Positions 1 through 64,000 of a stretch of 64,000 nucleotides of DNA are shown one piece after another. The stretch covers positions 151,777-215,776 of the forward strand of contig JACTUA010000006.1 of NCBI GenBank assembly GCA_015660865.1. Direction: 5' to 3'. Both the position numbers and the translations under genes were made by a program. Position 1 is the stretch's first letter, and the number at the start of each line of letters is the position of its first letter. A model generated the notes under the pieces. The model saw nothing but the letters and a program-made list of their open reading frames with translations, was not told the DNA's origin and did not search any database. The stretch is from Methanomicrobiales archaeon (lineage in GTDB: Archaea; Halobacteriota; Methanomicrobia; Methanomicrobiales; JACTUA01).

Positions 1-411
1 CAGGTCGTACTGGTCAGCAACCGGCCACGGGTCCCCCTGCCCCTTCCCGATCCTGCGCTTGACAAAGCTCTTTGCGAGATCCCCGAGAAGGGCTCCCGCG
101 GCGAATGTGATGACGGTGAGGACGGTATGGACGGGAAGGAAGTACCAGTTGAGGTTCCAGCCGGCGAGCGTCTGCACCCAGAGCTCAACCCCTCCGACAG
201 CGACCCCTGCAAGGACCCCCAGGATGAAACCCCTGACGGTCTTCCCGTCGCCGAAGAGCCTGCGCCCGTCGCTCCAGCTTGCGCCCCCGTCGATGGGAGG
301 TCCCCCGCCGAAGATCACCGCGGCCGGATTCGGCACATAGGCCGGAAGCATGATCCAGAGCGCGGAAACGAGGGCGAAGAACCAGGAGTCGATATTAAGT
401 ATGTCAGCCAA
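1..411 (-). CDS. carS: CDP-archaeol synthase (CarS/DUF46 family), 3' end cut by window edge
   Basis: The minus-strand frame is open to position 1 and has a TTG start at 411. Translation reads LADILNIDSWFFALVSALWIMLPAYVPNPAAVIFGGG...DGRRLFGDGKTVRGF...GDLAKSFVKRRIGKGQGDPWPVADQYD, with the FGDGKTxRG and SFxKRR...P..DQ motifs typical of CarS. It is absent from the ORF track because it has no stop codon in the window. Confidence 0.7.
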   Translation of the reverse strand, partial: MADILNIDSWFFALVSALWIMLPAYVPNPAAVIFGGGPPIDGGASWSDGRRLFGDGKTVRGFILGVLAGVAVGGVELWVQTLAGWNLNWYFLPVHTVLTVITFAAGALLGDLAKSFVKRRIGKGQGDPWPVADQYDL

Positions 412-490
412 CAGTTTAGTATAGAGCGTCGCAAAAAAGATTAAGGTATCGAAAAAGACAATACTTCGGGGTTCCCTGGAGCTTTACCTG

Positions 491-1963
491 ATGCTTCTCA
501 AGACGACACGGACTCTCTGCCCTGTCTGCGGTAAGACCATCGCCGCGGAGATCGTCGAGGAGGATGGAAAGGTCTTCTTCGAGCGGACCTGCCCGGAGGA
601 CGGGCATTTCCGGGATCTCTACTGGTCGGATGCCGCGCTCTACCGGCGGTTCGACGAGTTCGAATCGGTCGGATCGGGCCTCGAGAACCCCCAGAATATC
701 GCCCCCAAGGACGGCTGCCCCCGGTACTGCGGCGTCTGCACGAACCACCGTTCGGGGACCCTTCTTGCGAACATCGACCTCACGAACCGCTGCAACCTGA
801 ACTGCGACTTCTGTTTCGTGAATGCCAGGGCCTGCGGATATGTTTATGAACCCAGTTTTGACCAGATCGTGGAGATGCTCACCCTCCTTCGGAATGAGAA
901 GCCCGTCCCCACCCCCGCGGTCCAGTTCTCCGGCGGTGAACCCACCCTCCGGGAGGATCTCCTGGATATCATCCGGAAGGCGAAAGAACTCGGGTTCAAC
1001 CTGGTCCAGATCGCAACAAACGGTGTGAAGATCGCCCGGGACCCCGGGTACGCGAAGTCCCTCAAGGAGGCCGGGCTCTCCACCGTCTACCTGCACTTCG
1101 ACGGGGTGACAAAGGAGACCGACCCCCAGATCGAGAAGCACCGGAAAGCAGTGAAGGTGCTTGACTCGGTCCACCTCGGGGTGGTCCTCGTCCCCACCAT
1201 CATCAAGGGACGAAATGATCACCAGGTGGGGGAGATCATCCGGTTCGCGGCAGACCATATCTCCGTGGTGCGGGGGGTGAACTTCCAGCCCGTGGCCTTC
1301 ACCGGCGCTGCGAGCGACGACGACGTCAGGAAGGCCCGGATCACCATCCCCGAGCTCCTGGAGTGCATCGAGTCACAGACCACGGGCGTGATCCGGAAGG
1401 ACGACTTTTATCCGGTCCCCTGCGTGGTGCCCATCTCGGACCTTGTCGAGGCATACACCGGTAAGCCCCAGATCCGATTCACCGCCCACCAGCACTGCGG
1501 TGCCGCCACCTACGTGTTTGTCACAGACAAAGGTATGGTCCCCATCAACAGGATGGTGGACGTCGACAAGTTCTTCTCGGCCGTGAAAAAGATGACCGAG
1601 AACCTGAAGAAGGGCGGGCAGATCAACAAGTACCTGACCCTCCTCGAGGGTGTCAACAACCTCCGGAACTCGGTGAAGAAGGCGGACAACGCGGGGTTTC
1701 CCAAGATCTGGAAGGTCCTCGCAGGCGCCCTCCTCTTCCAGAACTTCGACGCCCTGCGGGACTTCCACTGGAACTCGCTCTTCATCGGCACCATGCACTT
1801 CATGGACCGGTACAACTATGACCTCTCCCGGGTCCAGCGGTGCTGCATCCACTATGCCACTCCCGAAGGAAGGATCATCCCATTCTGCACATACAACAGC
1901 GGCCCCGTGTACAGGGACGAGATCTGGCGCAAGCACTCGAGGCCGCTCCGGAAAGAAGACTGA
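491..1963 (+). CDS. Radical SAM protein with N-terminal zinc ribbon, MJ0619 / tetraether lipid synthase (Tes, GDGT-MAS)-like family
   Basis: 490 aa. It has an N-terminal CPVCGK...CPEDGH ribbon and a radical SAM cluster motif, NRCNLNCDFCF. Its size and architecture match the MJ0619-type enzymes. It lies adjacent to and divergent from carS. Confidence 0.6.
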   Translation: MLLKTTRTLCPVCGKTIAAEIVEEDGKVFFERTCPEDGHFRDLYWSDAALYRRFDEFESVGSGLENPQNIAPKDGCPRYCGVCTNHRSGTLLANIDLTNRCNLNCDFCFVNARACGYVYEPSFDQIVEMLTLLRNEKPVPTPAVQFSGGEPTLREDLLDIIRKAKELGFNLVQIATNGVKIARDPGYAKSLKEAGLSTVYLHFDGVTKETDPQIEKHRKAVKVLDSVHLGVVLVPTIIKGRNDHQVGEIIRFAADHISVVRGVNFQPVAFTGAASDDDVRKARITIPELLECIESQTTGVIRKDDFYPVPCVVPISDLVEAYTGKPQIRFTAHQHCGAATYVFVTDKGMVPINRMVDVDKFFSAVKKMTENLKKGGQINKYLTLLEGVNNLRNSVKKADNAGFPKIWKVLAGALLFQNFDALRDFHWNSLFIGTMHFMDRYNYDLSRVQRCCIHYATPEGRIIPFCTYNSGPVYRDEIWRKHSRPLRKED

Positions 1964-1965
1964 CG

Positions 1966-2922
1966 TCAGGGGAAGGGCAGCTCGACCCACTTCCCCCCGG
2001 CCATCGCGAGCCCTGCTATTGCGAGGTCCTGGATCGCGAGCCCGGTCGAGTCAAAGACTGTTATCTCGTCCGGCTTCTTCCTCCCCTTCACCCCGACGAC
2101 CACCTCGCCCAGGGTCCCGGCGATGTCATGGGCATGGAAGAGCCCCTTTGTGATGGGGACGTTGATCTCTCCAGAGTGGATAGCCTGAGGCCGGTCGTCC
2201 ACAAAGACCTTCGCCCTCTTCAGGATGAGGGGATCGAGCTCCTCCTTCCCGGGGGCATCCGCCCCGATGGCGTTGATATGGGTCCCCTCATGAATCCACT
2301 CGTGCATCACGATGGGTTTCCTTGACGGCGTCGTGGTGACCACCACGTCGGCATCGCAGGCCTTCTCGATGGAGGTAGAGGTGCAGGAGTAGTCCCTGAA
2401 CCTGGCGGCGAAGGCGAGGGCATTCTTCTCCTCACGGGACCAGACCCGTATCCCGGTTATCGTGAGCTCCTTCGAGATCGCCTCCACCTGGGACTCCGCC
2501 TGTTTCCCGCTCCCGATGACCCCGAGGATCACCTCCTTCTTCGGGGAGAGGTATTTCGCTGCGATCGCGCCGGCTGCACCGGTCCGCATATCGGTCAGGC
2601 GCGTCGCATTGATGATGGCTTTCGGGATCCCGGTATCCACGTCAAGGATAACCGTGAGGGCCATGACCGTGGGGAGCCCTGCCGCGCGGTTATCGGGGTG
2701 GACGTTCACGATCTTGACCCCCGCAATTCCGAGAGAAGGAACATAGGCGGGCATGGTCCTGAAGTCCCCGTGATCGAAGGTGATGTACACCTTCGGGGGC
2801 ATCTGGACATGCCCCCTCGCATGCTCCCGGAAGACCGCCTCCACGGCCCGGTTGACCTGCTCATAGTTGAGGGTCTCATCGCTGTCATGGTAATAGCGCA
2901 TAGCCGTATCCTCCGCTCTCAT
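1966..2922 (-). CDS. Ornithine cyclodeaminase / mu-crystallin family protein (archaeal alanine dehydrogenase-like)
   Basis: 318 aa with a Rossmann motif (VIGSGKQA) and the typical OCD family stretches RTGAAGAIAAKYL and NAIGADAPGKEELD. The start could instead be the ATG at 2901. Confidence 0.75.
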   Translation of the reverse strand: MRAEDTAMRYYHDSDETLNYEQVNRAVEAVFREHARGHVQMPPKVYITFDHGDFRTMPAYVPSLGIAGVKIVNVHPDNRAAGLPTVMALTVILDVDTGIPKAIINATRLTDMRTGAAGAIAAKYLSPKKEVILGVIGSGKQAESQVEAISKELTITGIRVWSREEKNALAFAARFRDYSCTSTSIEKACDADVVVTTTPSRKPIVMHEWIHEGTHINAIGADAPGKEELDPLILKRAKVFVDDRPQAIHSGEINVPITKGLFHAHDIAGTLGEVVVGVKGRKKPDEITVFDSTGLAIQDLAIAGLAMAGGKWVELPFP

Positions 2923-3077
2923 GAGAAAAGATACTTTTGGAGGGTGGTTCGTGATCAGAAGAAGCTTGCCTGCATTACGTGGACGCGTTCGGTGGCTTCA
3001 AGCCCGGGGCCTCATCATCCCCGATTGTGATAGGCCATGTATTCGGGGAACCACCGGATCAGGAGGTACCCGGAAAT

Positions 3078-3253
3078 GGGGGGGATGCCCGTGCGGCGGG
3101 GGGCGGGTGAGCCCCCTAAGAGCACCCAGAAAAAGGAAGATGCAGATAACTGATTCCCGCTCATCGGCTGACTTTGCAGCCGATTTCCGGACGCTCCTGG
3201 GGGCTGCGCTTCGCTTGCCCCCGCCGCTGCGGCGTCCCCCGAATTGCGATAGC
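3078..3253. repeat. GC-rich extragenic palindromic repeat, copy A (modules in permuted order relative to copies B and C)
   Basis: Positions 3078-3126 (gggggggatgcccgtgcggcggggggcgggtgagccccctaagagcaccc) are the reverse complement of the L module of copies B/C. Positions 3188-3253 (cggacgctcctggggg...gcccccgccgctgcggcgtccccc) are the reverse complement of the R module. An 8-bp hairpin, atcggctg/cagccgat, lies in the spacer at 3163-3184. Confidence 0.8.
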
Positions 3254-3345
3254 CTTGCTACGAGGTTAACAGAGACAATGCGAGATGAAAGTACGCAAAG
3301 GGAAGAATCGCAGTAATTGAAAAAATAGAATAATTCCAGCCGGTT

Positions 3346-3630
3346 TTACTTCAGGTTCTCGATCTCTTTTAACGTCTTCTCGGCGAGCTCCCGCATCCTC
3401 GCCGAGATCCTGCCCGAGGCGCCGAACTCCACGTCCCTCATTGCGTTGGCAAGCTCAGTCCCGAGGATGAAGATGGCGTACTTGTGCTCCATCTTCGAGC
3501 GGTGGACCTGGGAGGGATCGATCTTGAGGGCGTAGTACTGGGAGAACTTGAGTTCCGGGTTGATCTTCTCGAAGAAGTCCTTGATCTCCACCATCATCTG
3601 GTGAAGGGTGATGAGCTCTTCCTTGTGCAT
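3346..3630 (-). CDS. UPF0058 family small conserved archaeal protein
   Basis: MHKEELITLHQMMVEIKDFFEKINPELKF... is typical of UPF0058 proteins. The track ORF begins at a TTG at 3684, which abuts the dnaG stop. The ATG at 3630 is preferred as the start. Confidence 0.6.
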   Translation of the reverse strand: MHKEELITLHQMMVEIKDFFEKINPELKFSQYYALKIDPSQVHRSKMEHKYAIFILGTELANAMRDVEFGASGRISARMRELAEKTLKEIENLK

Positions 3631-3684
3631 CGTCCGGCCTCGCGTAAGAGAATGGTGGATTTGATCATAAAAAGATTTGGTCAA

Positions 3685-4905
3685 TCAGGAGATCTGGGCA
3701 AATTTAAGGAGTTTTAAGGGTAAAGGGCGTTTTATAATGCCTTTGAAGTCCCGGGCGAGGATGAACTCGATCCCCTTCTGGGCGATCTGGTCGATGAGCC
3801 TCTGGTCAACGACCTGGTCTGCAACGATCCCCGTTACATCGCCCTTCACGGCCGAGAGGCCCCTCTCCATATCCCCTGCACGGACCTCCGCAAGAACGGA
3901 GAAGTCCGGAGAGATGAACCGGGCCAGGCCCTGGCCGGAGACCTCGTTTACATGGTCCCTCAGGCTGTAGCCGCCTCTCACGGGGGCCTCCCGCTTCCTG
4001 GACGGCCCCTCACGCTCGCGCACGGGCTGCGCGGGTTCCGGGGTTGGCGCCTTCGGGAGCCTTCCCTCGAGAGGCTTCTCGGCGAGCTGCTCCCTGACGA
4101 ACTCGACGGGCACCTTGTTCCTCAGGGATTTCGTCACCTCTTTCCGGGAGAGATCCTCGACCGATCTCCCGCGCGGGGCAAAGGCCGCATAATCGATATC
4201 CGCCACCTGGAGGAGCTCCCGGAGGATGAGCTCGCCACCCCGGTCGCCGTCCAGGAACGAGGTCGCGGTCTTCGTCTGGCAGAGGTCCACGATGGTGGCC
4301 GGGACCTTGGTCCCTTCGACGGCGACGGCATTCTTGATGCCGTATCTGAGGAGGGTGATGACATCGGCACGCCCCTCCACGATGATGATGGCATCCGAGT
4401 CAAGGACATTCGGGCCGGCCGGGATCCGGTCGGGCCCGATCTCGCTCACCTTCTCGATCCGGAGGGAATCCCGCACGTCATCGAGGAGCACGGTGCTGTC
4501 GATGGACCCCTCGTCGAACCTGTCGATGAGGAGCTCCTTCGCCCGGTCCACGATCATCTTCCGCTTCGTGACCCGGATGTCCTCGATCTTCTCGACCGAG
4601 ACATGGGCGACGCACGGGCCCACGCGGTCGATGGTCTCGAGGGATGCCGCAAGGATGGCGGTCTCTGCCCGGTCGAGAGATGAAGCTATGAGGATCTCTC
4701 CCTTGGTCTCGCCCTTCTTGCTCGCGATCTGGACATCGATCCGTCCGACGCGACCGGTCCTCTGGAGATCACGCAGATCCAGGTCTTCGCCGAGTAATCC
4801 TTCAGTCTGGCCGAAGATGGCCCCGACTACGTCGGATTTCTCGACCACCCCCTCTGCGTGAAGGTTGATACGAATGAGATACTTGGTAGTGTCAGATGAG
4901 TACAC
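3685..4905 (-). CDS. dnaG: Archaeal DnaG-type primase (TOPRIM domain, exosome-associated)
   Basis: 406 aa with the conserved N-terminus [32 protein letters not shown] and a TOPRIM block, [26 protein letters not shown]...[11 protein letters not shown]. Confidence 0.9.
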
Positions 4906-5069
4906 GTTAAACCACCCTCCCCCTCAGGGAAGGTTCCCCCATGATTCATGCAGGATGAACAGAGCGTGAACATAGGTATAATATTATATATTTTTTGGAA
5001 TTATTTAAAACAGATGTATGGACCGGGCATGTGCATGGGGACCGCAGATCTCCCATTCGAGCAACTTTG

Positions 5070-5384
5070 TCAGAGAAACTGTCCGAGCCTCTCCAGAACT
5101 TCCTCCCTCGTGATCCCATCAATCCTCACCCGTTTCCGGGATTGCGTGGCGCCCGAGACGACCTGCACCGAGCTGCTCGGGACTCCCAGGATCCGGGCAA
5201 TGGACTCAGCTACCTCACGGTTTGCCTTCCCCTGAACCGGAGGGGACCGGACAGCGCAGCGGAGACTCTTCCTCCAGGGATCGTAGCCCGAGATAAACTT
5301 CTCCCTGCCGCTCGAAGGCGATACCTCGATGGCAAGGATCACCCCTGTCCCGCTCTCTGTCACGGCATCACCAAAGGAGTTCAT
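5070..5384 (-). CDS. DUF167 / UPF0235 (YggU-like) protein
   Basis: VILAIEVSPSSGREKF...AVRSPPVQGKANREVAESIARILGVPSSSVQVVSGATQSRKRVRI matches the YggU family pattern. The internal ATG at 5384 is preferred over the longer track start. Confidence 0.65.
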   Translation of the reverse strand: MNSFGDAVTESGTGVILAIEVSPSSGREKFISGYDPWRKSLRCAVRSPPVQGKANREVAESIARILGVPSSSVQVVSGATQSRKRVRIDGITREEVLERLGQFL

Positions 5385-5599
5385 GGGGGCTCCAGGGTCT
5401 CTTGGAAAAGGAAGGTGTCGCCCGGCATTAACAAACATGGATCACAAGCGGCATTCTGCCCCTCTTCACCCGTTTAACGCCTCATGCCGGGCGGTGCCTG
5501 TCGCGCGCCCGGGTTGTCCCGTGGATCACGGAAGGCATATACCCATCCTCACCCGGGGACCTATGGGCGCGGCATATCGGCACGATCCGGTGTTGTATC

Positions 5600-6853
5600 T
5601 CAGGGGATATAACCCCTTCCCGGGAACCACCTGTTCTCACCCCTGGAGAAATCGCCGCTCTGGAATACGATTCTTCCAGCGAGTATTACGGTCTCCGGAA
5701 ATACCGCCTTCTTCCCCTCGAACGGCGTCCACCCGCACCTGCTGTGAAGGTTCTCGGCCTGTACCGTGGTTACCTCACGTGGATACAGGGCGAAATCAGC
5801 ACGGTCTCCCGGTGAGAACCCCGGGGCAGGGATCCCCAGGAGGGAACATGGGTTCGCAGATGTCTTCGCGATGAGGGGCCCCAGGGTGATCTCCCCTGAA
5901 AGAACCTTCGGGAGGAGAAGGGGAATCATGGTCTCGACACCCGGCACGCCCGCCGGCGCAGCGGCAAAGTCAAGCGACTTCTCCTTGGAGGTATGAGGTG
6001 CATGGTCAGAGGCGAGGACGGATATCCTGTCCCATGAAGCAAAGAGCCTCGCACGGTCAGCAGCTTTACGGAGAGGAGGGTTCACCTTCCCCCTCGGATC
6101 GTTCAGCCGGAAATCTATCTGCGAGAGGAGGAGGTGGTGGGGAGTGACCTCCGAGGTATACGGGACCGTGGCATCAACGGCCTCAGATGTTGAAAGGTGG
6201 CAGAAGTGGAGGCGCATTCCTGTCGGAGCCATCCCCTTCACATCCTCTACCGCCCTGACCTCCCCTTCAGGTGACCGGCTCACACTATGTGTAGCGAGGT
6301 CAGGGGACCGGGTCTCCAGGATCTTCTCTGCATGGATGGTGGCAAGCACCCCCAGAGCATGGATCTCCCCGAGAAGCCCACTCATCCCATCGGGGGAGAC
6401 TCCGCCGATGCCCGTTGAGGGGGAGAGGAAGATCTCCCCAAATGCCATCGCCCCGGACCTCCAGAGGTCCTGCAAGGGCGCTCCAGGAACGGCCCCGGCG
6501 TTCACCGCGAAATGGCAGAGGGAGTCCCTTTCTGCTTCTTTTACCCGTGCCCGAAAGGCCTCCACCGTGGTGAGGGGAGGGTCGGTGTTCGGCTGGTCGA
6601 CGACAAGGGTCACCCCGCCTGCAAGGGCAGCCCGGCTACCGGTCCCCCAGTCCTCCTTGCGGGATTCGCGGGACCCTCCCCGCATGTGGACGTGCATGTC
6701 CACCCCGCCCGGAAGGACGAGGAGGCCCGAGCAGTCGATGGTCTTGCCGGCCCTTCCGCCCGCGCCGGCGTGGACCACCAGGCCCCGGGACACAGATATA
6801 TCAACAACTCTCCCTTCAGGGAGCTTGACGTTCTTCAGGAAAAGGTCTAGCAT
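5600..6853 (-). CDS. pyrC: Dihydroorotase
   Basis: 417 aa amidohydrolase with the metal-binding motif GGVDMHVHMRGG, plus DQPNTDPP and ASDHAPH, which are typical of archaeal PyrC. Confidence 0.85.
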   Translation of the reverse strand: MLDLFLKNVKLPEGRVVDISVSRGLVVHAGAGGRAGKTIDCSGLLVLPGGVDMHVHMRGGSRESRKEDWGTGSRAALAGGVTLVVDQPNTDPPLTTVEAFRARVKEAERDSLCHFAVNAGAVPGAPLQDLWRSGAMAFGEIFLSPSTGIGGVSPDGMSGLLGEIHALGVLATIHAEKILETRSPDLATHSVSRSPEGEVRAVEDVKGMAPTGMRLHFCHLSTSEAVDATVPYTSEVTPHHLLLSQIDFRLNDPRGKVNPPLRKAADRARLFASWDRISVLASDHAPHTSKEKSLDFAAAPAGVPGVETMIPLLLPKVLSGEITLGPLIAKTSANPCSLLGIPAPGFSPGDRADFALYPREVTTVQAENLHSRCGWTPFEGKKAVFPETVILAGRIVFQSGDFSRGENRWFPGRGYIP

Positions 6854-7842
6854 ACCCTCGGCACCGGGTCGCCGAGAGGTGGCTCGATGAACCGCTCGCC
6901 GCCGATCCTGGTTCTCATGATAACCCGGTTCCCTTCCACCACCTTCCCCACGATGGCGGCCTCCTTTCCATACTTATGGGTGCGGAGGGCCGAGAGGACG
7001 GACTCTGCGTCGCCGGGGGCTACCGCCATCACGATCTTCCCCTCGTTCGCCACCTCTAGGGGATCGATCCCGAGCATCTCGGAGGCGCTCCGGACCGACC
7101 TCCTTACAGGGAGGGCGTCCTCTTCTATGATAACCCCTGTCCGGCTCTTCCTCGCCATGTCGTTGATGGCATGGGCGAACCCTCCACGGGTCGGGTCCTT
7201 CATGGCATGGACGTCCCCCGCCGCAAGGGCGAGCTCAACGAGCCCCCAGACCGGGGCAACGTCCGAGCGGATCTGCTCCCCGAATTCGAACCCCTCCCTG
7301 TGGGTGAGGACGGCGAGCCCGTGGTCGCCCAGAGTCCCGGTAACGATAATCCGGTCGCCGGGCCGGAAGCCGTTGTCCCTGACAACCTTCTCGGCGATAC
7401 CGATCCCTGCGGTGTTAATGGCGATCTTATCGAGAGCCCCGCGTTCCACGACCTTGGTGTCACCTGTGACCAGGTGGGCACCCGACTCGGTGAGGGCTTC
7501 ATCCATGGACCTGACGATCCGCTCCAGGTCGATGATCTCGAAGCCCTCCTCGATGATCATCCCGCAGGAGAGGGCGAGGGGCCGGCCGCCCATGACCGCG
7601 AGGTCGTTCACCGTGCCACAGATGGCGATCCTTCCGATGTCCCCGCCCGGGAAGAAGATGGGCCTGACCACATGGGAGTCGGTGGTGAAGACGACGTTCT
7701 TGTCCCCGACGGGGATCACCGCGCCGTCATCCAGGGACTCGAGGCCGATCCCGCCGGCGTTCCGGTTCTTCACGTTCGTGAGGGTCCTCAGGAGCTCCCC
7801 CATCGTCTCCCCGCCGGCCCCGTGGGCAAGGTTCACCTTCAT
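6847..7842 (-). CDS. hypE: Hydrogenase maturation protein HypE
   Basis: The protein starts MKVNLAHGAGGETMGELL and ends in PRVC, the HypE C-terminal cysteine motif. The start ATG at 7842 overlaps the hypA stop as ATGA. The 125-codon upstream extension in the track ORF overlaps hypA and is rejected. Confidence 0.9.
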   Translation of the reverse strand: MKVNLAHGAGGETMGELLRTLTNVKNRNAGGIGLESLDDGAVIPVGDKNVVFTTDSHVVRPIFFPGGDIGRIAICGTVNDLAVMGGRPLALSCGMIIEEGFEIIDLERIVRSMDEALTESGAHLVTGDTKVVERGALDKIAINTAGIGIAEKVVRDNGFRPGDRIIVTGTLGDHGLAVLTHREGFEFGEQIRSDVAPVWGLVELALAAGDVHAMKDPTRGGFAHAINDMARKSRTGVIIEEDALPVRRSVRSASEMLGIDPLEVANEGKIVMAVAPGDAESVLSALRTHKYGKEAAIVGKVVEGNRVIMRTRIGGERFIEPPLGDPVPRVC

Positions 7843-8180
7843 GCCCCGTCCACGTCTATCTCGAGGGAGGTGACCACGATCTCCCGGCCCTGCGTGAGCT
7901 CCGGCATCGCCCCGCACGTCGGGCAGACGAAGACCTCGTCCCCCTCGTACCCGCAGACGCAGCGGGCCTTCGGGACCACCGGCCGGCAGTCGAGAGTAGC
8001 CCCCTTGAAGAGGGGGTCGTCCTCGCTGATCGCCAAAAAAAGGAACTCGACCTGCTCGGGGTTGACGAGCGCCATCTCGCCGATATCCACGTGGATCCTC
8101 TTCACCAGGTTCGCTTTGTTCTCCAGTGCAGCACGCCTCGCGGTTGTATAGATGTCGTAGGCGATGCTGTACTCGTGCAT
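7839..8180 (-). CDS. hypA: Hydrogenase nickel incorporation protein HypA
   Basis: 113 aa with the N-terminal MHE motif and the zinc site CVCG...CPTCG. Confidence 0.9.
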   Translation of the reverse strand: MHEYSIAYDIYTTARRAALENKANLVKRIHVDIGEMALVNPEQVEFLFLAISEDDPLFKGATLDCRPVVPKARCVCGYEGDEVFVCPTCGAMPELTQGREIVVTSLEIDVDGA

Positions 8181-8384
8181 TCGGACACCAGGATTGATTC
8201 TTTCCTATTTTCCCCAACTTCTGACCATGATTGAGGGAGGCCCATCAATCTCACTCATACGTTGGAGGGGAGAATAAAAAAGGGTTAGCCTTCGGGTGGT
8301 ATCGGCTTCAGTTGCCGGTCTCGGGGAGTTCGTGGGTACGGCACATTTGAATAGAGCCAGAATAAAAATGAATAATAGAACTCC

Positions 8385-9533
8385 ATGCCATCCTCTCTTC
8401 AGAGCCTCGACTTTTTTCAGGACTCATACGAGCTCCGTATCGCCCAGCTGAAAGAAGAGAGAGGAAAGGGAATAAAAATCGTGGGGACCTTCTGCCTCTA
8501 TGTTCCGGATGAGATCATCTTTGCTGCGGGTGCTGACCGGATCGTGCTCTGTGGCGGCAAAGCCGATACGATCTCCGTGGCAGAGCAATCGCTTCCAAGA
8601 AACATATGCCCGCTGATCAAATCCTCGTTCGGGGCGGTGGTCGACGCATACTGCGGGGGAAACCTGGCGTGCTCCCATGTCCCCCTGGTCGACGTGGTGG
8701 TTGCAGAAGCGACATGCGACGGGAAGAAGAAGATGTACGAGATCCTCCCTGATTACCTCCCCACGTATGTCCTGGACCTCCCGCAGAAACCAGGGAGCCC
8801 TGAGGCCCTGGACTACTTCCTCTCAGAGCTCCGGAAGTTCGGGAAGTTCATGGAGCGCCTGACGGGAAACGTCGTGAGCAACGATGCTCTGAAGCGCGAA
8901 ATCGGGTCGGCCAATGAGACAAGGCGGCTCCTCCACCGGCTCTTCGAGCTGAGGAGGCGGGACCCGCCCCCGATCAGGGGGTCCGAAGTCCTCCGGGTGA
9001 TGCAGAAACAGTTCTTTCTCTCTCCCGATCAGTTCAGGCAGGGTGTCAGCCGGCTCTGCGACGAGATGAAGCACGCCACACCGGACACCCGGACCGGGCC
9101 GAGGATCATGATCTCGGGGTGCCCGATGGCGGCAGGGAATACGAAAGTTGCGGACATTATCGAACAGAAGGGCGGGGTAATCGTGGTTGAAGAGAGCTGC
9201 ACCGGAACGAGGTCGTTCTGGGACCTCGTTGACGAGGATGCAGACCCCTGGAAGGCCCTCGCGGAGCGGTACCTGGAGATCCCCTGCGCATGCATGACCC
9301 CCAATGACCAGCGGGTCGCCCGTATCGTGGATCTCGCGAAACAGTATGATGTCCGGGGCGTGGTGTATTACACCCTGCAGTTCTGCCACGCGTACAATAT
9401 CGAACGTCTCCGGGTGCAGAAGGCCCTGAAGAAGGAGAAGATTCCATTGCTTGCGATCGAGTCCGATTACGGGGATTCGGACCTGGAACAGATTGGGATC
9501 CGGGTCGATGCGTTCATGGAGATGATCGCGTGA
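8385..9533 (+). CDS. 2-hydroxyacyl-CoA dehydratase / BcrC-BadD-HgdB family protein (double-cubane cluster protein-like)
   Basis: 382 aa with family-typical Cys positions (FCLYVPDE, EATCDGKKK, ISGCP, EESCTG). It is followed with a GTGA overlap by its activase-type ATPase. Confidence 0.75.
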   Translation: MPSSLQSLDFFQDSYELRIAQLKEERGKGIKIVGTFCLYVPDEIIFAAGADRIVLCGGKADTISVAEQSLPRNICPLIKSSFGAVVDAYCGGNLACSHVPLVDVVVAEATCDGKKKMYEILPDYLPTYVLDLPQKPGSPEALDYFLSELRKFGKFMERLTGNVVSNDALKREIGSANETRRLLHRLFELRRRDPPPIRGSEVLRVMQKQFFLSPDQFRQGVSRLCDEMKHATPDTRTGPRIMISGCPMAAGNTKVADIIEQKGGVIVVEESCTGTRSFWDLVDEDADPWKALAERYLEIPCACMTPNDQRVARIVDLAKQYDVRGVVYYTLQFCHAYNIERLRVQKALKKEKIPLLAIESDYGDSDLEQIGIRVDAFMEMIA

Positions 9534-10297
9534 TCTCTGTGGGGATCGACGCGGGTGCGGCCACGACGAAGGTGCTCCTGTTCCAGGACGGGGAGATCAT
9601 GGGGTACCGGATCGCCAGCACCGCGTTTGACTTCGTCACCGCGGCCGGGAAAATGTTCGAGGCGATCCTCGCAAGCTGTAATATCGGGAAAAAGGAGGTC
9701 GGGAACGTGTATGCTACGGGGTATGGCCGAAATTCCATTTCGTTCGCAGATAAATCGATAAGCGAGATTACAGCACACGCGAGGGGAGTATCATTTCTCT
9801 TTCCCGAGGTGCGGGGGATCATCGATGTGGGAGGGCAGGACTCCAAGGTCATCGCGATAGAGGACGGGAAAGTCGTGGAATTCCTCATGAACGATAAGTG
9901 CGCTGCAGGGACCGGGAAATTCCTGGAGTACACGGCAAAGGCGCTGGAGGTCCCGATCAACGACCTTGGCGAGCTCGCGCTCGCGTCCCGTCACCCTGCC
10001 GGCATTACCAGTATGTGCACGGTATTTGCAGAATCAGAGGTGATCTCGCTCCGGGCGAGGGGCATCACAAAGGAGGACATCGCGGCAGGCCTGATCGCGG
10101 GCATCGCGCAGCGGGTCGCGGTGATGGCGAAGCGGATGGGATTGAAGGAGGATGTCGCATTCGTCGGTGGAGTGGCGAAAAACGGTGGGATGAGGGCAGC
10201 ACTCGAGAAGGAGCTGGGTGTCACCCTTTACGTCCCTTTCGAACCTCAGATCACCGGGGCCCTGGGGGCTGCAATTGCCGCACAGGGAAACAGGTAA
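9530..10297 (+). CDS. CoA-substrate-specific enzyme activase (BcrAD/BadFG/HgdC-type ATPase)
   Basis: 255 aa with GIDAGAATTKV, GYGR, DVGGQDSKVI and the cluster-bridging motif NDKCAAGTGKFLE. Confidence 0.9.
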   Translation: MISVGIDAGAATTKVLLFQDGEIMGYRIASTAFDFVTAAGKMFEAILASCNIGKKEVGNVYATGYGRNSISFADKSISEITAHARGVSFLFPEVRGIIDVGGQDSKVIAIEDGKVVEFLMNDKCAAGTGKFLEYTAKALEVPINDLGELALASRHPAGITSMCTVFAESEVISLRARGITKEDIAAGLIAGIAQRVAVMAKRMGLKEDVAFVGGVAKNGGMRAALEKELGVTLYVPFEPQITGALGAAIAAQGNR

Positions 10298-10532
10298 CAC
10301 CCTGTTGACCCGTGATCACACCCGATCCGGTTGATATCGTGGCGGTTGGATAGGCCCATGCCATCTCCTGCAGGAAGAGACATAAATTTGTGACTTTTAA
10401 AAAAATTAACTTATGTTTCCTCGGTTCTCGTGCGTTCATGGGGCTCAAAGAAAATGACTTCTTCGTAATCGATACCTGTCTAATACTTAAGAAGTCCCGC
10501 AGATGCCCCAGAACCTCCCGGGAAACAAAGTA

Positions 10533-11141
10533 TCAAGGTGATATCTCCTCGTAATAGGCCAGGGATCCGCATCCCATGCAGGCGCCGTCCTCCAGGAGAT
10601 CTCCCGGGACCATCTCCCCGCAGCATGAGCAGAGGGCAGCCTCCCACTTCTCCTTCCCGGGCACCTTCACCCGCACCCGTTTGTGCGAGAGTATCCTCCT
10701 CCCTGCCCGGAAGATCTCGTCAAACAGGGGCCCCTCCTGCTCCCTCTTGTCAAAGCCCGGGGCGTTCGTGTACCATGCCCTGATCGCGGGGTACTCTGCC
10801 ACCTTGGCGGGGTCCACATAGACCCTGACTCCGTCGGAGGTCGGCCCTTCCGAAGGCCTATTCAGGGTCAGGGCGAACCGGCCGATGGGCAGGACCTGGA
10901 GGCCTTTGTTCCCGGCGGTGCAGCCGAGGATCACCTGGATCGGGTCAGGGGCGCACTTCCGGGTCTCGCAGACGGCATAGAGCCGTTCGCCGGGACTCGC
11001 TCCGAGAAGCTCGAGAGCATAGTCCACCATGAAGACCGATATGAGGATCCCCGGGGCCGGGTGGGTATGGAACCGGATGGATCGGGTCACATAATCCTGG
11101 ATCCTGGGGTCCACACCCAAGCGTTCCATGAGGGCAGTCAT
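10533..11141 (-). CDS. FmdE-domain protein (formylmethanofuran dehydrogenase subunit E-like)
   Basis: MTALMERLG...FHTHPAPGILISVFMVDYAL...CAPDPIQVILGCTAGN followed by a C-terminal zinc ribbon, CSCCGEMV...CMGCG. The 120-codon upstream extension in the track ORF is low-complexity and is rejected. Confidence 0.75.
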   Translation of the reverse strand: MTALMERLGVDPRIQDYVTRSIRFHTHPAPGILISVFMVDYALELLGASPGERLYAVCETRKCAPDPIQVILGCTAGNKGLQVLPIGRFALTLNRPSEGPTSDGVRVYVDPAKVAEYPAIRAWYTNAPGFDKREQEGPLFDEIFRAGRRILSHKRVRVKVPGKEKWEAALCSCCGEMVPGDLLEDGACMGCGSLAYYEEISP

Positions 11142-11457
11142 CTTCTCTTCCGTTGATCGGGAGGATGCCGGGGGCATGGAAAAGCATGGAACGGGCGAGA
11201 GGTTAACGATTTTCCTTTTCACCCGCGTGAGGGGAGGGGGCATGGTGCGCATCCCCCCGCTCCCCGACGGGGAGCGCAATGCCCTCCTGGAGGAGAAATG
11301 ATTATTATCGGTGGAATGCAAGAGAAGAAGAATGAACTTCAGACGTAAGTAAATTGATCCTCTATATATATCAGGAATGCTGTTAAGTTGAGGTGGTATA
11401 AAAATCGAAAAAAACAGCTCCCGGTAATGAACCTGGGAGCTTTTCGGGAGTGTTTCC

Positions 11458-13524
11458 ATGGGAGAAGCAAAACCACCTTCACTGAAATATGTCCCCACCA
11501 CGTGCCCGTACTGCGGCGTAGGGTGCGGGCTTAACCTGGTTGTCCAGGATGAGAAATTGGTCGGGGTTGAGCCCTACAGGCGGACCCCGGTGAACGAGGG
11601 CAAACTCTGCCCCAAGGGCGTATCCTGCTGGGAGTTCGTCCAGAGCCCGGACCGGCTGACAAAACCGCTGATCAGGAAGGGCGACAAGTTCGAGGAGGCC
11701 TCGTGGGATGAAGCACTCGACCTGATCGCAAAGAAGTTCAGGGAGACCTCCGAGAAGTTCGGGCCGAAATCCATGGGTTTCCAGGTCTCGTGCCGGACCC
11801 CCAATGAAGACTGCTATATCATGCAGAAATGGGCCCGGGTGGCCTTCAAGACGAACAACATCGACAACTGTGCGCGTATCTGCCACGGGCCGTCTGTTGC
11901 CGGTCTCTCCCTCTCTTTCGGGTCAGGAGCAGCGACCAACCCGTTCGAGGACGTCCTGAACTCCGATCTCATTCTCATCTGGGGCTCGAACGCTGTCGAG
12001 GCACACCCGCTTGCGGGGAGGCGCATCGCGCAGGCAAAAAAGAAGGGTATCCCGATCATCGTCATCGACCCGCGGTACAGCCCGACAGCGAGGCTTGCGG
12101 ATACCTGGCTCCGGTTCAACCCGTCCACCCATATCGCGCTCGCCAACTCCATGATGTACTGGATCATCAAGGAGGGCAAGCAAGACAAGGAGTTCATCGA
12201 GAAGCGGACGAAGGGTTTCGAGGATCTCAAGAAGACCGTGGAGAAGTATGCGGATGTCGAATCCATCACCGGAGTGCCAACCGAGAAGGTCAAGGAGATC
12301 GCCTCCAAGTATGCCGCTGCAAAGAACGCGGTGATCATCTACTGCCTCGGTATCACCGAACTGACGACCGGTACCGATAATGTCAGGTCGCTGGGCAACC
12401 TGTCGATGCTCTGCGGCAATATCGGTCGTCCAGGTGTTGGCGTAAACCCACTCCGCGGCCAGAACAACGTGCAGGGTGCCTGTGATATGGGCGCGTACCC
12501 GAACGTCTACTCCGGGTACCAGAAGTGCGAGGTCCCGGAGAACCGGGCGAAGATGGAGAAGGCGTGGGGCATTACCGGCCTTCCTGACTGGTACGGCGTT
12601 ACCCTGACCGAGCAGATCAACCAGTGCGGCGATCCCATCAAGGCGATGTATATCCTCGGCCTGAACCCGGTCGTGTCCTACCCCGACTCGAACCACGTGA
12701 TGCGGTCGCTTGACAAACTCGACTTCCTCGTCATCCAGGACATCTTCTGGACAGAGAGCTGCGAGTATGCGGATGTCGTGCTCCCGGGCGCCTGTTTCGC
12801 CGAGAAGGACGGGACGTTCACCTCAGGCGAGCGCCGGATCAACCGGGTCCGCAAGGCCGTCGACCCGCCCGGCGAAGCGAAGGCCGACTGGGAGGTCTTT
12901 GTCCTCCTCGCGAAGAAGATGGGTCTCAAGGGCTTTGACTTCAAGTCCGCCGAGGACGTCTGGAACGACATGCGGGCATGCACCCCGTCGATGTTCGGGG
13001 CGATCTATGCCAAGATGGAGAAACCGGAATCCGTCCACTGGCCCTGCCCGACCGAGGAGCACCCGGGGACGCCGATCCTGCACAAGGAGAAGTTCTCGGC
13101 TCCCGATGGCCTCGGCACCTTCTTCGGGATCGAGTACCGGCCACCGGCAGAGGTGGCGGATGCCGAATACCCGTTCACGCTCATGACCGGACGGCTGATT
13201 TTCCATTACCATACCCGTACCCAGACCGACCGTTGTGCGACGTTGCATTACGAGGTGCCCGAGTCCTACATCCAGATCAACACGGAAGACGCCCGCCAGC
13301 TCAACATCCAGCACGGCGAAAGGATAAAGGTGGCCAGCCGGCGTGGCGAGATCACGACGCTTGCCCGCGTGACTGATGACGTCGCTCCAAAAGTGCTGTA
13401 CATGTCAATGCACTTCGACAAGGGAGCAAACACCCTCACCAACACGGCGCTGGACCCGATGTCCAAGATGCCGGAGCTGAAGCACTGTGCCATAAAGGTC
13501 GAGAAGATCCAGGAGGCGAGCTAG
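11458..13524 (+). CDS. fdhA: Formate dehydrogenase alpha subunit (molybdo/tungstopterin, Cys-type active site)
   Basis: 688 aa with the N-terminal FeS motif CPYCGVGCG...CPKG and the active-site stretch NCARICHGPSVAGL, which has Cys where selenoproteins carry Sec. The stop is directly followed by the fdhB ATG. Confidence 0.92.
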   Translation: MGEAKPPSLKYVPTTCPYCGVGCGLNLVVQDEKLVGVEPYRRTPVNEGKLCPKGVSCWEFVQSPDRLTKPLIRKGDKFEEASWDEALDLIAKKFRETSEKFGPKSMGFQVSCRTPNEDCYIMQKWARVAFKTNNIDNCARICHGPSVAGLSLSFGSGAATNPFEDVLNSDLILIWGSNAVEAHPLAGRRIAQAKKKGIPIIVIDPRYSPTARLADTWLRFNPSTHIALANSMMYWIIKEGKQDKEFIEKRTKGFEDLKKTVEKYADVESITGVPTEKVKEIASKYAAAKNAVIIYCLGITELTTGTDNVRSLGNLSMLCGNIGRPGVGVNPLRGQNNVQGACDMGAYPNVYSGYQKCEVPENRAKMEKAWGITGLPDWYGVTLTEQINQCGDPIKAMYILGLNPVVSYPDSNHVMRSLDKLDFLVIQDIFWTESCEYADVVLPGACFAEKDGTFTSGERRINRVRKAVDPPGEAKADWEVFVLLAKKMGLKGFDFKSAEDVWNDMRACTPSMFGAIYAKMEKPESVHWPCPTEEHPGTPILHKEKFSAPDGLGTFFGIEYRPPAEVADAEYPFTLMTGRLIFHYHTRTQTDRCATLHYEVPESYIQINTEDARQLNIQHGERIKVASRRGEITTLARVTDDVAPKVLYMSMHFDKGANTLTNTALDPMSKMPELKHCAIKVEKIQEAS

Positions 13525-14763
13525 ATGGCGGCAAAGGGCGAGATGTTCTACGCCTGGACGACCAACAAGGGCCTCGCAGAGAAGGCCGAGTGCGGGGGGG
13601 CGGTGACGGGCCTCCTGAAGTATGCCCTGGAGAACAAGATCGTCGACGCCGTCCTCGCCGTGAAGAAGGGGAAGGATCTCTACGACGCAGTCCCCACAAT
13701 CATCACCGACCCCAAGGACATGGACCAGACCGCCGGATCCCTCCACTGCGGCACCCTGCTCATGTCCAAGCTCGTCAAGAAGTACTTCAACGGCGCGAAT
13801 ACCATGAAGCTCGGGATCACCATCAAGGGCTGCGATGCGATGGGCCTCTACGAGCTCGCCAAGCGCAAGCAGGTGAACCTTGACAACCTGGTCATGATCG
13901 GGGTGAACTGCGGGGGTTCTGTGTCCCCTGTCCCGGCACGGAAGATGATCGCCGAGAAGTTCGGGGTCGACCCGGACAAGGTCCACAAGGAGGAGATCGA
14001 CAAGGGGCAGTTCATCATCGAGTACGAGGGTGGCCACAAGGGCATCTCCATGGACGAGCTCGAGGAACATGGCTTTGGTCGGAGGACCAACTGCCGCCGG
14101 TGCAAGATGAAGGTACCCCGCCAGGCCGATATCGCGTGCGGCAACTGGGGTGTCATCGGTGAGAAGGCCGGGAAGGCCACCTTCGTCGAGATCTGCAGCG
14201 AGAAGGGCGCGGACCTCTTCAACAGGGCCGTCCAGTCGGGCGCCCTCCAGGCCGAGAAGGCCCCCGATGCCGGGATAGCGGTGCGGGGGAAGGTAGAGAA
14301 GGCAATGTTCAAGCTCGCCGACAAGTGGCGTGAGAAGGACTTCAAGGGCCTGGGGGAGGGAGCAGCACGGCTCAAGACCATCATGGTGGACACCTCCCGG
14401 TGCATCAAGTGCTACTCGTGCATCGACCAGTGCCCGATCTGCTATTGCGTCGAGTGCAGCACGAAGAAGCCGTACCTGGTTCCGCCGGGCGAGCTGCCCG
14501 TTCCCTTCATGTTCCACATGATCCGGTTTGTCCATATATCAGATTCATGCGTCAACTGTGGTCAGTGCGAAGAGGCATGCCCCATGGAGATCAGGAACTC
14601 CCTGTACATGCATGCCCTCCAGTCGGATCTCGAGAAGATGTTCGGGCATGTGCCGGGGGTCGACATGTCCCTGCCGGTCCTCGCCCTTGTCGAGGAACCG
14701 ACCGAGCGGGCACGGCTCTCGTCAACCGGGAGCGACCAGATCTATGATATATTCAAGAAGTAG
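13525..14763 (+). CDS. fdhB: Formate dehydrogenase beta subunit (F420-reducing FdhB/FrhB family)
   Basis: 412 aa. The N-terminus is FrhB-like (AECGGAVTGLLKYAL), and the C-terminus has two ferredoxin motifs (CIKCYSCIDQCP, CVNCGQCEEACP). Confidence 0.9.
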   Translation: MAAKGEMFYAWTTNKGLAEKAECGGAVTGLLKYALENKIVDAVLAVKKGKDLYDAVPTIITDPKDMDQTAGSLHCGTLLMSKLVKKYFNGANTMKLGITIKGCDAMGLYELAKRKQVNLDNLVMIGVNCGGSVSPVPARKMIAEKFGVDPDKVHKEEIDKGQFIIEYEGGHKGISMDELEEHGFGRRTNCRRCKMKVPRQADIACGNWGVIGEKAGKATFVEICSEKGADLFNRAVQSGALQAEKAPDAGIAVRGKVEKAMFKLADKWREKDFKGLGEGAARLKTIMVDTSRCIKCYSCIDQCPICYCVECSTKKPYLVPPGELPVPFMFHMIRFVHISDSCVNCGQCEEACPMEIRNSLYMHALQSDLEKMFGHVPGVDMSLPVLALVEEPTERARLSSTGSDQIYDIFKK

Positions 14764-14808
14764 GGCTTACGCCCTCCTTCTTTCGACTCGCCCTTCGGGC
14801 TCGTATTC

Positions 14809-14829
14809 AAAAAATAATCCTTGTTTTTT
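14809..14829. terminator. Putative bidirectional oligo-T terminator between convergent fdhB and moeA
   Basis: The sequence is aaaaaataatccttgtttttt. T6 lies on the plus strand after fdhB, and A6 (T6 on the minus strand) lies after moeA. Archaeal termination typically uses oligo-T tracts. Confidence 0.4.
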
Positions 14830-14850
14830 CGATATCCCCTGATGTGGGGC

Positions 14851-16758
14851 CTACGTTGCAGGCTCCCTGTGAATATCGATCCCTGATCCGGGGAGGGTGA
14901 GGTTCCGGACTCGCCCTGTCTGCGACGTGTCATACCCACCGGATTGTGCAAGCCTCTGTTTAAAGTCAGGAGAGTTTATGAGCGTCACGAGGGCACCGAG
15001 CCTCGGGTCCTCAAGCATTTCCCTCCGGATGGCCAGCTCGTAGTCCTCCCAGGCAAACGGCATGAAGTGGAGGCCGGCCGCCCCTGCCACCCGTGATGTG
15101 CAGAGGGTGGCATCTGCGAGATCAGCCCTGATGGCTGCGGCTGCAGCCTGGGGGGTGGCGATCTGGTGAAGACCGCGATCGATACGGACGGGCTCGACGC
15201 CGCGGGAGCTGAGAACAATATCAAAGATCAGGGAGGTGGCAGAATCTTGGTTCGTGTTCACATAGCGCATTCCTGCCAGGTCTCCCAGGGTCAGCCCCTC
15301 ACGCGAGGCGATCCCCTGCCCGATTGTGGCGATATGGACAAAGACGAGGCCAGCGGACGGGAGGTGCTGGACGAGGGACGGGCAGACGGGGAGGATGGAG
15401 AGGGGAGGGAGGCTCAGGGGAGCTGCATGGCAGGAACCGCGTTTCAGAGCGAGGAGGGCGCCCATGTTCCCTGCATTGCTCGTGTGGAGAAAGAGCCCCC
15501 GGCTCCGGGCAAGATCTGCCAGCTCCTCGAGGGCAGGGTCGAGGCTCCCTGCGAGGAGAAGGGTACGTTCGATACTTCCAGGATCGGTGGTCAGGCAGGC
15601 ATCGAGCTCCTGGCAGGCCTCGTATCCCTCCACCAGTGCCGTGATATGGACATACCCATTCGCCTTGATCGTCGCCATCTGGACGGCTGATCCCCGGGAA
15701 TGAGGGATGCCCCAGTAATCCTCGCCGATGCGCCCGATCGAGACCGGGACGAATTCATCGAACCCGAGGTCCGAGGTGAGGGACTGGGAGAGCTTCACCT
15801 GCACCGTGTGCCGGGGTGCCGGCGGCAGGCCCCAGGACTCGAGGAGCGGCCCGGCTAACTCACGGAGGGTGGTCTGGGCGGCGAGAGGGTACCCGGGAAG
15901 CCCGAGGACCGGCCGGCCCTGGATCCTCCCGAGCATCGCCGGTTTTCCCGGCTTCACCGCAATGCCATGGAAGATCAGCTCACCGAGGGAACCGATGACC
16001 GTGGCGGTGAAATCCCGGGTTCCGGCCGAGGAACCCGCAGAGATGACGACCAGGTCGTTGGACTCCACTGCCTGCGCGAGGGTATCACGGATCAGCCCGG
16101 GGTCGTCGGGCACGATGGAGTACCGGGTGCAGGAGGCGCCCATTGCGGTGAGAAACACCTCTGCCATGATGGTGTTGCTCTCCACCACCTGCCCTGGCCC
16201 GGGTCGGACACCGAGGGGGACCAGCTCGCTTCCCGTGGGGATGATCCCGACCCTGACCGACCGGACTTCCACCTGCGTGATCCCGTAAGTTGCGAGGGCC
16301 CCGATGTCAAACGCCCTGATCACATGGCCCCTGGGGAGGACCAGCTGGTTCTCCCGGATGTCTTCCCCTGCTGGTCGTACGTACTGCCAGGGAGCGACCG
16401 GTCTCCGGACCTGGAACCGGCCCCCCTGCTCCCAGGTCTCCTCGATCATGACCACGGCGTCGAATCCGGGCGGTATGACATTTCCGGTGTTCACCCGTAC
16501 TGCATCCTCAAGGGTTACGGGCGCCTGCTCCCGGGCGCCGGCTGTGTCCCGGCTCCTCACCGCGATGCCATCCATGGCAGCGATATTCACCTCGGGGACG
16601 GAGTATCCCGCATGGACAGGTGCTGCGACGACACGCCCCAAGGACTGCAACAGGGGGATCGTCTCCGTCCTCCCGGGCGCCGGAAAAGAGGTTTTCATGA
16701 GATGGAGGGCTTCTTCCAGGGAGATGAGAGAGAGATAGCGCTTCACCATAAAGAACAA
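14851..16758 (-). CDS. moeA: Molybdopterin molybdenumtransferase MoeA fused to a C-terminal periplasmic-binding-protein-like domain
   Basis: 635 aa. The MoeA N-terminus reads SLEEALHLM...VPEVNIAAMDGIAVRS...PGQVVESN...VVISAGSSAGTRDF. A ~200-aa PBP-like tail follows. The start may be the ATG at 16749. Confidence 0.85.
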   Translation of the reverse strand: MFFMVKRYLSLISLEEALHLMKTSFPAPGRTETIPLLQSLGRVVAAPVHAGYSVPEVNIAAMDGIAVRSRDTAGAREQAPVTLEDAVRVNTGNVIPPGFDAVVMIEETWEQGGRFQVRRPVAPWQYVRPAGEDIRENQLVLPRGHVIRAFDIGALATYGITQVEVRSVRVGIIPTGSELVPLGVRPGPGQVVESNTIMAEVFLTAMGASCTRYSIVPDDPGLIRDTLAQAVESNDLVVISAGSSAGTRDFTATVIGSLGELIFHGIAVKPGKPAMLGRIQGRPVLGLPGYPLAAQTTLRELAGPLLESWGLPPAPRHTVQVKLSQSLTSDLGFDEFVPVSIGRIGEDYWGIPHSRGSAVQMATIKANGYVHITALVEGYEACQELDACLTTDPGSIERTLLLAGSLDPALEELADLARSRGLFLHTSNAGNMGALLALKRGSCHAAPLSLPPLSILPVCPSLVQHLPSAGLVFVHIATIGQGIASREGLTLGDLAGMRYVNTNQDSATSLIFDIVLSSRGVEPVRIDRGLHQIATPQAAAAAIRADLADATLCTSRVAGAAGLHFMPFAWEDYELAIRREMLEDPRLGALVTLINSPDFKQRLAQSGGYDTSQTGRVRNLTLPGSGIDIHREPAT

Positions 16759-16922
16759 GCCTTGTGCATTGAATCAACTTGACGGCAATCGGGTAAGGTC
16801 ATCATCATTCTCTCGATAAGGATAGTTATCAATAGATCATTGTTTTTATTATGTTTTAAAGTATTTCTGTTTAATTCCAGCTGAATATATCTTCTTCCCG
16901 GCCAGGCCCCCCATCACCTCCA

Positions 16923-18164
16923 TCAGAAGAAGAGTATCCTCTGATGATTCGCCCGAACACCCTTTGGTGGATTGAAGAGGATCTCCCCCAGTTCCTTGAT
17001 GCCGATCTCGAAGACTGCTTCGAGTTTTGGATTTTTCTGCACCCCTCTCTGGTGGAATGATGGGTAGAATGCGAAGAGCTGGATATTGTTGCTCTCTGCT
17101 GCAGCATTGATCACGTCCTGGATATTGAAAAAGGAGGCCTCCCCTTCCGTGATATGGGTGCCGGTAAGGGCATAGATCCCATCCTCCAGAAAGACAATCC
17201 GGGTCTCGATCCCACGGTGTGCGCATGCGATGGCAAGGGAGAGGCCCCCGGAGGTGTTCTCGGTATCATAAGGACTCCCGGTGATGAGTATGACTATCGG
17301 GGGAGATTCGCTCCCTCTTGATAGCCAGTCCTCAGGATGGATCTTCTGCTCTTTCCTGATCCGTACGGAAGATACCGATTCACCAAGGATGATATGATTG
17401 AGTGCAAACCGGTCCACGATTGCCCTGAGATCCCTGATCTTGAAGGGTTTGATGCTGCAGGTCGATATCACAACACCGTTTCCATCGTCCCAGGCAGCAT
17501 AACCCCGTGCTTTTGCGCAGGCTTCGCTGGCAAGGATGAGGAACTGGAGTCCTCTCTCCCGGGCTGATTCTTTGAGATCCTCGAATCCCTGGCCGATGTT
17601 TTCGGATCCAGTCGGTCTCTGGTTTCTATGCCCGGTATGCACTCCGTCGAGATAGGCATACAGTTCCACCGATAGCTTTTCTTCGAGTGCGGCCCGAAGG
17701 CATGAGATTGCGTACAGGGAGGGACGATTCATATAAGGTGATTTCAGGTGAAGGTACCCGATAGTACCTGATCCAGGCTCATTTTTCCTGAACGCTCCCA
17801 CAACCTCTCTCCAGAAAGAGAGCGGATGGCTCTTATGCCCACCGACCTGATCAACAATTTGTCCGGGATATTTCATCTTCAATGGTTCCAGAGACAGGCC
17901 CCGGAGATCAAGCTCCTCCCGGTCGATGACGATCCTCGTGGACGGAAGCAAGAGGATGATCTCCCAGACAAGGAGAACCGACTTGTCAACGAGACTGTAG
18001 AGTGCATCCCCGGTGATAAAAAAGATAAACGCGGTCTCCCCGTCTGTGGCAGGACGGAGAAATGCTTCAGGCGCGAGCGTCACGTAGAAGAATTTGAGAC
18101 AATCAACCAACCAGGAGAGACGTTCACGGGAGACGGGGCCGGCCAGCAGGAAATAGGATGCCAT
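16923..18164 (-). CDS. Three-domain DsrE/DsrF/DsrH (TusBCD)-like fusion protein
   Basis: 413 aa with three DsrE-fold-like segments. The N-terminal segment is AFIFFITGDALYSL...RIVIDREELDLRGL. The middle segment is VELYAYLDGVHTG...LQFLILASEACAKARGY, whose Cys sits at the position of the TusD/DsrE active Cys. The C-terminal segment is PIVILITGSPYD...IVFLEDGIYALTG...IQLFAFYPSFHQRGV. The gene is visibly AT-richer than its neighbours. Confidence 0.6.
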   Translation of the reverse strand: MASYFLLAGPVSRERLSWLVDCLKFFYVTLAPEAFLRPATDGETAFIFFITGDALYSLVDKSVLLVWEIILLLPSTRIVIDREELDLRGLSLEPLKMKYPGQIVDQVGGHKSHPLSFWREVVGAFRKNEPGSGTIGYLHLKSPYMNRPSLYAISCLRAALEEKLSVELYAYLDGVHTGHRNQRPTGSENIGQGFEDLKESARERGLQFLILASEACAKARGYAAWDDGNGVVISTCSIKPFKIRDLRAIVDRFALNHIILGESVSSVRIRKEQKIHPEDWLSRGSESPPIVILITGSPYDTENTSGGLSLAIACAHRGIETRIVFLEDGIYALTGTHITEGEASFFNIQDVINAAAESNNIQLFAFYPSFHQRGVQKNPKLEAVFEIGIKELGEILFNPPKGVRANHQRILFF

Positions 18165-18619
18165 GATGATTCGCCTGTTTCCGGATTTTGCGGGTCTCCC
18201 GTTTTAATCCTTCAATTTTTGACTCATTACACGCGTTCAGGGACCCGTTGCCGGTACGAATGGGTGGTTGAGAGCCACATAAATAAGTTCTTTTTCTTTT
18301 TAAGAGTGCAGAGAATATCCATGTTCCGGGGCAGCAGATGCAGGCATGGAATTCATCATTGCAGTTCGGCCGACTACGTGCCGGGAGCATTCAGAACATG
18401 AATGCAAAAGGTAATTGGAAATGAGAGAGCATGGGATCGGTTGAGAACGCACCGTCAGAGGAATCCTCTTTCTTTTTCACAGGTTAATGATCTATCTGAC
18501 AAGAAAAATTATGTTAATGAACAGGGTTTAACCAACTTCTGAATTGATAAGCTTTAAATTTAACTACAATAACATTTCCTCATAATATACTGAATTCAGC
18601 ACATCTGTTGGGGATTCCC

Positions 18620-18874
18620 ATGGCGTTTGCAGTACATGTCAGCATGGAACGATGCACAGGCTGCGGCAACTGCGTTGCCGCGTGCCCGGTCAATGCCCTC
18701 GAGCTCTACTCGCTCGATCCGGTGACCAACCAGAAGATCTACGCCATTCGTGACGGATTGTCCATCAACCTTGACCTCAAGGCAGAGCTCTGTGCAGGCT
18801 GTGGCGTGTGTATCGAGGCTTGCGCCATGGACGTGATCAGCCTCTCCGTCAGGCAAGGAACGGCGCTGACCTGA
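18620..18874 (+). CDS. 2x[4Fe-4S] ferredoxin, FwdG-like first gene of the fwd operon
   Basis: The two motifs are CTGCGNCVAACP and CAGCGVCIEACA. The ATG at 18620 is preferred over the TTG at 18608. A TATA-like sequence, ctttaaattt, lies about 60 bp upstream. Confidence 0.7.
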   Translation: MAFAVHVSMERCTGCGNCVAACPVNALELYSLDPVTNQKIYAIRDGLSINLDLKAELCAGCGVCIEACAMDVISLSVRQGTALT

Positions 18875-19009
18875 CCGTGAAGAGGGACTCGTTGATGTCG
18901 AATCGGGTGCGGGGGTCCTACGGCACCTGGAAGGAGATCTCGTATGTTAATCCGTCGATTGGTGACAAAGATGCGTGTCGAGACAGGAATTAGCCCTGTG
19001 AGGTGACTT

Positions 19010-19423
19010 GTGACAGAAAAGATCGTGTTGAACATGATTACCCAGCGGTCAATCGAAGAAGGCGTGGCCATGGAGAAAGGGAAGACCACTCCGGAGTACT
19101 TCGAGGCCTGCTCGGTTGTTGAGATGAACCCCGAAGACATGAAGGCGCTTGGCATCTGGAGGAACACAAACGTCCGGGTGACGAGCGAGGTCGGGAGTGT
19201 CATCGTGAAAGCGATTGAACCAACCCAGTACTGCCCCCCGGGTCTCGCCCATATCCGCCAGGGCGTCTGGGCAAACCAGGTCGTGCCACCGCGGACCCAG
19301 TCTACCGGGGTTCCCCAGTACAGCGGTTTCCCGGTAACCATCGAGCCCGTGCCCAGCGAGAAGAGGAAAGGCGCCCTCGAGCTGGTCCAGGGGGCGGTCG
19401 GGTTGTGGAGAGGAGGGAAGTAA
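19010..19423 (+). CDS. fwdD: Formylmethanofuran dehydrogenase subunit D
   Basis: 137 aa with a GTG start. It has a molybdopterin-dinucleotide-binding beta-barrel pattern (EMNPEDMKALGIWRNTNVRVTSEVGSVIVKA) and lies immediately upstream of fwdB. Confidence 0.85.
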   Translation: MTEKIVLNMITQRSIEEGVAMEKGKTTPEYFEACSVVEMNPEDMKALGIWRNTNVRVTSEVGSVIVKAIEPTQYCPPGLAHIRQGVWANQVVPPRTQSTGVPQYSGFPVTIEPVPSEKRKGALELVQGAVGLWRGGK

Positions 19424-19424
19424 A

Positions 19425-20798
19425 ATGCCAAAAATCGTTACTGATGTCGGGTGCCCTTACTGCGGGGCATCCTGCGACGATCTTGAGATCCTTGTCTCAG
19501 ATGACGGCAAGAAGATACTCGAGGTCTACAATGCCTGCGCGATAGGAAATGAGGTCTTCCACCATGCATCCAGCCCCGACCGGCTGAAAAGACCGCGGTT
19601 ACGCCAGCCGGACGGGACGTACCAGGAGATCTCCTACGACGAGGCGGTGGACTATACGGCAAAAGTGTTGCTGAAGGCGAAGAAACCCCTGATCTACGGC
19701 TTCGGCTCGACAAACTGCGAGGCCATGAGCGCGGTCGGACGGGTTGCCGAGAAGTCCGGGGCGGTACTCGACAACTGCGCATCGATCTGCCACGGGCCCT
19801 CCTTCCTTGCGATCTTCGATAACGGATATCCCTCCTGCACCCTCGGCGAGGTGAAGAACCGTGCCGATGTTGTCGTATTCTGGGGGTGCAACCCGATGCA
19901 CGCCCACCCGAGGCACACCTCGCGTTACTCGATCTTCCCCCGCGGCTTCTTCACCGAGAAAGGCCAGCGGCAGCGGAAAATGATCTCCATAGATCCCAGG
20001 GAGACCGAGACGGCGAAGCTCGCGGATATCCACCTCATGGTCCAGCAGGGCCATGATTACGAGCTCTTTGATGCATTCAGGACGGTGCTCAGGGGGCACG
20101 ATATCCCGGACGAGGTGGCCGGGATCAGGAAGGAGGCGATCCTGGAGGCCGCCGGGATCATGAAGAACGCCCGGTTCGGCATGATCTTCTTCGGCATGGG
20201 ATGTACCCATACCGACGGACGGAATCACAACGTCGATATCGCGATCAGCCTCACGCGGGATCTCAACACCGTCGCCAAGTACTCGATCATGGCGATGCGC
20301 GGGCACTATAACATCGCAGGTCCGGGCCAGGTATGGTCCTGGCAGTTCGGGTTCCCGTACTGCATCGATCTCACGAAGGGGACGCACGCCCACATGAACC
20401 CGGGGGAGACTAGCTCCATCGATCTCGCCATGCGGGACGAGGTCGACGCTTTCATCAATATCGGCACCGACGCGGGGGCGCACTTCCCCATCGATGCGGT
20501 CAAGCACCTGCGCAAGCACCCCTTCATCACCATCGACCCGAACATCTGCATGGCGAGCGAGATCTCGGATCTCCATATCCCGGTGGCGGTCGTGGGTGTC
20601 GAAGAGGCAGGGGTCGTCTATCGCATGGACAATGTCCCGATCCAGTTCAAGAAGGTGGTCGACCCTCCGGAGGGAGTGATCAGCGACGAGCAACTCTTTG
20701 ACAGGGTCTATCTTAGGATATGCGAGCTGACCGAGACCGAACCCACCTGGATACCGGCGAAAGGGCATGCGAAAGCACCTGTAACCGCGGGGCAGTAA
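19425..20798 (+). CDS. fwdB: Formylmethanofuran dehydrogenase subunit B (Cys-type; Mo versus W not distinguishable)
   Basis: 457 aa with the N-terminal CPYCGASCDD motif and the active-site stretch NCASICHGPS, which carries Cys rather than Sec. Confidence 0.9.
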   Translation: MPKIVTDVGCPYCGASCDDLEILVSDDGKKILEVYNACAIGNEVFHHASSPDRLKRPRLRQPDGTYQEISYDEAVDYTAKVLLKAKKPLIYGFGSTNCEAMSAVGRVAEKSGAVLDNCASICHGPSFLAIFDNGYPSCTLGEVKNRADVVVFWGCNPMHAHPRHTSRYSIFPRGFFTEKGQRQRKMISIDPRETETAKLADIHLMVQQGHDYELFDAFRTVLRGHDIPDEVAGIRKEAILEAAGIMKNARFGMIFFGMGCTHTDGRNHNVDIAISLTRDLNTVAKYSIMAMRGHYNIAGPGQVWSWQFGFPYCIDLTKGTHAHMNPGETSSIDLAMRDEVDAFINIGTDAGAHFPIDAVKHLRKHPFITIDPNICMASEISDLHIPVAVVGVEEAGVVYRMDNVPIQFKKVVDPPEGVISDEQLFDRVYLRICELTETEPTWIPAKGHAKAPVTAGQ

Positions 20799-20799
20799 C

Positions 20800-22506
20800 A
20801 TGGCAGAGATACTCGTAAAGAACGGCTATGTCATCGATCCCGCACAAAAGATCGATGGCGACGTGGCCGATGTCGCAATCAGGGACGATAAGATCGTCGA
20901 ATCTGTGAGTTCCGGCGCCAGGGTGATCGATGCCCGGGGCAAGGTTGTCATGGCAGGGGCTCTCGATGTCCATGCCCATGTCGCGGGGCCCAAGGTGAAC
21001 GTCGGCCGCCTCTTCAGGCCCGAGGACAAACTCTTCAAGAGCCCCGAGGCCCAGCCGAACTACCGGGTCGAGATGGGGTTCTCCGTCCCGAGCACCTTCA
21101 AGACAGGGTACGACTATGCGCGGATGGGCTACGCCTTTGTCATGGAGGCCGCGATGCCGCCGCTCCACTCGCCCCACGTGCACGAGGAGATCCACGACAC
21201 CCCCATCATCGACCAGGCTGCGCTCCCGGTCTTTGCGAACAACTGGTTCGTCCTCGAGTACCTGAAGAAGGGGGAGATCGAGAACAGTGCCGCGTACGTG
21301 GCATGGCTCATCAGGGCCACGAAAGGGTACGGCATCAAGCTCGTCAACCCGGGCGGCACCGAGGCCTGGGGCTGGGGGCTCAACTGCCTGAAACTGGACG
21401 ACCCGGTACCGTTCTTTGACGTCACCCCCGCCGAGATCATCACCGGTCTCATGAAGACCAACGAATACCTCGGGCTCCCCCATTCCATCCACATCCACCA
21501 GAACAGCCTCGGCGATCCCGGCAACTACACGGTGACCCTTGACTCGCTCAAACTCGCGAAAGGGATGAAGGCGAAGAACAAATTCGGGCGGACCCAGGTG
21601 ATGCACTCGACCCATCTCCAGTTCCATTCCTATGGCGGGGACTCCTGGGCGAACTTCGAGTCCAAGGCCAAGGATGTCATGAATTACGTGAACCAGCAGA
21701 AGAACATCACCATCGACCTCGGCTGCGTGACCCTCGACGAGACCACGACCATGACCGCGGACGGTCCCTTCGAGCACCACCTGAATGCGCTCAACCATCT
21801 CAAATGGGCCAATACCGATGTGGAGCTCGAGACTGCCGCCGGCGTCGTGCCGTACATCTATGATAAGGACATCAAGGTCTGTGGGATCCAGTGGGCGATC
21901 GGGCTCGAGCTCGGCCTCTTCACCAAGGACTGTATGCGGACGTTCATCACCACCGATCACCCAAACGCCGGGCCCTTCTTCCGCTACCCGAGGGTCATAA
22001 AATGGCTGATGAGCCAGAAAGCGAGGGAAGCGACCCTTGAGACCTTCAAGCACCGCGATAAGGTGATCGATGCCACGGAGATCCATGGCATCGACCGCGA
22101 ACTGACCCTGTACGAGATAGCCCAGATGACGAGGGCTGGACCGGCAAAGGCCCTGGGCCTCGCCGGCATGTACGGAAGTCTCGCGCCGGGTATGGATGCA
22201 AACGTCGCGGTATTCAACCTCGATTACAAGAAGATGCCGAGCAATCCCGAGAAGATCGAGCAGGCATTCCAGCGGGCACTCTGGTTCATCAAATCAGGGG
22301 AGATCGTGGTGAAGGACGGGGAGATCACGAGCCATGGAAACAAGAGAACCCTCTGGGTCAATGCGAAGGTGAAGGAGAACCCGCAGGTAGTCCGGGATAT
22401 CCACGAGAAGTTCATCAAGGATTACACCGTGAACCTCGATAACTACCCGGTACGGGACTATCTCGCTCCCAACCCGTTCGTAATCGACGTTGACGTGGAG
22501 GCCTGA
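20800..22506 (+). CDS. fwdA: Formylmethanofuran dehydrogenase subunit A (amidohydrolase)
   Basis: 568 aa: MAEILVKNGYVIDP...GALDVHAHVAGPKVN. Size and operon position match fwdA. Confidence 0.9.
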   Translation: MAEILVKNGYVIDPAQKIDGDVADVAIRDDKIVESVSSGARVIDARGKVVMAGALDVHAHVAGPKVNVGRLFRPEDKLFKSPEAQPNYRVEMGFSVPSTFKTGYDYARMGYAFVMEAAMPPLHSPHVHEEIHDTPIIDQAALPVFANNWFVLEYLKKGEIENSAAYVAWLIRATKGYGIKLVNPGGTEAWGWGLNCLKLDDPVPFFDVTPAEIITGLMKTNEYLGLPHSIHIHQNSLGDPGNYTVTLDSLKLAKGMKAKNKFGRTQVMHSTHLQFHSYGGDSWANFESKAKDVMNYVNQQKNITIDLGCVTLDETTTMTADGPFEHHLNALNHLKWANTDVELETAAGVVPYIYDKDIKVCGIQWAIGLELGLFTKDCMRTFITTDHPNAGPFFRYPRVIKWLMSQKAREATLETFKHRDKVIDATEIHGIDRELTLYEIAQMTRAGPAKALGLAGMYGSLAPGMDANVAVFNLDYKKMPSNPEKIEQAFQRALWFIKSGEIVVKDGEITSHGNKRTLWVNAKVKENPQVVRDIHEKFIKDYTVNLDNYPVRDYLAPNPFVIDVDVEA

Positions 22507-22514
22507 GGTGTATC

Positions 22515-23318
22515 ATGGCGACAGTTACGCTGACACCCTATAAGACACCCGAGCTGTTCCTGGAATGCACAACCATCACCCCCGATGCGTTCTGCGGAAA
22601 GGCGCCCCAGGAGATCGCCGAGCTCGAGGTCCGCGAAGGAAAGACAAAGCTCAGGATGGGAGACTACTTCCATGTTGAAGGGAAGGCTGGCAAGACCCCG
22701 GAGGAGACCGAGATCCAGATCCTGGGGGATTGCACCCGGGTGAAGTACATCGGCTTCAAGATGACCGGCGGGGCTATCACCGTGAACGGGAACGCCGATA
22801 TGTATGTCGGCGGGTGGATGAAGGGCGGAAAGATCCACGTGACGGGGAATGTCCATTCCTTCTGCGGTATCGCGATGGAGGGCGGCGAGATCCTGGTTGA
22901 CGGGAAGGCTGAGAATTACGTCGGGTGTGCCTACCGGGGGGACTGGCGCGGCATGCGTGGCGGCACCATCCGGATCCGCGGAAGCGCCGGCAACGATATC
23001 GGGACATTCATGCTCGGCGGTACCATCATCATCGAGAAGAATGCCTTCATCCATGTCTCGACCCATGCAGAGGGAGGGACCATCATCATCAAGGGCAATG
23101 TAGAGGGGCGTGTCGGAGGCCAGATGGTCAAGGGCGATATCTATGTCCTCGGCGAGGTGCAGTACATGCTCCCGGGGTTCCAGAAGATCGAACAGGTCGA
23201 GAAAGAAGTGGATGGTGCAAAAGTGAAGCTGGATCACTATATCGGTGACCTCGGCGAGCGCCATCCAAAGAGCAAGGGCAAGGAGATCTATGCGAATCTC
23301 TTTGTCCGGGCAACTTAA
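22515..23318 (+). CDS. fwdC: Formylmethanofuran dehydrogenase subunit C
   Basis: 267 aa with the repeated GXGXG-type beta-helix pattern (ITVNGNADMYVGGWMKGGKIHVTGNV...GGEILVDG...GGTIRIRGSAGN). Confidence 0.9.
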   Translation: MATVTLTPYKTPELFLECTTITPDAFCGKAPQEIAELEVREGKTKLRMGDYFHVEGKAGKTPEETEIQILGDCTRVKYIGFKMTGGAITVNGNADMYVGGWMKGGKIHVTGNVHSFCGIAMEGGEILVDGKAENYVGCAYRGDWRGMRGGTIRIRGSAGNDIGTFMLGGTIIIEKNAFIHVSTHAEGGTIIIKGNVEGRVGGQMVKGDIYVLGEVQYMLPGFQKIEQVEKEVDGAKVKLDHYIGDLGERHPKSKGKEIYANLFVRAT

Positions 23319-23418
23319 CCCCCCCCTCTTTCGAGGTCTGCCGATCCCCGGCATGAATTGAATCCCCTGTCCTCGCTCCTGAAGGATACCGGCAGGGGCA
23401 TACAAACGAGGAGGAGTT

Positions 23419-24165
23419 ATGGAGGATATTGGTATCGAATTTATGAGGAAGACCCGGTACCCGGATTTTTCGACAGTTGACATGATCAGGAGGGTCCCCC
23501 AGCCACCCGCCGAGCTCCCGGTTGCGGACGGAGCCCGGGTGACCAGGCTCCCGGATCCGAAGAGCGTGAAGATAAGAGACGTAACGGTGCGGGACGCCAT
23601 CGAGGGAATGAAACAGGTATGTTACTTCTCGCGGTCCTCCCTCACGCTCGGGGAACTCTCCTTCCTCCTCTGGTGCACCCAGGGAGTCCGCGAGGCCGAA
23701 CCCGATCAGCAGGCGATCCGGAATGTCCCTTCAAGCGGCTCCCGGTTCCCGATCGAGACATATTTTGTGGCAGGAGAGGTTGAAGGGCTCCCGACAGGGC
23801 TCTACCGCTACCTGCCCCTCTCGCACAGCATCGTGACAGTACGCGAGGCTTCCGATCTCCCGTTCGAGATGGGCACCGCCAGCATGAACTTCAAGGTAGT
23901 CACCCGCGCAGCCGTGACCTTCCTCTGGGTGGGGATACCGTATCGTTCGACCTGGGCACTGGGGAACCGGGGATACCGGAGCGTGCTCATCGAGGCCGGA
24001 CAGATCTGCCAGGCGCTCATCTTCGCGGCAGCATGCATCGGGTCCGAGGTGCATGCGATCGACCTCTTCCATGACGAGTACATGGTAAAACTCGCAGATC
24101 TGGATCCCGATACCCAGTGGCCGGTTTATGTCGCTGCCGTCGGCCAAACGGAACGGGATCTCTGA
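23419..24165 (+). CDS. SagB-type dehydrogenase / nitroreductase-fold protein
   Basis: 248 aa. The stretches LSFLLWCTQGV, PSSGSRFPIETY, GLYRYLP and YRSVLIEAGQI are typical of the SagB-type nitroreductase domain. Confidence 0.7.
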   Translation: MEDIGIEFMRKTRYPDFSTVDMIRRVPQPPAELPVADGARVTRLPDPKSVKIRDVTVRDAIEGMKQVCYFSRSSLTLGELSFLLWCTQGVREAEPDQQAIRNVPSSGSRFPIETYFVAGEVEGLPTGLYRYLPLSHSIVTVREASDLPFEMGTASMNFKVVTRAAVTFLWVGIPYRSTWALGNRGYRSVLIEAGQICQALIFAAACIGSEVHAIDLFHDEYMVKLADLDPDTQWPVYVAAVGQTERDL

Positions 24166-24294
24166 TCGCTTCAGGCAATCCGCCGAACATAGGGATCGGC
24201 CAAAATAATCTGGAATTCAGGGATGAAACAGGTTCTTCAATCGATCCCCGGCATATGCCAGGCATCCACATCGGGCATCCATCGGTGAGAGGCG

Positions 24295-25077
24295 GTGAAC
24301 ACGGCTGATATGTTCAGGACGTTTCCCTGTATCAGGGGTGAGGGAGGTGTATTTACCCGGGGGACCCACCCGGTCATCGAGGAGATCGCGGTCACCCTGA
24401 ATGTGAACGGCAGGCACGCGATGACCGCTATGACGAGCCCGGTGAACCTCGAGGAGTTCATCACCGGTTACCTCTATACCGAGCAGATCGTGAGAAGTCT
24501 CGACGAGATCGAATCGATCCGGGTGGAGAAGAACATCGTCTCGGTCCTCACCAGGAACCTCATGAGGGTTCTCGGCCCGAAGAAGGTTATTCTCAGCGGG
24601 TGCGGCGGGGATGCGTCTTTTCTCGACCTAACGAAGCTCCCCAGGATCCACTCGGACCTCATCCTTCCCTACTCCACCGTGATCGACGGGGTCAGGCAGG
24701 TGCTCGAATCTGAACTCCACCGGGTCACCGGGGGCATTCATACGGTCGGGCTCGTGAGTGCAGACGGCACCATCCGCAAGGCAGAGGATATCGGCCGGCA
24801 CAATGCCCTCGACCGGGTGATAGGGCGGGCCCTCAGGGACGGGATCGATCTCTCGCAGAGCTTTGCTGTCCTGTCAGGTCGGATCTCCTCCGAGATGGTG
24901 AGAAAGAGCCTTGTTGCGAATATCCCGGTCATCGTCTCCCGTGGTGCGACCACGAGCCTCTCGATTGATGTTGCAGAAAAGACCGGCCTCACGGTGGTCG
25001 GTTTTGTCAGGGCAGGCAAGATGAATATCTATGCACACCCCGAACGGATTGAAGGGGCGCCTGCATTACCAGAGTGA
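24295..25077 (+). CDS. fdhD: Formate dehydrogenase accessory sulfurtransferase FdhD
   Basis: Family signature stretches SGCGG, TGGIHTVGL, EDIGRHNALDRVIG, SGRISSEMVRK and IVSRGATTSL are present. The start is either the GTG at 24295 or the ATG at 24310. Confidence 0.9.
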   Translation: MNTADMFRTFPCIRGEGGVFTRGTHPVIEEIAVTLNVNGRHAMTAMTSPVNLEEFITGYLYTEQIVRSLDEIESIRVEKNIVSVLTRNLMRVLGPKKVILSGCGGDASFLDLTKLPRIHSDLILPYSTVIDGVRQVLESELHRVTGGIHTVGLVSADGTIRKAEDIGRHNALDRVIGRALRDGIDLSQSFAVLSGRISSEMVRKSLVANIPVIVSRGATTSLSIDVAEKTGLTVVGFVRAGKMNIYAHPERIEGAPALPE

Positions 25078-25204
25078 CGGGTGTCTCCACGATTCGCGTC
25101 GTTCAACCGGAGTGGAGATAGATGGATTCTGCCTTGTCTCAACGATATCAGTTTCATTACCTGCCCGGGATAATGGATCCTGTACAGGCCCAAGAGGTGC
25201 ATCC

Positions 25205-25951
25205 GTGAAAGTCATCCTAGTCACCGGTCTGTCCGGATCGGGAAAGACCACATTCATCCGAACCCTCATCCCCTTCCTCGCCCGCTTCGGCCCCGTCGGT
25301 ACAGTGAAGCACACCGGACACCACTCCATGGAACTCCCGACAGGAAAAGACACAACGGTCATGTTCGGCGCAGGAGCAGCTGCGGTGGCCGGGATCGACA
25401 GCGAGAAGACACTCATCACCCTCGGCAGCACCTCCCTCGCCGAGGCCCTCGATATCTTAGCCGGGCGGGGGATCGTTACCGCAATCGTGGAAGGGTACAA
25501 GAGCAGTCCCCTGCCGAAGATCGTCATCGGGGATATCGACCTGGAAGGGTGCATCCTCCGGAACCCGGATCCGGCGGACGTGATCCGGTGCCTCGATAAG
25601 TTCCACGACTACGTCACCATCGGGGAGATCTTGCGGGAGCTCGGGGCAAACTGCAGGGCTGAAACTGGCTCCGTAACCCTTGCCGCCTCCGCAACCCCCC
25701 TCTCCTTCGGGAGCGAGGGGGTTGCCCTTTCTGCCCTCGAACGGGCGCTGCCCCGTATTGCCGAGGCAGTGAAGGATCTCCCGGGCGTCATCGGGGTGCG
25801 GGCGGCGATCCAGCATGGCACTTTTTTCGGCAGGTCCGATGAGCTGCTCATCGCAATTGCCGCAGGAAAAGGGGAAGCGGCTGCTTCCGCACTTGAAGCG
25901 GCCTTCTCCCGTTGCAGGGAAGAACTGGCTGCCCGGGGGACCCCCCTGTAA
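25205..25951 (+). CDS. mobB: MobB (molybdopterin-guanine dinucleotide biosynthesis adapter) with ~130-aa C-terminal extension
   Basis: A GTG start gives VKVILVTGLSGSGKTTF (P-loop), then VKHTGHH and IVEGYK. The C-terminal extension (IGVRAAIQHGTFFGRSDELLIAIAAGKGEAA...) has no function I can assign. The upstream part of the track ORF overlaps fdhD and is rejected. Confidence 0.75.
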   Translation: MKVILVTGLSGSGKTTFIRTLIPFLARFGPVGTVKHTGHHSMELPTGKDTTVMFGAGAAAVAGIDSEKTLITLGSTSLAEALDILAGRGIVTAIVEGYKSSPLPKIVIGDIDLEGCILRNPDPADVIRCLDKFHDYVTIGEILRELGANCRAETGSVTLAASATPLSFGSEGVALSALERALPRIAEAVKDLPGVIGVRAAIQHGTFFGRSDELLIAIAAGKGEAAASALEAAFSRCREELAARGTPL

Positions 25952-26000
25952 ACCAGCACTGAACAGGGAAAAGCGCCTTCTCCGGCCTTCTGGGACCAGC

Positions 26001-26516
26001 TCAGGAATCGAGGGTTTTGTCCAGGAATCTCCTGTCTGATCGTGCTTCCGCGACCTTCTCATCGCATCCCGAGAGCCACCCGGACCTCTCATCAGGATAC
26101 GCGTCAAAGGCCGGGACATAGGGCTTGATATCGAAGAGCGGTGTCCCGTCCAAGATATCGACATCAGCGATGACGAGCTCCCCGTCCTTCACCCTCTCCA
26201 GTCTCACGATGGAGAGGCCGATGGCATTCGGCCTTCTCGGGGCCCGGGTTGAAAAGACGCCCCGGGGCCTGGCATCGAGGAAGGGGATGACGACAAGGCC
26301 GTAGCCGGCCGAGCGGTGGAAGGAATAGATGAGAAATATCCTGGAGAACCCCTCCAGATCGGAGAGTCCAGGCCGGTATTCCTCGTAGATCTCCACCCTC
26401 CCCTGAACACCGCGGGCCCCCTGGGGCTGGATGGGCATCCCGGCGGGGTCCTGGTAAGGAGAATGGATGATGCCAATGGGCCGGTACGAGAATGCGGGGT
26501 TATTTTCTTCCTTCAT
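26001..26516 (-). CDS. TsaA/TrmO (YaeB)-like SAM-dependent methyltransferase family protein
   Basis: 171 aa with PIGIIHSPY, QGRVEIYEEYRPGLSDLEGFS, FSTRAPRRPNAIGLS and LDGTPLFDIKPYVP. Confidence 0.8.
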   Translation of the reverse strand: MKEENNPAFSYRPIGIIHSPYQDPAGMPIQPQGARGVQGRVEIYEEYRPGLSDLEGFSRIFLIYSFHRSAGYGLVVIPFLDARPRGVFSTRAPRRPNAIGLSIVRLERVKDGELVIADVDILDGTPLFDIKPYVPAFDAYPDERSGWLSGCDEKVAEARSDRRFLDKTLDS

Positions 26517-26612
26517 CGTTCGTCTTCCCGGATTCGGTATCAGCCGCTCCTATATTCAGGATATGGATATCACCTGGGGCAATTGGGCATGCACGGGTGG
26601 CGTCCCAAAGGA

Positions 26613-27377
26613 TTAGTCCGTGATGGAGGAGGGAATTCCCGTCAGGGAAGAGATCCGGGTCTCCAACTGGCGTGCGGGATGCCCACGCTCCTGGGTCAGG
26701 TACATCCCGGGCAGGTCCCCGGGCCGCCCCTCCCATACCTTCACGCCCTGGTCAAGGATGCAGGCCCTGTCGCCCACGTCCTTCGCATCCCTGACCCGGT
26801 GCATCACCAGGATGCAGGGGATCCCTTCATCGGCGACATACTGCCTGAGGAATCCTTTCACGTCCTGCATGCTCCGGGCATCCAAGGCGTTGAAGGGCTC
26901 GTCGAGCATGAGGAGGACCGGGCCGGGGGCGAGGGCTCTTGCAAGGGCAACCCGCTGCTGCTGGCCGCCCGAGAGCATCCCCGCCTTCACGCCGGCAAGG
27001 TCGGAGAGGTTCATCGTGTCGAGCCAGCGATCCACCCGGCCTGCGATAGTGGACGTCGGCGTGTGCCGTGCGCGAAGGCCGAAGGCGATGTTCTCCCGGA
27101 CCGTCATGTGGGGAAAGACCGCCGGGTTCTGGAAGACGTACCCGATCCTGCGATCCTCGACAGGAATATGGATCCCGCCATGAGGATCGTAGAAGATCGT
27201 CCCGTTGAGCCGGATGAGCCCCGAGTCCGGGGGGATGATTCCGGAGATCATGTTGAGGGTCATGGATTTCCCTGCCCCGTTCTCACCCATGAGCACCAGG
27301 ATCTCCCCGGGGTTCACCGTGATCGCGAGGTCAAGGGGGAAGTCCCGGAGTATCTTCTTCACCCTTGCTTCAAGCAC
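26613..27377 (-). CDS. modC: Molybdate/tungstate ABC transporter ATP-binding protein (no fused TOBE domain)
   Basis: Walker A is GENGAGKS, the ABC signature is LSGGQQQRVALARAL, and Walker B is LLMLDEP. The gene overlaps modB by 8 nt. Confidence 0.8.
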   Translation of the reverse strand: MLEARVKKILRDFPLDLAITVNPGEILVLMGENGAGKSMTLNMISGIIPPDSGLIRLNGTIFYDPHGGIHIPVEDRRIGYVFQNPAVFPHMTVRENIAFGLRARHTPTSTIAGRVDRWLDTMNLSDLAGVKAGMLSGGQQQRVALARALAPGPVLLMLDEPFNALDARSMQDVKGFLRQYVADEGIPCILVMHRVRDAKDVGDRACILDQGVKVWEGRPGDLPGMYLTQERGHPARQLETRISSLTGIPSSITD

Positions 27378-28191
27378 GGGAAACCTCCCTTCTCGCGAAG
27401 AAGCGGAATGCCATCATGATGGCAAAGGAGAGGATCACGAGGAGAATGGCGATGGTGATCCCGATATTGAAGTTCCCCTCAAGGCCGCCGTACACCGCGA
27501 GGGGCATGGTCTGGGTCACCCCCGGGAGGTTGCCTGCGAACATGATGGTCGCGCCAAACTCCCCCAGTGCCCGGGCAAAGGTCATGACCGCGCCGGAGAC
27601 GAGGCCGTTTGCCGTGAGCGGGATGGTGATCCCGAGGAAGATGCGCAGCGGCGAGGCCCCCAGGGTCCTTGCCGTCTGTTCGTAAGCCGGGTCCATCTGC
27701 TCGAAGAGGGCTTTCGCCTGCCGGATGTAGAAGGGGGAGGCGACGAAGACCTGGGCCATGATCACCGCAAGGGTCGTGAAGGCGATGGTGATGCCAAAGA
27801 GGTCCAGGTACCGGCCGATGAGCCCCGTCCTCCCGTAGAGGAGGAGGAGCCCGAGGCCCGCCACCGCTGGAGGGAGGACCAGGGGGAGGTCGATGAGGGT
27901 ATCGACCAGGACCTTCCCCGGGTACCTGCTTCTCGAGTGAAAGAAGGCAAAGGGGGTGCCGAGGAGGACCACGACGGAGATGGTGACCGTGGAGGTGAAG
28001 AGGGAGAGCCACAGCGCGCTCAGGACATCGGGATCACCGAGGGAGGAGAGGAAGAGATCGGGGGTGGTCCGGAAGAAGAGGGTCACGACCGGCAGGGCAA
28101 GGTAGAGCGTTACCAAAAGGAGGAGGGCGGCTGCTCCGGCAATGGCGATGGTGTGGCGCAATCTTTCTGGTCTCATTCCCGTTGCGTTCAT
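27370..28191 (-). CDS. modB: Molybdate/tungstate ABC transporter permease
   Basis: 273 aa multi-pass membrane protein with the EAA-type loop (ARTLGASPLRIFLGITIPL). It sits between modA and modC. Confidence 0.8.
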   Translation of the reverse strand: MNATGMRPERLRHTIAIAGAAALLLLVTLYLALPVVTLFFRTTPDLFLSSLGDPDVLSALWLSLFTSTVTISVVVLLGTPFAFFHSRSRYPGKVLVDTLIDLPLVLPPAVAGLGLLLLYGRTGLIGRYLDLFGITIAFTTLAVIMAQVFVASPFYIRQAKALFEQMDPAYEQTARTLGASPLRIFLGITIPLTANGLVSGAVMTFARALGEFGATIMFAGNLPGVTQTMPLAVYGGLEGNFNIGITIAILLVILSFAIMMAFRFFARREVSRA

Positions 28192-28254
28192 GGATTGGAG
28201 AACTCGTCCTTTTGGCGTCAGTTCTGGAAGATGTGAGGAGCTCCCTCAAAAATT

Positions 28255-29211
28255 TTATGAGACCGGCCTGAACCCGAAGTCGGTCAGGATCTTCTGGCCG
28301 TTAGTAGAGAGGAGGAACTCCGCAAAGGCCCGGGCCGCAGGCTTGTTGGTGCTGATCCTCATGACCCCGATGGAGTAGGTCTGGAGGGCGTTGTCCCCCT
28401 TCGGGACATTAATGGCGGCGAGAGTCCCCTTGGGTGCTGCCCTGAACGAGGATTCGTACACAAAGCCTGCATCCACTACCCCGAGGGAGACCTTGGTGAC
28501 GATGCCCGGTTCGGTGGTCTCGTAGGTTTTGACATTCCGAAAGAGCTGATCTCTCCAGCCTGCGGTGTAGGTGCTGTTCGCCAGGTTGTTGATGACGATC
28601 CGGGTGTTGATGCCCACCGGCACATCCTTTGTCCCCATGGCAAGGAGTTTCCCGGCTGCGCCGAGATCGGCTAGGGAGGAGATGCCGCCCGGGTTGGCCG
28701 CAGGTGTGATGACGATGATGTAGTTCGACGTCAGGGGTTTCACGGTATCGTTGAGGAAATACCCTTCGTTCGTCAGGGCACTGGTGTACGTGTTGCTCGC
28801 AGAGATGAAAATATCCGCATAGGCCCCCGATTCCACCTGGTGCTTGAGGATCTGGGTCCCGTCCAGGTCGAAGATGACATGGGTGCCGGGGTACGCCTTC
28901 TCGAAGGCAGGGCCGAGTTTGCCCGAAGCCCCTTTGAGGGAGGCCGCGGTGTAGGCAACAACCAGGCCCGACGCCATTTCTGTGGCCGGTGCGGGAGCAG
29001 GGGTGGTTGCGACAATCACCGGTGTGGGTACTGCGGCGGTGATAATGGGAGGGGAGGTCACCGCGGGTATTGCTGGTGTCGTTGCAGCCACAGTCGGGGG
29101 TGGCACCGGTTGTTCCGGGGCTCCCGATGTGCATCCGACAGAGAATGCGGTGGCGAAGAGGAGCATGCAGACGATTCCTGCGATGAGGGAAAGGGTGATG
29201 CGTGATTTCAT
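28255..29211 (-). CDS. modA: Molybdate/tungstate ABC transporter substrate-binding protein
   Basis: It has a signal/lipobox-like N-terminus (LLFATAFSVGC), a Pro/Thr/Ala linker, and a ModA-like core (VAYTAASLKGA...FISASN...GVVDAGFVYES). Confidence 0.8.
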   Translation of the reverse strand: MKSRITLSLIAGIVCMLLFATAFSVGCTSGAPEQPVPPPTVAATTPAIPAVTSPPIITAAVPTPVIVATTPAPAPATEMASGLVVAYTAASLKGASGKLGPAFEKAYPGTHVIFDLDGTQILKHQVESGAYADIFISASNTYTSALTNEGYFLNDTVKPLTSNYIIVITPAANPGGISSLADLGAAGKLLAMGTKDVPVGINTRIVINNLANSTYTAGWRDQLFRNVKTYETTEPGIVTKVSLGVVDAGFVYESSFRAAPKGTLAAINVPKGDNALQTYSIGVMRISTNKPAARAFAEFLLSTNGQKILTDFGFRPVS

Positions 29212-29429
29212 GGTTATCCATAGATAGATCTTCCCGATCTTGTATAAGTCTTTTCATTTCTTTTTCCATATTGTTAATGTATATAAGCACATGTATAGAT
29301 AATTGGCTATAAAAAGATGAATGGAACCTCCTGGCAATGTGTACCGCCGGGATCGTTCCGGAGCGCGCTCTCGAAATACCGGCCATATAGAGAGGCTTTA
29401 ATGAACCTCTTACCGGGGATCGCCATGTC

Positions 29430-30194
29430 TCACGGTGAAGCCCGGGGGGAAAACGGATACGGGGTAGGAGATGGATGCCTGGGAATATTCACCGGAGTAT
29501 GCACGCCGGTAAGAGACACATCGGAGAGGTAGATCATCGATCCGAGGATAACGCACAGCACGAGGAGGCCGACCCCCTCAAAGAGGGATGCCGGCATGAG
29601 GCCTGTCATCCGGAACGTGAGAAAGGCGATGAGGGCCGAGCAGTGCTGGGCGTGGAACCGGGCTATCCTCGGGTCCGTCCTGTTGCAAGGGCGGATGGAT
29701 CCTGAGATGGAGACAGAACCGAACGGGAAGAGGGGAGAGATCCCCTTCCGCGTGCAGAGATCTTCCATGAGGTGGAGGGCCAGCCCGAGGATGACACCGA
29801 GAAGAAACATCTTCACGAGGGAGAGAACCACCCCGTTCCTGATGAAGAGAAGCGGGAGAGAGGAGATGCCGGCCACCGCGGCAAAGACGAAGAGGATGCC
29901 GGGGAGGGAATGGGTCATGCGTTTATCAATTGCATTCGGGGGGGCGGGAAGGATAACCGAGTAGAAAGTGCACATGATGGGAATACAGATTATTCTGCTG
30001 AATTGAGCCGCAAGCCAGGGAAGAGTGAGCAGGCCCGGGCTCTTCGGTTTCTTCATCTGGAAATCGGGAAGAATTGCGCCAGCGCAGGAACCGGCGATAA
30101 CCACAACCAGGAGAACCGGATCAAAGGGCAGGAGAGAGCTGGAGATGAGGAGAGTGCATATCGGGGCAAGCGCGAGGTGATGCCGTGTGATCAT
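29430..30194 (-). CDS. YdjM/DUF457-like membrane-bound metal-dependent hydrolase family protein
   Basis: The pattern parallels YdjM: an N-terminal His pair, ILPDFQMKKPKS (compare LPDIDHPKS), THSLPG, and HLMEDLCTRKGISPLFPF (compare HILADMLTPAGVPLLWP). It has several predicted TM helices. Confidence 0.6.
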   Translation of the reverse strand: MITRHHLALAPICTLLISSSLLPFDPVLLVVVIAGSCAGAILPDFQMKKPKSPGLLTLPWLAAQFSRIICIPIMCTFYSVILPAPPNAIDKRMTHSLPGILFVFAAVAGISSLPLLFIRNGVVLSLVKMFLLGVILGLALHLMEDLCTRKGISPLFPFGSVSISGSIRPCNRTDPRIARFHAQHCSALIAFLTFRMTGLMPASLFEGVGLLVLCVILGSMIYLSDVSLTGVHTPVNIPRHPSPTPYPFSPRASP

Positions 30195-30220
30195 AGCCAG
30201 AATCCCATCCTTAGTAAAAG

Positions 30221-30392
30221 TGAACTATTATCGCAGTGGGATATATACGTTTTGGTTATTTCATTACCTTTTTGGACTTGTTAATTGAATAATATTAATA
30301 GATAGGAAAACCAGGTATTCAAGTACAGGAGCCGGAGAAGACCCATGGCAAGGGGAATTACGGTCAGGGAAGGGAGGTGAAAAGGAGGGAGG
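30221..30392. repeat. Paralogous intergenic block, copy 1 (upstream of the DUF457-like gene, downstream of mop)
   Basis: By eye it aligns over ~170 bp at roughly 70% identity with 30612-30780. Shared strings include tgaactat, ttatttcattacctt, ttcaagt.caggagc and ggaatta.ggtca. Confidence 0.75.
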
Positions 30393-30397
30393 ATCCG

Positions 30398-30607
30398 TCA
30401 GTCCACGGCGATCATCACTTCTGAGGACTTGATCACCGCATAGGCCGGTTTCCCGACGGCAAGCCCGAGGGACTCCACGGACTTCTTCGTGATAATGGAG
30501 GTGATCTCCAGCCCTCCGGGAAGCTCTATCAGGACCTCTGAGTTAACGCTTCCCGGCGTGATCTTCTTCACTTTTCCTTTCAGGATGTTACGAGCACTAA
30601 TCTTCAT
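30398..30607 (-). CDS. mop: Molybdopterin/molybdate-binding protein Mop (single TOBE domain)
   Basis: 69 aa: MKISARNILKGKVKKITPGSVNSEVLIEL...AVIKSSEVMIAV, a classic Mop/TOBE sequence. Confidence 0.9.
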   Translation of the reverse strand: MKISARNILKGKVKKITPGSVNSEVLIELPGGLEITSIITKKSVESLGLAVGKPAYAVIKSSEVMIAVD

Positions 30608-30611
30608 GGTT

Positions 30612-30780
30612 TGAACTATAATCCCAAGAGGTCATATATTTTGCTTATTTCATTACCTTCTTGAATTTGTCAACTGAATGAAACTAATGAATTGGAAAAC
30701 AGGTGTTCAAGTCAGGAGCTAGGGAAGATTCAGGGCTCGGGAATTATGGTCACTGGAATGACGGTAAAAGGAATGGGGGA
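30612..30780. repeat. Paralogous intergenic block, copy 2 (upstream of mop, downstream of hypC)
   Basis: See copy 1. This block starts 5 nt from the mop ATG and fills almost the whole mop-hypC spacer. Confidence 0.75.
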
Positions 30781-30788
30781 TTCGTGCA

Positions 30789-31013
30789 TCACTCCTCAAG
30801 GGTTGCGTAGACCTGCCGGAAGATCTCCCTCGTCTCGAGGGCCTCCTCGCGTGAGAGCTTCTGGATGGCAAACCCCACGTGGACGAGTACGAAATCCCCG
30901 ACCTTCACGTCCACGAGATCGAGCTGGACCTCCTGCCTGAGGTCGCCGTAGTCGACCACCCCGACGTTGTTCTCCTTCAGTTCAACGACCTCGGCCGGAA
31001 TCGCAATGCACAT
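30789..31013 (-). CDS. hypC: Hydrogenase assembly chaperone HypC/HupF
   Basis: The protein starts MCIAIPAEVVEL, the invariant N-terminal MC(L/I)(G/A)(L/I)P motif, and is 74 aa. The upstream 29 codons of the track ORF run into the tRNA-Ser gene and are rejected. Confidence 0.9.
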   Translation of the reverse strand: MCIAIPAEVVELKENNVGVVDYGDLRQEVQLDLVDVKVGDFVLVHVGFAIQKLSREEALETREIFRQVYATLEE

Positions 31014-31042
31014 CCTTCTCTGCCCTCCCACTCTCCGAAAAG

Positions 31043-31127
31043 CGCCGGGGAGGAGATTTGAACTCCCGAGGTGCCAAGCACCAGTGGCTTTCAAGGCCAC
31101 CGCCTTTCCGGACTAGACTACCCCGGC
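31043..31127 (-). tRNA. tRNA-Ser (anticodon UGA), type II with long variable arm
   Basis: Folded manually. Acceptor stem GCCGGGG/CCCCGGC; D stem GTCT/AGGC with GG in the loop; anticodon stem GTGGC/GCCAC with loop CTTGAAA. The variable arm is GGTGC-TTG-GCACC, the T arm is GGGAG-TTCAAAT-CTCCT, and the discriminator is G. Total length is 85 nt, with no encoded CCA. Confidence 0.85.
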
Positions 31128-31169
31128 TCTCTCTAAAGGTTCGCCGTTCCCGCGTAAAAAAGGATTGGG

Positions 31170-32261
31170 TTATCTCCGCCGGGCTATCACGAGGAGGGCG
31201 AGAGCGAAGATGGCAAGGAAGAGCGGGAGGGGGCTCTTCTGGGTGGTGGTGGGGGGCGGTGTCGTGGTGAAGAGGGCGACGCAGCTCGTGCAGGCGGTCA
31301 CCGAATCCGCGTTCTGTGCCGTGAGGGTGACCGTCCCCTGGTCGCTGAACGTGAAGGGATACACCTTGACATAGACCGTCCCTCCCTTGCCAACGAACGT
31401 CGCGGACTCGCCACCGATAGTCCCTTTCTCGTTCACCACTGTGAGCAGGTTGTCCTCATCGATGTACTCCATCACCCAGTCGATCCCCGACGAGGTGCTG
31501 ATGGTGACCGCGCCCGGCCTGGTATCCACGGCGAAATATGCGGGCTGGTTCCGGGAGGCCTGGGCGGTTGCAGAGGCCTGCTGAACCGGTACCGACGTGG
31601 TGGTGACCACCGTGGTCGAGATGGGCTGCGAGACGGTGAACTGCGCCGAGCCGATATAGCTCTTGTAGTCCGAGAAGGAGGCGGTGTAAGTCCCTCCGTC
31701 GGTGATCTGGATATCCGTCGAGAAGACATCGTTCTGGGTGGCGATGAAGAGGGGGCCGAAGATGGTGGCCCCATTATGTTCCACGCTGAGCTGGGTCCCG
31801 TTGTTCCCCGCGGTACTCACAGATCCCCGTATGGAGAGAAGGCCGGTGAAGGGCTGGGCGGCGGGGGAAGTGATGGTGATCTCGTTCTGCCGGTCGATGA
31901 GGATAACCGACAGCTGGTTCTTGGCTTCCCCCCCAAAGGCGGCGTTCCCGCCGGGCATGGGATCAACCAGCTCCAGGAGGTAGTTCCCTGCCGCAAGACC
32001 GGCAGTGGGGAAGCTGGCCGAGAAGACCCCGCCCTCTTGGACAACGATCCTCGTCCGCGCGATCTCGGTCTTTGTGAAGGCCATCTTATAAAAGATGAGA
32101 TCGGTGGAGAACCCGGGTTTGATGGTTCCCAGGGAGGATCCGCTCACCTCCAGGGTCTGCCCGACCGTGATCGTCCCGGGAGCGTTCAGCTCGACATAAG
32201 CTGCCTGTGCAGCAGCGACGAGGAACACCCCCACCAGTAGGATCCAGGCAATCCTTTTCAT
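31170..32261 (-). CDS. Secreted surface protein with Thr/Pro linker and C-terminal hydrophobic anchor plus RRR (archaeosortase-signal-like)
   Basis: The ATG at 32261 gives MKRIAWILLVGVFLVAAAQA, a signal peptide. The C-terminus is TTTPPPTTTQKSPLPLFLAIFALALLVIARRR. The upstream 280 codons of the 644-aa track ORF are antisense to the neighbouring gene and are rejected. Confidence 0.7.
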   Translation of the reverse strand: MKRIAWILLVGVFLVAAAQAAYVELNAPGTITVGQTLEVSGSSLGTIKPGFSTDLIFYKMAFTKTEIARTRIVVQEGGVFSASFPTAGLAAGNYLLELVDPMPGGNAAFGGEAKNQLSVILIDRQNEITITSPAAQPFTGLLSIRGSVSTAGNNGTQLSVEHNGATIFGPLFIATQNDVFSTDIQITDGGTYTASFSDYKSYIGSAQFTVSQPISTTVVTTTSVPVQQASATAQASRNQPAYFAVDTRPGAVTISTSSGIDWVMEYIDEDNLLTVVNEKGTIGGESATFVGKGGTVYVKVYPFTFSDQGTVTLTAQNADSVTACTSCVALFTTTPPPTTTQKSPLPLFLAIFALALLVIARRR

Positions 32262-32288
32262 AGGTACACATCCAACTACCGGGAATAA

Positions 32289-33272
32289 ATGGTTTCTTGT
32301 AGACCCGAACGGCCGGTCGCAGCCTGGATCGATGGTGAACGCCTGGAGAACGAGGTCGTCCCCTCCCTCACCCTCATCCTCAAGAGTGGCGGGTGCGGCT
32401 GGAACCGCTGCCTCATGTGCGGCTACAGGCACTTCAGGTATCTTGGTGATGCGGCATCCCTTACAGCCCTGATACGGTCCCAGCTCAGGTGGGTCAGCGA
32501 GAGGTTCCCGGGCCAGGAATACCGGGTGGTAAAGGTCTTCACCTCTGGATCCCTCCTCGATCCCCGTGAGGTACCCGTGGAGGTGCGGCGGGAGATCCTC
32601 TCTTCTTTCCGGGGGAAGAGGGTCATCGTCGAGACGAGGCCCGAGTTTGTCACCGACGACGCGGTCAGGGAATGCATGGAGGACCTCGATACCGGGAGCG
32701 GGCCGGTCTCCTTCTCGGTGGCCATCGGCCTCGAGACCTCGGACGACGGGATACGGGAGAAATGCGTGGACAAGGGGTTCAGCTTCGGTGATTTCCTGGC
32801 GGCGTCCCGTACGGCCCGCCGTGCCGGGGCAGGGGTGAAGGCCTATCTTCTCCAGAAACCACCCTACCTCACCGAGCGGGAGGCAATCGAGGATGTGATC
32901 CGATCGGTCCACGACGTCCGCCCCCATGCAGATGCCATCTCCCTCAACCCCTGCACCGTCCAGAAGGGGACGGAGGTCGAACGCCTCTGGAGGACCCGTG
33001 CCTACCGGCCGCCCTACCTCTGGTCCGTGATCCTCGCCCTCTCGAAGGCGGAAGAGACGGTCATCTGCGACCCGGTCGGCGGGGGCACCCCGCGCGGGCC
33101 CCATAACTGTGCATCATGCGACTGCGACCTGGTAAGGGGAATAAAGGATTACAGCCTATCGGGTGACCGGTCCCTCCTCGAAGCGCTCCTTGCCGTTGAC
33201 TGCAGATGCAAAGAGGAGTGGGAGTTCGTGCTCGGGGAGGAGCGCCCCTGGTGCATGCCTCTTACGGGCTGA
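32289..33272 (+). CDS. TIGR01210-type radical SAM protein (archaeosine biosynthesis RaSEA-like)
   Basis: 327 aa with the cluster motif GGCGWNRCLMCGY and a TIM-barrel radical SAM core (KVFTSGSLLD, VETRPEF, AIGLETSDD). Confidence 0.6.
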   Translation: MVSCRPERPVAAWIDGERLENEVVPSLTLILKSGGCGWNRCLMCGYRHFRYLGDAASLTALIRSQLRWVSERFPGQEYRVVKVFTSGSLLDPREVPVEVRREILSSFRGKRVIVETRPEFVTDDAVRECMEDLDTGSGPVSFSVAIGLETSDDGIREKCVDKGFSFGDFLAASRTARRAGAGVKAYLLQKPPYLTEREAIEDVIRSVHDVRPHADAISLNPCTVQKGTEVERLWRTRAYRPPYLWSVILALSKAEETVICDPVGGGTPRGPHNCASCDCDLVRGIKDYSLSGDRSLLEALLAVDCRCKEEWEFVLGEERPWCMPLTG

Positions 33273-34500
33273 CCTCTCCTGACTGGATCTCGAGCTGCTT
33301 GGCAAGGAGCGGGAGGAAGGTCCCTGCATCAGAGACCACACCGATCACCTGCTGGGTCCCCCGGTCCATGAGCTTGGTCACCGAAGTCGGGTTGATGTCC
33401 ACGCAGACCGTCTTCACCGACGACGGGAGACAGTTCCCCACCGCAATCGAATGGAGGAGGGTCGCGATCATGAGGACCATCCCGCACCCCTTGAGGTGGA
33501 GTCGCATCTCGTCCTGGGCTGCGATAACATCGGTGATGACATCCGGGAGGGGACCGTCATCCCTGATGGAGCCTGCGAGGACGTAGGGGATATCCTTCTT
33601 CACGCACTCGTACATGATCCCGCCTGTGATGACCCCCTTCTCCACGGCTTCCCCGATGGATCCGGCGCGGATCACTTCGCTGATCGCCTGGAGGTGGTGG
33701 CAGTGGCCGCCGATCACCGGCTTTCCGGTTGTGAGGTCCATCCCCAGCGAGGTGCCCATGAGGTTGAACTCGATGTCATGGGCGGCAAGCGCGTTCCCTG
33801 CGAAGAGGACGTCGACATAACCCATGCGGACGATCTTCGCGAGGGCTGTTGAAGCCCCGGTATGGATGATGGCCGGTCCCCCGACAAGGACGATCCTCCC
33901 GCCCTTCCTCTTGAGCTCGATCATCTCCTTTGCGATCTGCGCGATGATGGCCTCGCTCGGCCGTTCCGGGGAGACGGTTCCGTGCATGAACTCAAAGAGG
34001 GACTGCTTCCGTGGCCTTGCCGGGGGGACCACCTTCACCCCGTCCTCACCCACGACGACGAGATCGCCGGTGAGGAGCTTCGAGAGGGTCTTGCAGACCG
34101 CCCGTCCGGTCGCAGGATCGAGGACCACCAGGCTGTCCATCTTCATCTCATCGACGGGGATCCACTTCCCGTCATAGCGGATGAAAGTCGGGTGGTTCGT
34201 GGTCGAGTAGAAGTCCCGGGGGGCGATCCGGTTCCCCTCGGCAGCGACCAGGTGGCAATCCTCGATCTTCACAGGCCGTGCACCGAAGCGGTGGAGCTCG
34301 GAGATGATGAGGGCGAGGCTGGCCTCGTCGCGGGCCTTGACCCGGAGCTTCGCGTAGCTCGGGTCCGTCTTCCGTTTCCCCACGTCGAACTCCAGGATCT
34401 CGAAGTTCCCCTCCATGTCCATGATCCGGTCGAAGACCTGGGTCATGATACCCGAGTCGATGATATGCCCCTCGAGCTCGATCTCCCGGGACGCTTCCAT
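33262..34500 (-). CDS. TIGR00300 / LOR-SDH domain family protein (archaeal ornithine cyclodeaminase-type)
   Basis: 412 aa: EIELEGHIIDSGIMTQVFDRIMD..., VLVGGPAIIHTGA, FAGNALAAHDIE, GGHCHHL. It converges on and overlaps the previous gene by 11 nt. Confidence 0.65.
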   Translation of the reverse strand: MEASREIELEGHIIDSGIMTQVFDRIMDMEGNFEILEFDVGKRKTDPSYAKLRVKARDEASLALIISELHRFGARPVKIEDCHLVAAEGNRIAPRDFYSTTNHPTFIRYDGKWIPVDEMKMDSLVVLDPATGRAVCKTLSKLLTGDLVVVGEDGVKVVPPARPRKQSLFEFMHGTVSPERPSEAIIAQIAKEMIELKRKGGRIVLVGGPAIIHTGASTALAKIVRMGYVDVLFAGNALAAHDIEFNLMGTSLGMDLTTGKPVIGGHCHHLQAISEVIRAGSIGEAVEKGVITGGIMYECVKKDIPYVLAGSIRDDGPLPDVITDVIAAQDEMRLHLKGCGMVLMIATLLHSIAVGNCLPSSVKTVCVDINPTSVTKLMDRGTQQVIGVVSDAGTFLPLLAKQLEIQSGEVSP

Positions 34501-34647
34501 GACTAGACGTCGGTGTGGATAGTTAATATGGTTAATCCCGGATTATACCTGTTTACGGACAATTTCTCTGTGCCGTACCCATGAACGTCCAACAATCCGA
34601 ATATCTCCAACACGATGACCCCCTTAATTTCACGTGTGCTATTTCTG

Positions 34648-34817
34648 TTGGGCTCTTGGGGGACTTCCGCCCCCGCCGCGGGCATCCCCCGTCGTGTACT
34701 GGGACTCGTGGAGGACGGTGCCCAGGATTTGTTCGATGGCTTCAAGACAGGTCCTATCCCCACGCGGGGGACGCCGAAGAGGCGGGGTGAGCGGAGCGAA
34801 TCCCCCAGGAGCGTCCG
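34648..34817 (+). repeat. GC-rich extragenic palindromic repeat, copy B (L module, spacer, R module)
   Basis: L module: ttgggctcttgggggacttccgcccccgccgcgggcatcccccgtcgtgta. R module: aggtcctatccccacgcgggggacgccgaagaggcggggtgagcggagcgaatcccccaggagcgtccg. The element lies in the spacer between the cobY stop and the start of the TIGR00300 gene. Confidence 0.85.
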
Positions 34818-34855
34818 ACGAATGAAAGGTTTTCTTGGATCTACAGTATCCCCGA

Positions 34856-35467
34856 TTACATCAACCTCTTTTCTTTTCCCCGGCACAGCACCCTCCTCAC
34901 CGCCTCGAGATCCTCCTTCGTGTTCACGTTCCGGCCAAGGGCCCGATCATGGAGGAGGAACCGGTATTCTTCCTGTGGTTCCCTGATCCGCTCCCCAAGG
35001 AGGATATTGACACCGATCGGAACCGCCTGGAACCCGTCCACGGATTCCGCGTAATCCGTCCTGCAGCCCGTAGGCTGGCAGAGGCTCCGGGGAACCCAAG
35101 AGGAGAGCGCGGGCATATCCTGCGCGAGGTAGGTTTCCTGTATCTTCTTCACATGCTCAGGCCGGAGGCATGGGATGTCTGCCACCGATGTGAAAAGAGG
35201 GGCGTTGATGCCGAGCTCGGTGACCACTTCTACAATATCCTCCACGTAGCCCCCGCCCGTAGCTTGGTAAAAAGGAATACCCTGTGCCCTGAAGTAGTTC
35301 AGGGTCATGGGGGTGCGATGGGATGACACCACCGTGACCTCGAGCCCTGTAGCGGTGAATGCGTCAATGACCCAGGAGACCATCGGCCTCCCACATATGG
35401 TGACAAGGGGCTTCTCGCCCATCCCCAGCCGGGTTCCCTCCCCTCCGGCCAGGATCAGGGCAAGCAT
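34856..35467 (-). CDS. cobY: Adenosylcobinamide-phosphate guanylyltransferase (archaeal CobY-type NTP transferase)
   Basis: 203 aa: MLALILAGGEGTRLGMGEKPL (nucleotidyltransferase G-loop). It overlaps cobD by 13 nt. Confidence 0.75.
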   Translation of the reverse strand: MLALILAGGEGTRLGMGEKPLVTICGRPMVSWVIDAFTATGLEVTVVSSHRTPMTLNYFRAQGIPFYQATGGGYVEDIVEVVTELGINAPLFTSVADIPCLRPEHVKKIQETYLAQDMPALSSWVPRSLCQPTGCRTDYAESVDGFQAVPIGVNILLGERIREPQEEYRFLLHDRALGRNVNTKEDLEAVRRVLCRGKEKRLM

Positions 35468-36453
35468 GCGGCAAGGGCCTCTGTGAGCTGCTGGTTCTCC
35501 TCTCTTCTCCGGACCGCGATACGGATGGAATCGGGGAGGCCGAAGGAGGTGCAGTCGCGGATGAGGACTCCCTTGACCAGGAGACGTTCTGCAAGCTCAG
35601 ATGCCGGCTCATCAAGGGTCACCAGGAGAAAGTTCGCAGAGGAGGGAAGGGCGGTGAGGCCCAGATCCCTGATTTTCTCCTCAAGCCACTCATGTTCAAC
35701 CCTGATCTTTCTCCGCGACTCTTCCAGGTGATGATAGTTCCTGAAGGCAAGGATGGCGAACTCCTCGGCAAAGGTGTTTACGGACCACGGGGGCCGGAGA
35801 ACCTCCATCCGTGCGATCAGGGAAGGATCCCCGAACCCGTACCCGAAACGGAGGCCGGGGACAGCAAAAGCCTTGGTAAGGGAGCGGAGGATGAAGAGGG
35901 CCGGGTCCCGTCCGGTGACAAGGCTCTGGCGGGGGTCCGAGAGCTCGATGAAGGCCTCGTCGAGGAAGAGGATGCCGGACCCTGAAGCGACATGCCGCAG
36001 GATGCTCCGCAGCTCGTCACCAGAACGGAGTGTTCCCGTCGGGTTGTTGGGGTTGCAGATGAACCTGACCCGCGCGCGGGCGGGTTCCTCCACCGGGCTG
36101 GCCCCCGCGAGGCGCGCCGAGAGCTCGTACTCCCCGAAGGTGGGATGTTCGACATGGAAAGAATCGCCGTCGCAGAGGGCTGCCTGGCAGAAGATACGGA
36201 TGATCTCCATGGAGCCGTTCCCCACGGCGATCTCTTCGGGGGGACGGTGAAACGTCCTCCCGATCACCTCCCTGAGGGTCTCGTACCGGTCATCGGGGTA
36301 GGATGCAAGGGAGGAGGGATCGGGGTCCCAGGGTATCTCCGGCGGGAAGGGGTTCAGGTTCGCGGAGAAGTCCAGGATGGGCCGGCCGTACCTCCTCAGG
36401 TGCGAGAGAATGGTGCCTCCATGAACAACCCTCCCGGGAATCTCCCTTTTCAT
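35455..36453 (-). CDS. cobD: Threonine-phosphate decarboxylase (class I/II aminotransferase fold)
   Basis: 332 aa with LDFSANLNP, NPNNPTG and the PLP lysine region SLTKAFAVPGLRFGY. It is paired with cobY. Confidence 0.75.
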   Translation of the reverse strand: MKREIPGRVVHGGTILSHLRRYGRPILDFSANLNPFPPEIPWDPDPSSLASYPDDRYETLREVIGRTFHRPPEEIAVGNGSMEIIRIFCQAALCDGDSFHVEHPTFGEYELSARLAGASPVEEPARARVRFICNPNNPTGTLRSGDELRSILRHVASGSGILFLDEAFIELSDPRQSLVTGRDPALFILRSLTKAFAVPGLRFGYGFGDPSLIARMEVLRPPWSVNTFAEEFAILAFRNYHHLEESRRKIRVEHEWLEEKIRDLGLTALPSSANFLLVTLDEPASELAERLLVKGVLIRDCTSFGLPDSIRIAVRRREENQQLTEALAACLP

Positions 36454-36643
36454 GACATTCCCCTAAACGGGAAGATATTTGAAAATACTGGCTTAAAAGA
36501 ATTATGAATTGCGGAAGATCTCGGAGGAGAAGGTTTAAATACTCACAGGCAAATCAGTTCTTTATCCGCTTGACGGACAATTGTAGAACATATGTCTGAC
36601 ATAAAGCAGACGTAAAGCTGCTAAATGTCAGAACGTGATGAAA

Positions 36644-36820
36644 ATGGAACGGGTCACCATCCGCTTACCAAAGCAACAGGTGGACATGCTCGAGAAACTC
36701 GTCAATGCAGGCGAGTTCCCCACCATCTCCGAGGCCGTGAGATACGCGGTCAGGGAGTTCGTGGAGAAGCATGGAAGCCGGATCATCAAGGAGAGCGACC
36801 AGGTTTCATTCAATGTCTGA
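36644..36820 (+). CDS. cdrS: Ribbon-helix-helix regulator CdrS (cell division regulator short)
   Basis: [40 protein letters not shown] is a CopG/RHH pattern. The gene sits 11 nt upstream of ftsZ, as in the conserved euryarchaeal cdrS-ftsZ2 unit. In-frame alternative starts exist at 36635 (GTG) and 36638 (ATG). Confidence 0.75.
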
Positions 36821-36831
36821 GAGGTAATGGT

Positions 36832-37974
36832 ATGCAGAGCCTGATAGATGAAGCCGTAAAGAATGCAGAGATCGAGAAGACCGATACTAAGACGACCGAG
36901 GCTGATGACTTCATCGGGGCCCCCAGGATCCTCGTGGTCGGGTGCGGCGGTGCAGGGAACAACACCGTCAACCGCCTCTACCACATGGGGATCGTGGGCG
37001 CCGAGACCATCGCAGTCAACACCGACAAGCAGCACCTGGACATGATCCAGGCAGGAAAGCGCGTCCTCATCGGCAAGTCCCTGACAAAGGGCCTCGGGGC
37101 AGGCGGGTACCCGGACATCGGGAAGCGTGCCGCAGAGATGGCCCGCCCGACTCTCGAGAGCCTGATGGAATCGGCCGACCTTGTCTTCGTGACCGCCGGG
37201 ATGGGTGGCGGTACCGGGACCGGGGCTGCCCCCGTCATCGCACAGATCGCAAAGGACCAGGGCGCCATCGTCGTGGGCATGGTCTCGTACCCCTTCCAGG
37301 TGGAGAAGGCACGCCTCCTCCGCGCCGAGGAAGGCCTCGAGGGGCTCTCGAAGGCAGCCGACTCGGTCATCGTCCTTGACAACAACCGGCTCCTCTCCTA
37401 TGTCCCCAACCTCCCTATCGGGCAGGCCTTCTCGGTCATGGACCAGCTCATCGCCGAGACCGTCAAGGGGATCTCCGAGACCATCACCGAGCCGTCCCTC
37501 ATCCAGCTCGACTACGCTGATGTCCGGGCCATCATGTCCAAGGGCGGCGTCGCCGTCATGCTCGTGGGCGAGTCCAAGCAGCAGAACAAGGCGGAGTCCG
37601 TGGTCCACGAGTGCCTGAACCACCCGCTCCTTGACATCGACTACCGCGGCGCCACCGGTTCGCTCATCCACATCACCGGCGGGAACGACCTCACCCTGGC
37701 CGATGCCGAGGAGATCGCATCGTCGCTCACCTACGAGCTCGACCCCCACGCCGATGTCATCTGGGGCGCCCGGATCCGGAACGAGTTCGAGGGGAAGGTC
37801 CGGGTCATGGCGATCATGACCGGCGTCCGTTCGGCCCAGGTCCTCGGGCCCTATGCCGACACCGCGGCCAAGGTCACCCACACGCCCATCCCCAGCCAGA
37901 CAACCGCTGCGGCACGGGAGCCTGCGCACACCCGCGGGGACCGGAAGAGCGGCGGCCTCATCGATTTCATCTGA
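36832..37974 (+). CDS. ftsZ: Cell division GTPase FtsZ (FtsZ2-type by cdrS linkage)
   Basis: MQSLIDEAV...[10 protein letters not shown]...[11 protein letters not shown]...[16 protein letters not shown] (tubulin signature). GAGGT lies 7 nt upstream of the ATG. The longer track ORF start at 36625 overlaps cdrS and is rejected. Confidence 0.92.
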
Positions 37975-38297
37975 AACCGAAACCCACCCTTTTTCACCTT
38001 CGAAATCCTTAAGAATCAAAAAAGCGTTAGAATATACAGAACCCTGGTGTAATACCCTTTATTTGAGCGTATTATCGGGGTTGACGTGCAGGAAGGGATC
38101 CTCGCACCTCACAGGAACGGGAGTCGAACACATGTACCGCCAGACGAACATCGGAGGGACAGCCACCCCGAAGCCGTCCATGCCGATAACGCTCTTTTCA
38201 CGGTATACTCCCTGTGCCTGCGAATCTGTGAGGATCACGTCACCGGTCCCTGCGGAGGGGTCGAGAACCGGTACCGACAGTTGAGGAATTGGTCCAG

Positions 38298-39158
38298 ATG
38301 TTGAACGATCTCATCGAGAAGAGGAAGAAGACCCTTGCGGAATCCGAGCAGCACAAGAACCGGAGGAACGAGCTGAACGCCCAGGCGAGCAAGTTCGCCG
38401 GCGAGCGGAACGCGTTGAACGGCCAGACCCGGGGCTTCGTCGAGGAGGCCCAGCAGAACAAGGAAGCGAGGGACAAGTTCAATACCGAGGTCCAGGCGTT
38501 AAAAGAGCAGAGGAACGAGCTGAACAAGAAGGCGAACGAGCTCTTCGAGGAGCTCGAGGTCTACAAGAAGGAGCATGGCAACATCAGGAGCCGGGGCCTG
38601 AAGGAGCTCCAGAAGCAGGCCGAGTTCCTGGAGTTCAGGCAGCAGACCGAGGTCTTCACCACCGACAAGGAACGGGAGCTCATCGAGAAGATCAAGCAGA
38701 TGAAGGATTCCATCAAGGAGCAGGAGGCCGAGCTCGAGCAGAACAAGGAGATCCGGACCAAGCTCACCCAGGCCCGGGAGTTCCGGAAGGAGGCCTCCGA
38801 CCTCCATGCCAAGGTGACCGAGATGGCCGACCTCGCCCAGAAGCACCACGACTCCATGGTCGAGTGCTACAAGAAGGCGGACAAGTCCCGGGAGGCAGCC
38901 GACGAGGTCCACCGCCAGTTCGTCGAGGCCCAGGAGGCGGCCGATGCAGAGCACAAGTTCTTCATCGCCTGCCAGAAGGAGCTCCGTGACTTCGATAAGG
39001 TGATCAGCGGCCTCCGGAAGAAGACGGCGAAGGCCAAGGTCACGAAGGAGCAGAAGGCGGTGAGAAAGGAGGCCGAGCGGATCTTCAACCTCTTCCGGGG
39101 CGGCGAGAAGCTCACCACCGATGATATCCTCCTCCTCCAGCGTTCAAAACTCATTTAA
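38298..39158 (+). CDS. Archaeal coiled-coil protein (COG1340-like)
   Basis: 286 aa that are almost entirely heptad-like and Lys/Glu/Gln-rich (NELNAQASKFAGERNALNGQTRGFVEEAQQNKEARDKFNTEVQALKEQRNELNKKANELFEELE). Confidence 0.7.
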   Translation: MLNDLIEKRKKTLAESEQHKNRRNELNAQASKFAGERNALNGQTRGFVEEAQQNKEARDKFNTEVQALKEQRNELNKKANELFEELEVYKKEHGNIRSRGLKELQKQAEFLEFRQQTEVFTTDKERELIEKIKQMKDSIKEQEAELEQNKEIRTKLTQAREFRKEASDLHAKVTEMADLAQKHHDSMVECYKKADKSREAADEVHRQFVEAQEAADAEHKFFIACQKELRDFDKVISGLRKKTAKAKVTKEQKAVRKEAERIFNLFRGGEKLTTDDILLLQRSKLI

Positions 39159-39220
39159 TACCCCCTTTCCATCCCTTTTCCCGAACCGGCCTGCCCAAAG
39201 CCTATATAGGTTCCGCGACG

Positions 39221-40360
39221 ATGACTTATGAGAGAATGCAGGAGAAAAAGACCCTGGTCCTGTGCGTCGACCGGGACGATGATATCGGGTACAAGGCACA
39301 GATCGCGAGCCCGGTCATCGGGAGGGAGGCGTCCCTCGCCGCAGCCACTGCCCTCGCCCTCGCAGACCCGGAGGACTCCGATGTGAACGCCATCTTCCAG
39401 GGGATCCGGATCTACGACGACCTCGTCCGGAGAGGGGAGGAGGTCTCCATCGCCATCCTTGCCGGGGACCATACCGATATGATCCAGGGGGACCGGAAGA
39501 TCGCGACCGGCCTCGAACAGGTTATCCGGGCGACGGGGACAGCCTCGTGCATCCTCGTCTCCGATGGGGCCGAGGACGAGTTCGTCCTCCCGATCATCCA
39601 GTCACGGATCCAGGTGGCCAGCGTCAGAAGGGTGATCGTCTCCCAGATGCCGAACCTGGAATCCTCGTACTATACCATCAAGAAGCTGATCAACGACCCG
39701 AAGGTATCCCGGGTCTTCCTTGCGCCCATCGGGCTTGCCATGCTCCTCTACGCTGTGGCAACCCTCCTCGGGTATCCCGAGGGGGCGACGGTCATCGTGC
39801 TCGGGGTCGTCGGCTCCTATGTCCTCTTCCGGGTCTTCGGCATCGATGACGTCTTCGGCGCGAGGATCTCATCCCTCCAGTCATCCCTCGAGAAGGGGCG
39901 GTTCTCCTTTGTCACCTCCATCCTCGCCATCGTCCTTGCCATCATCGGGATCGTGCTCGGCTCGGCATCCGTCTTTGAGAACTATACCTCCGAGTTCTCG
40001 ATGGGCATCTTCCTCTATGTCATCTCCTTCCTCTACGGGTCTATCGGGTGGTTCACGGCCTCCGCCCTCATCGTCACCGCTGGCATGGTCATCGATGGCT
40101 ACATGAACGATCCGGCAGCCCTCCAGAGGGTAATCGTCCTTCCCTTCTTCGTGGGCGCCATCGGTCTCATCACCTACGGGGCGAGCATCTATACCCTCTC
40201 GGTCTCGAACCTGCTCACCTTCTCCTACACGCCCAGCCAGGGGTCCCAGCTCATCACCCTTTCGGTGGTCGGGGGACTCCTCGTGGCGCTGATCGGGGTC
40301 TATATCCAGTCTGTCATCGGCAGGTGGACACGGGGAAAAATCGGGATGGCCGCGAAATAA
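39221..40360 (+). CDS. DUF373 family membrane protein
   Basis: The N-terminal soluble domain reads LVLCVDRDDDIGYKA...ALADPEDSDVNAIFQGIRIYD...VSDGAEDEF. About 6 TM helices follow. Confidence 0.7.
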   Translation: MTYERMQEKKTLVLCVDRDDDIGYKAQIASPVIGREASLAAATALALADPEDSDVNAIFQGIRIYDDLVRRGEEVSIAILAGDHTDMIQGDRKIATGLEQVIRATGTASCILVSDGAEDEFVLPIIQSRIQVASVRRVIVSQMPNLESSYYTIKKLINDPKVSRVFLAPIGLAMLLYAVATLLGYPEGATVIVLGVVGSYVLFRVFGIDDVFGARISSLQSSLEKGRFSFVTSILAIVLAIIGIVLGSASVFENYTSEFSMGIFLYVISFLYGSIGWFTASALIVTAGMVIDGYMNDPAALQRVIVLPFFVGAIGLITYGASIYTLSVSNLLTFSYTPSQGSQLITLSVVGGLLVALIGVYIQSVIGRWTRGKIGMAAK

Positions 40361-40367
40361 CCTGCCT

Positions 40368-40820
40368 TCAGGGCAGATCCCCGAAGTACCCGAAGCCTTT
40401 CGGGATGGCACGCGCCCTGGTGAAGGCCACCATATAGCCGGGCGCATTCACCTTCACCAGGGGGAAGGTGACCCCGAAGCTGTGGGGCGGGAACCAGTAC
40501 GCCCTGTTCCCGTAGTCTTCCGAGGCGCCCTCAATGGTGAAGACGGCATGGGAGGGGCCCACCTCCCCGGCCTTCAGGGAGGGGAAATTGAGGGATCTCT
40601 CTACCTTCTTCTGGAGATCGCCCACGCCGAAGAGGAGGATGATCAGGTTCATACCGGGGTCGAGGGTGTAATCCACCTCGACCCTGGCATCTCCGTTGTT
40701 GAGCTGGATCCTCACCGCCTCAAAGGACACGTAGCCGATCCTGTTCTCATCGATCGCAAGTGCCGGAAGTACAAGCCCTACGAGAAGGAGTATGAAGAGA
40801 ACGCGGAGAGGCCAGCGCAT
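40368..40820 (-). CDS. Secreted hypothetical protein
   Basis: 150 aa with the signal peptide MRWPLRVLFILLLVGLVLPALA. I recognise no family. Confidence 0.5.
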   Translation of the reverse strand: MRWPLRVLFILLLVGLVLPALAIDENRIGYVSFEAVRIQLNNGDARVEVDYTLDPGMNLIILLFGVGDLQKKVERSLNFPSLKAGEVGPSHAVFTIEGASEDYGNRAYWFPPHSFGVTFPLVKVNAPGYMVAFTRARAIPKGFGYFGDLP

Positions 40821-41033
40821 GGCCCTTGAGTATCACCCATTCCACCATAAATCATTTACGGTTGCGTTCCTTGGCCTCCGTCGGAGATTCCTGAAGTACT
40901 ATATAAGAGGATCGTTTTGATCCACAATCAAATTACCCCGGATCGGGAGAAGAGGATGGGAGATCCCCCCCCGTTCCGGGAAAAACATCCCTGATCGGCA
41001 ATTCAGGCCGAGGAATGAAAGCCCGTCCCTTTT

Positions 41034-42623
41034 TCACGCCAGGCTGTAGTAGAGGGCGATAAAACCTATGATCACCGCCACGGCGTAGCCGAGGTACGCG
41101 AGGAAGAGAAGGGGGCCGGTGATGGTTGTCCGGGAGGCGAAGATGACGAGGGAAGAACCGACGACGAGGGCTGCCACAATGAGCCCGACGAGGACCTTGT
41201 CGCTCGACCGGTCCATGATGTGCTGGAGCCGCTGGAGGTCGGCGTCCGCGACCTCGAACTTGATGGCGCCCGTCGAGAAGCGCTTCAGGATGCTGTTCAG
41301 GTTCGTGGGCAGCTCGAACATCCCTTCGAGGGCCGTGGTAGCAGACTGGCGCGCCCTCCTCACGAGCTCCCTGCCGGCATAATCCTTCTCTTCGAGCTTT
41401 TCCACGTAGGGGCTGACATAAGAGCTGAAACTGAACTCGGGGTCAAGGCTCTTCCCGATGTCGGCCACCATCATGATCACCTTGAGCATGAGCATGAGGG
41501 TCATGGGGACCTGCATGTTGTAGCGGCGCATCACTGTGGTCAGTTCCTGGATCACCCGGGAGAAGTTCACATCCTTGAGCTCGAACTCGCTGTAGTCTAT
41601 GAGGGTGATGAACAGGTCGTCGCGGAGGCTGTCCAGGTGATCCGGCTTCACCCGGACGCCGAGCCGCTCGAGGGACCGGATCATCAGGTCCACGTCGTTC
41701 TCGAGGATGGAGAGGAGGAGGTTTATGAAGGTATGCCTTTTTTCGGGCCTGATGATCCCCATGATCCCGAAGTCGAGGAAGACGAGGTCCCCCTTCCGGG
41801 TGACGATGAGGTTCCCGGGGTGGGGATCGCCGTGGAAGAACCCGTCCTCGAAGATCTGCTTCATGTATGCATAGAAACCCTTCTTCCCGATCTCCCGGGG
41901 AGTGAGCCCGAACGCACGGATCCCCTCTAGGTCGTCGACCCTGACCCCTTCCACGTACTCCATGACGAGGAGCCGTGCGCCCGAGTATTTCCAGTAGATC
42001 TTCGGGCACCTGACGCCCGGCATCCCGCGCATGTTATGCCCGAGGCGCTCAGCGTTCTTCCCGTCCCGGACAAAGTCGAGCTCCTTCCGGATCTGGCTCG
42101 CGAAGTCCTGGACCATGCCGGTGGGGTTGTAGACCCTGAGGTCGGGGAAGACCGCCTCCACCCGCTTTGCGAGGGATTGGAGGATGACGAGGTCCTTCTC
42201 GATGATCTCGGCGATGTGCGGCCGCTGGACCTTCAGGGCGACCTTTGTCCCGTCCCGGAGTTCCCCGCGGTAGACGAGCGCGATGGAGGCTGAGCCGATG
42301 GGCTCCTCGTCTATGTGCGAGAAGACATCCTCGGTGCAGCCGCAGTACTCCTCGAAGATGGGCTTCACCTGGGAGAAGGGGACGGGCGCCACCCGGTCCT
42401 GGAGCTTGTGGAGCTCCTCGATGAGCTCCGGCGGGAGGAGCTCGGTCCGGGTGGAGGCGATCTGCCCGAACATGATGAAGGTCGGCCCCAGCTCCTCGAT
42501 GGCGAGCCGCATGCGCTCGTAGACCGGCCTCTTCTCGGGGAAGTGCTTCTGGAAGAACTTCCACTTCCGGACCCCGGGGACGAGCTCATCGATAGCGATC
42601 CCGAAGCCGTACTTCATGAGCAC
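41034..42623 (-). CDS. ABC1/UbiB/AarF atypical kinase family protein with C-terminal TM helices
   Basis: 529 aa with FGQIASTRTELLPPELIEEL, PIGSASIALVYRG and the kinase catalytic region FFHGDPHPGNL...LDFG. Confidence 0.85.
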   Translation of the reverse strand: MLMKYGFGIAIDELVPGVRKWKFFQKHFPEKRPVYERMRLAIEELGPTFIMFGQIASTRTELLPPELIEELHKLQDRVAPVPFSQVKPIFEEYCGCTEDVFSHIDEEPIGSASIALVYRGELRDGTKVALKVQRPHIAEIIEKDLVILQSLAKRVEAVFPDLRVYNPTGMVQDFASQIRKELDFVRDGKNAERLGHNMRGMPGVRCPKIYWKYSGARLLVMEYVEGVRVDDLEGIRAFGLTPREIGKKGFYAYMKQIFEDGFFHGDPHPGNLIVTRKGDLVFLDFGIMGIIRPEKRHTFINLLLSILENDVDLMIRSLERLGVRVKPDHLDSLRDDLFITLIDYSEFELKDVNFSRVIQELTTVMRRYNMQVPMTLMLMLKVIMMVADIGKSLDPEFSFSSYVSPYVEKLEEKDYAGRELVRRARQSATTALEGMFELPTNLNSILKRFSTGAIKFEVADADLQRLQHIMDRSSDKVLVGLIVAALVVGSSLVIFASRTTITGPLLFLAYLGYAVAVIIGFIALYYSLA

Positions 42624-42715
42624 GTCGGGGATGAAAGAGGTTGGGTTTCAACCGTTTCCTCTCTTCTTTGATACAGGTAATTCGATGCTCACGGTTATGG
42701 AGGCGATATATATTA

Positions 42716-42889
42716 TTGGGCTCTCGGGGGACTTCCGCCCCCGCTGCGGGCACCCCCCGTCGTGTATAGAGACACATGGTTGGCGGTTTTCTCTGGATGA
42801 TCTCATGCCCTGCGAAAGGTCCTATCCTCACGGAGGGGGACGCCGCAGCGGCGGGGGCGAGCCGGAGGCGACGCCCCCAGGAGCGTCCG
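42716..42889 (+). repeat. GC-rich extragenic palindromic repeat, copy C (L module, spacer, R module)
   Basis: L module: ttgggctctcgggggacttccgcccccgctgcgggcaccccccgtcgtgta. R module: aggtcctatcctcacggagggggacgccgcagcggcgggggcgagccggaggcgacgcccccaggagcgtccg. It lies between the MFS gene stop and the ABC1 kinase gene start. Confidence 0.85.
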
Positions 42890-42910
42890 CAAGATGAGGA
42901 CAAGTTCAAA

Positions 42911-44083
42911 TCAGCCTTCGCCGGATGGAGTTTTCCTTCCCCGCCATGGATAGGGCAGGATGATGAAGAGCGGGATGGCGAGGACCGTGATCAGAAAGAG
43001 GGCCCAGAACGCCCCCGCGAGCCCGACGGTGTCTCCTATCTCCCCGATGAGGGCCACGCCGAGGCCCCCGAACCCCATGGAGAGGCCGAGGAGGAGGCCC
43101 GAGGCGAGCCCGAGGTTCCCGGGGAGGAGCTCGTGGGCGATGGCGAGGGTCACCGAGAAGCTGGACCAGAGGAAGAAGCCGAAGAGCATCAGGCAGGCGA
43201 GGCCAATAAGACCTGGAAGAAGAAGGAACCCGGCGAGGAAGAGGGCGGTTGCGGCCATACCGGCAAGTATGGTCTCCTTCCTGCCCGACCGATCCGAGAC
43301 AGCTCCCCCCAGGACCTGCCCACCGACCCCGGCGAGGAGCGTGAGGGTGAGGAGGGTATTTGCCGTGAGAAGGTCGAATCCCTGCCCGGCGAGGAAGATG
43401 GGTAAGTAGGCGATGGACCCGAAGATCACCATGCCACGGAGGGATGCCCCGGCGACAAGGATGGCGACCGGCTTCCAGACCGCCGGGGGTATCCCAGGCA
43501 TGGTCCCTGTAACAGCCTCTACAGGGCGCGGCGGACGGGGAGGGAGGAGGACGAGGAGGGCCATGGCGATCGCGAGGGCGGGGAGGAACATGAGGAGGAT
43601 CCCCCCCTGCCCCAGGACCTCGATGGCGGCCCCCGCGGCGAGGGGCCCGAGGGCGAACCCCAGGTTCCCCCCGACCACGAAGTAGGAGAGGACCCGGCCC
43701 CGGTTCACGTCGGTGGACTCGCGGCCCGTCAGGGAGAGGGCCACGGGGTGGAAGGCCGCATGCCCGAGGGCCGCGATGCCACAGAAGAGGAGCATGACCC
43801 CGAAACCCGGGGCAACCCCCAGGAGGGAGATGAAGAGGCCGCAGACGAGGATGGAGAGGGATGGCGGGAGTTGCAGTCCCTTCCGGTCGTGAATCCAGCC
43901 GATGCCGGGCTGGGCAAGGGAGGATACGGCATTATACACCGTGACCAGGAGGCCGGCCGCGAGGTACGAGTACCCGAACCGGAGGATGAGAAGAGAGATG
44001 ATCGCGGGAAGTGCGGGGCCGTAGAGATCGGTGACAAGGTGGGCGACGGAGAGGCCCGCGACGGTGCGGGTGGACACCGGCAT
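42911..44083 (-). CDS. MFS transporter
   Basis: 390 aa with about 12 hydrophobic segments and the MFS loop motif GWIHDRKG between TM2 and TM3. Confidence 0.8.
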   Translation of the reverse strand: MPVSTRTVAGLSVAHLVTDLYGPALPAIISLLILRFGYSYLAAGLLVTVYNAVSSLAQPGIGWIHDRKGLQLPPSLSILVCGLFISLLGVAPGFGVMLLFCGIAALGHAAFHPVALSLTGRESTDVNRGRVLSYFVVGGNLGFALGPLAAGAAIEVLGQGGILLMFLPALAIAMALLVLLPPRPPRPVEAVTGTMPGIPPAVWKPVAILVAGASLRGMVIFGSIAYLPIFLAGQGFDLLTANTLLTLTLLAGVGGQVLGGAVSDRSGRKETILAGMAATALFLAGFLLLPGLIGLACLMLFGFFLWSSFSVTLAIAHELLPGNLGLASGLLLGLSMGFGGLGVALIGEIGDTVGLAGAFWALFLITVLAIPLFIILPYPWRGRKTPSGEG

Positions 44084-44087
44084 GGGA

Positions 44088-44699
44088 CTACCGCCTCCTG
44101 ATCCTCAGGATCTCGACCTCGATCTCGACCACATCATGCCGGTGGAAAGCGAAGGTTCTCTTCAGGGGGAAGATCCCCCCGACGGCAAACTCGATCTCTG
44201 CCCTGCCTGCCGTGTACGCCTCCAGGAATGGAATGGACCCTGAGTTGAAGATCCCGTACACGACCGGTGCAAGGGCGAGGGCAGCATCCACGAAGGGCCG
44301 GTCTGCATGGGGATCCTGGGCGCCGAAGGGGGGATTCATGATCACCGTGTCAAATGTTCCCAGCCCGTCGATCAGGCTGCGATCCCGCACATCACCCTGC
44401 ACGAGATCTATCGCTGCCTCAAAGCGGGCAGCGTTCCTTCGGGCAACCGCGAGGGCCCCGGGATCCAGCTCAACCCCGACCACCCTCCCTGAACCGAGGA
44501 GGGCTGCCCCGCAGGCGAGGACCCCGGTCCCGCACCCGAGGTCGCAGACAGCCTTCCCTTCAATATCCCCGAGGAGGTGTGCATGGTGGAGGAGCCGGGC
44601 AGCAAGGATCGCCGGGGTACTATACTGTTCGATGCGGGGATCCGGCCTCCCGAACCCCTCCAGCCCTTCGAGGGCTATCTCGAGGGTCCGGAGCTTCAT
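44088..44699 (-). CDS. METTL5/COG2263-type RNA methyltransferase
   Basis: It has SAM motif I (DLGCGTGVLACGA) and the catalytic NPPFG motif. Confidence 0.8.
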   Translation of the reverse strand: MKLRTLEIALEGLEGFGRPDPRIEQYSTPAILAARLLHHAHLLGDIEGKAVCDLGCGTGVLACGAALLGSGRVVGVELDPGALAVARRNAARFEAAIDLVQGDVRDRSLIDGLGTFDTVIMNPPFGAQDPHADRPFVDAALALAPVVYGIFNSGSIPFLEAYTAGRAEIEFAVGGIFPLKRTFAFHRHDVVEIEVEILRIRRR

Positions 44700-44700
44700 C

Positions 44701-45642
44701 TCACTCCCACTCGTCTATGGCATACTCTTCCCATGCCCGGGCCCCGCAGAGGATCTCGAATTCCTGGGGCGACAGGAAAGGCACGGGGTACCTCACCTGG
44801 TCATCGTACGCGAGGCGGGGGCAGGCGGTGTTCACGTAGCAGTCGAAACCGAGGTTCAGGAGCTCCTCGGGGGAGACCTCGCATATCACGACGATGACAG
44901 CCTTCTCCGATAGGGCAACGAGCCGGCGGGCGAGGGCGAGGCGCTGCTGGCCGCTCTTGGTCGAGAGGATGACCCCGATCCGGTCCGCTTCCTTCGCCTT
45001 CTCGATGAGGGCAAAACGCCGCCGCTTCAGCCTCTCGGCAGTCACCCGGCTGGCCGTCCCGAGATACGGGTCGAGGGCGACCACCCTCACCCCGGTCGCG
45101 AGCTGGATCCCTTCAGGATGGAAGAGGCCAGTCCCGACGTAGAGAATTTCACTGCATCCGGTCTCCCTTGCCCCCGAGAAGGAGCAGCCGAGGACCTGCC
45201 CGGGATACCTCGCCCGGCCGGAACCCCCGGATATAACAGCTTCAACCCCCCGATCCCTGAGGAACTCCACCATTCGGGGGATGAGATGAAGGTGCTGGGA
45301 GGTGGTGACAAGGCCGATCCGTTTCCCTGAAAGGAGGGGGATCGCCTCTTCCAGGACCTCCACGGGAAAGTCCATGGGATAGAGGTCATAGAGGATACCG
45401 GGCCGGTCATCGACGGGGGCATGTCCCACGTGTACCAGTACATCGGCGAGGGCGAGGGCGGGGAGGGGGAGGTCGCAGGCACCATAGCAGGGATCCCCGC
45501 TCACGATGACCTCGAAGCCTGCCTCCCGGAGGCCGAGGGCGAGCTCCGGGGCCCTCCTTTTAAGCCCCTCCGGGAACTGGAGGGCGACACTCTTCGCACC
45601 CCGCTCCCTGAGATCCCTGATCAGCCTAGAGAGATCTTCCAA
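44701..45642 (-). CDS. dph2: 2-(3-amino-3-carboxypropyl)histidine synthase Dph2 (diphthamide biosynthesis, radical SAM-type)
   Basis: The family pattern is VALQFPEGLKRRA...GDPCYGACD...VHVGHAP...TSQHL...GCS. The track ORF starts at 45705, but the in-frame TTG at 45642 (MEDLSRLIRDLRERGAK) matches homolog N-termini and reduces the overlap with hpt. The start remains uncertain. Confidence 0.85.
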   Translation of the reverse strand: MEDLSRLIRDLRERGAKSVALQFPEGLKRRAPELALGLREAGFEVIVSGDPCYGACDLPLPALALADVLVHVGHAPVDDRPGILYDLYPMDFPVEVLEEAIPLLSGKRIGLVTTSQHLHLIPRMVEFLRDRGVEAVISGGSGRARYPGQVLGCSFSGARETGCSEILYVGTGLFHPEGIQLATGVRVVALDPYLGTASRVTAERLKRRRFALIEKAKEADRIGVILSTKSGQQRLALARRLVALSEKAVIVVICEVSPEELLNLGFDCYVNTACPRLAYDDQVRYPVPFLSPQEFEILCGARAWEEYAIDEWE

Positions 45643-46177
45643 TGATATGCACCCGGGAGTTGACGACCTCGATATCGACGAGGGACTTGAAGGGCCTCCC
45701 CACATCGGCCCTCCCGCGACGGATGGCGACGCAGATATCCACGATATCGGCGCCGGTGTACTCCAGGGCCTGGATGAGGGCCCGCATGGTGCCGCCGGTG
45801 CTCACCACGTCGTCCACGATGACGACGCGGTCACCCCGTGCAACGCCGTTCAAGTAGAGCTCGCCCTTCGAGTAGCCGGTGGTCTGGTGGACCGCCACCT
45901 CTCCGGGGAGCTCGTACTTCCGCTTCCGCACGATGGTGAAGGGGATGTCGGTCATCAGGGAGAGGGTCGTCCCGATATGGATCCCCATCGCCTCTGCGAC
46001 CACGAAGAGCTTGACGTCCTGGAGGTCCAGGACCTTCACCATGGCCGTGCACACGTCCCGGAGGAGGGCCGGTTCCACCCGCGGTACCCCGTCGGTGATG
46101 GGATGGATGAAGTAGTCGTAGTCCCCCCTCTTCACGATGGGGCACTTTTCAAGAGATTCAACGAGTCTTTCAAGCAT
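45626..46177 (-). CDS. hpt: Archaeal hypoxanthine/guanine phosphoribosyltransferase
   Basis: MLERLVESLEKCPIVKRGDYDYFIHPITDGVP and the PRPP-binding loop VVIVDDVVSTGGT. Confidence 0.85.
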   Translation of the reverse strand: MLERLVESLEKCPIVKRGDYDYFIHPITDGVPRVEPALLRDVCTAMVKVLDLQDVKLFVVAEAMGIHIGTTLSLMTDIPFTIVRKRKYELPGEVAVHQTTGYSKGELYLNGVARGDRVVIVDDVVSTGGTMRALIQALEYTGADIVDICVAIRRGRADVGRPFKSLVDIEVVNSRVHIIGRSL

Positions 46178-47267
46178 GGATCTCACCCATGGCGCTGATG
46201 AAGGCCTCCACCTGGTCCCGGCTCACGTGGGGCATGCAGACGATCCTGAGATGCCCTTTTCTGGTCCGGGAGATCTGCCACCCGGGTGGGGTCCTGTCAC
46301 AGGTGAAGGTCGCAACGTTCACGTCCGGGGTCACGGCCCTCTCTAACCCGAAGGTCTCGAGCCCGGCGATGAGCCTCGCCGTGTTGGCCATGCACCCCTG
46401 CACGATCGAGCGCATTCCTTCCCTCCCGAGGAACTCGAGTACCGCAAAGGCCCCGGCAACCGGCCCCCCGGGCCGGGTCCCGGTGAGGGTATACTCCTTC
46501 TTCACGGTGAGGTACGGGGTGGCCACCGAGAGGGGCGAGAGCATCCCCTCATCCCGGACAAGGAGCGCACCTGCGGGTATCGGGGACATGCCCATCTTGT
46601 GGGGGTCCACCGAGATCGAACAGACCCCCGGGAGGGCGAAGTCGAAGGGGATGGGCTCCTCGAGGAACGGCACGACCAGGCCTCCGAACGCGGCATCGAC
46701 GTGGAAGAAGACCCCGCGGTCGACCGCGATATCAGAGAGGATCCTGATAGGGTCCACCATCCCGTACTCGGTGGTCCCCGCTATCCCGACCAGGCATGTG
46801 GTGTTCCTGTCGACCTGCTCCTCTGCCGCCTCTGCATCCATTCTGAAATTTCTGTCCAGGGGTACGGGGCGGATCTCGATCGAGAGGAGATCGCAGGCCT
46901 TCTCGAAGGAGAAGTGGGCCGACTCGGGAACGACCACGTTGGGATCCTGCACTCCCGCGAGCCCGCGTGCCATCCGGAGGACCTGGATGTTGGACTCGGT
47001 CCCCCCCGAGGTGGCATACCCACACGCCCCGGGGTGATGGAGGAGGTCCCCCAGGCTCTCGATCAGGAGGCGCTCGATACCGGCCGTGCCAGGGAAGAGG
47101 CCCGGATCTCCCAGGTTTGTCCCTGCGAACATGGCCTCAGCCTCGACAGCAACCGGGTGGGGGCGGGTGCACATGGAGGAGAGGATCCTCCCGTACTCCA
47201 GGTCCTCCCCCCGTCTGCGGGCGAGGAAGGAGAAGAGCTCCTCCCTACTGCGCCCCTTCTCGCGCAT
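46170..47267 (-). CDS. mfnA: L-tyrosine/L-aspartate decarboxylase MfnA (methanofuran / CoA biosynthesis)
   Basis: 365 aa PLP-dependent decarboxylase with ILSSMCTRPHP, TSGGTESN, HVDAAFGG and the PLP lysine in SVDPHKMG. Confidence 0.88.
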   Translation of the reverse strand: MREKGRSREELFSFLARRRGEDLEYGRILSSMCTRPHPVAVEAEAMFAGTNLGDPGLFPGTAGIERLLIESLGDLLHHPGACGYATSGGTESNIQVLRMARGLAGVQDPNVVVPESAHFSFEKACDLLSIEIRPVPLDRNFRMDAEAAEEQVDRNTTCLVGIAGTTEYGMVDPIRILSDIAVDRGVFFHVDAAFGGLVVPFLEEPIPFDFALPGVCSISVDPHKMGMSPIPAGALLVRDEGMLSPLSVATPYLTVKKEYTLTGTRPGGPVAGAFAVLEFLGREGMRSIVQGCMANTARLIAGLETFGLERAVTPDVNVATFTCDRTPPGWQISRTRKGHLRIVCMPHVSRDQVEAFISAMGEIHA

Positions 47268-49527
47268 GGACCCTTCTTGCCGCCTCGAGGATCATCCGCT
47301 GCTCGGTGCGGGCCACCCGGTCCCGGATCTTGGCCACAGCATCGATATTCGCCGAGAGGCTCGAGATCCCGTGCTCCACGAGCCACTCGGCCATCTCCGG
47401 GTCTGACCCTGCCTGGCCGCAGATGGAGCATTCCACCCCGTAGTCGCGGCAGACCTGGATGGTCTCGTCGATTATCCTCAGGACCGCGGGGTGCTTGGGC
47501 TTGTACATTGTTGCAACATTCTCGTTATTCCGGTCGACCGCGATGGTGTACTGGACCAGGTCGTTCGTGCCAAAGGAGGCGAACCGAATCCCCGCTTTGA
47601 TGAAGTCCTCGATGAGGATTGCGCTCGCGGGGATCTCCACCATGATGCCGAGGGTGACGTTCTCCACGTCGACCCCCCACCCCTGCATCATCCTTTTCGC
47701 TTGGATGAACTCATCGGGGTGCGAGACCATGGGGAACATCATCCCCAGGTTGCTGTATCCGGCCTGCCAGAGGCGTTTGAAGGCCTCTACCTGGAGCCGG
47801 AACTGCTCCGGGCTCTGGAGATCCCGCCGGATCCCGCGCCAGCCCAGCATGGGGTTGTGCTCGTGGGGCTCGTCCTCCCCCCCGGCCATGTTCCTGAACT
47901 CGTCGGTGGGAGCATCCAGGGTCCGGACCCAGACGGGCTTCCCGGGGAAGGCATCGAGGACGATCCGGATCCCTCCGGCGAGCTCGTCGATGAACTCCTC
48001 CTCCTTCCTGTTCCGGATATACCACATGGGGGTCTTGTTCAGCCCCAGGATGAGGTGCTCGATCCGCAGCAGGCCCACCCCGTCAGCACCCGTCGCCGCG
48101 GCACGGGCAGCAGCCTCGGGGAGGGAGACATTCACCTTCACCGAGGTCGCGGTGATGAGGGGAGCTGCCGCGACAGCTGCGATTGCCTTCTCCTTCTGGG
48201 GTGGGGCCTCCGTCCTTCCTTCATAGACAAGGCCCTTCTCCCCGTCCACGGTCACGAGCTGGCCCTGGTGGAGGACCAGCGTTGCCTTCTTTGTCCCGAC
48301 AACCGCGGGGGTCCCGAGCTCCCGGGAGACGATGGCCGCATGGCAGGTCATCCCCCCCTCGTCGGTGACGATGGCTGCCACCTTCCGCATGGCTGGGACC
48401 ATATCCGGGTTCGTCATCTTGGCGACGAGGATATCGCCTTCCTTCACGCTCCCCACATCCTTGTTGTCACGGACGATGGCGACCCTTCCGGAGCCTATCC
48501 CGGGCGATGCCCCCTGCCCCTCGACGAGGACCTTCCCCGCGGTGGCGGCGGCGGGTTTCTCCTGGACCGGGGCCCTGATGGTGGTGATGGGCCGGGACTG
48601 GAGGATATAGAAGTCCTTCCCCGAGATGGCCCATTCCAGGTCCTGGGGCACTCCGTAGTGCCCCTGGGCGATCTCCCCGAAGTTCGCGAGCTCCTTCACC
48701 TCGGCATCCGAGAGCACGGGAGCCTTCTGCAGGTTGGCGGGAACCTCGATGGTCTTTGTCCCCTTCCTCCCGTCAGGGATCACCATCTCGAGCTTCCCGG
48801 AGATGAGCCTGTCCACCACCTGCCCGGACCTGTGGTCAAAGACATATTTGTCCGGTGATACCGAGCCCGATACCACCGCCTCCCCGAGGCCCCAGGATCC
48901 CTCGATGATGGTCAGGGGTTCACCGGTGACCGGGTGCGAGGTGAACATCACCCCTGCCTTCTTTGCGTCCACGAGCTCCTGGACCACCACGGCGATGTTC
49001 ACGCTCCTGTCGTCGAAGCCCTGCTTCGCCCGGTAGTAGATGGCCCGGGCCCCGTAGAGGGATGCCCAGCACCGCTGGACCGAGAGGATGAGATCGCCGT
49101 TCCCCTGGATGTTCAGGTAGGTCTCCTGCTGCCCTGCAAAGGAGGCATCAGGAAGATCCTCCGCCGTCGCGCTCGACCGGACCGCGACGACCGGATCGCT
49201 CCCGAGGGCGGCGTATGCATCCCGGATCTTCCTCTGGAGGTGCTGCGGGATCGCTACCGAGAGGACGAGCTCCTTCGCCCTCTTCGAGGCCTCCTCGAGA
49301 GCCGCATTATCCTCGACGTTCAGGTTCGAGAGGCCTGCAAAGAGCCGGTCCTCGATACCGGTCTCCCCCAGGAATCTCCTGAAGGCCTGGGCGGTCACCA
49401 CAAAGGCCCGGGGGACCGGGAGGCCGATGCCGAACATCTCTCCCAGGGATGCCCCCTTGCCTCCGACGGAAGAGATGTCCTCTTTCTTTATCTCCTCAAG
49501 GGTAAGGATTTCAGGGACCTTCTTCAT
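47245..49527 (-). CDS. ppsA: Phosphoenolpyruvate synthase
   Basis: 760 aa with the ATP-grasp N-terminus VGGKGASLGEM, the phosphohistidine region GGMTCHAAIVSRELGTPAVVG, and the C-terminal TIM domain SFGTNDLVQY. Confidence 0.95.
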   Translation of the reverse strand: MKKVPEILTLEEIKKEDISSVGGKGASLGEMFGIGLPVPRAFVVTAQAFRRFLGETGIEDRLFAGLSNLNVEDNAALEEASKRAKELVLSVAIPQHLQRKIRDAYAALGSDPVVAVRSSATAEDLPDASFAGQQETYLNIQGNGDLILSVQRCWASLYGARAIYYRAKQGFDDRSVNIAVVVQELVDAKKAGVMFTSHPVTGEPLTIIEGSWGLGEAVVSGSVSPDKYVFDHRSGQVVDRLISGKLEMVIPDGRKGTKTIEVPANLQKAPVLSDAEVKELANFGEIAQGHYGVPQDLEWAISGKDFYILQSRPITTIRAPVQEKPAAATAGKVLVEGQGASPGIGSGRVAIVRDNKDVGSVKEGDILVAKMTNPDMVPAMRKVAAIVTDEGGMTCHAAIVSRELGTPAVVGTKKATLVLHQGQLVTVDGEKGLVYEGRTEAPPQKEKAIAAVAAAPLITATSVKVNVSLPEAAARAAATGADGVGLLRIEHLILGLNKTPMWYIRNRKEEEFIDELAGGIRIVLDAFPGKPVWVRTLDAPTDEFRNMAGGEDEPHEHNPMLGWRGIRRDLQSPEQFRLQVEAFKRLWQAGYSNLGMMFPMVSHPDEFIQAKRMMQGWGVDVENVTLGIMVEIPASAILIEDFIKAGIRFASFGTNDLVQYTIAVDRNNENVATMYKPKHPAVLRIIDETIQVCRDYGVECSICGQAGSDPEMAEWLVEHGISSLSANIDAVAKIRDRVARTEQRMILEAARRVHAREGAQ

Positions 49528-49762
49528 GGCCAGTACCCCACGTAACGGGTTCTGATACGAGCTTGCATTCCTGACAGATAAAGGATGACTGTTATACCCC
49601 GGGCAACAGTGGCACCCCCCCTGCTCCTCCCCTGGATGTCAGGACGTCTTCCGAGCAAGGATTTCCCTCTCGTTAGATCTGGGGAACGGGCAGGGCAGGA
49701 TCCGGCCCATCCCTGTTTGGAAAACATGAATAGGATCCGGAACAATGTGAGATGGGTGTGCT

Positions 49763-51349
49763 GTGAAGTGGAACGTGCTCGTGAGCGATCCCCTTGCCGA
49801 CGAAGGCCTCTCCATCCTCAGGGAACACTGCGATGTGGACGTCCGCACCGATCTCCCCGAGGATGAACTCGTCCGGATCATCGGGGACTACGATGCCCTG
49901 GTCGTCCGGAGCGGTACGACGGTCACCGCCCGGATCATCGATGCAGGAAAGAGGCTGAAGATCATCGGCAGGGCGGGTGTCGGCGTGGACAACATCGACG
50001 TCGAGGCGGCAACCCGAAGGGGGATCCCCGTGGTGAACTCCCCCGAGGGAAACACCCTCGCAGCCACCGAGCACACCATGGCCATGATGCTCGCCCTTGC
50101 ACGGAACATACCCCAGGCCGACGCATCCCTCAAGCAGAAGCAGTGGAAGCGCTCGAAGTTCATGGGGGTCGAGCTGAACGGGAAGACCCTCGGGATCGTC
50201 GGGCTCGGCCGTATCGGGCGCGAGATCGCAAAGAGGGCGAACGCGATGGATATGAGGTGCATCGCCTATGACCCCTTCCTCACCAAGGAGCGGGCGGCCC
50301 AGATGGGGGTCGAGCTCATGGCTCTCGACGACGTTCTCCGCGAGGCCGACGTGATCACCGTCCACACCCCCCTGACACCCGAGACCACCCATCTCATCAA
50401 TGACGCGAAGTTCGCGATCATGAAGAAGGGTGTGCGGGTCATCAACTGTGCCCGGGGCGGGATCATCGACGAGAAGGCCCTGTATTCCGCCCTGAAGGCC
50501 GGGAAGGTCGCCGGTGCCGCCCTCGACGTCTTCGAGGACGAACCGCCCCTGAAATCTCCTCTCCTCGACCTCGAGAACGTGATCGTGACTCCCCACCTGG
50601 GGGCGAGCACCGTCGAGGCGCAGCTGAACGTGGCGGTCTCGGTCGCGAACCAGGTCGTAGGACTCTTCAGGGGAGAGCAGCCGAAGTACGCGGTGAATGC
50701 CCCCATGGTCCCGGCAGAGTATGCCGAAAGGATGGAGCCCTTCGCGGTCCTCACCGAAAAGATGGGCCGGTTCCTCATCCAGCTCGTCGAGGGGAGGCTT
50801 GAGTCCCTGGAGATCACCTACGGGGGAGAGCTCTCGTCCCTGGGGCCGAACACCCGGTTCCTCACCCGGATCGCCCTGAAGGGCCTCATGGACCCCATCC
50901 TGCAGGTACCGGTAAATATCATCAACGCGGAGGTGATCGCAAAGGAGCGGGGGATCATGATCCGGGAGACCCTCACCGACGATGCAGCCGGCTTCCGGAA
51001 CCTGATCACCATCCGGGTGAAGACCGACCGGATGGAAGAGACGACGGCCGGCACCGTCTTCACCCGGGACCGGATCCGGATCGTCTCCATCGGGGGCTAT
51101 ACCATGGACATGATCCCTGAGGGGTTCGTCATCGTCTCCCGGCACCTGGACAAGCCCGGCGTCATTGGCCGTGCCTCCACCATCCTCGGCGAGGCAAAGA
51201 TCAATATCGCCGGCATGCAGGTAGGGAGGATCAAGCAGGGGGAGGAGGCCATCATGGTCCTGAACGTCGACTCCGAGGTACCGCCCCCCGTAATGGATGA
51301 GATCCGGGAAAAGGTCGGGATCTTCACCGCCAAGTTCGCGAAGATTTAG
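49763..51349 (+). CDS. serA: D-3-phosphoglycerate dehydrogenase (long form with ASB and ACT domains)
   Basis: The GTG start gives MKWNVLVSDPL. The NAD motif is GIVGLGRIGREIA and the catalytic region is NCARGGIIDE...TPHLGAST. The ACT domain has an RHLDKPGVIG-type motif. Confidence 0.9.
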   Translation: MKWNVLVSDPLADEGLSILREHCDVDVRTDLPEDELVRIIGDYDALVVRSGTTVTARIIDAGKRLKIIGRAGVGVDNIDVEAATRRGIPVVNSPEGNTLAATEHTMAMMLALARNIPQADASLKQKQWKRSKFMGVELNGKTLGIVGLGRIGREIAKRANAMDMRCIAYDPFLTKERAAQMGVELMALDDVLREADVITVHTPLTPETTHLINDAKFAIMKKGVRVINCARGGIIDEKALYSALKAGKVAGAALDVFEDEPPLKSPLLDLENVIVTPHLGASTVEAQLNVAVSVANQVVGLFRGEQPKYAVNAPMVPAEYAERMEPFAVLTEKMGRFLIQLVEGRLESLEITYGGELSSLGPNTRFLTRIALKGLMDPILQVPVNIINAEVIAKERGIMIRETLTDDAAGFRNLITIRVKTDRMEETTAGTVFTRDRIRIVSIGGYTMDMIPEGFVIVSRHLDKPGVIGRASTILGEAKINIAGMQVGRIKQGEEAIMVLNVDSEVPPPVMDEIREKVGIFTAKFAKI

Positions 51350-51436
51350 GGCGGAAAGAGGGGCAGGACGCCGAATTCCCGCTCCCTTCCATACTCTTTT
51401 ATATCGGGGCCGAACCAATAGTAAAGTCGTCTCTTT

Positions 51437-51510
51437 GGGCTCGTGGTCTAGTCGGCTATGACGTCGCCTTGACATGGCGGAGATCCTGAGTTCGAATCTC
51501 AGCGGGCCCA
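51437..51510 (+). tRNA. tRNA-Val (anticodon GAC)
   Basis: Folded manually. Acceptor stem GGGCTCG/CGGGCCC (one G-U pair); D stem GTC/GAC; anticodon stem TCGCC/GGCGG with loop TTGACAT. The T arm is CTGAG-TTCGAAT-CTCAG and the discriminator is A. Total length is 74 nt. A T6 tract follows at 51516-51521. Confidence 0.88.
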
Positions 51511-51534
51511 TACCATTTTTTCTCCTTTCCGGTA

Positions 51535-51570
51535 TCCGTGTTCACTTCCGTGTTCACGTCCGTGCTCTCA
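51535..51570 (+). repeat. 3 x 12 bp tandem repeat (tccgtgttcact tccgtgttcacg tccgtgctctca)
   Basis: Direct reading of the sequence. It lies 25 bp downstream of tRNA-Val and about 25 bp upstream of a ccttttatat TATA-like box that precedes the gene at 51646. Confidence 0.8.
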
Positions 51571-51645
51571 AAAGATCTCCATCTCCGGAACCCTTTTATA
51601 TCGTCTCTGCAAAGGGGAGCATTAGGCCAGAAGGAGTGGTGATCT

Positions 51646-52020
51646 GTGGCTCAGAAGGTTCCTGTCGAGACCAAGTTCCTGAAGGAAGTGATCCGGGATC
51701 TCTCCTGCGAAGACCCTGAGGCGAGAAGGAACGCCCTCGATGCGGTCATGACATTCGCCTGGTACCCGGGGTGGAAGCCGGTGGAGTTCATCGCACTCGG
51801 GGGGCTCCCGGCGCTCGTCGGGAGGCTCGCGGAGGAGGACGAGAAGAGCAGGGTACAGGCGGTGGAGGCCGTGGAACGGTTCGCCGAGCTGGGGGCGTCC
51901 TCCGAGCTTGTGAAAGAAGGAGCTCTCCCGCTTTTAGAGCGGATGGCGGCGGGCGACAGATATGAACCGCTGCGGATGATTGCCGGAAGGGCGATCGCCA
52001 GGATCAGAGGCCAGAGATAA
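51646..52020 (+). CDS. HEAT/armadillo-like repeat protein
   Basis: 124 aa with a GTG start. Helical repeats contain the patterns EDPEARRNALDAV and DEKSRVQAVEAVERF, similar to PBS-lyase HEAT repeats. Confidence 0.5.
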   Translation: MAQKVPVETKFLKEVIRDLSCEDPEARRNALDAVMTFAWYPGWKPVEFIALGGLPALVGRLAEEDEKSRVQAVEAVERFAELGASSELVKEGALPLLERMAAGDRYEPLRMIAGRAIARIRGQR

Positions 52021-52118
52021 GGTGGTCGCGGGCAGGCAGAAAGCCCACATCCGGCCGGCCCTTTCCGCAATTACTTGGCGGATCGGCTCTTTATTTCCTC
52101 CAGGTCTCGAAATCTTCC

Positions 52119-52535
52119 TCAACGGAGGCCGGTATCGATATGGATCTCGAGGCGGACCTGTTCTCCCGGCCTGATCTCCACCGTCTTCGGGACGTCCGGG
52201 CTCCTGTCGATACCGATCCTGTTGATGTCCACGGTGTATGTCCCCGGCGCGAGGGAGGTCACGAAGGAACCCGTCGTGTCCAGGTCAAGAACCTTCCCAG
52301 GCAAAGGTGATCCCACCGCTGTGACGACGATCTTTCGCGCCTCGTAGGCCTCCGCGAGCACATCGGGGGAGACCTGGCAAGGCTCCACGGGACAGAGCGG
52401 ACCTATGGTCACTGTGCCCTCGAGGTATCCCGAATCCTGACCCGTCTTTTCCAGGAGGCTGAAGGCGATGATGGGACCTGCAAGCACCACCAGGGCTGCA
52501 ACTGCAATGGCGAGGTCCCGCCGGGTCAGGGGCAT
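52119..52535 (-). CDS. N-terminally membrane-anchored hypothetical protein with beta-sandwich-like C-terminal part
   Basis: 138 aa with a TM segment (LAIAVAALVVLAGPIIAF) followed by GTVTIGPLCPVEPC...GTYTVDI. Confidence 0.5.
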   Translation of the reverse strand: MPLTRRDLAIAVAALVVLAGPIIAFSLLEKTGQDSGYLEGTVTIGPLCPVEPCQVSPDVLAEAYEARKIVVTAVGSPLPGKVLDLDTTGSFVTSLAPGTYTVDINRIGIDRSPDVPKTVEIRPGEQVRLEIHIDTGLR

Positions 52536-52732
52536 GAGGAGACGTTTGCTCCCCTGTCCTGAAAAATGTTGGGGATCGGACTCGCGTGCGGATGCGGGGC
52601 ATTCTTAAACCTTCAAATTGTATTTTAAAAGAAACAAACAAAAATGTTTATATAACAAATTGTAACATATACCTTACATGGTGCGGGCCCATCACCGTGA
52701 TGGCCACACCAGGAATATAAGGGAGCACATAC

Positions 52733-53401
52733 ATGGACACCCAGAGATTCGTGGCTGGTCCCCTATCGATCCTCTGCATCATCGGGCTGGTCATGGGAAC
52801 AGCCAGCGCCGCGGTCATCACATCCACCGATACAGGTACAGGAGCTGCCCATCACCACCTGTCACCCGATGCCATCATCAGCGCCCTTGAACAGAAGGGA
52901 GTGGACGTGAGCGGGGTGAAGACCGCCCTCCAGAACGGAGATGAGGCCGCGGTGAAGGCGTGGCTGGAGAACTACTTCCAGACCCACAAGCCTGAGATAG
53001 CACAAGGTTCCGGTCGCCAGCGTTTTGATCTGACCAATGCCAACCAGCAACAGGAGACCATCACAAAACTCGAAGAGAGAGGAGTTGATGTAACCGAAGT
53101 GAAGGCTGACCTCCAGAAAGGGGACACGGCTGCAGTGAAGGCATGGCTGGAGAACTACTTCCAGACCCACAGGCCTGATACAGCTGGGAAGAACGGGAAC
53201 GAGAGGCTCCAGCTCATCGTCAGCAACCTGGAAAAGAAGGGGGTTGACGTGAGTACGGTGAAGACCGATCTCCAGAACGGGGATATCACCTCAGTGCAAA
53301 CATGGCTCAAATCCTACTTTGATGCCCATAAGGGAGAGATGCCTCGCGGTCACCACACCGGGCATGCCCAGGCTGTAAGCCAGATCGGAACCAACCAGTA
53401 A
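52733..53401 (+). CDS. Secreted protein with three ~42-aa tandem repeats and His-rich flanks
   Basis: The signal peptide is LSILCIIGLVMGTASA. The repeats are at aa 46-87, 107-148 and 158-201 (nt 52868-53335), with consensus LExKGVDVSxVKxDLQNGDxxAVKAWLENYFQTHKP. They are flanked by AAHHH and GHHTGH. Confidence 0.7.
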   Translation: MDTQRFVAGPLSILCIIGLVMGTASAAVITSTDTGTGAAHHHLSPDAIISALEQKGVDVSGVKTALQNGDEAAVKAWLENYFQTHKPEIAQGSGRQRFDLTNANQQQETITKLEERGVDVTEVKADLQKGDTAAVKAWLENYFQTHRPDTAGKNGNERLQLIVSNLEKKGVDVSTVKTDLQNGDITSVQTWLKSYFDAHKGEMPRGHHTGHAQAVSQIGTNQ

Positions 53402-53559
53402 CCCTCCAGGATAATACCCTCCATTCAATCTTCCTTTTTTGGAGCCCGCAGGGATGGGCATGTTCTGGATAAGAGATACCCCGGTTGAATTGCCACCCTC
53501 TTCCGGAATCCTGCAATCAGCTTTTAATTCCTAGAAAGCCAGGAGAAAACTCCTCGGGA

Positions 53560-54030
53560 TCAAGGTCTCCTGCGAGACGCTTCCACCAGTCTCCTCATAC
53601 CATCTCCGGTGAACTCGAAGGAACAGTTCCCATCGGGGAACTCCTCCAGCTTCTCCATCCCCAGCCTCTCGAAGAACCCCTTTGCACCCTTCTCGGCGGT
53701 GAGATGGATCTTCAGGTTCCCCTGAATGGCGAGCTCCGCAACCGCAGCCATGAGCCTCGTACCGATGCCGCAGCGGTGGATCTTCATCCCGATGTAATCG
53801 ATACGGATGGTGGCTGGATCCGGAAGGGTATAGGAGAGGCTCCCGAGGAATTCCCCCCACCGTGACCTGGCGATCAGGAGATGGTTCTTCTCATCCTCGA
53901 TGGCTTCCTTTGCCCGGACAAGGCCGGGATCCACCTCTTCTCCGCGACGCCTGATCTCCGCGATAGTCCGGTCGATCTCACGGGAGAAGCTCACACGCTC
54001 AGCTCCATCCCTCCTCGAGGCAGGGATCAT
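53560..54030 (-). CDS. GNAT family N-acetyltransferase
   Basis: The acetyl-CoA binding motif is KIHRCGIGTRLMAAV...AEKGAKGFFERLGM. The ATG at 54030 is preferred over the longer track start at 54117. Confidence 0.7.
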   Translation of the reverse strand: MIPASRRDGAERVSFSREIDRTIAEIRRRGEEVDPGLVRAKEAIEDEKNHLLIARSRWGEFLGSLSYTLPDPATIRIDYIGMKIHRCGIGTRLMAAVAELAIQGNLKIHLTAEKGAKGFFERLGMEKLEEFPDGNCSFEFTGDGMRRLVEASRRRP

Positions 54031-54310
54031 GATGATCCGTATCCCCTTCGCCTTCACGCACCGCCGGCTCTTTCTGCCATTCTCCGTCGAACCGGGCACC
54101 GAAGACACGAGCACCACCTCCCTCCCTGAAGTTCATTTTCGCGGGGAGGTCCTTTCCATTATCGACGTCTCCTGCTTAAAGATACTATGTTATAGATATC
54201 TTCTCATGGGATTCTAGGGGCGATTCCTTCAAATTATCGTTAGTTTGTCATTATGAGAAATATTTATAAACAACTCCACTTTTTATATTTAAGCCTTCTC
54301 CATAGGTGGG

Positions 54311-54595
54311 TTATCCCGTCCGGGAAGGTGCCCGGGAATTGTGGAGGATCCTGGATGGTCTGTGTGCATGGGGTGAACCCTTACTCATCTCCTCTATTGT
54401 CTGGCCCTTTATATACTCGGACTTTATGACTTTTAGAAGTTCTTCTAAATCGCATAATCTCCGAGAGATGATGGCTTTGTCCTTCCCCACAGCCTCCCCG
54501 ATCTCCTCCTGGGTCCAGCCGAGGATATCCACCTTACTATGTCGAACCCTTTTGAGATTCACCCCGTTTTCTTTATCATGCCGCCGGCCTATCAT
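54311..54595 (-). CDS. Small helix-turn-helix DNA-binding protein
   Basis: 94 aa. GWTQEEIGEAVGKDKAIISRRL is a classic HTH (ParB/regulator-like). It is the last gene of the minus-strand module of the element. Confidence 0.5.
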   Translation of the reverse strand: MIGRRHDKENGVNLKRVRHSKVDILGWTQEEIGEAVGKDKAIISRRLCDLEELLKVIKSEYIKGQTIEEMSKGSPHAHRPSRILHNSRAPSRTG

Positions 54596-55144
54596 CTCAT
54601 GCCCAGGACCTGTCCTGGACGGTGGCGCCCTCCCTAACAGGGGAGGAGAGGAACGTCAGGAAAGAACATGGAACCATTCGAGAACCTATTCCAAGAACAA
54701 GAACATGTCATTCTCATCTACGTCGGGGACGAGGAGGAGGGTCCTCTCTCCCCCGAGGATATGCTCTGGCTCGAGGCGTCGATTGATGTGAGCCGGAACC
54801 TGATCTAACCTCTATTTTTGAAGCCGGGCGAACCGGGGATGATATCACGCCCGATTCCCACATGGCGAGTGAAAGATGATTTCAGGAGCGGGTCGTCTCG
54901 CAGGGCCTCACGCAGCGGGATCTTCGCGGTCCTCACGCCCGGCGGGGCCTGGCCGTTCGGCGGCACGAATACCATCATGGAAGATCCGTTCCCCGGTTAC
55001 CGCTTCCCCTTCTTCCCGGCGGGGCGGCTGCCGATGATGGTCGCGTGTGCATTCACCAGCACGTTCCCGATCGCGTGCTCGCCGTGCTTATGCCCCGTTA
55101 GGGTCTGCTGGGGATGATGTCTGTACGTGGTCTTCACCTCCCTT

Positions 55145-55357
55145 TTACTTCGTGCTGTTCTCTTGTGCCTGCGCTTCTCGCCATGCCTGGAGGAGGTCCT
55201 TGTGAAGGACGAGGGAGCGCCTATAAAACCCCTCGAGGTGGGCCGTGGTGGTGTGCCCGGGAAACACGGCCTTCATCATGAGAACCGAGTCGAAGATTGC
55301 CTGGAGATCCCCAACGATGCCGAGCTCCTCCCGGGTAAACTGATGGGCTGGGTCCAT
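55145..55357 (-). CDS. Hypothetical 70-aa protein of the element
   Basis: The ATG at 55357 lies 2 nt after the TGA of the giant ORF. The track start at 55414 would overlap that ORF. I recognise no family. Confidence 0.45.
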   Translation of the reverse strand: MDPAHQFTREELGIVGDLQAIFDSVLMMKAVFPGHTTTAHLEGFYRRSLVLHKDLLQAWREAQAQENSTK

Positions 55358-55359
55358 GA

Positions 55360-64000: not shown

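Follow-up and report, generated by a model that had tools for sequence, protein, structure and literature searches.

The closest described counterparts of the repeats considered here are the REP and BIME sequences of bacteria and the REPINs of Pseudomonas. Tagged REPs are known from eight bacterial phyla, and the REP dimers of enterobacteria are heterodimers of units that differ in loop length (PMC3733652). One superfamily, the REPs with a CGTC tag, occurs mostly as head-to-head dimers and has no dedicated transposase that has been found; its members have stems of 8-9 bp that start with A/T pairs, loops of 4-5 nt and a CCA tail, and come from five bacterial phyla (PMC3733652). The RAYT transposases of REP and REPIN repeats, in all their subclasses, have been reported only from Bacteria, and IS200-type TnpA is the sole Y1 subclass in Archaea (PMC6006769), where IS200/IS605 is the most widespread family of insertion sequences (PMC13343696).

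We analyzed a 64,000-nt stretch of DNA from a Methanomicrobiales archaeon, hereafter the window, and find in it a family of repeats with many of the properties of these bacterial sequences. The reading that we favor, with a probability of roughly 0.6, is that they are non-autonomous, selfish palindromic repeats of the REPIN/MITE type that belong to the Methanoregulaceae. REP/REPIN-type repeats have been described as bacterial, and a large, old and still-turning-over family in a major group of wetland methanogens would extend this biology to archaea. Full-text literature searches turned up no account of repeats of this kind, whether in Methanoregula or in other methanogens, and a survey of archaeal insertion sequences names Methanoregula only for its high IS content (PMC13343696).

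A preliminary description of the window had reported three copies of a repeat composed of two distinct modules, L and R, that flank a spacer. Conserved GC-rich modules are indeed present at all three sites (copy A, 3078-3253; copy B, 34648-34817; copy C, 42716-42889). A 72-nt left part is common to copies B and C with 85% identity, the right part is common to all three copies and lies in reverse orientation in A, and CCCCCAGGAGCGTCC occurs exactly three times in the window. The division into two kinds of module does not hold, however. When R is reverse-complemented it aligns with L position by position and throughout, and the three L and three rc(R) sequences have the same architecture: GCTC-YY-(R)GGGG, a variable insert, CCCCGC, 2-10 nt, and GGC-R-Y-CCCCC. 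One pattern fits all six, with six matches in the window against none in 100 shuffles. L and R are thus the short and long variants of a single unit, which we call U, in opposite orientations, so that each supposed copy is an inverted pair of U. The unit is 39-56 nt long, with the consensus GCTCYYRGGGG-hairpin-CCCCGC-N-GGCRYCCCCC. Its parts, from 5′ to 3′, are the conserved flank (G)GAC-GCTCYY, a G5/C5 hairpin to which a covarying distal stem may be added, a small GCC/GGC hairpin, and GGC-R-Y-CCCCC. The short variant (U_short, the former L) measures 39-44 nt, and the long variant (U_long, the former R) measures 47-50 nt and carries the extra distal stem on its G5/C5 stem.

The full element is an inverted pair of about 170 nt with the form GGAC-U_long-GATAGG-spacer-rc(U_short)-CCAA (Table 1). 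Elements B and C, read from the minus strand with U_long first, follow the order GGAC-U_long-(G)GATAGGNCC-spacer-(GT)ACACGAC-rc(U_short)-CCAA, as do many elements in related genomes. The spacer had been called non-conserved. It is in fact less conserved than the units, with 60-74% identity between copies and genomes versus 83-94% for U_long and 87-100% for rc(U_short), but it is not wholly unconserved, as (G)GATAGG adjoins U_long and ACACGAC adjoins U_short. The earlier proposal that the two modules pair as a long stem is borne out: whole composites fold as a long imperfect hairpin on both strands, with a z score of about -4.9 for B on either strand, but just -1.4 for C. Outer terminal repeats and a target site duplication were looked for in window-type composites and none were found, the termini being the U units themselves. 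Composites of the OWC MAG lineages likewise lack outer repeats and duplications and end in the units.

Copy A had been thought to carry permuted modules. The stretch 3078-3253 is instead the right end of one element, A1, joined to the left end of another, A2, both on the plus strand. Because copy A is made of parts of two neighboring elements, and because L and rc(R) are one unit, permutation of modules, circular permutation and split genes are all rejected. The left unit of A1 (2981-3022) escaped detection by nhmmer, and we infer a decayed U_long from its surroundings, namely GGACGC, the GATTGTGATAGGCC tail and a spacer homologous to the spacers of two composites in other genomes (L059 and L068; matched loci are given L numbers). 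A2 has a GCGATAG tail after its U_long and possibly a hairpin that closes at GAATCGCAG (about 3305-3313), and solo halves orthologous to it are present at L125, L127 and L128. The back-to-back layout of A1 and A2, with a gap of 67-69 nt (window 3124-3192), recurs at L080:7112-7178, L090:1146-1212 and L120 (about 2500-2570); the gap is constant in length, and its sequence is not conserved between loci. The sequence of element B is identical in six contigs of the same strain, and two Logan contigs end inside its unit, as expected for a multicopy inverted repeat.

Table 1. Repeat elements of the window and their parts.
Feature	Position	Strand	Composition and evidence
Element A1, full composite	2981..3129	+	Tail, spacer and right unit homologous to composites L059 and L068; right unit fits the U pattern
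Parts of A1	2981-3129	+	GGAC 2981-2984; putative decayed U_long 2985-3022; GATTGTGATAGGCC tail 3023-3036; spacer; rc(U_short) 3080-3123; ACCCAG
Short-type U (L of copy A)	3080..3123	-	Pattern match; nhmmer score 23.7
Element A2, half element	3189..3316	+	GGAC; U_long 3193-3240; GAATTGCGATAGCC tail; no right-hand unit
Element B, full composite	34648..34816	-	GGAC; U_long 34766-34812; GCGTGGGGATAGGACC; spacer; GTACACGAC; rc(U_short) 34652-34690; CCAA
Element C, full composite	42716..42888	-	GGAC; U_long 42835-42884; TCCGTGAGGATAGGACC; spacer; ATACACGAC; rc(U_short) 42720-42758; CCAA

All three sites lie between co-directional minus-strand genes and shortly past a stop codon, as first reported; we measure a distance of 22-40 nt (stop at 34856 versus element end at 34816 for B, 42911 versus 42888 for C, and 3346 versus 3316 for A). 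The flanking genes are a UPF0058 gene and an ornithine-cyclodeaminase-type gene at A, an NTP-transferase gene and a TIGR00300 (LOR/SDH-like) gene at B, and an MFS transporter gene and an ABC1/UbiB kinase gene at C, and the window contains housekeeping genes. The ATG at 2901, not the position 2922, is the most likely start of the ornithine-cyclodeaminase-type gene and makes its product 311 aa long like all of its homologues, and the spacer at the A site would then span 2902-3345.

A scan for the U pattern with one genome per species matched at least 112 stretches. Among the matches listed, about 100 belong to MAGs of Methanoregula, Methanoregulaceae or unclassified Methanomicrobiales, which often have several loci each, and a profile search of the matched loci returned 146 units. 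Two complete Methanoregulaceae chromosomes (OY970343.1 and OY970061.1) are also among the genomes with matches. Inverted-dimer composites are present in the window and at L001, L028, L046, L059, L068, L120, L126 and L128, and solo U units are also common. The source organism belongs to this group and is uncultured, and protein homologues that are 97-86% identical to its own come from metagenome assemblies only. Extrapolated from the three sites found in 64 kb, the number per genome may be of the order of one hundred. According to the preliminary description, a repeat confined to these three copies and missing from relatives, or one lying inside conserved coding sequence elsewhere, would have spoken against its proposal. 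Neither situation is encountered, since the family is large and present in relatives.

Gene context was assigned by crude ORF calling for 124 units from methanogen loci, which places 46 in tandem spacers, 27 in convergent spacers and 9 in divergent spacers; ten fall within long ORFs, some of which are probably spurious. Divergent (promoter) spacers are depleted of units, and tandem and convergent spacers are enriched. There is no orientation bias, with 19 of the units in tandem spacers running in the same direction as the genes versus 27 in the opposite direction. A CRISPR-like or integron-like array was rejected as an explanation because the units alternate in orientation, no array exceeds 2-3 elements, and no genes were found to be associated.

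Orthologous sites exhibit high turnover. At the B site, where the window has one composite, a relative with 97% flanking-protein identity (L119) has a remnant and a composite in which another repeat takes the place of the left unit. At 95% identity (L120) there are a collapsed element, a full element and a further remnant, at 89% (L121) there is a long/long composite, and at 86% (L122) the site is empty and holds only a 128-nt spacer. The spacer of the B-site element differs between the window and both L119 and L120 despite near-identical neighboring genes. At the A site the arrangement differs in every relative: those at 96-88% identity have a solo half with or without U_short, some have a full long/long composite, and some have elements that collapsed to remnants of 23 and 53 nt, with both ends fused. 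At the C site of a 97% relative (L119:1480-1530, compared with window 42889-42960), about 200 bp have been deleted between two GGCGGGG microhomologies, a loss that includes the bulk of element C and the final codons of the MFS transporter gene. The A and B sites have each retained an element since relatives at 88-89% flanking-protein identity split off. Because no clean pair of a filled and an empty site was found among close relatives, it is from this turnover that we infer that elements of the window subtype are, or were, mobile themselves. Long palindromes that are unstable, and that are gained and exchanged as well, would be expected to vary in this way.

A second small repeat, (G)AAACCGACCTSGAGCGACGAWGTCGCGAG, which is itself a hairpin, stands in place of the 5′ half of U_long at the B site of two relatives (L119:9620-9665 and L121:1480-1540) and is tandemly doubled in L121.

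Site histories also bear on the idea that these elements serve the host and are kept in place, for example by protecting mRNA 3′ ends, insulating genes or binding proteins of chromatin or topology, which are roles proposed for bacterial REPs. Such a role would accord with the position of elements at 22-40 nt from the preceding stop codon and ahead of the next gene's TATA box, with the enrichment of convergent and tandem spacers and depletion of divergent ones, and with the persistence at the A and B sites. However, orientation, number and completeness vary at each site, one relative lacks an element altogether, and purifying selection against insertions in promoters and genes predicts the same bias of location. 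Moreover, archaeal termination is not known to need hairpins. We consider it unlikely that a host function accounts for the family.

If the elements are selfish palindromic repeats, as we prefer to read them, the propagating form in the window lineage would be the inverted heterodimer of U_long and rc(U_short) with its fast-evolving spacer of about 75 nt, a REPIN-like long hairpin that inserts without target duplication; elements also stand single or back to back. The units would be conserved because they serve as cis-acting sites, perhaps as hairpins in single-stranded or cruciform DNA, and a trans-acting enzyme encoded elsewhere in the genome would recognize them and copy or move the element. 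Instability of the palindrome would give rise to deletions, collapsed remnants and local duplications at orthologous sites, and insertions would survive where they are least harmful, with the spacer free to drift.

The hairpin of the unit is under selection. In 120 distinct units the G5/C5 stem is almost invariant, and its sixth pair (17-40) changes in a compensatory manner (CG 83, GC 9, UA 5, AU 1). The optional distal stem has double changes at four of its five pairs, for example GGCAA/UUGCC versus AGCAC/GUGCU. Across these 120 units, 94% of cells are paired, versus about 50-60% when the partners are slid, and none of 500 shuffles reached the observed covariation score. A lone pair between columns 10 and 57, which joins the base before the neighbor of the G-run to the purine of GGC-R, covaries as well (UA 85, CG 23, other 12), as do the bases that adjoin it (T/T 74, C/C 22), and both couplings recur on differing unit backgrounds. 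A search for compensatory changes, which the preliminary description had recommended, thus gave a positive result in the hairpin, with the caveat that the counts are inflated and the statistics overstate independence because the copies are related.

In Methanoregula, U is the first part of a core in which it is followed by three others: a long variable hairpin (GCGATAGTGCCGTATTACC...GGTAATAC..CATCGCAA), a second hairpin (GCGCCCCGTCCCCC-TC-GGGGGACTGGTGGCGC) and AAGAGGGGGGC, for a combined length of 123-190 nt. This core is enclosed by terminal inverted repeats of two unrelated kinds, GGCTCTGTAGAAA or GGTGATTGT. Elements with the termini GGCTCTGTAGAAATCC / GGATTTCTACAGAGCC are 184-260 bp long, and those with the termini GGTGATTGT.. 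/ ..ATCACC, which form two subtypes, are 273-330 bp long. All of these elements, spanning 184-330 bp, are multicopy and contain no ORF, and they are flanked by 8-bp AT-rich direct duplications (for example GAAAATTC, AATTTCCA, TATTTTTT and TTATAATT). From the terminal repeats and the duplications it follows that the core travels in classical miniature transposons of the cut-and-paste type. No full-length parent insertion sequence was seen in the loci, where all pairs of terminal repeats lie 184-506 bp apart and enclose no transposase gene. The GGCTCT-type ends with 8-bp duplications recall the ISL3 family. In one MITE type (L022:2140-2380, also L091, L044 and L007), an A/T-rich stretch (CGATAAACC.., AAAAATTTCATTA) precedes the core and the core ends in GGGGGGCTGCATTTTTTG, so an RNA of about 170 nt could be transcribed.

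The suggestion that the repeat is a MITE therefore fits the Methanoregula carriers of the core, which have terminal inverted repeats and 8-bp duplications, but not the window copies, which have neither. Window-type elements share inverted termini with MITEs, formed in their case by the U units themselves, but lack separate terminal repeats and a target site duplication. It is also unusual for MITEs that the same internal core is common to types with unrelated termini.

The unit extends beyond the methanogens. At eight loci in gut Bacteroidales MAGs and on one viral contig of IMG/VR, GCTCTTGGGGGCGGTTTAGGCCGCCCCCGCCGCTCGGGCATCCCCC is followed by TCCAGAAGGAGAGAGGAA, an 18-nt conserved tail (L017, L026, L027, L030, L098, L099, L104 and L123:10-55). 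The Bacteroidales contigs have 40-56% G+C and are up to 120 kb long. Outside the distal stem their unit is the same as many Methanoregula units, and a 46-nt module is nearly identical across the two domains. Most of these units lie 7-80 nt from a contig end, and GCACTTCGTTTTGGAATCT is found about 60-100 nt beyond the unit in several loci. An IS3-family element (L098:5199-6709) and an IS110-family transposase gene (L104:148-1125; Pfam DEDD_Tnp_IS110) both adjoin the 18-nt tail, and at the same end. Members of the IS3 and IS110 families target bacterial REPs, and the placement of these two suggests that the Bacteroidales unit may likewise be an insertion hot spot. On a circular-looking viral contig with 58% G+C, a U-like match (L124:1840-1882) is followed by GGCATCCCCCCCGGGGATGCC and a T-run, with the look of a bacterial intrinsic terminator; this match may represent a third lineage or a chance resemblance.

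The near-identity of U in Bacteroidales and its retention in unrelated MITEs suggest that the unit itself is what is selected. Against our preferred reading, a simple parasite would not need a core so widely retained, in three MITE types, in several genera and even in Bacteroidales, and the core could have a function. It is conceivable that U is the recognition module of an unrecognized mobilization system, or a structured nucleic-acid device, common to the Methanoregulaceae and gut Bacteroidales. This proposal draws on the 46-nt near-identity between domains, on the occurrence of U in at least three MITE types with unrelated ends, on the lone covarying pair and on the use of the unit as an IS3/IS110 landing site in Bacteroidales, and we put it forward as a speculative alternative of low probability. 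If true, archaea would have their first REP-like system, and a new enzyme or RNA function would underlie it.

Alternatively, U and the downstream helices of the core may be a structured noncoding RNA family or a cis-acting RNA, such as a ribozyme or a protein-binding RNA, that MITEs have spread passively. Conservation of the core in three MITE types, several genera and two domains would be explained in this way, as would the covariation of the stems and of the lone pair that flanks both hairpins. In addition, 5′ CUCUU can pair with 3′ AAGAG to give a closed multi-helix fold, and the core of one MITE type ends in GGGGGGCUGCAUUUUUU, an oligo-T of the archaeal-terminating kind. Yet Rfam has no match even at E<=10, where searches with copy B and the full Methanoregula core returned nothing relevant, and an element of the window lineage contains U together with its reverse complement, so that any transcript would be a plain long duplex from either strand. 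Orientation relative to flanking genes is unbiased, copies freely decay, collapse and are deleted, and G·U versus A·C asymmetry is weak, with 8 wobble pairs in 850 and slightly better folding of the complementary strand. We accordingly doubt that the family is an RNA family, and a structured small RNA or terminator, which the preliminary description had listed among its alternatives, is not supported as the primary explanation.

For the window itself, Rfam 15 at the gathering threshold returned two tRNAs only, and ARAGORN two ordinary tRNAs only. Self-cleaving ribozymes (HDV-like, twister and hammerhead) were rejected because the order of helices does not fit and no Rfam model matches. The strand asymmetry of wobble pairs was also set aside as a discriminator between RNA and DNA, such pairs being too few.

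It counts against our preferred reading, a selfish repeat that is mobilized in trans, that window-type elements have neither terminal inverted repeats outside U nor a target site duplication, and that no linked transposase or nuclease was found among the 150 nearest ORFs (Pfam), between distant pairs of units or, in the case of transposases, among the window ORFs. Clustering of neighbors revealed no protein family that recurs beside units. A phmmer search of about 0.9 Mb of loci with an IS608 TnpA sequence as the query detected no TnpA of the IS200 type. A RAYT- or IS200-like transposase, which the preliminary description had proposed to look for, thus did not emerge from these loci, and what stands of the original comparison with REP/BIME is the behavior of the repeat rather than membership in a RAYT system. 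As in REP/BIME and Pseudomonas REPINs, the unit is palindromic with conserved unpaired flanks, inverted dimers form a long hairpin and pair a long with a short unit, clusters occur occasionally, units are more conserved than the linker, and location is extragenic with a bias to gene 3′ ends and no target duplication. Depletion from promoter spacers and high turnover also accord with such behavior. The differences are that U is larger and more complex than a REP or REPIN unit (two hairpins and three G5/C5 runs), that the spacer between units, at about 75 nt, is much longer, and that the host is archaeal, whereas reports of RAYTs are confined to Bacteria (PMC6006769) and the loci yielded none. 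The GTAG tag 5′ of the stem is absent, the flank of U being (G)GAC-GCTCYY. U elements resemble CGTC-tagged REPs (PMC3733652) in their mostly head-to-head dimers and in the lack of a dedicated transposase found, and the outer end of U carries GACG, the complement of the CGTC tag, but U does not follow the stem, loop and tail rules of those REPs.

A further possibility is that the units are the ends of an IS200/IS605-type or other HUH single-strand transposon, akin to the PATEs of haloarchaea, with the hairpin as the binding site and the flanking nucleotides as a guide/cleavage pair. The hairpin is conserved, and the covarying lone pair joins the base just 5′ of the hairpins with a base 3′ of them, an arrangement that resembles the pairing of guide and cleavage site in IS608. 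Like PATEs and other IS200/IS605 derivatives of haloarchaea, the elements are archaeal, non-coding and hairpin-bearing, and those of the window type lack a target site duplication. The family in question is also the most widespread in archaea (PMC13343696), and its type of TnpA is the only archaeal Y1 subclass (PMC6006769). However, IS200/IS605 elements and PATEs have both end hairpins on the same strand, whereas U units are inverted. The fixed short target and tnpB-type linkage of PATEs were not seen for U elements either: the left flanks are pyrimidine-rich with no fixed motif or conserved target tetranucleotide, and neither TnpA nor TnpB was found at any locus. Among the traits of IS200/IS605 derivatives, only the absence of a duplication fits. 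The terminal inverted repeats and 8-bp duplications of the Methanoregula carriers point to a DDE enzyme in those elements. We judge an HUH origin the least probable of the readings considered here.

Whatever moves them, these repeats have practical consequences. U units break short-read assemblies and so affect the contiguity of MAGs, and U elements generate deletions that clip gene ends, as at the 3′ end of the MFS transporter gene at the C site of a close relative. Because of them, closely related strains also have hypervariable intergenic regions, a property that can be used for strain typing.

Three other repeats of the window are separate from U. An AT-rich direct repeat of 67 nt has two copies that are 79% identical (30245-30311 and 30634-30700), in a long intergenic region beside tRNA-Ser (31042-31127). 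An inverted repeat of 25 nt, 92% complementary and with TGGCAC motifs (TGGCACGAATGGCACAAGTGGCACG), has its arms at 61083-61107 and 61196-61220, 88 nt apart. Finally, a 116-nt repeat is present three times at 52886-53343, with 70-79% identity and a spacing of 159-183 nt, inside the ORF 52733-53398, and probably corresponds to a repeated protein domain.
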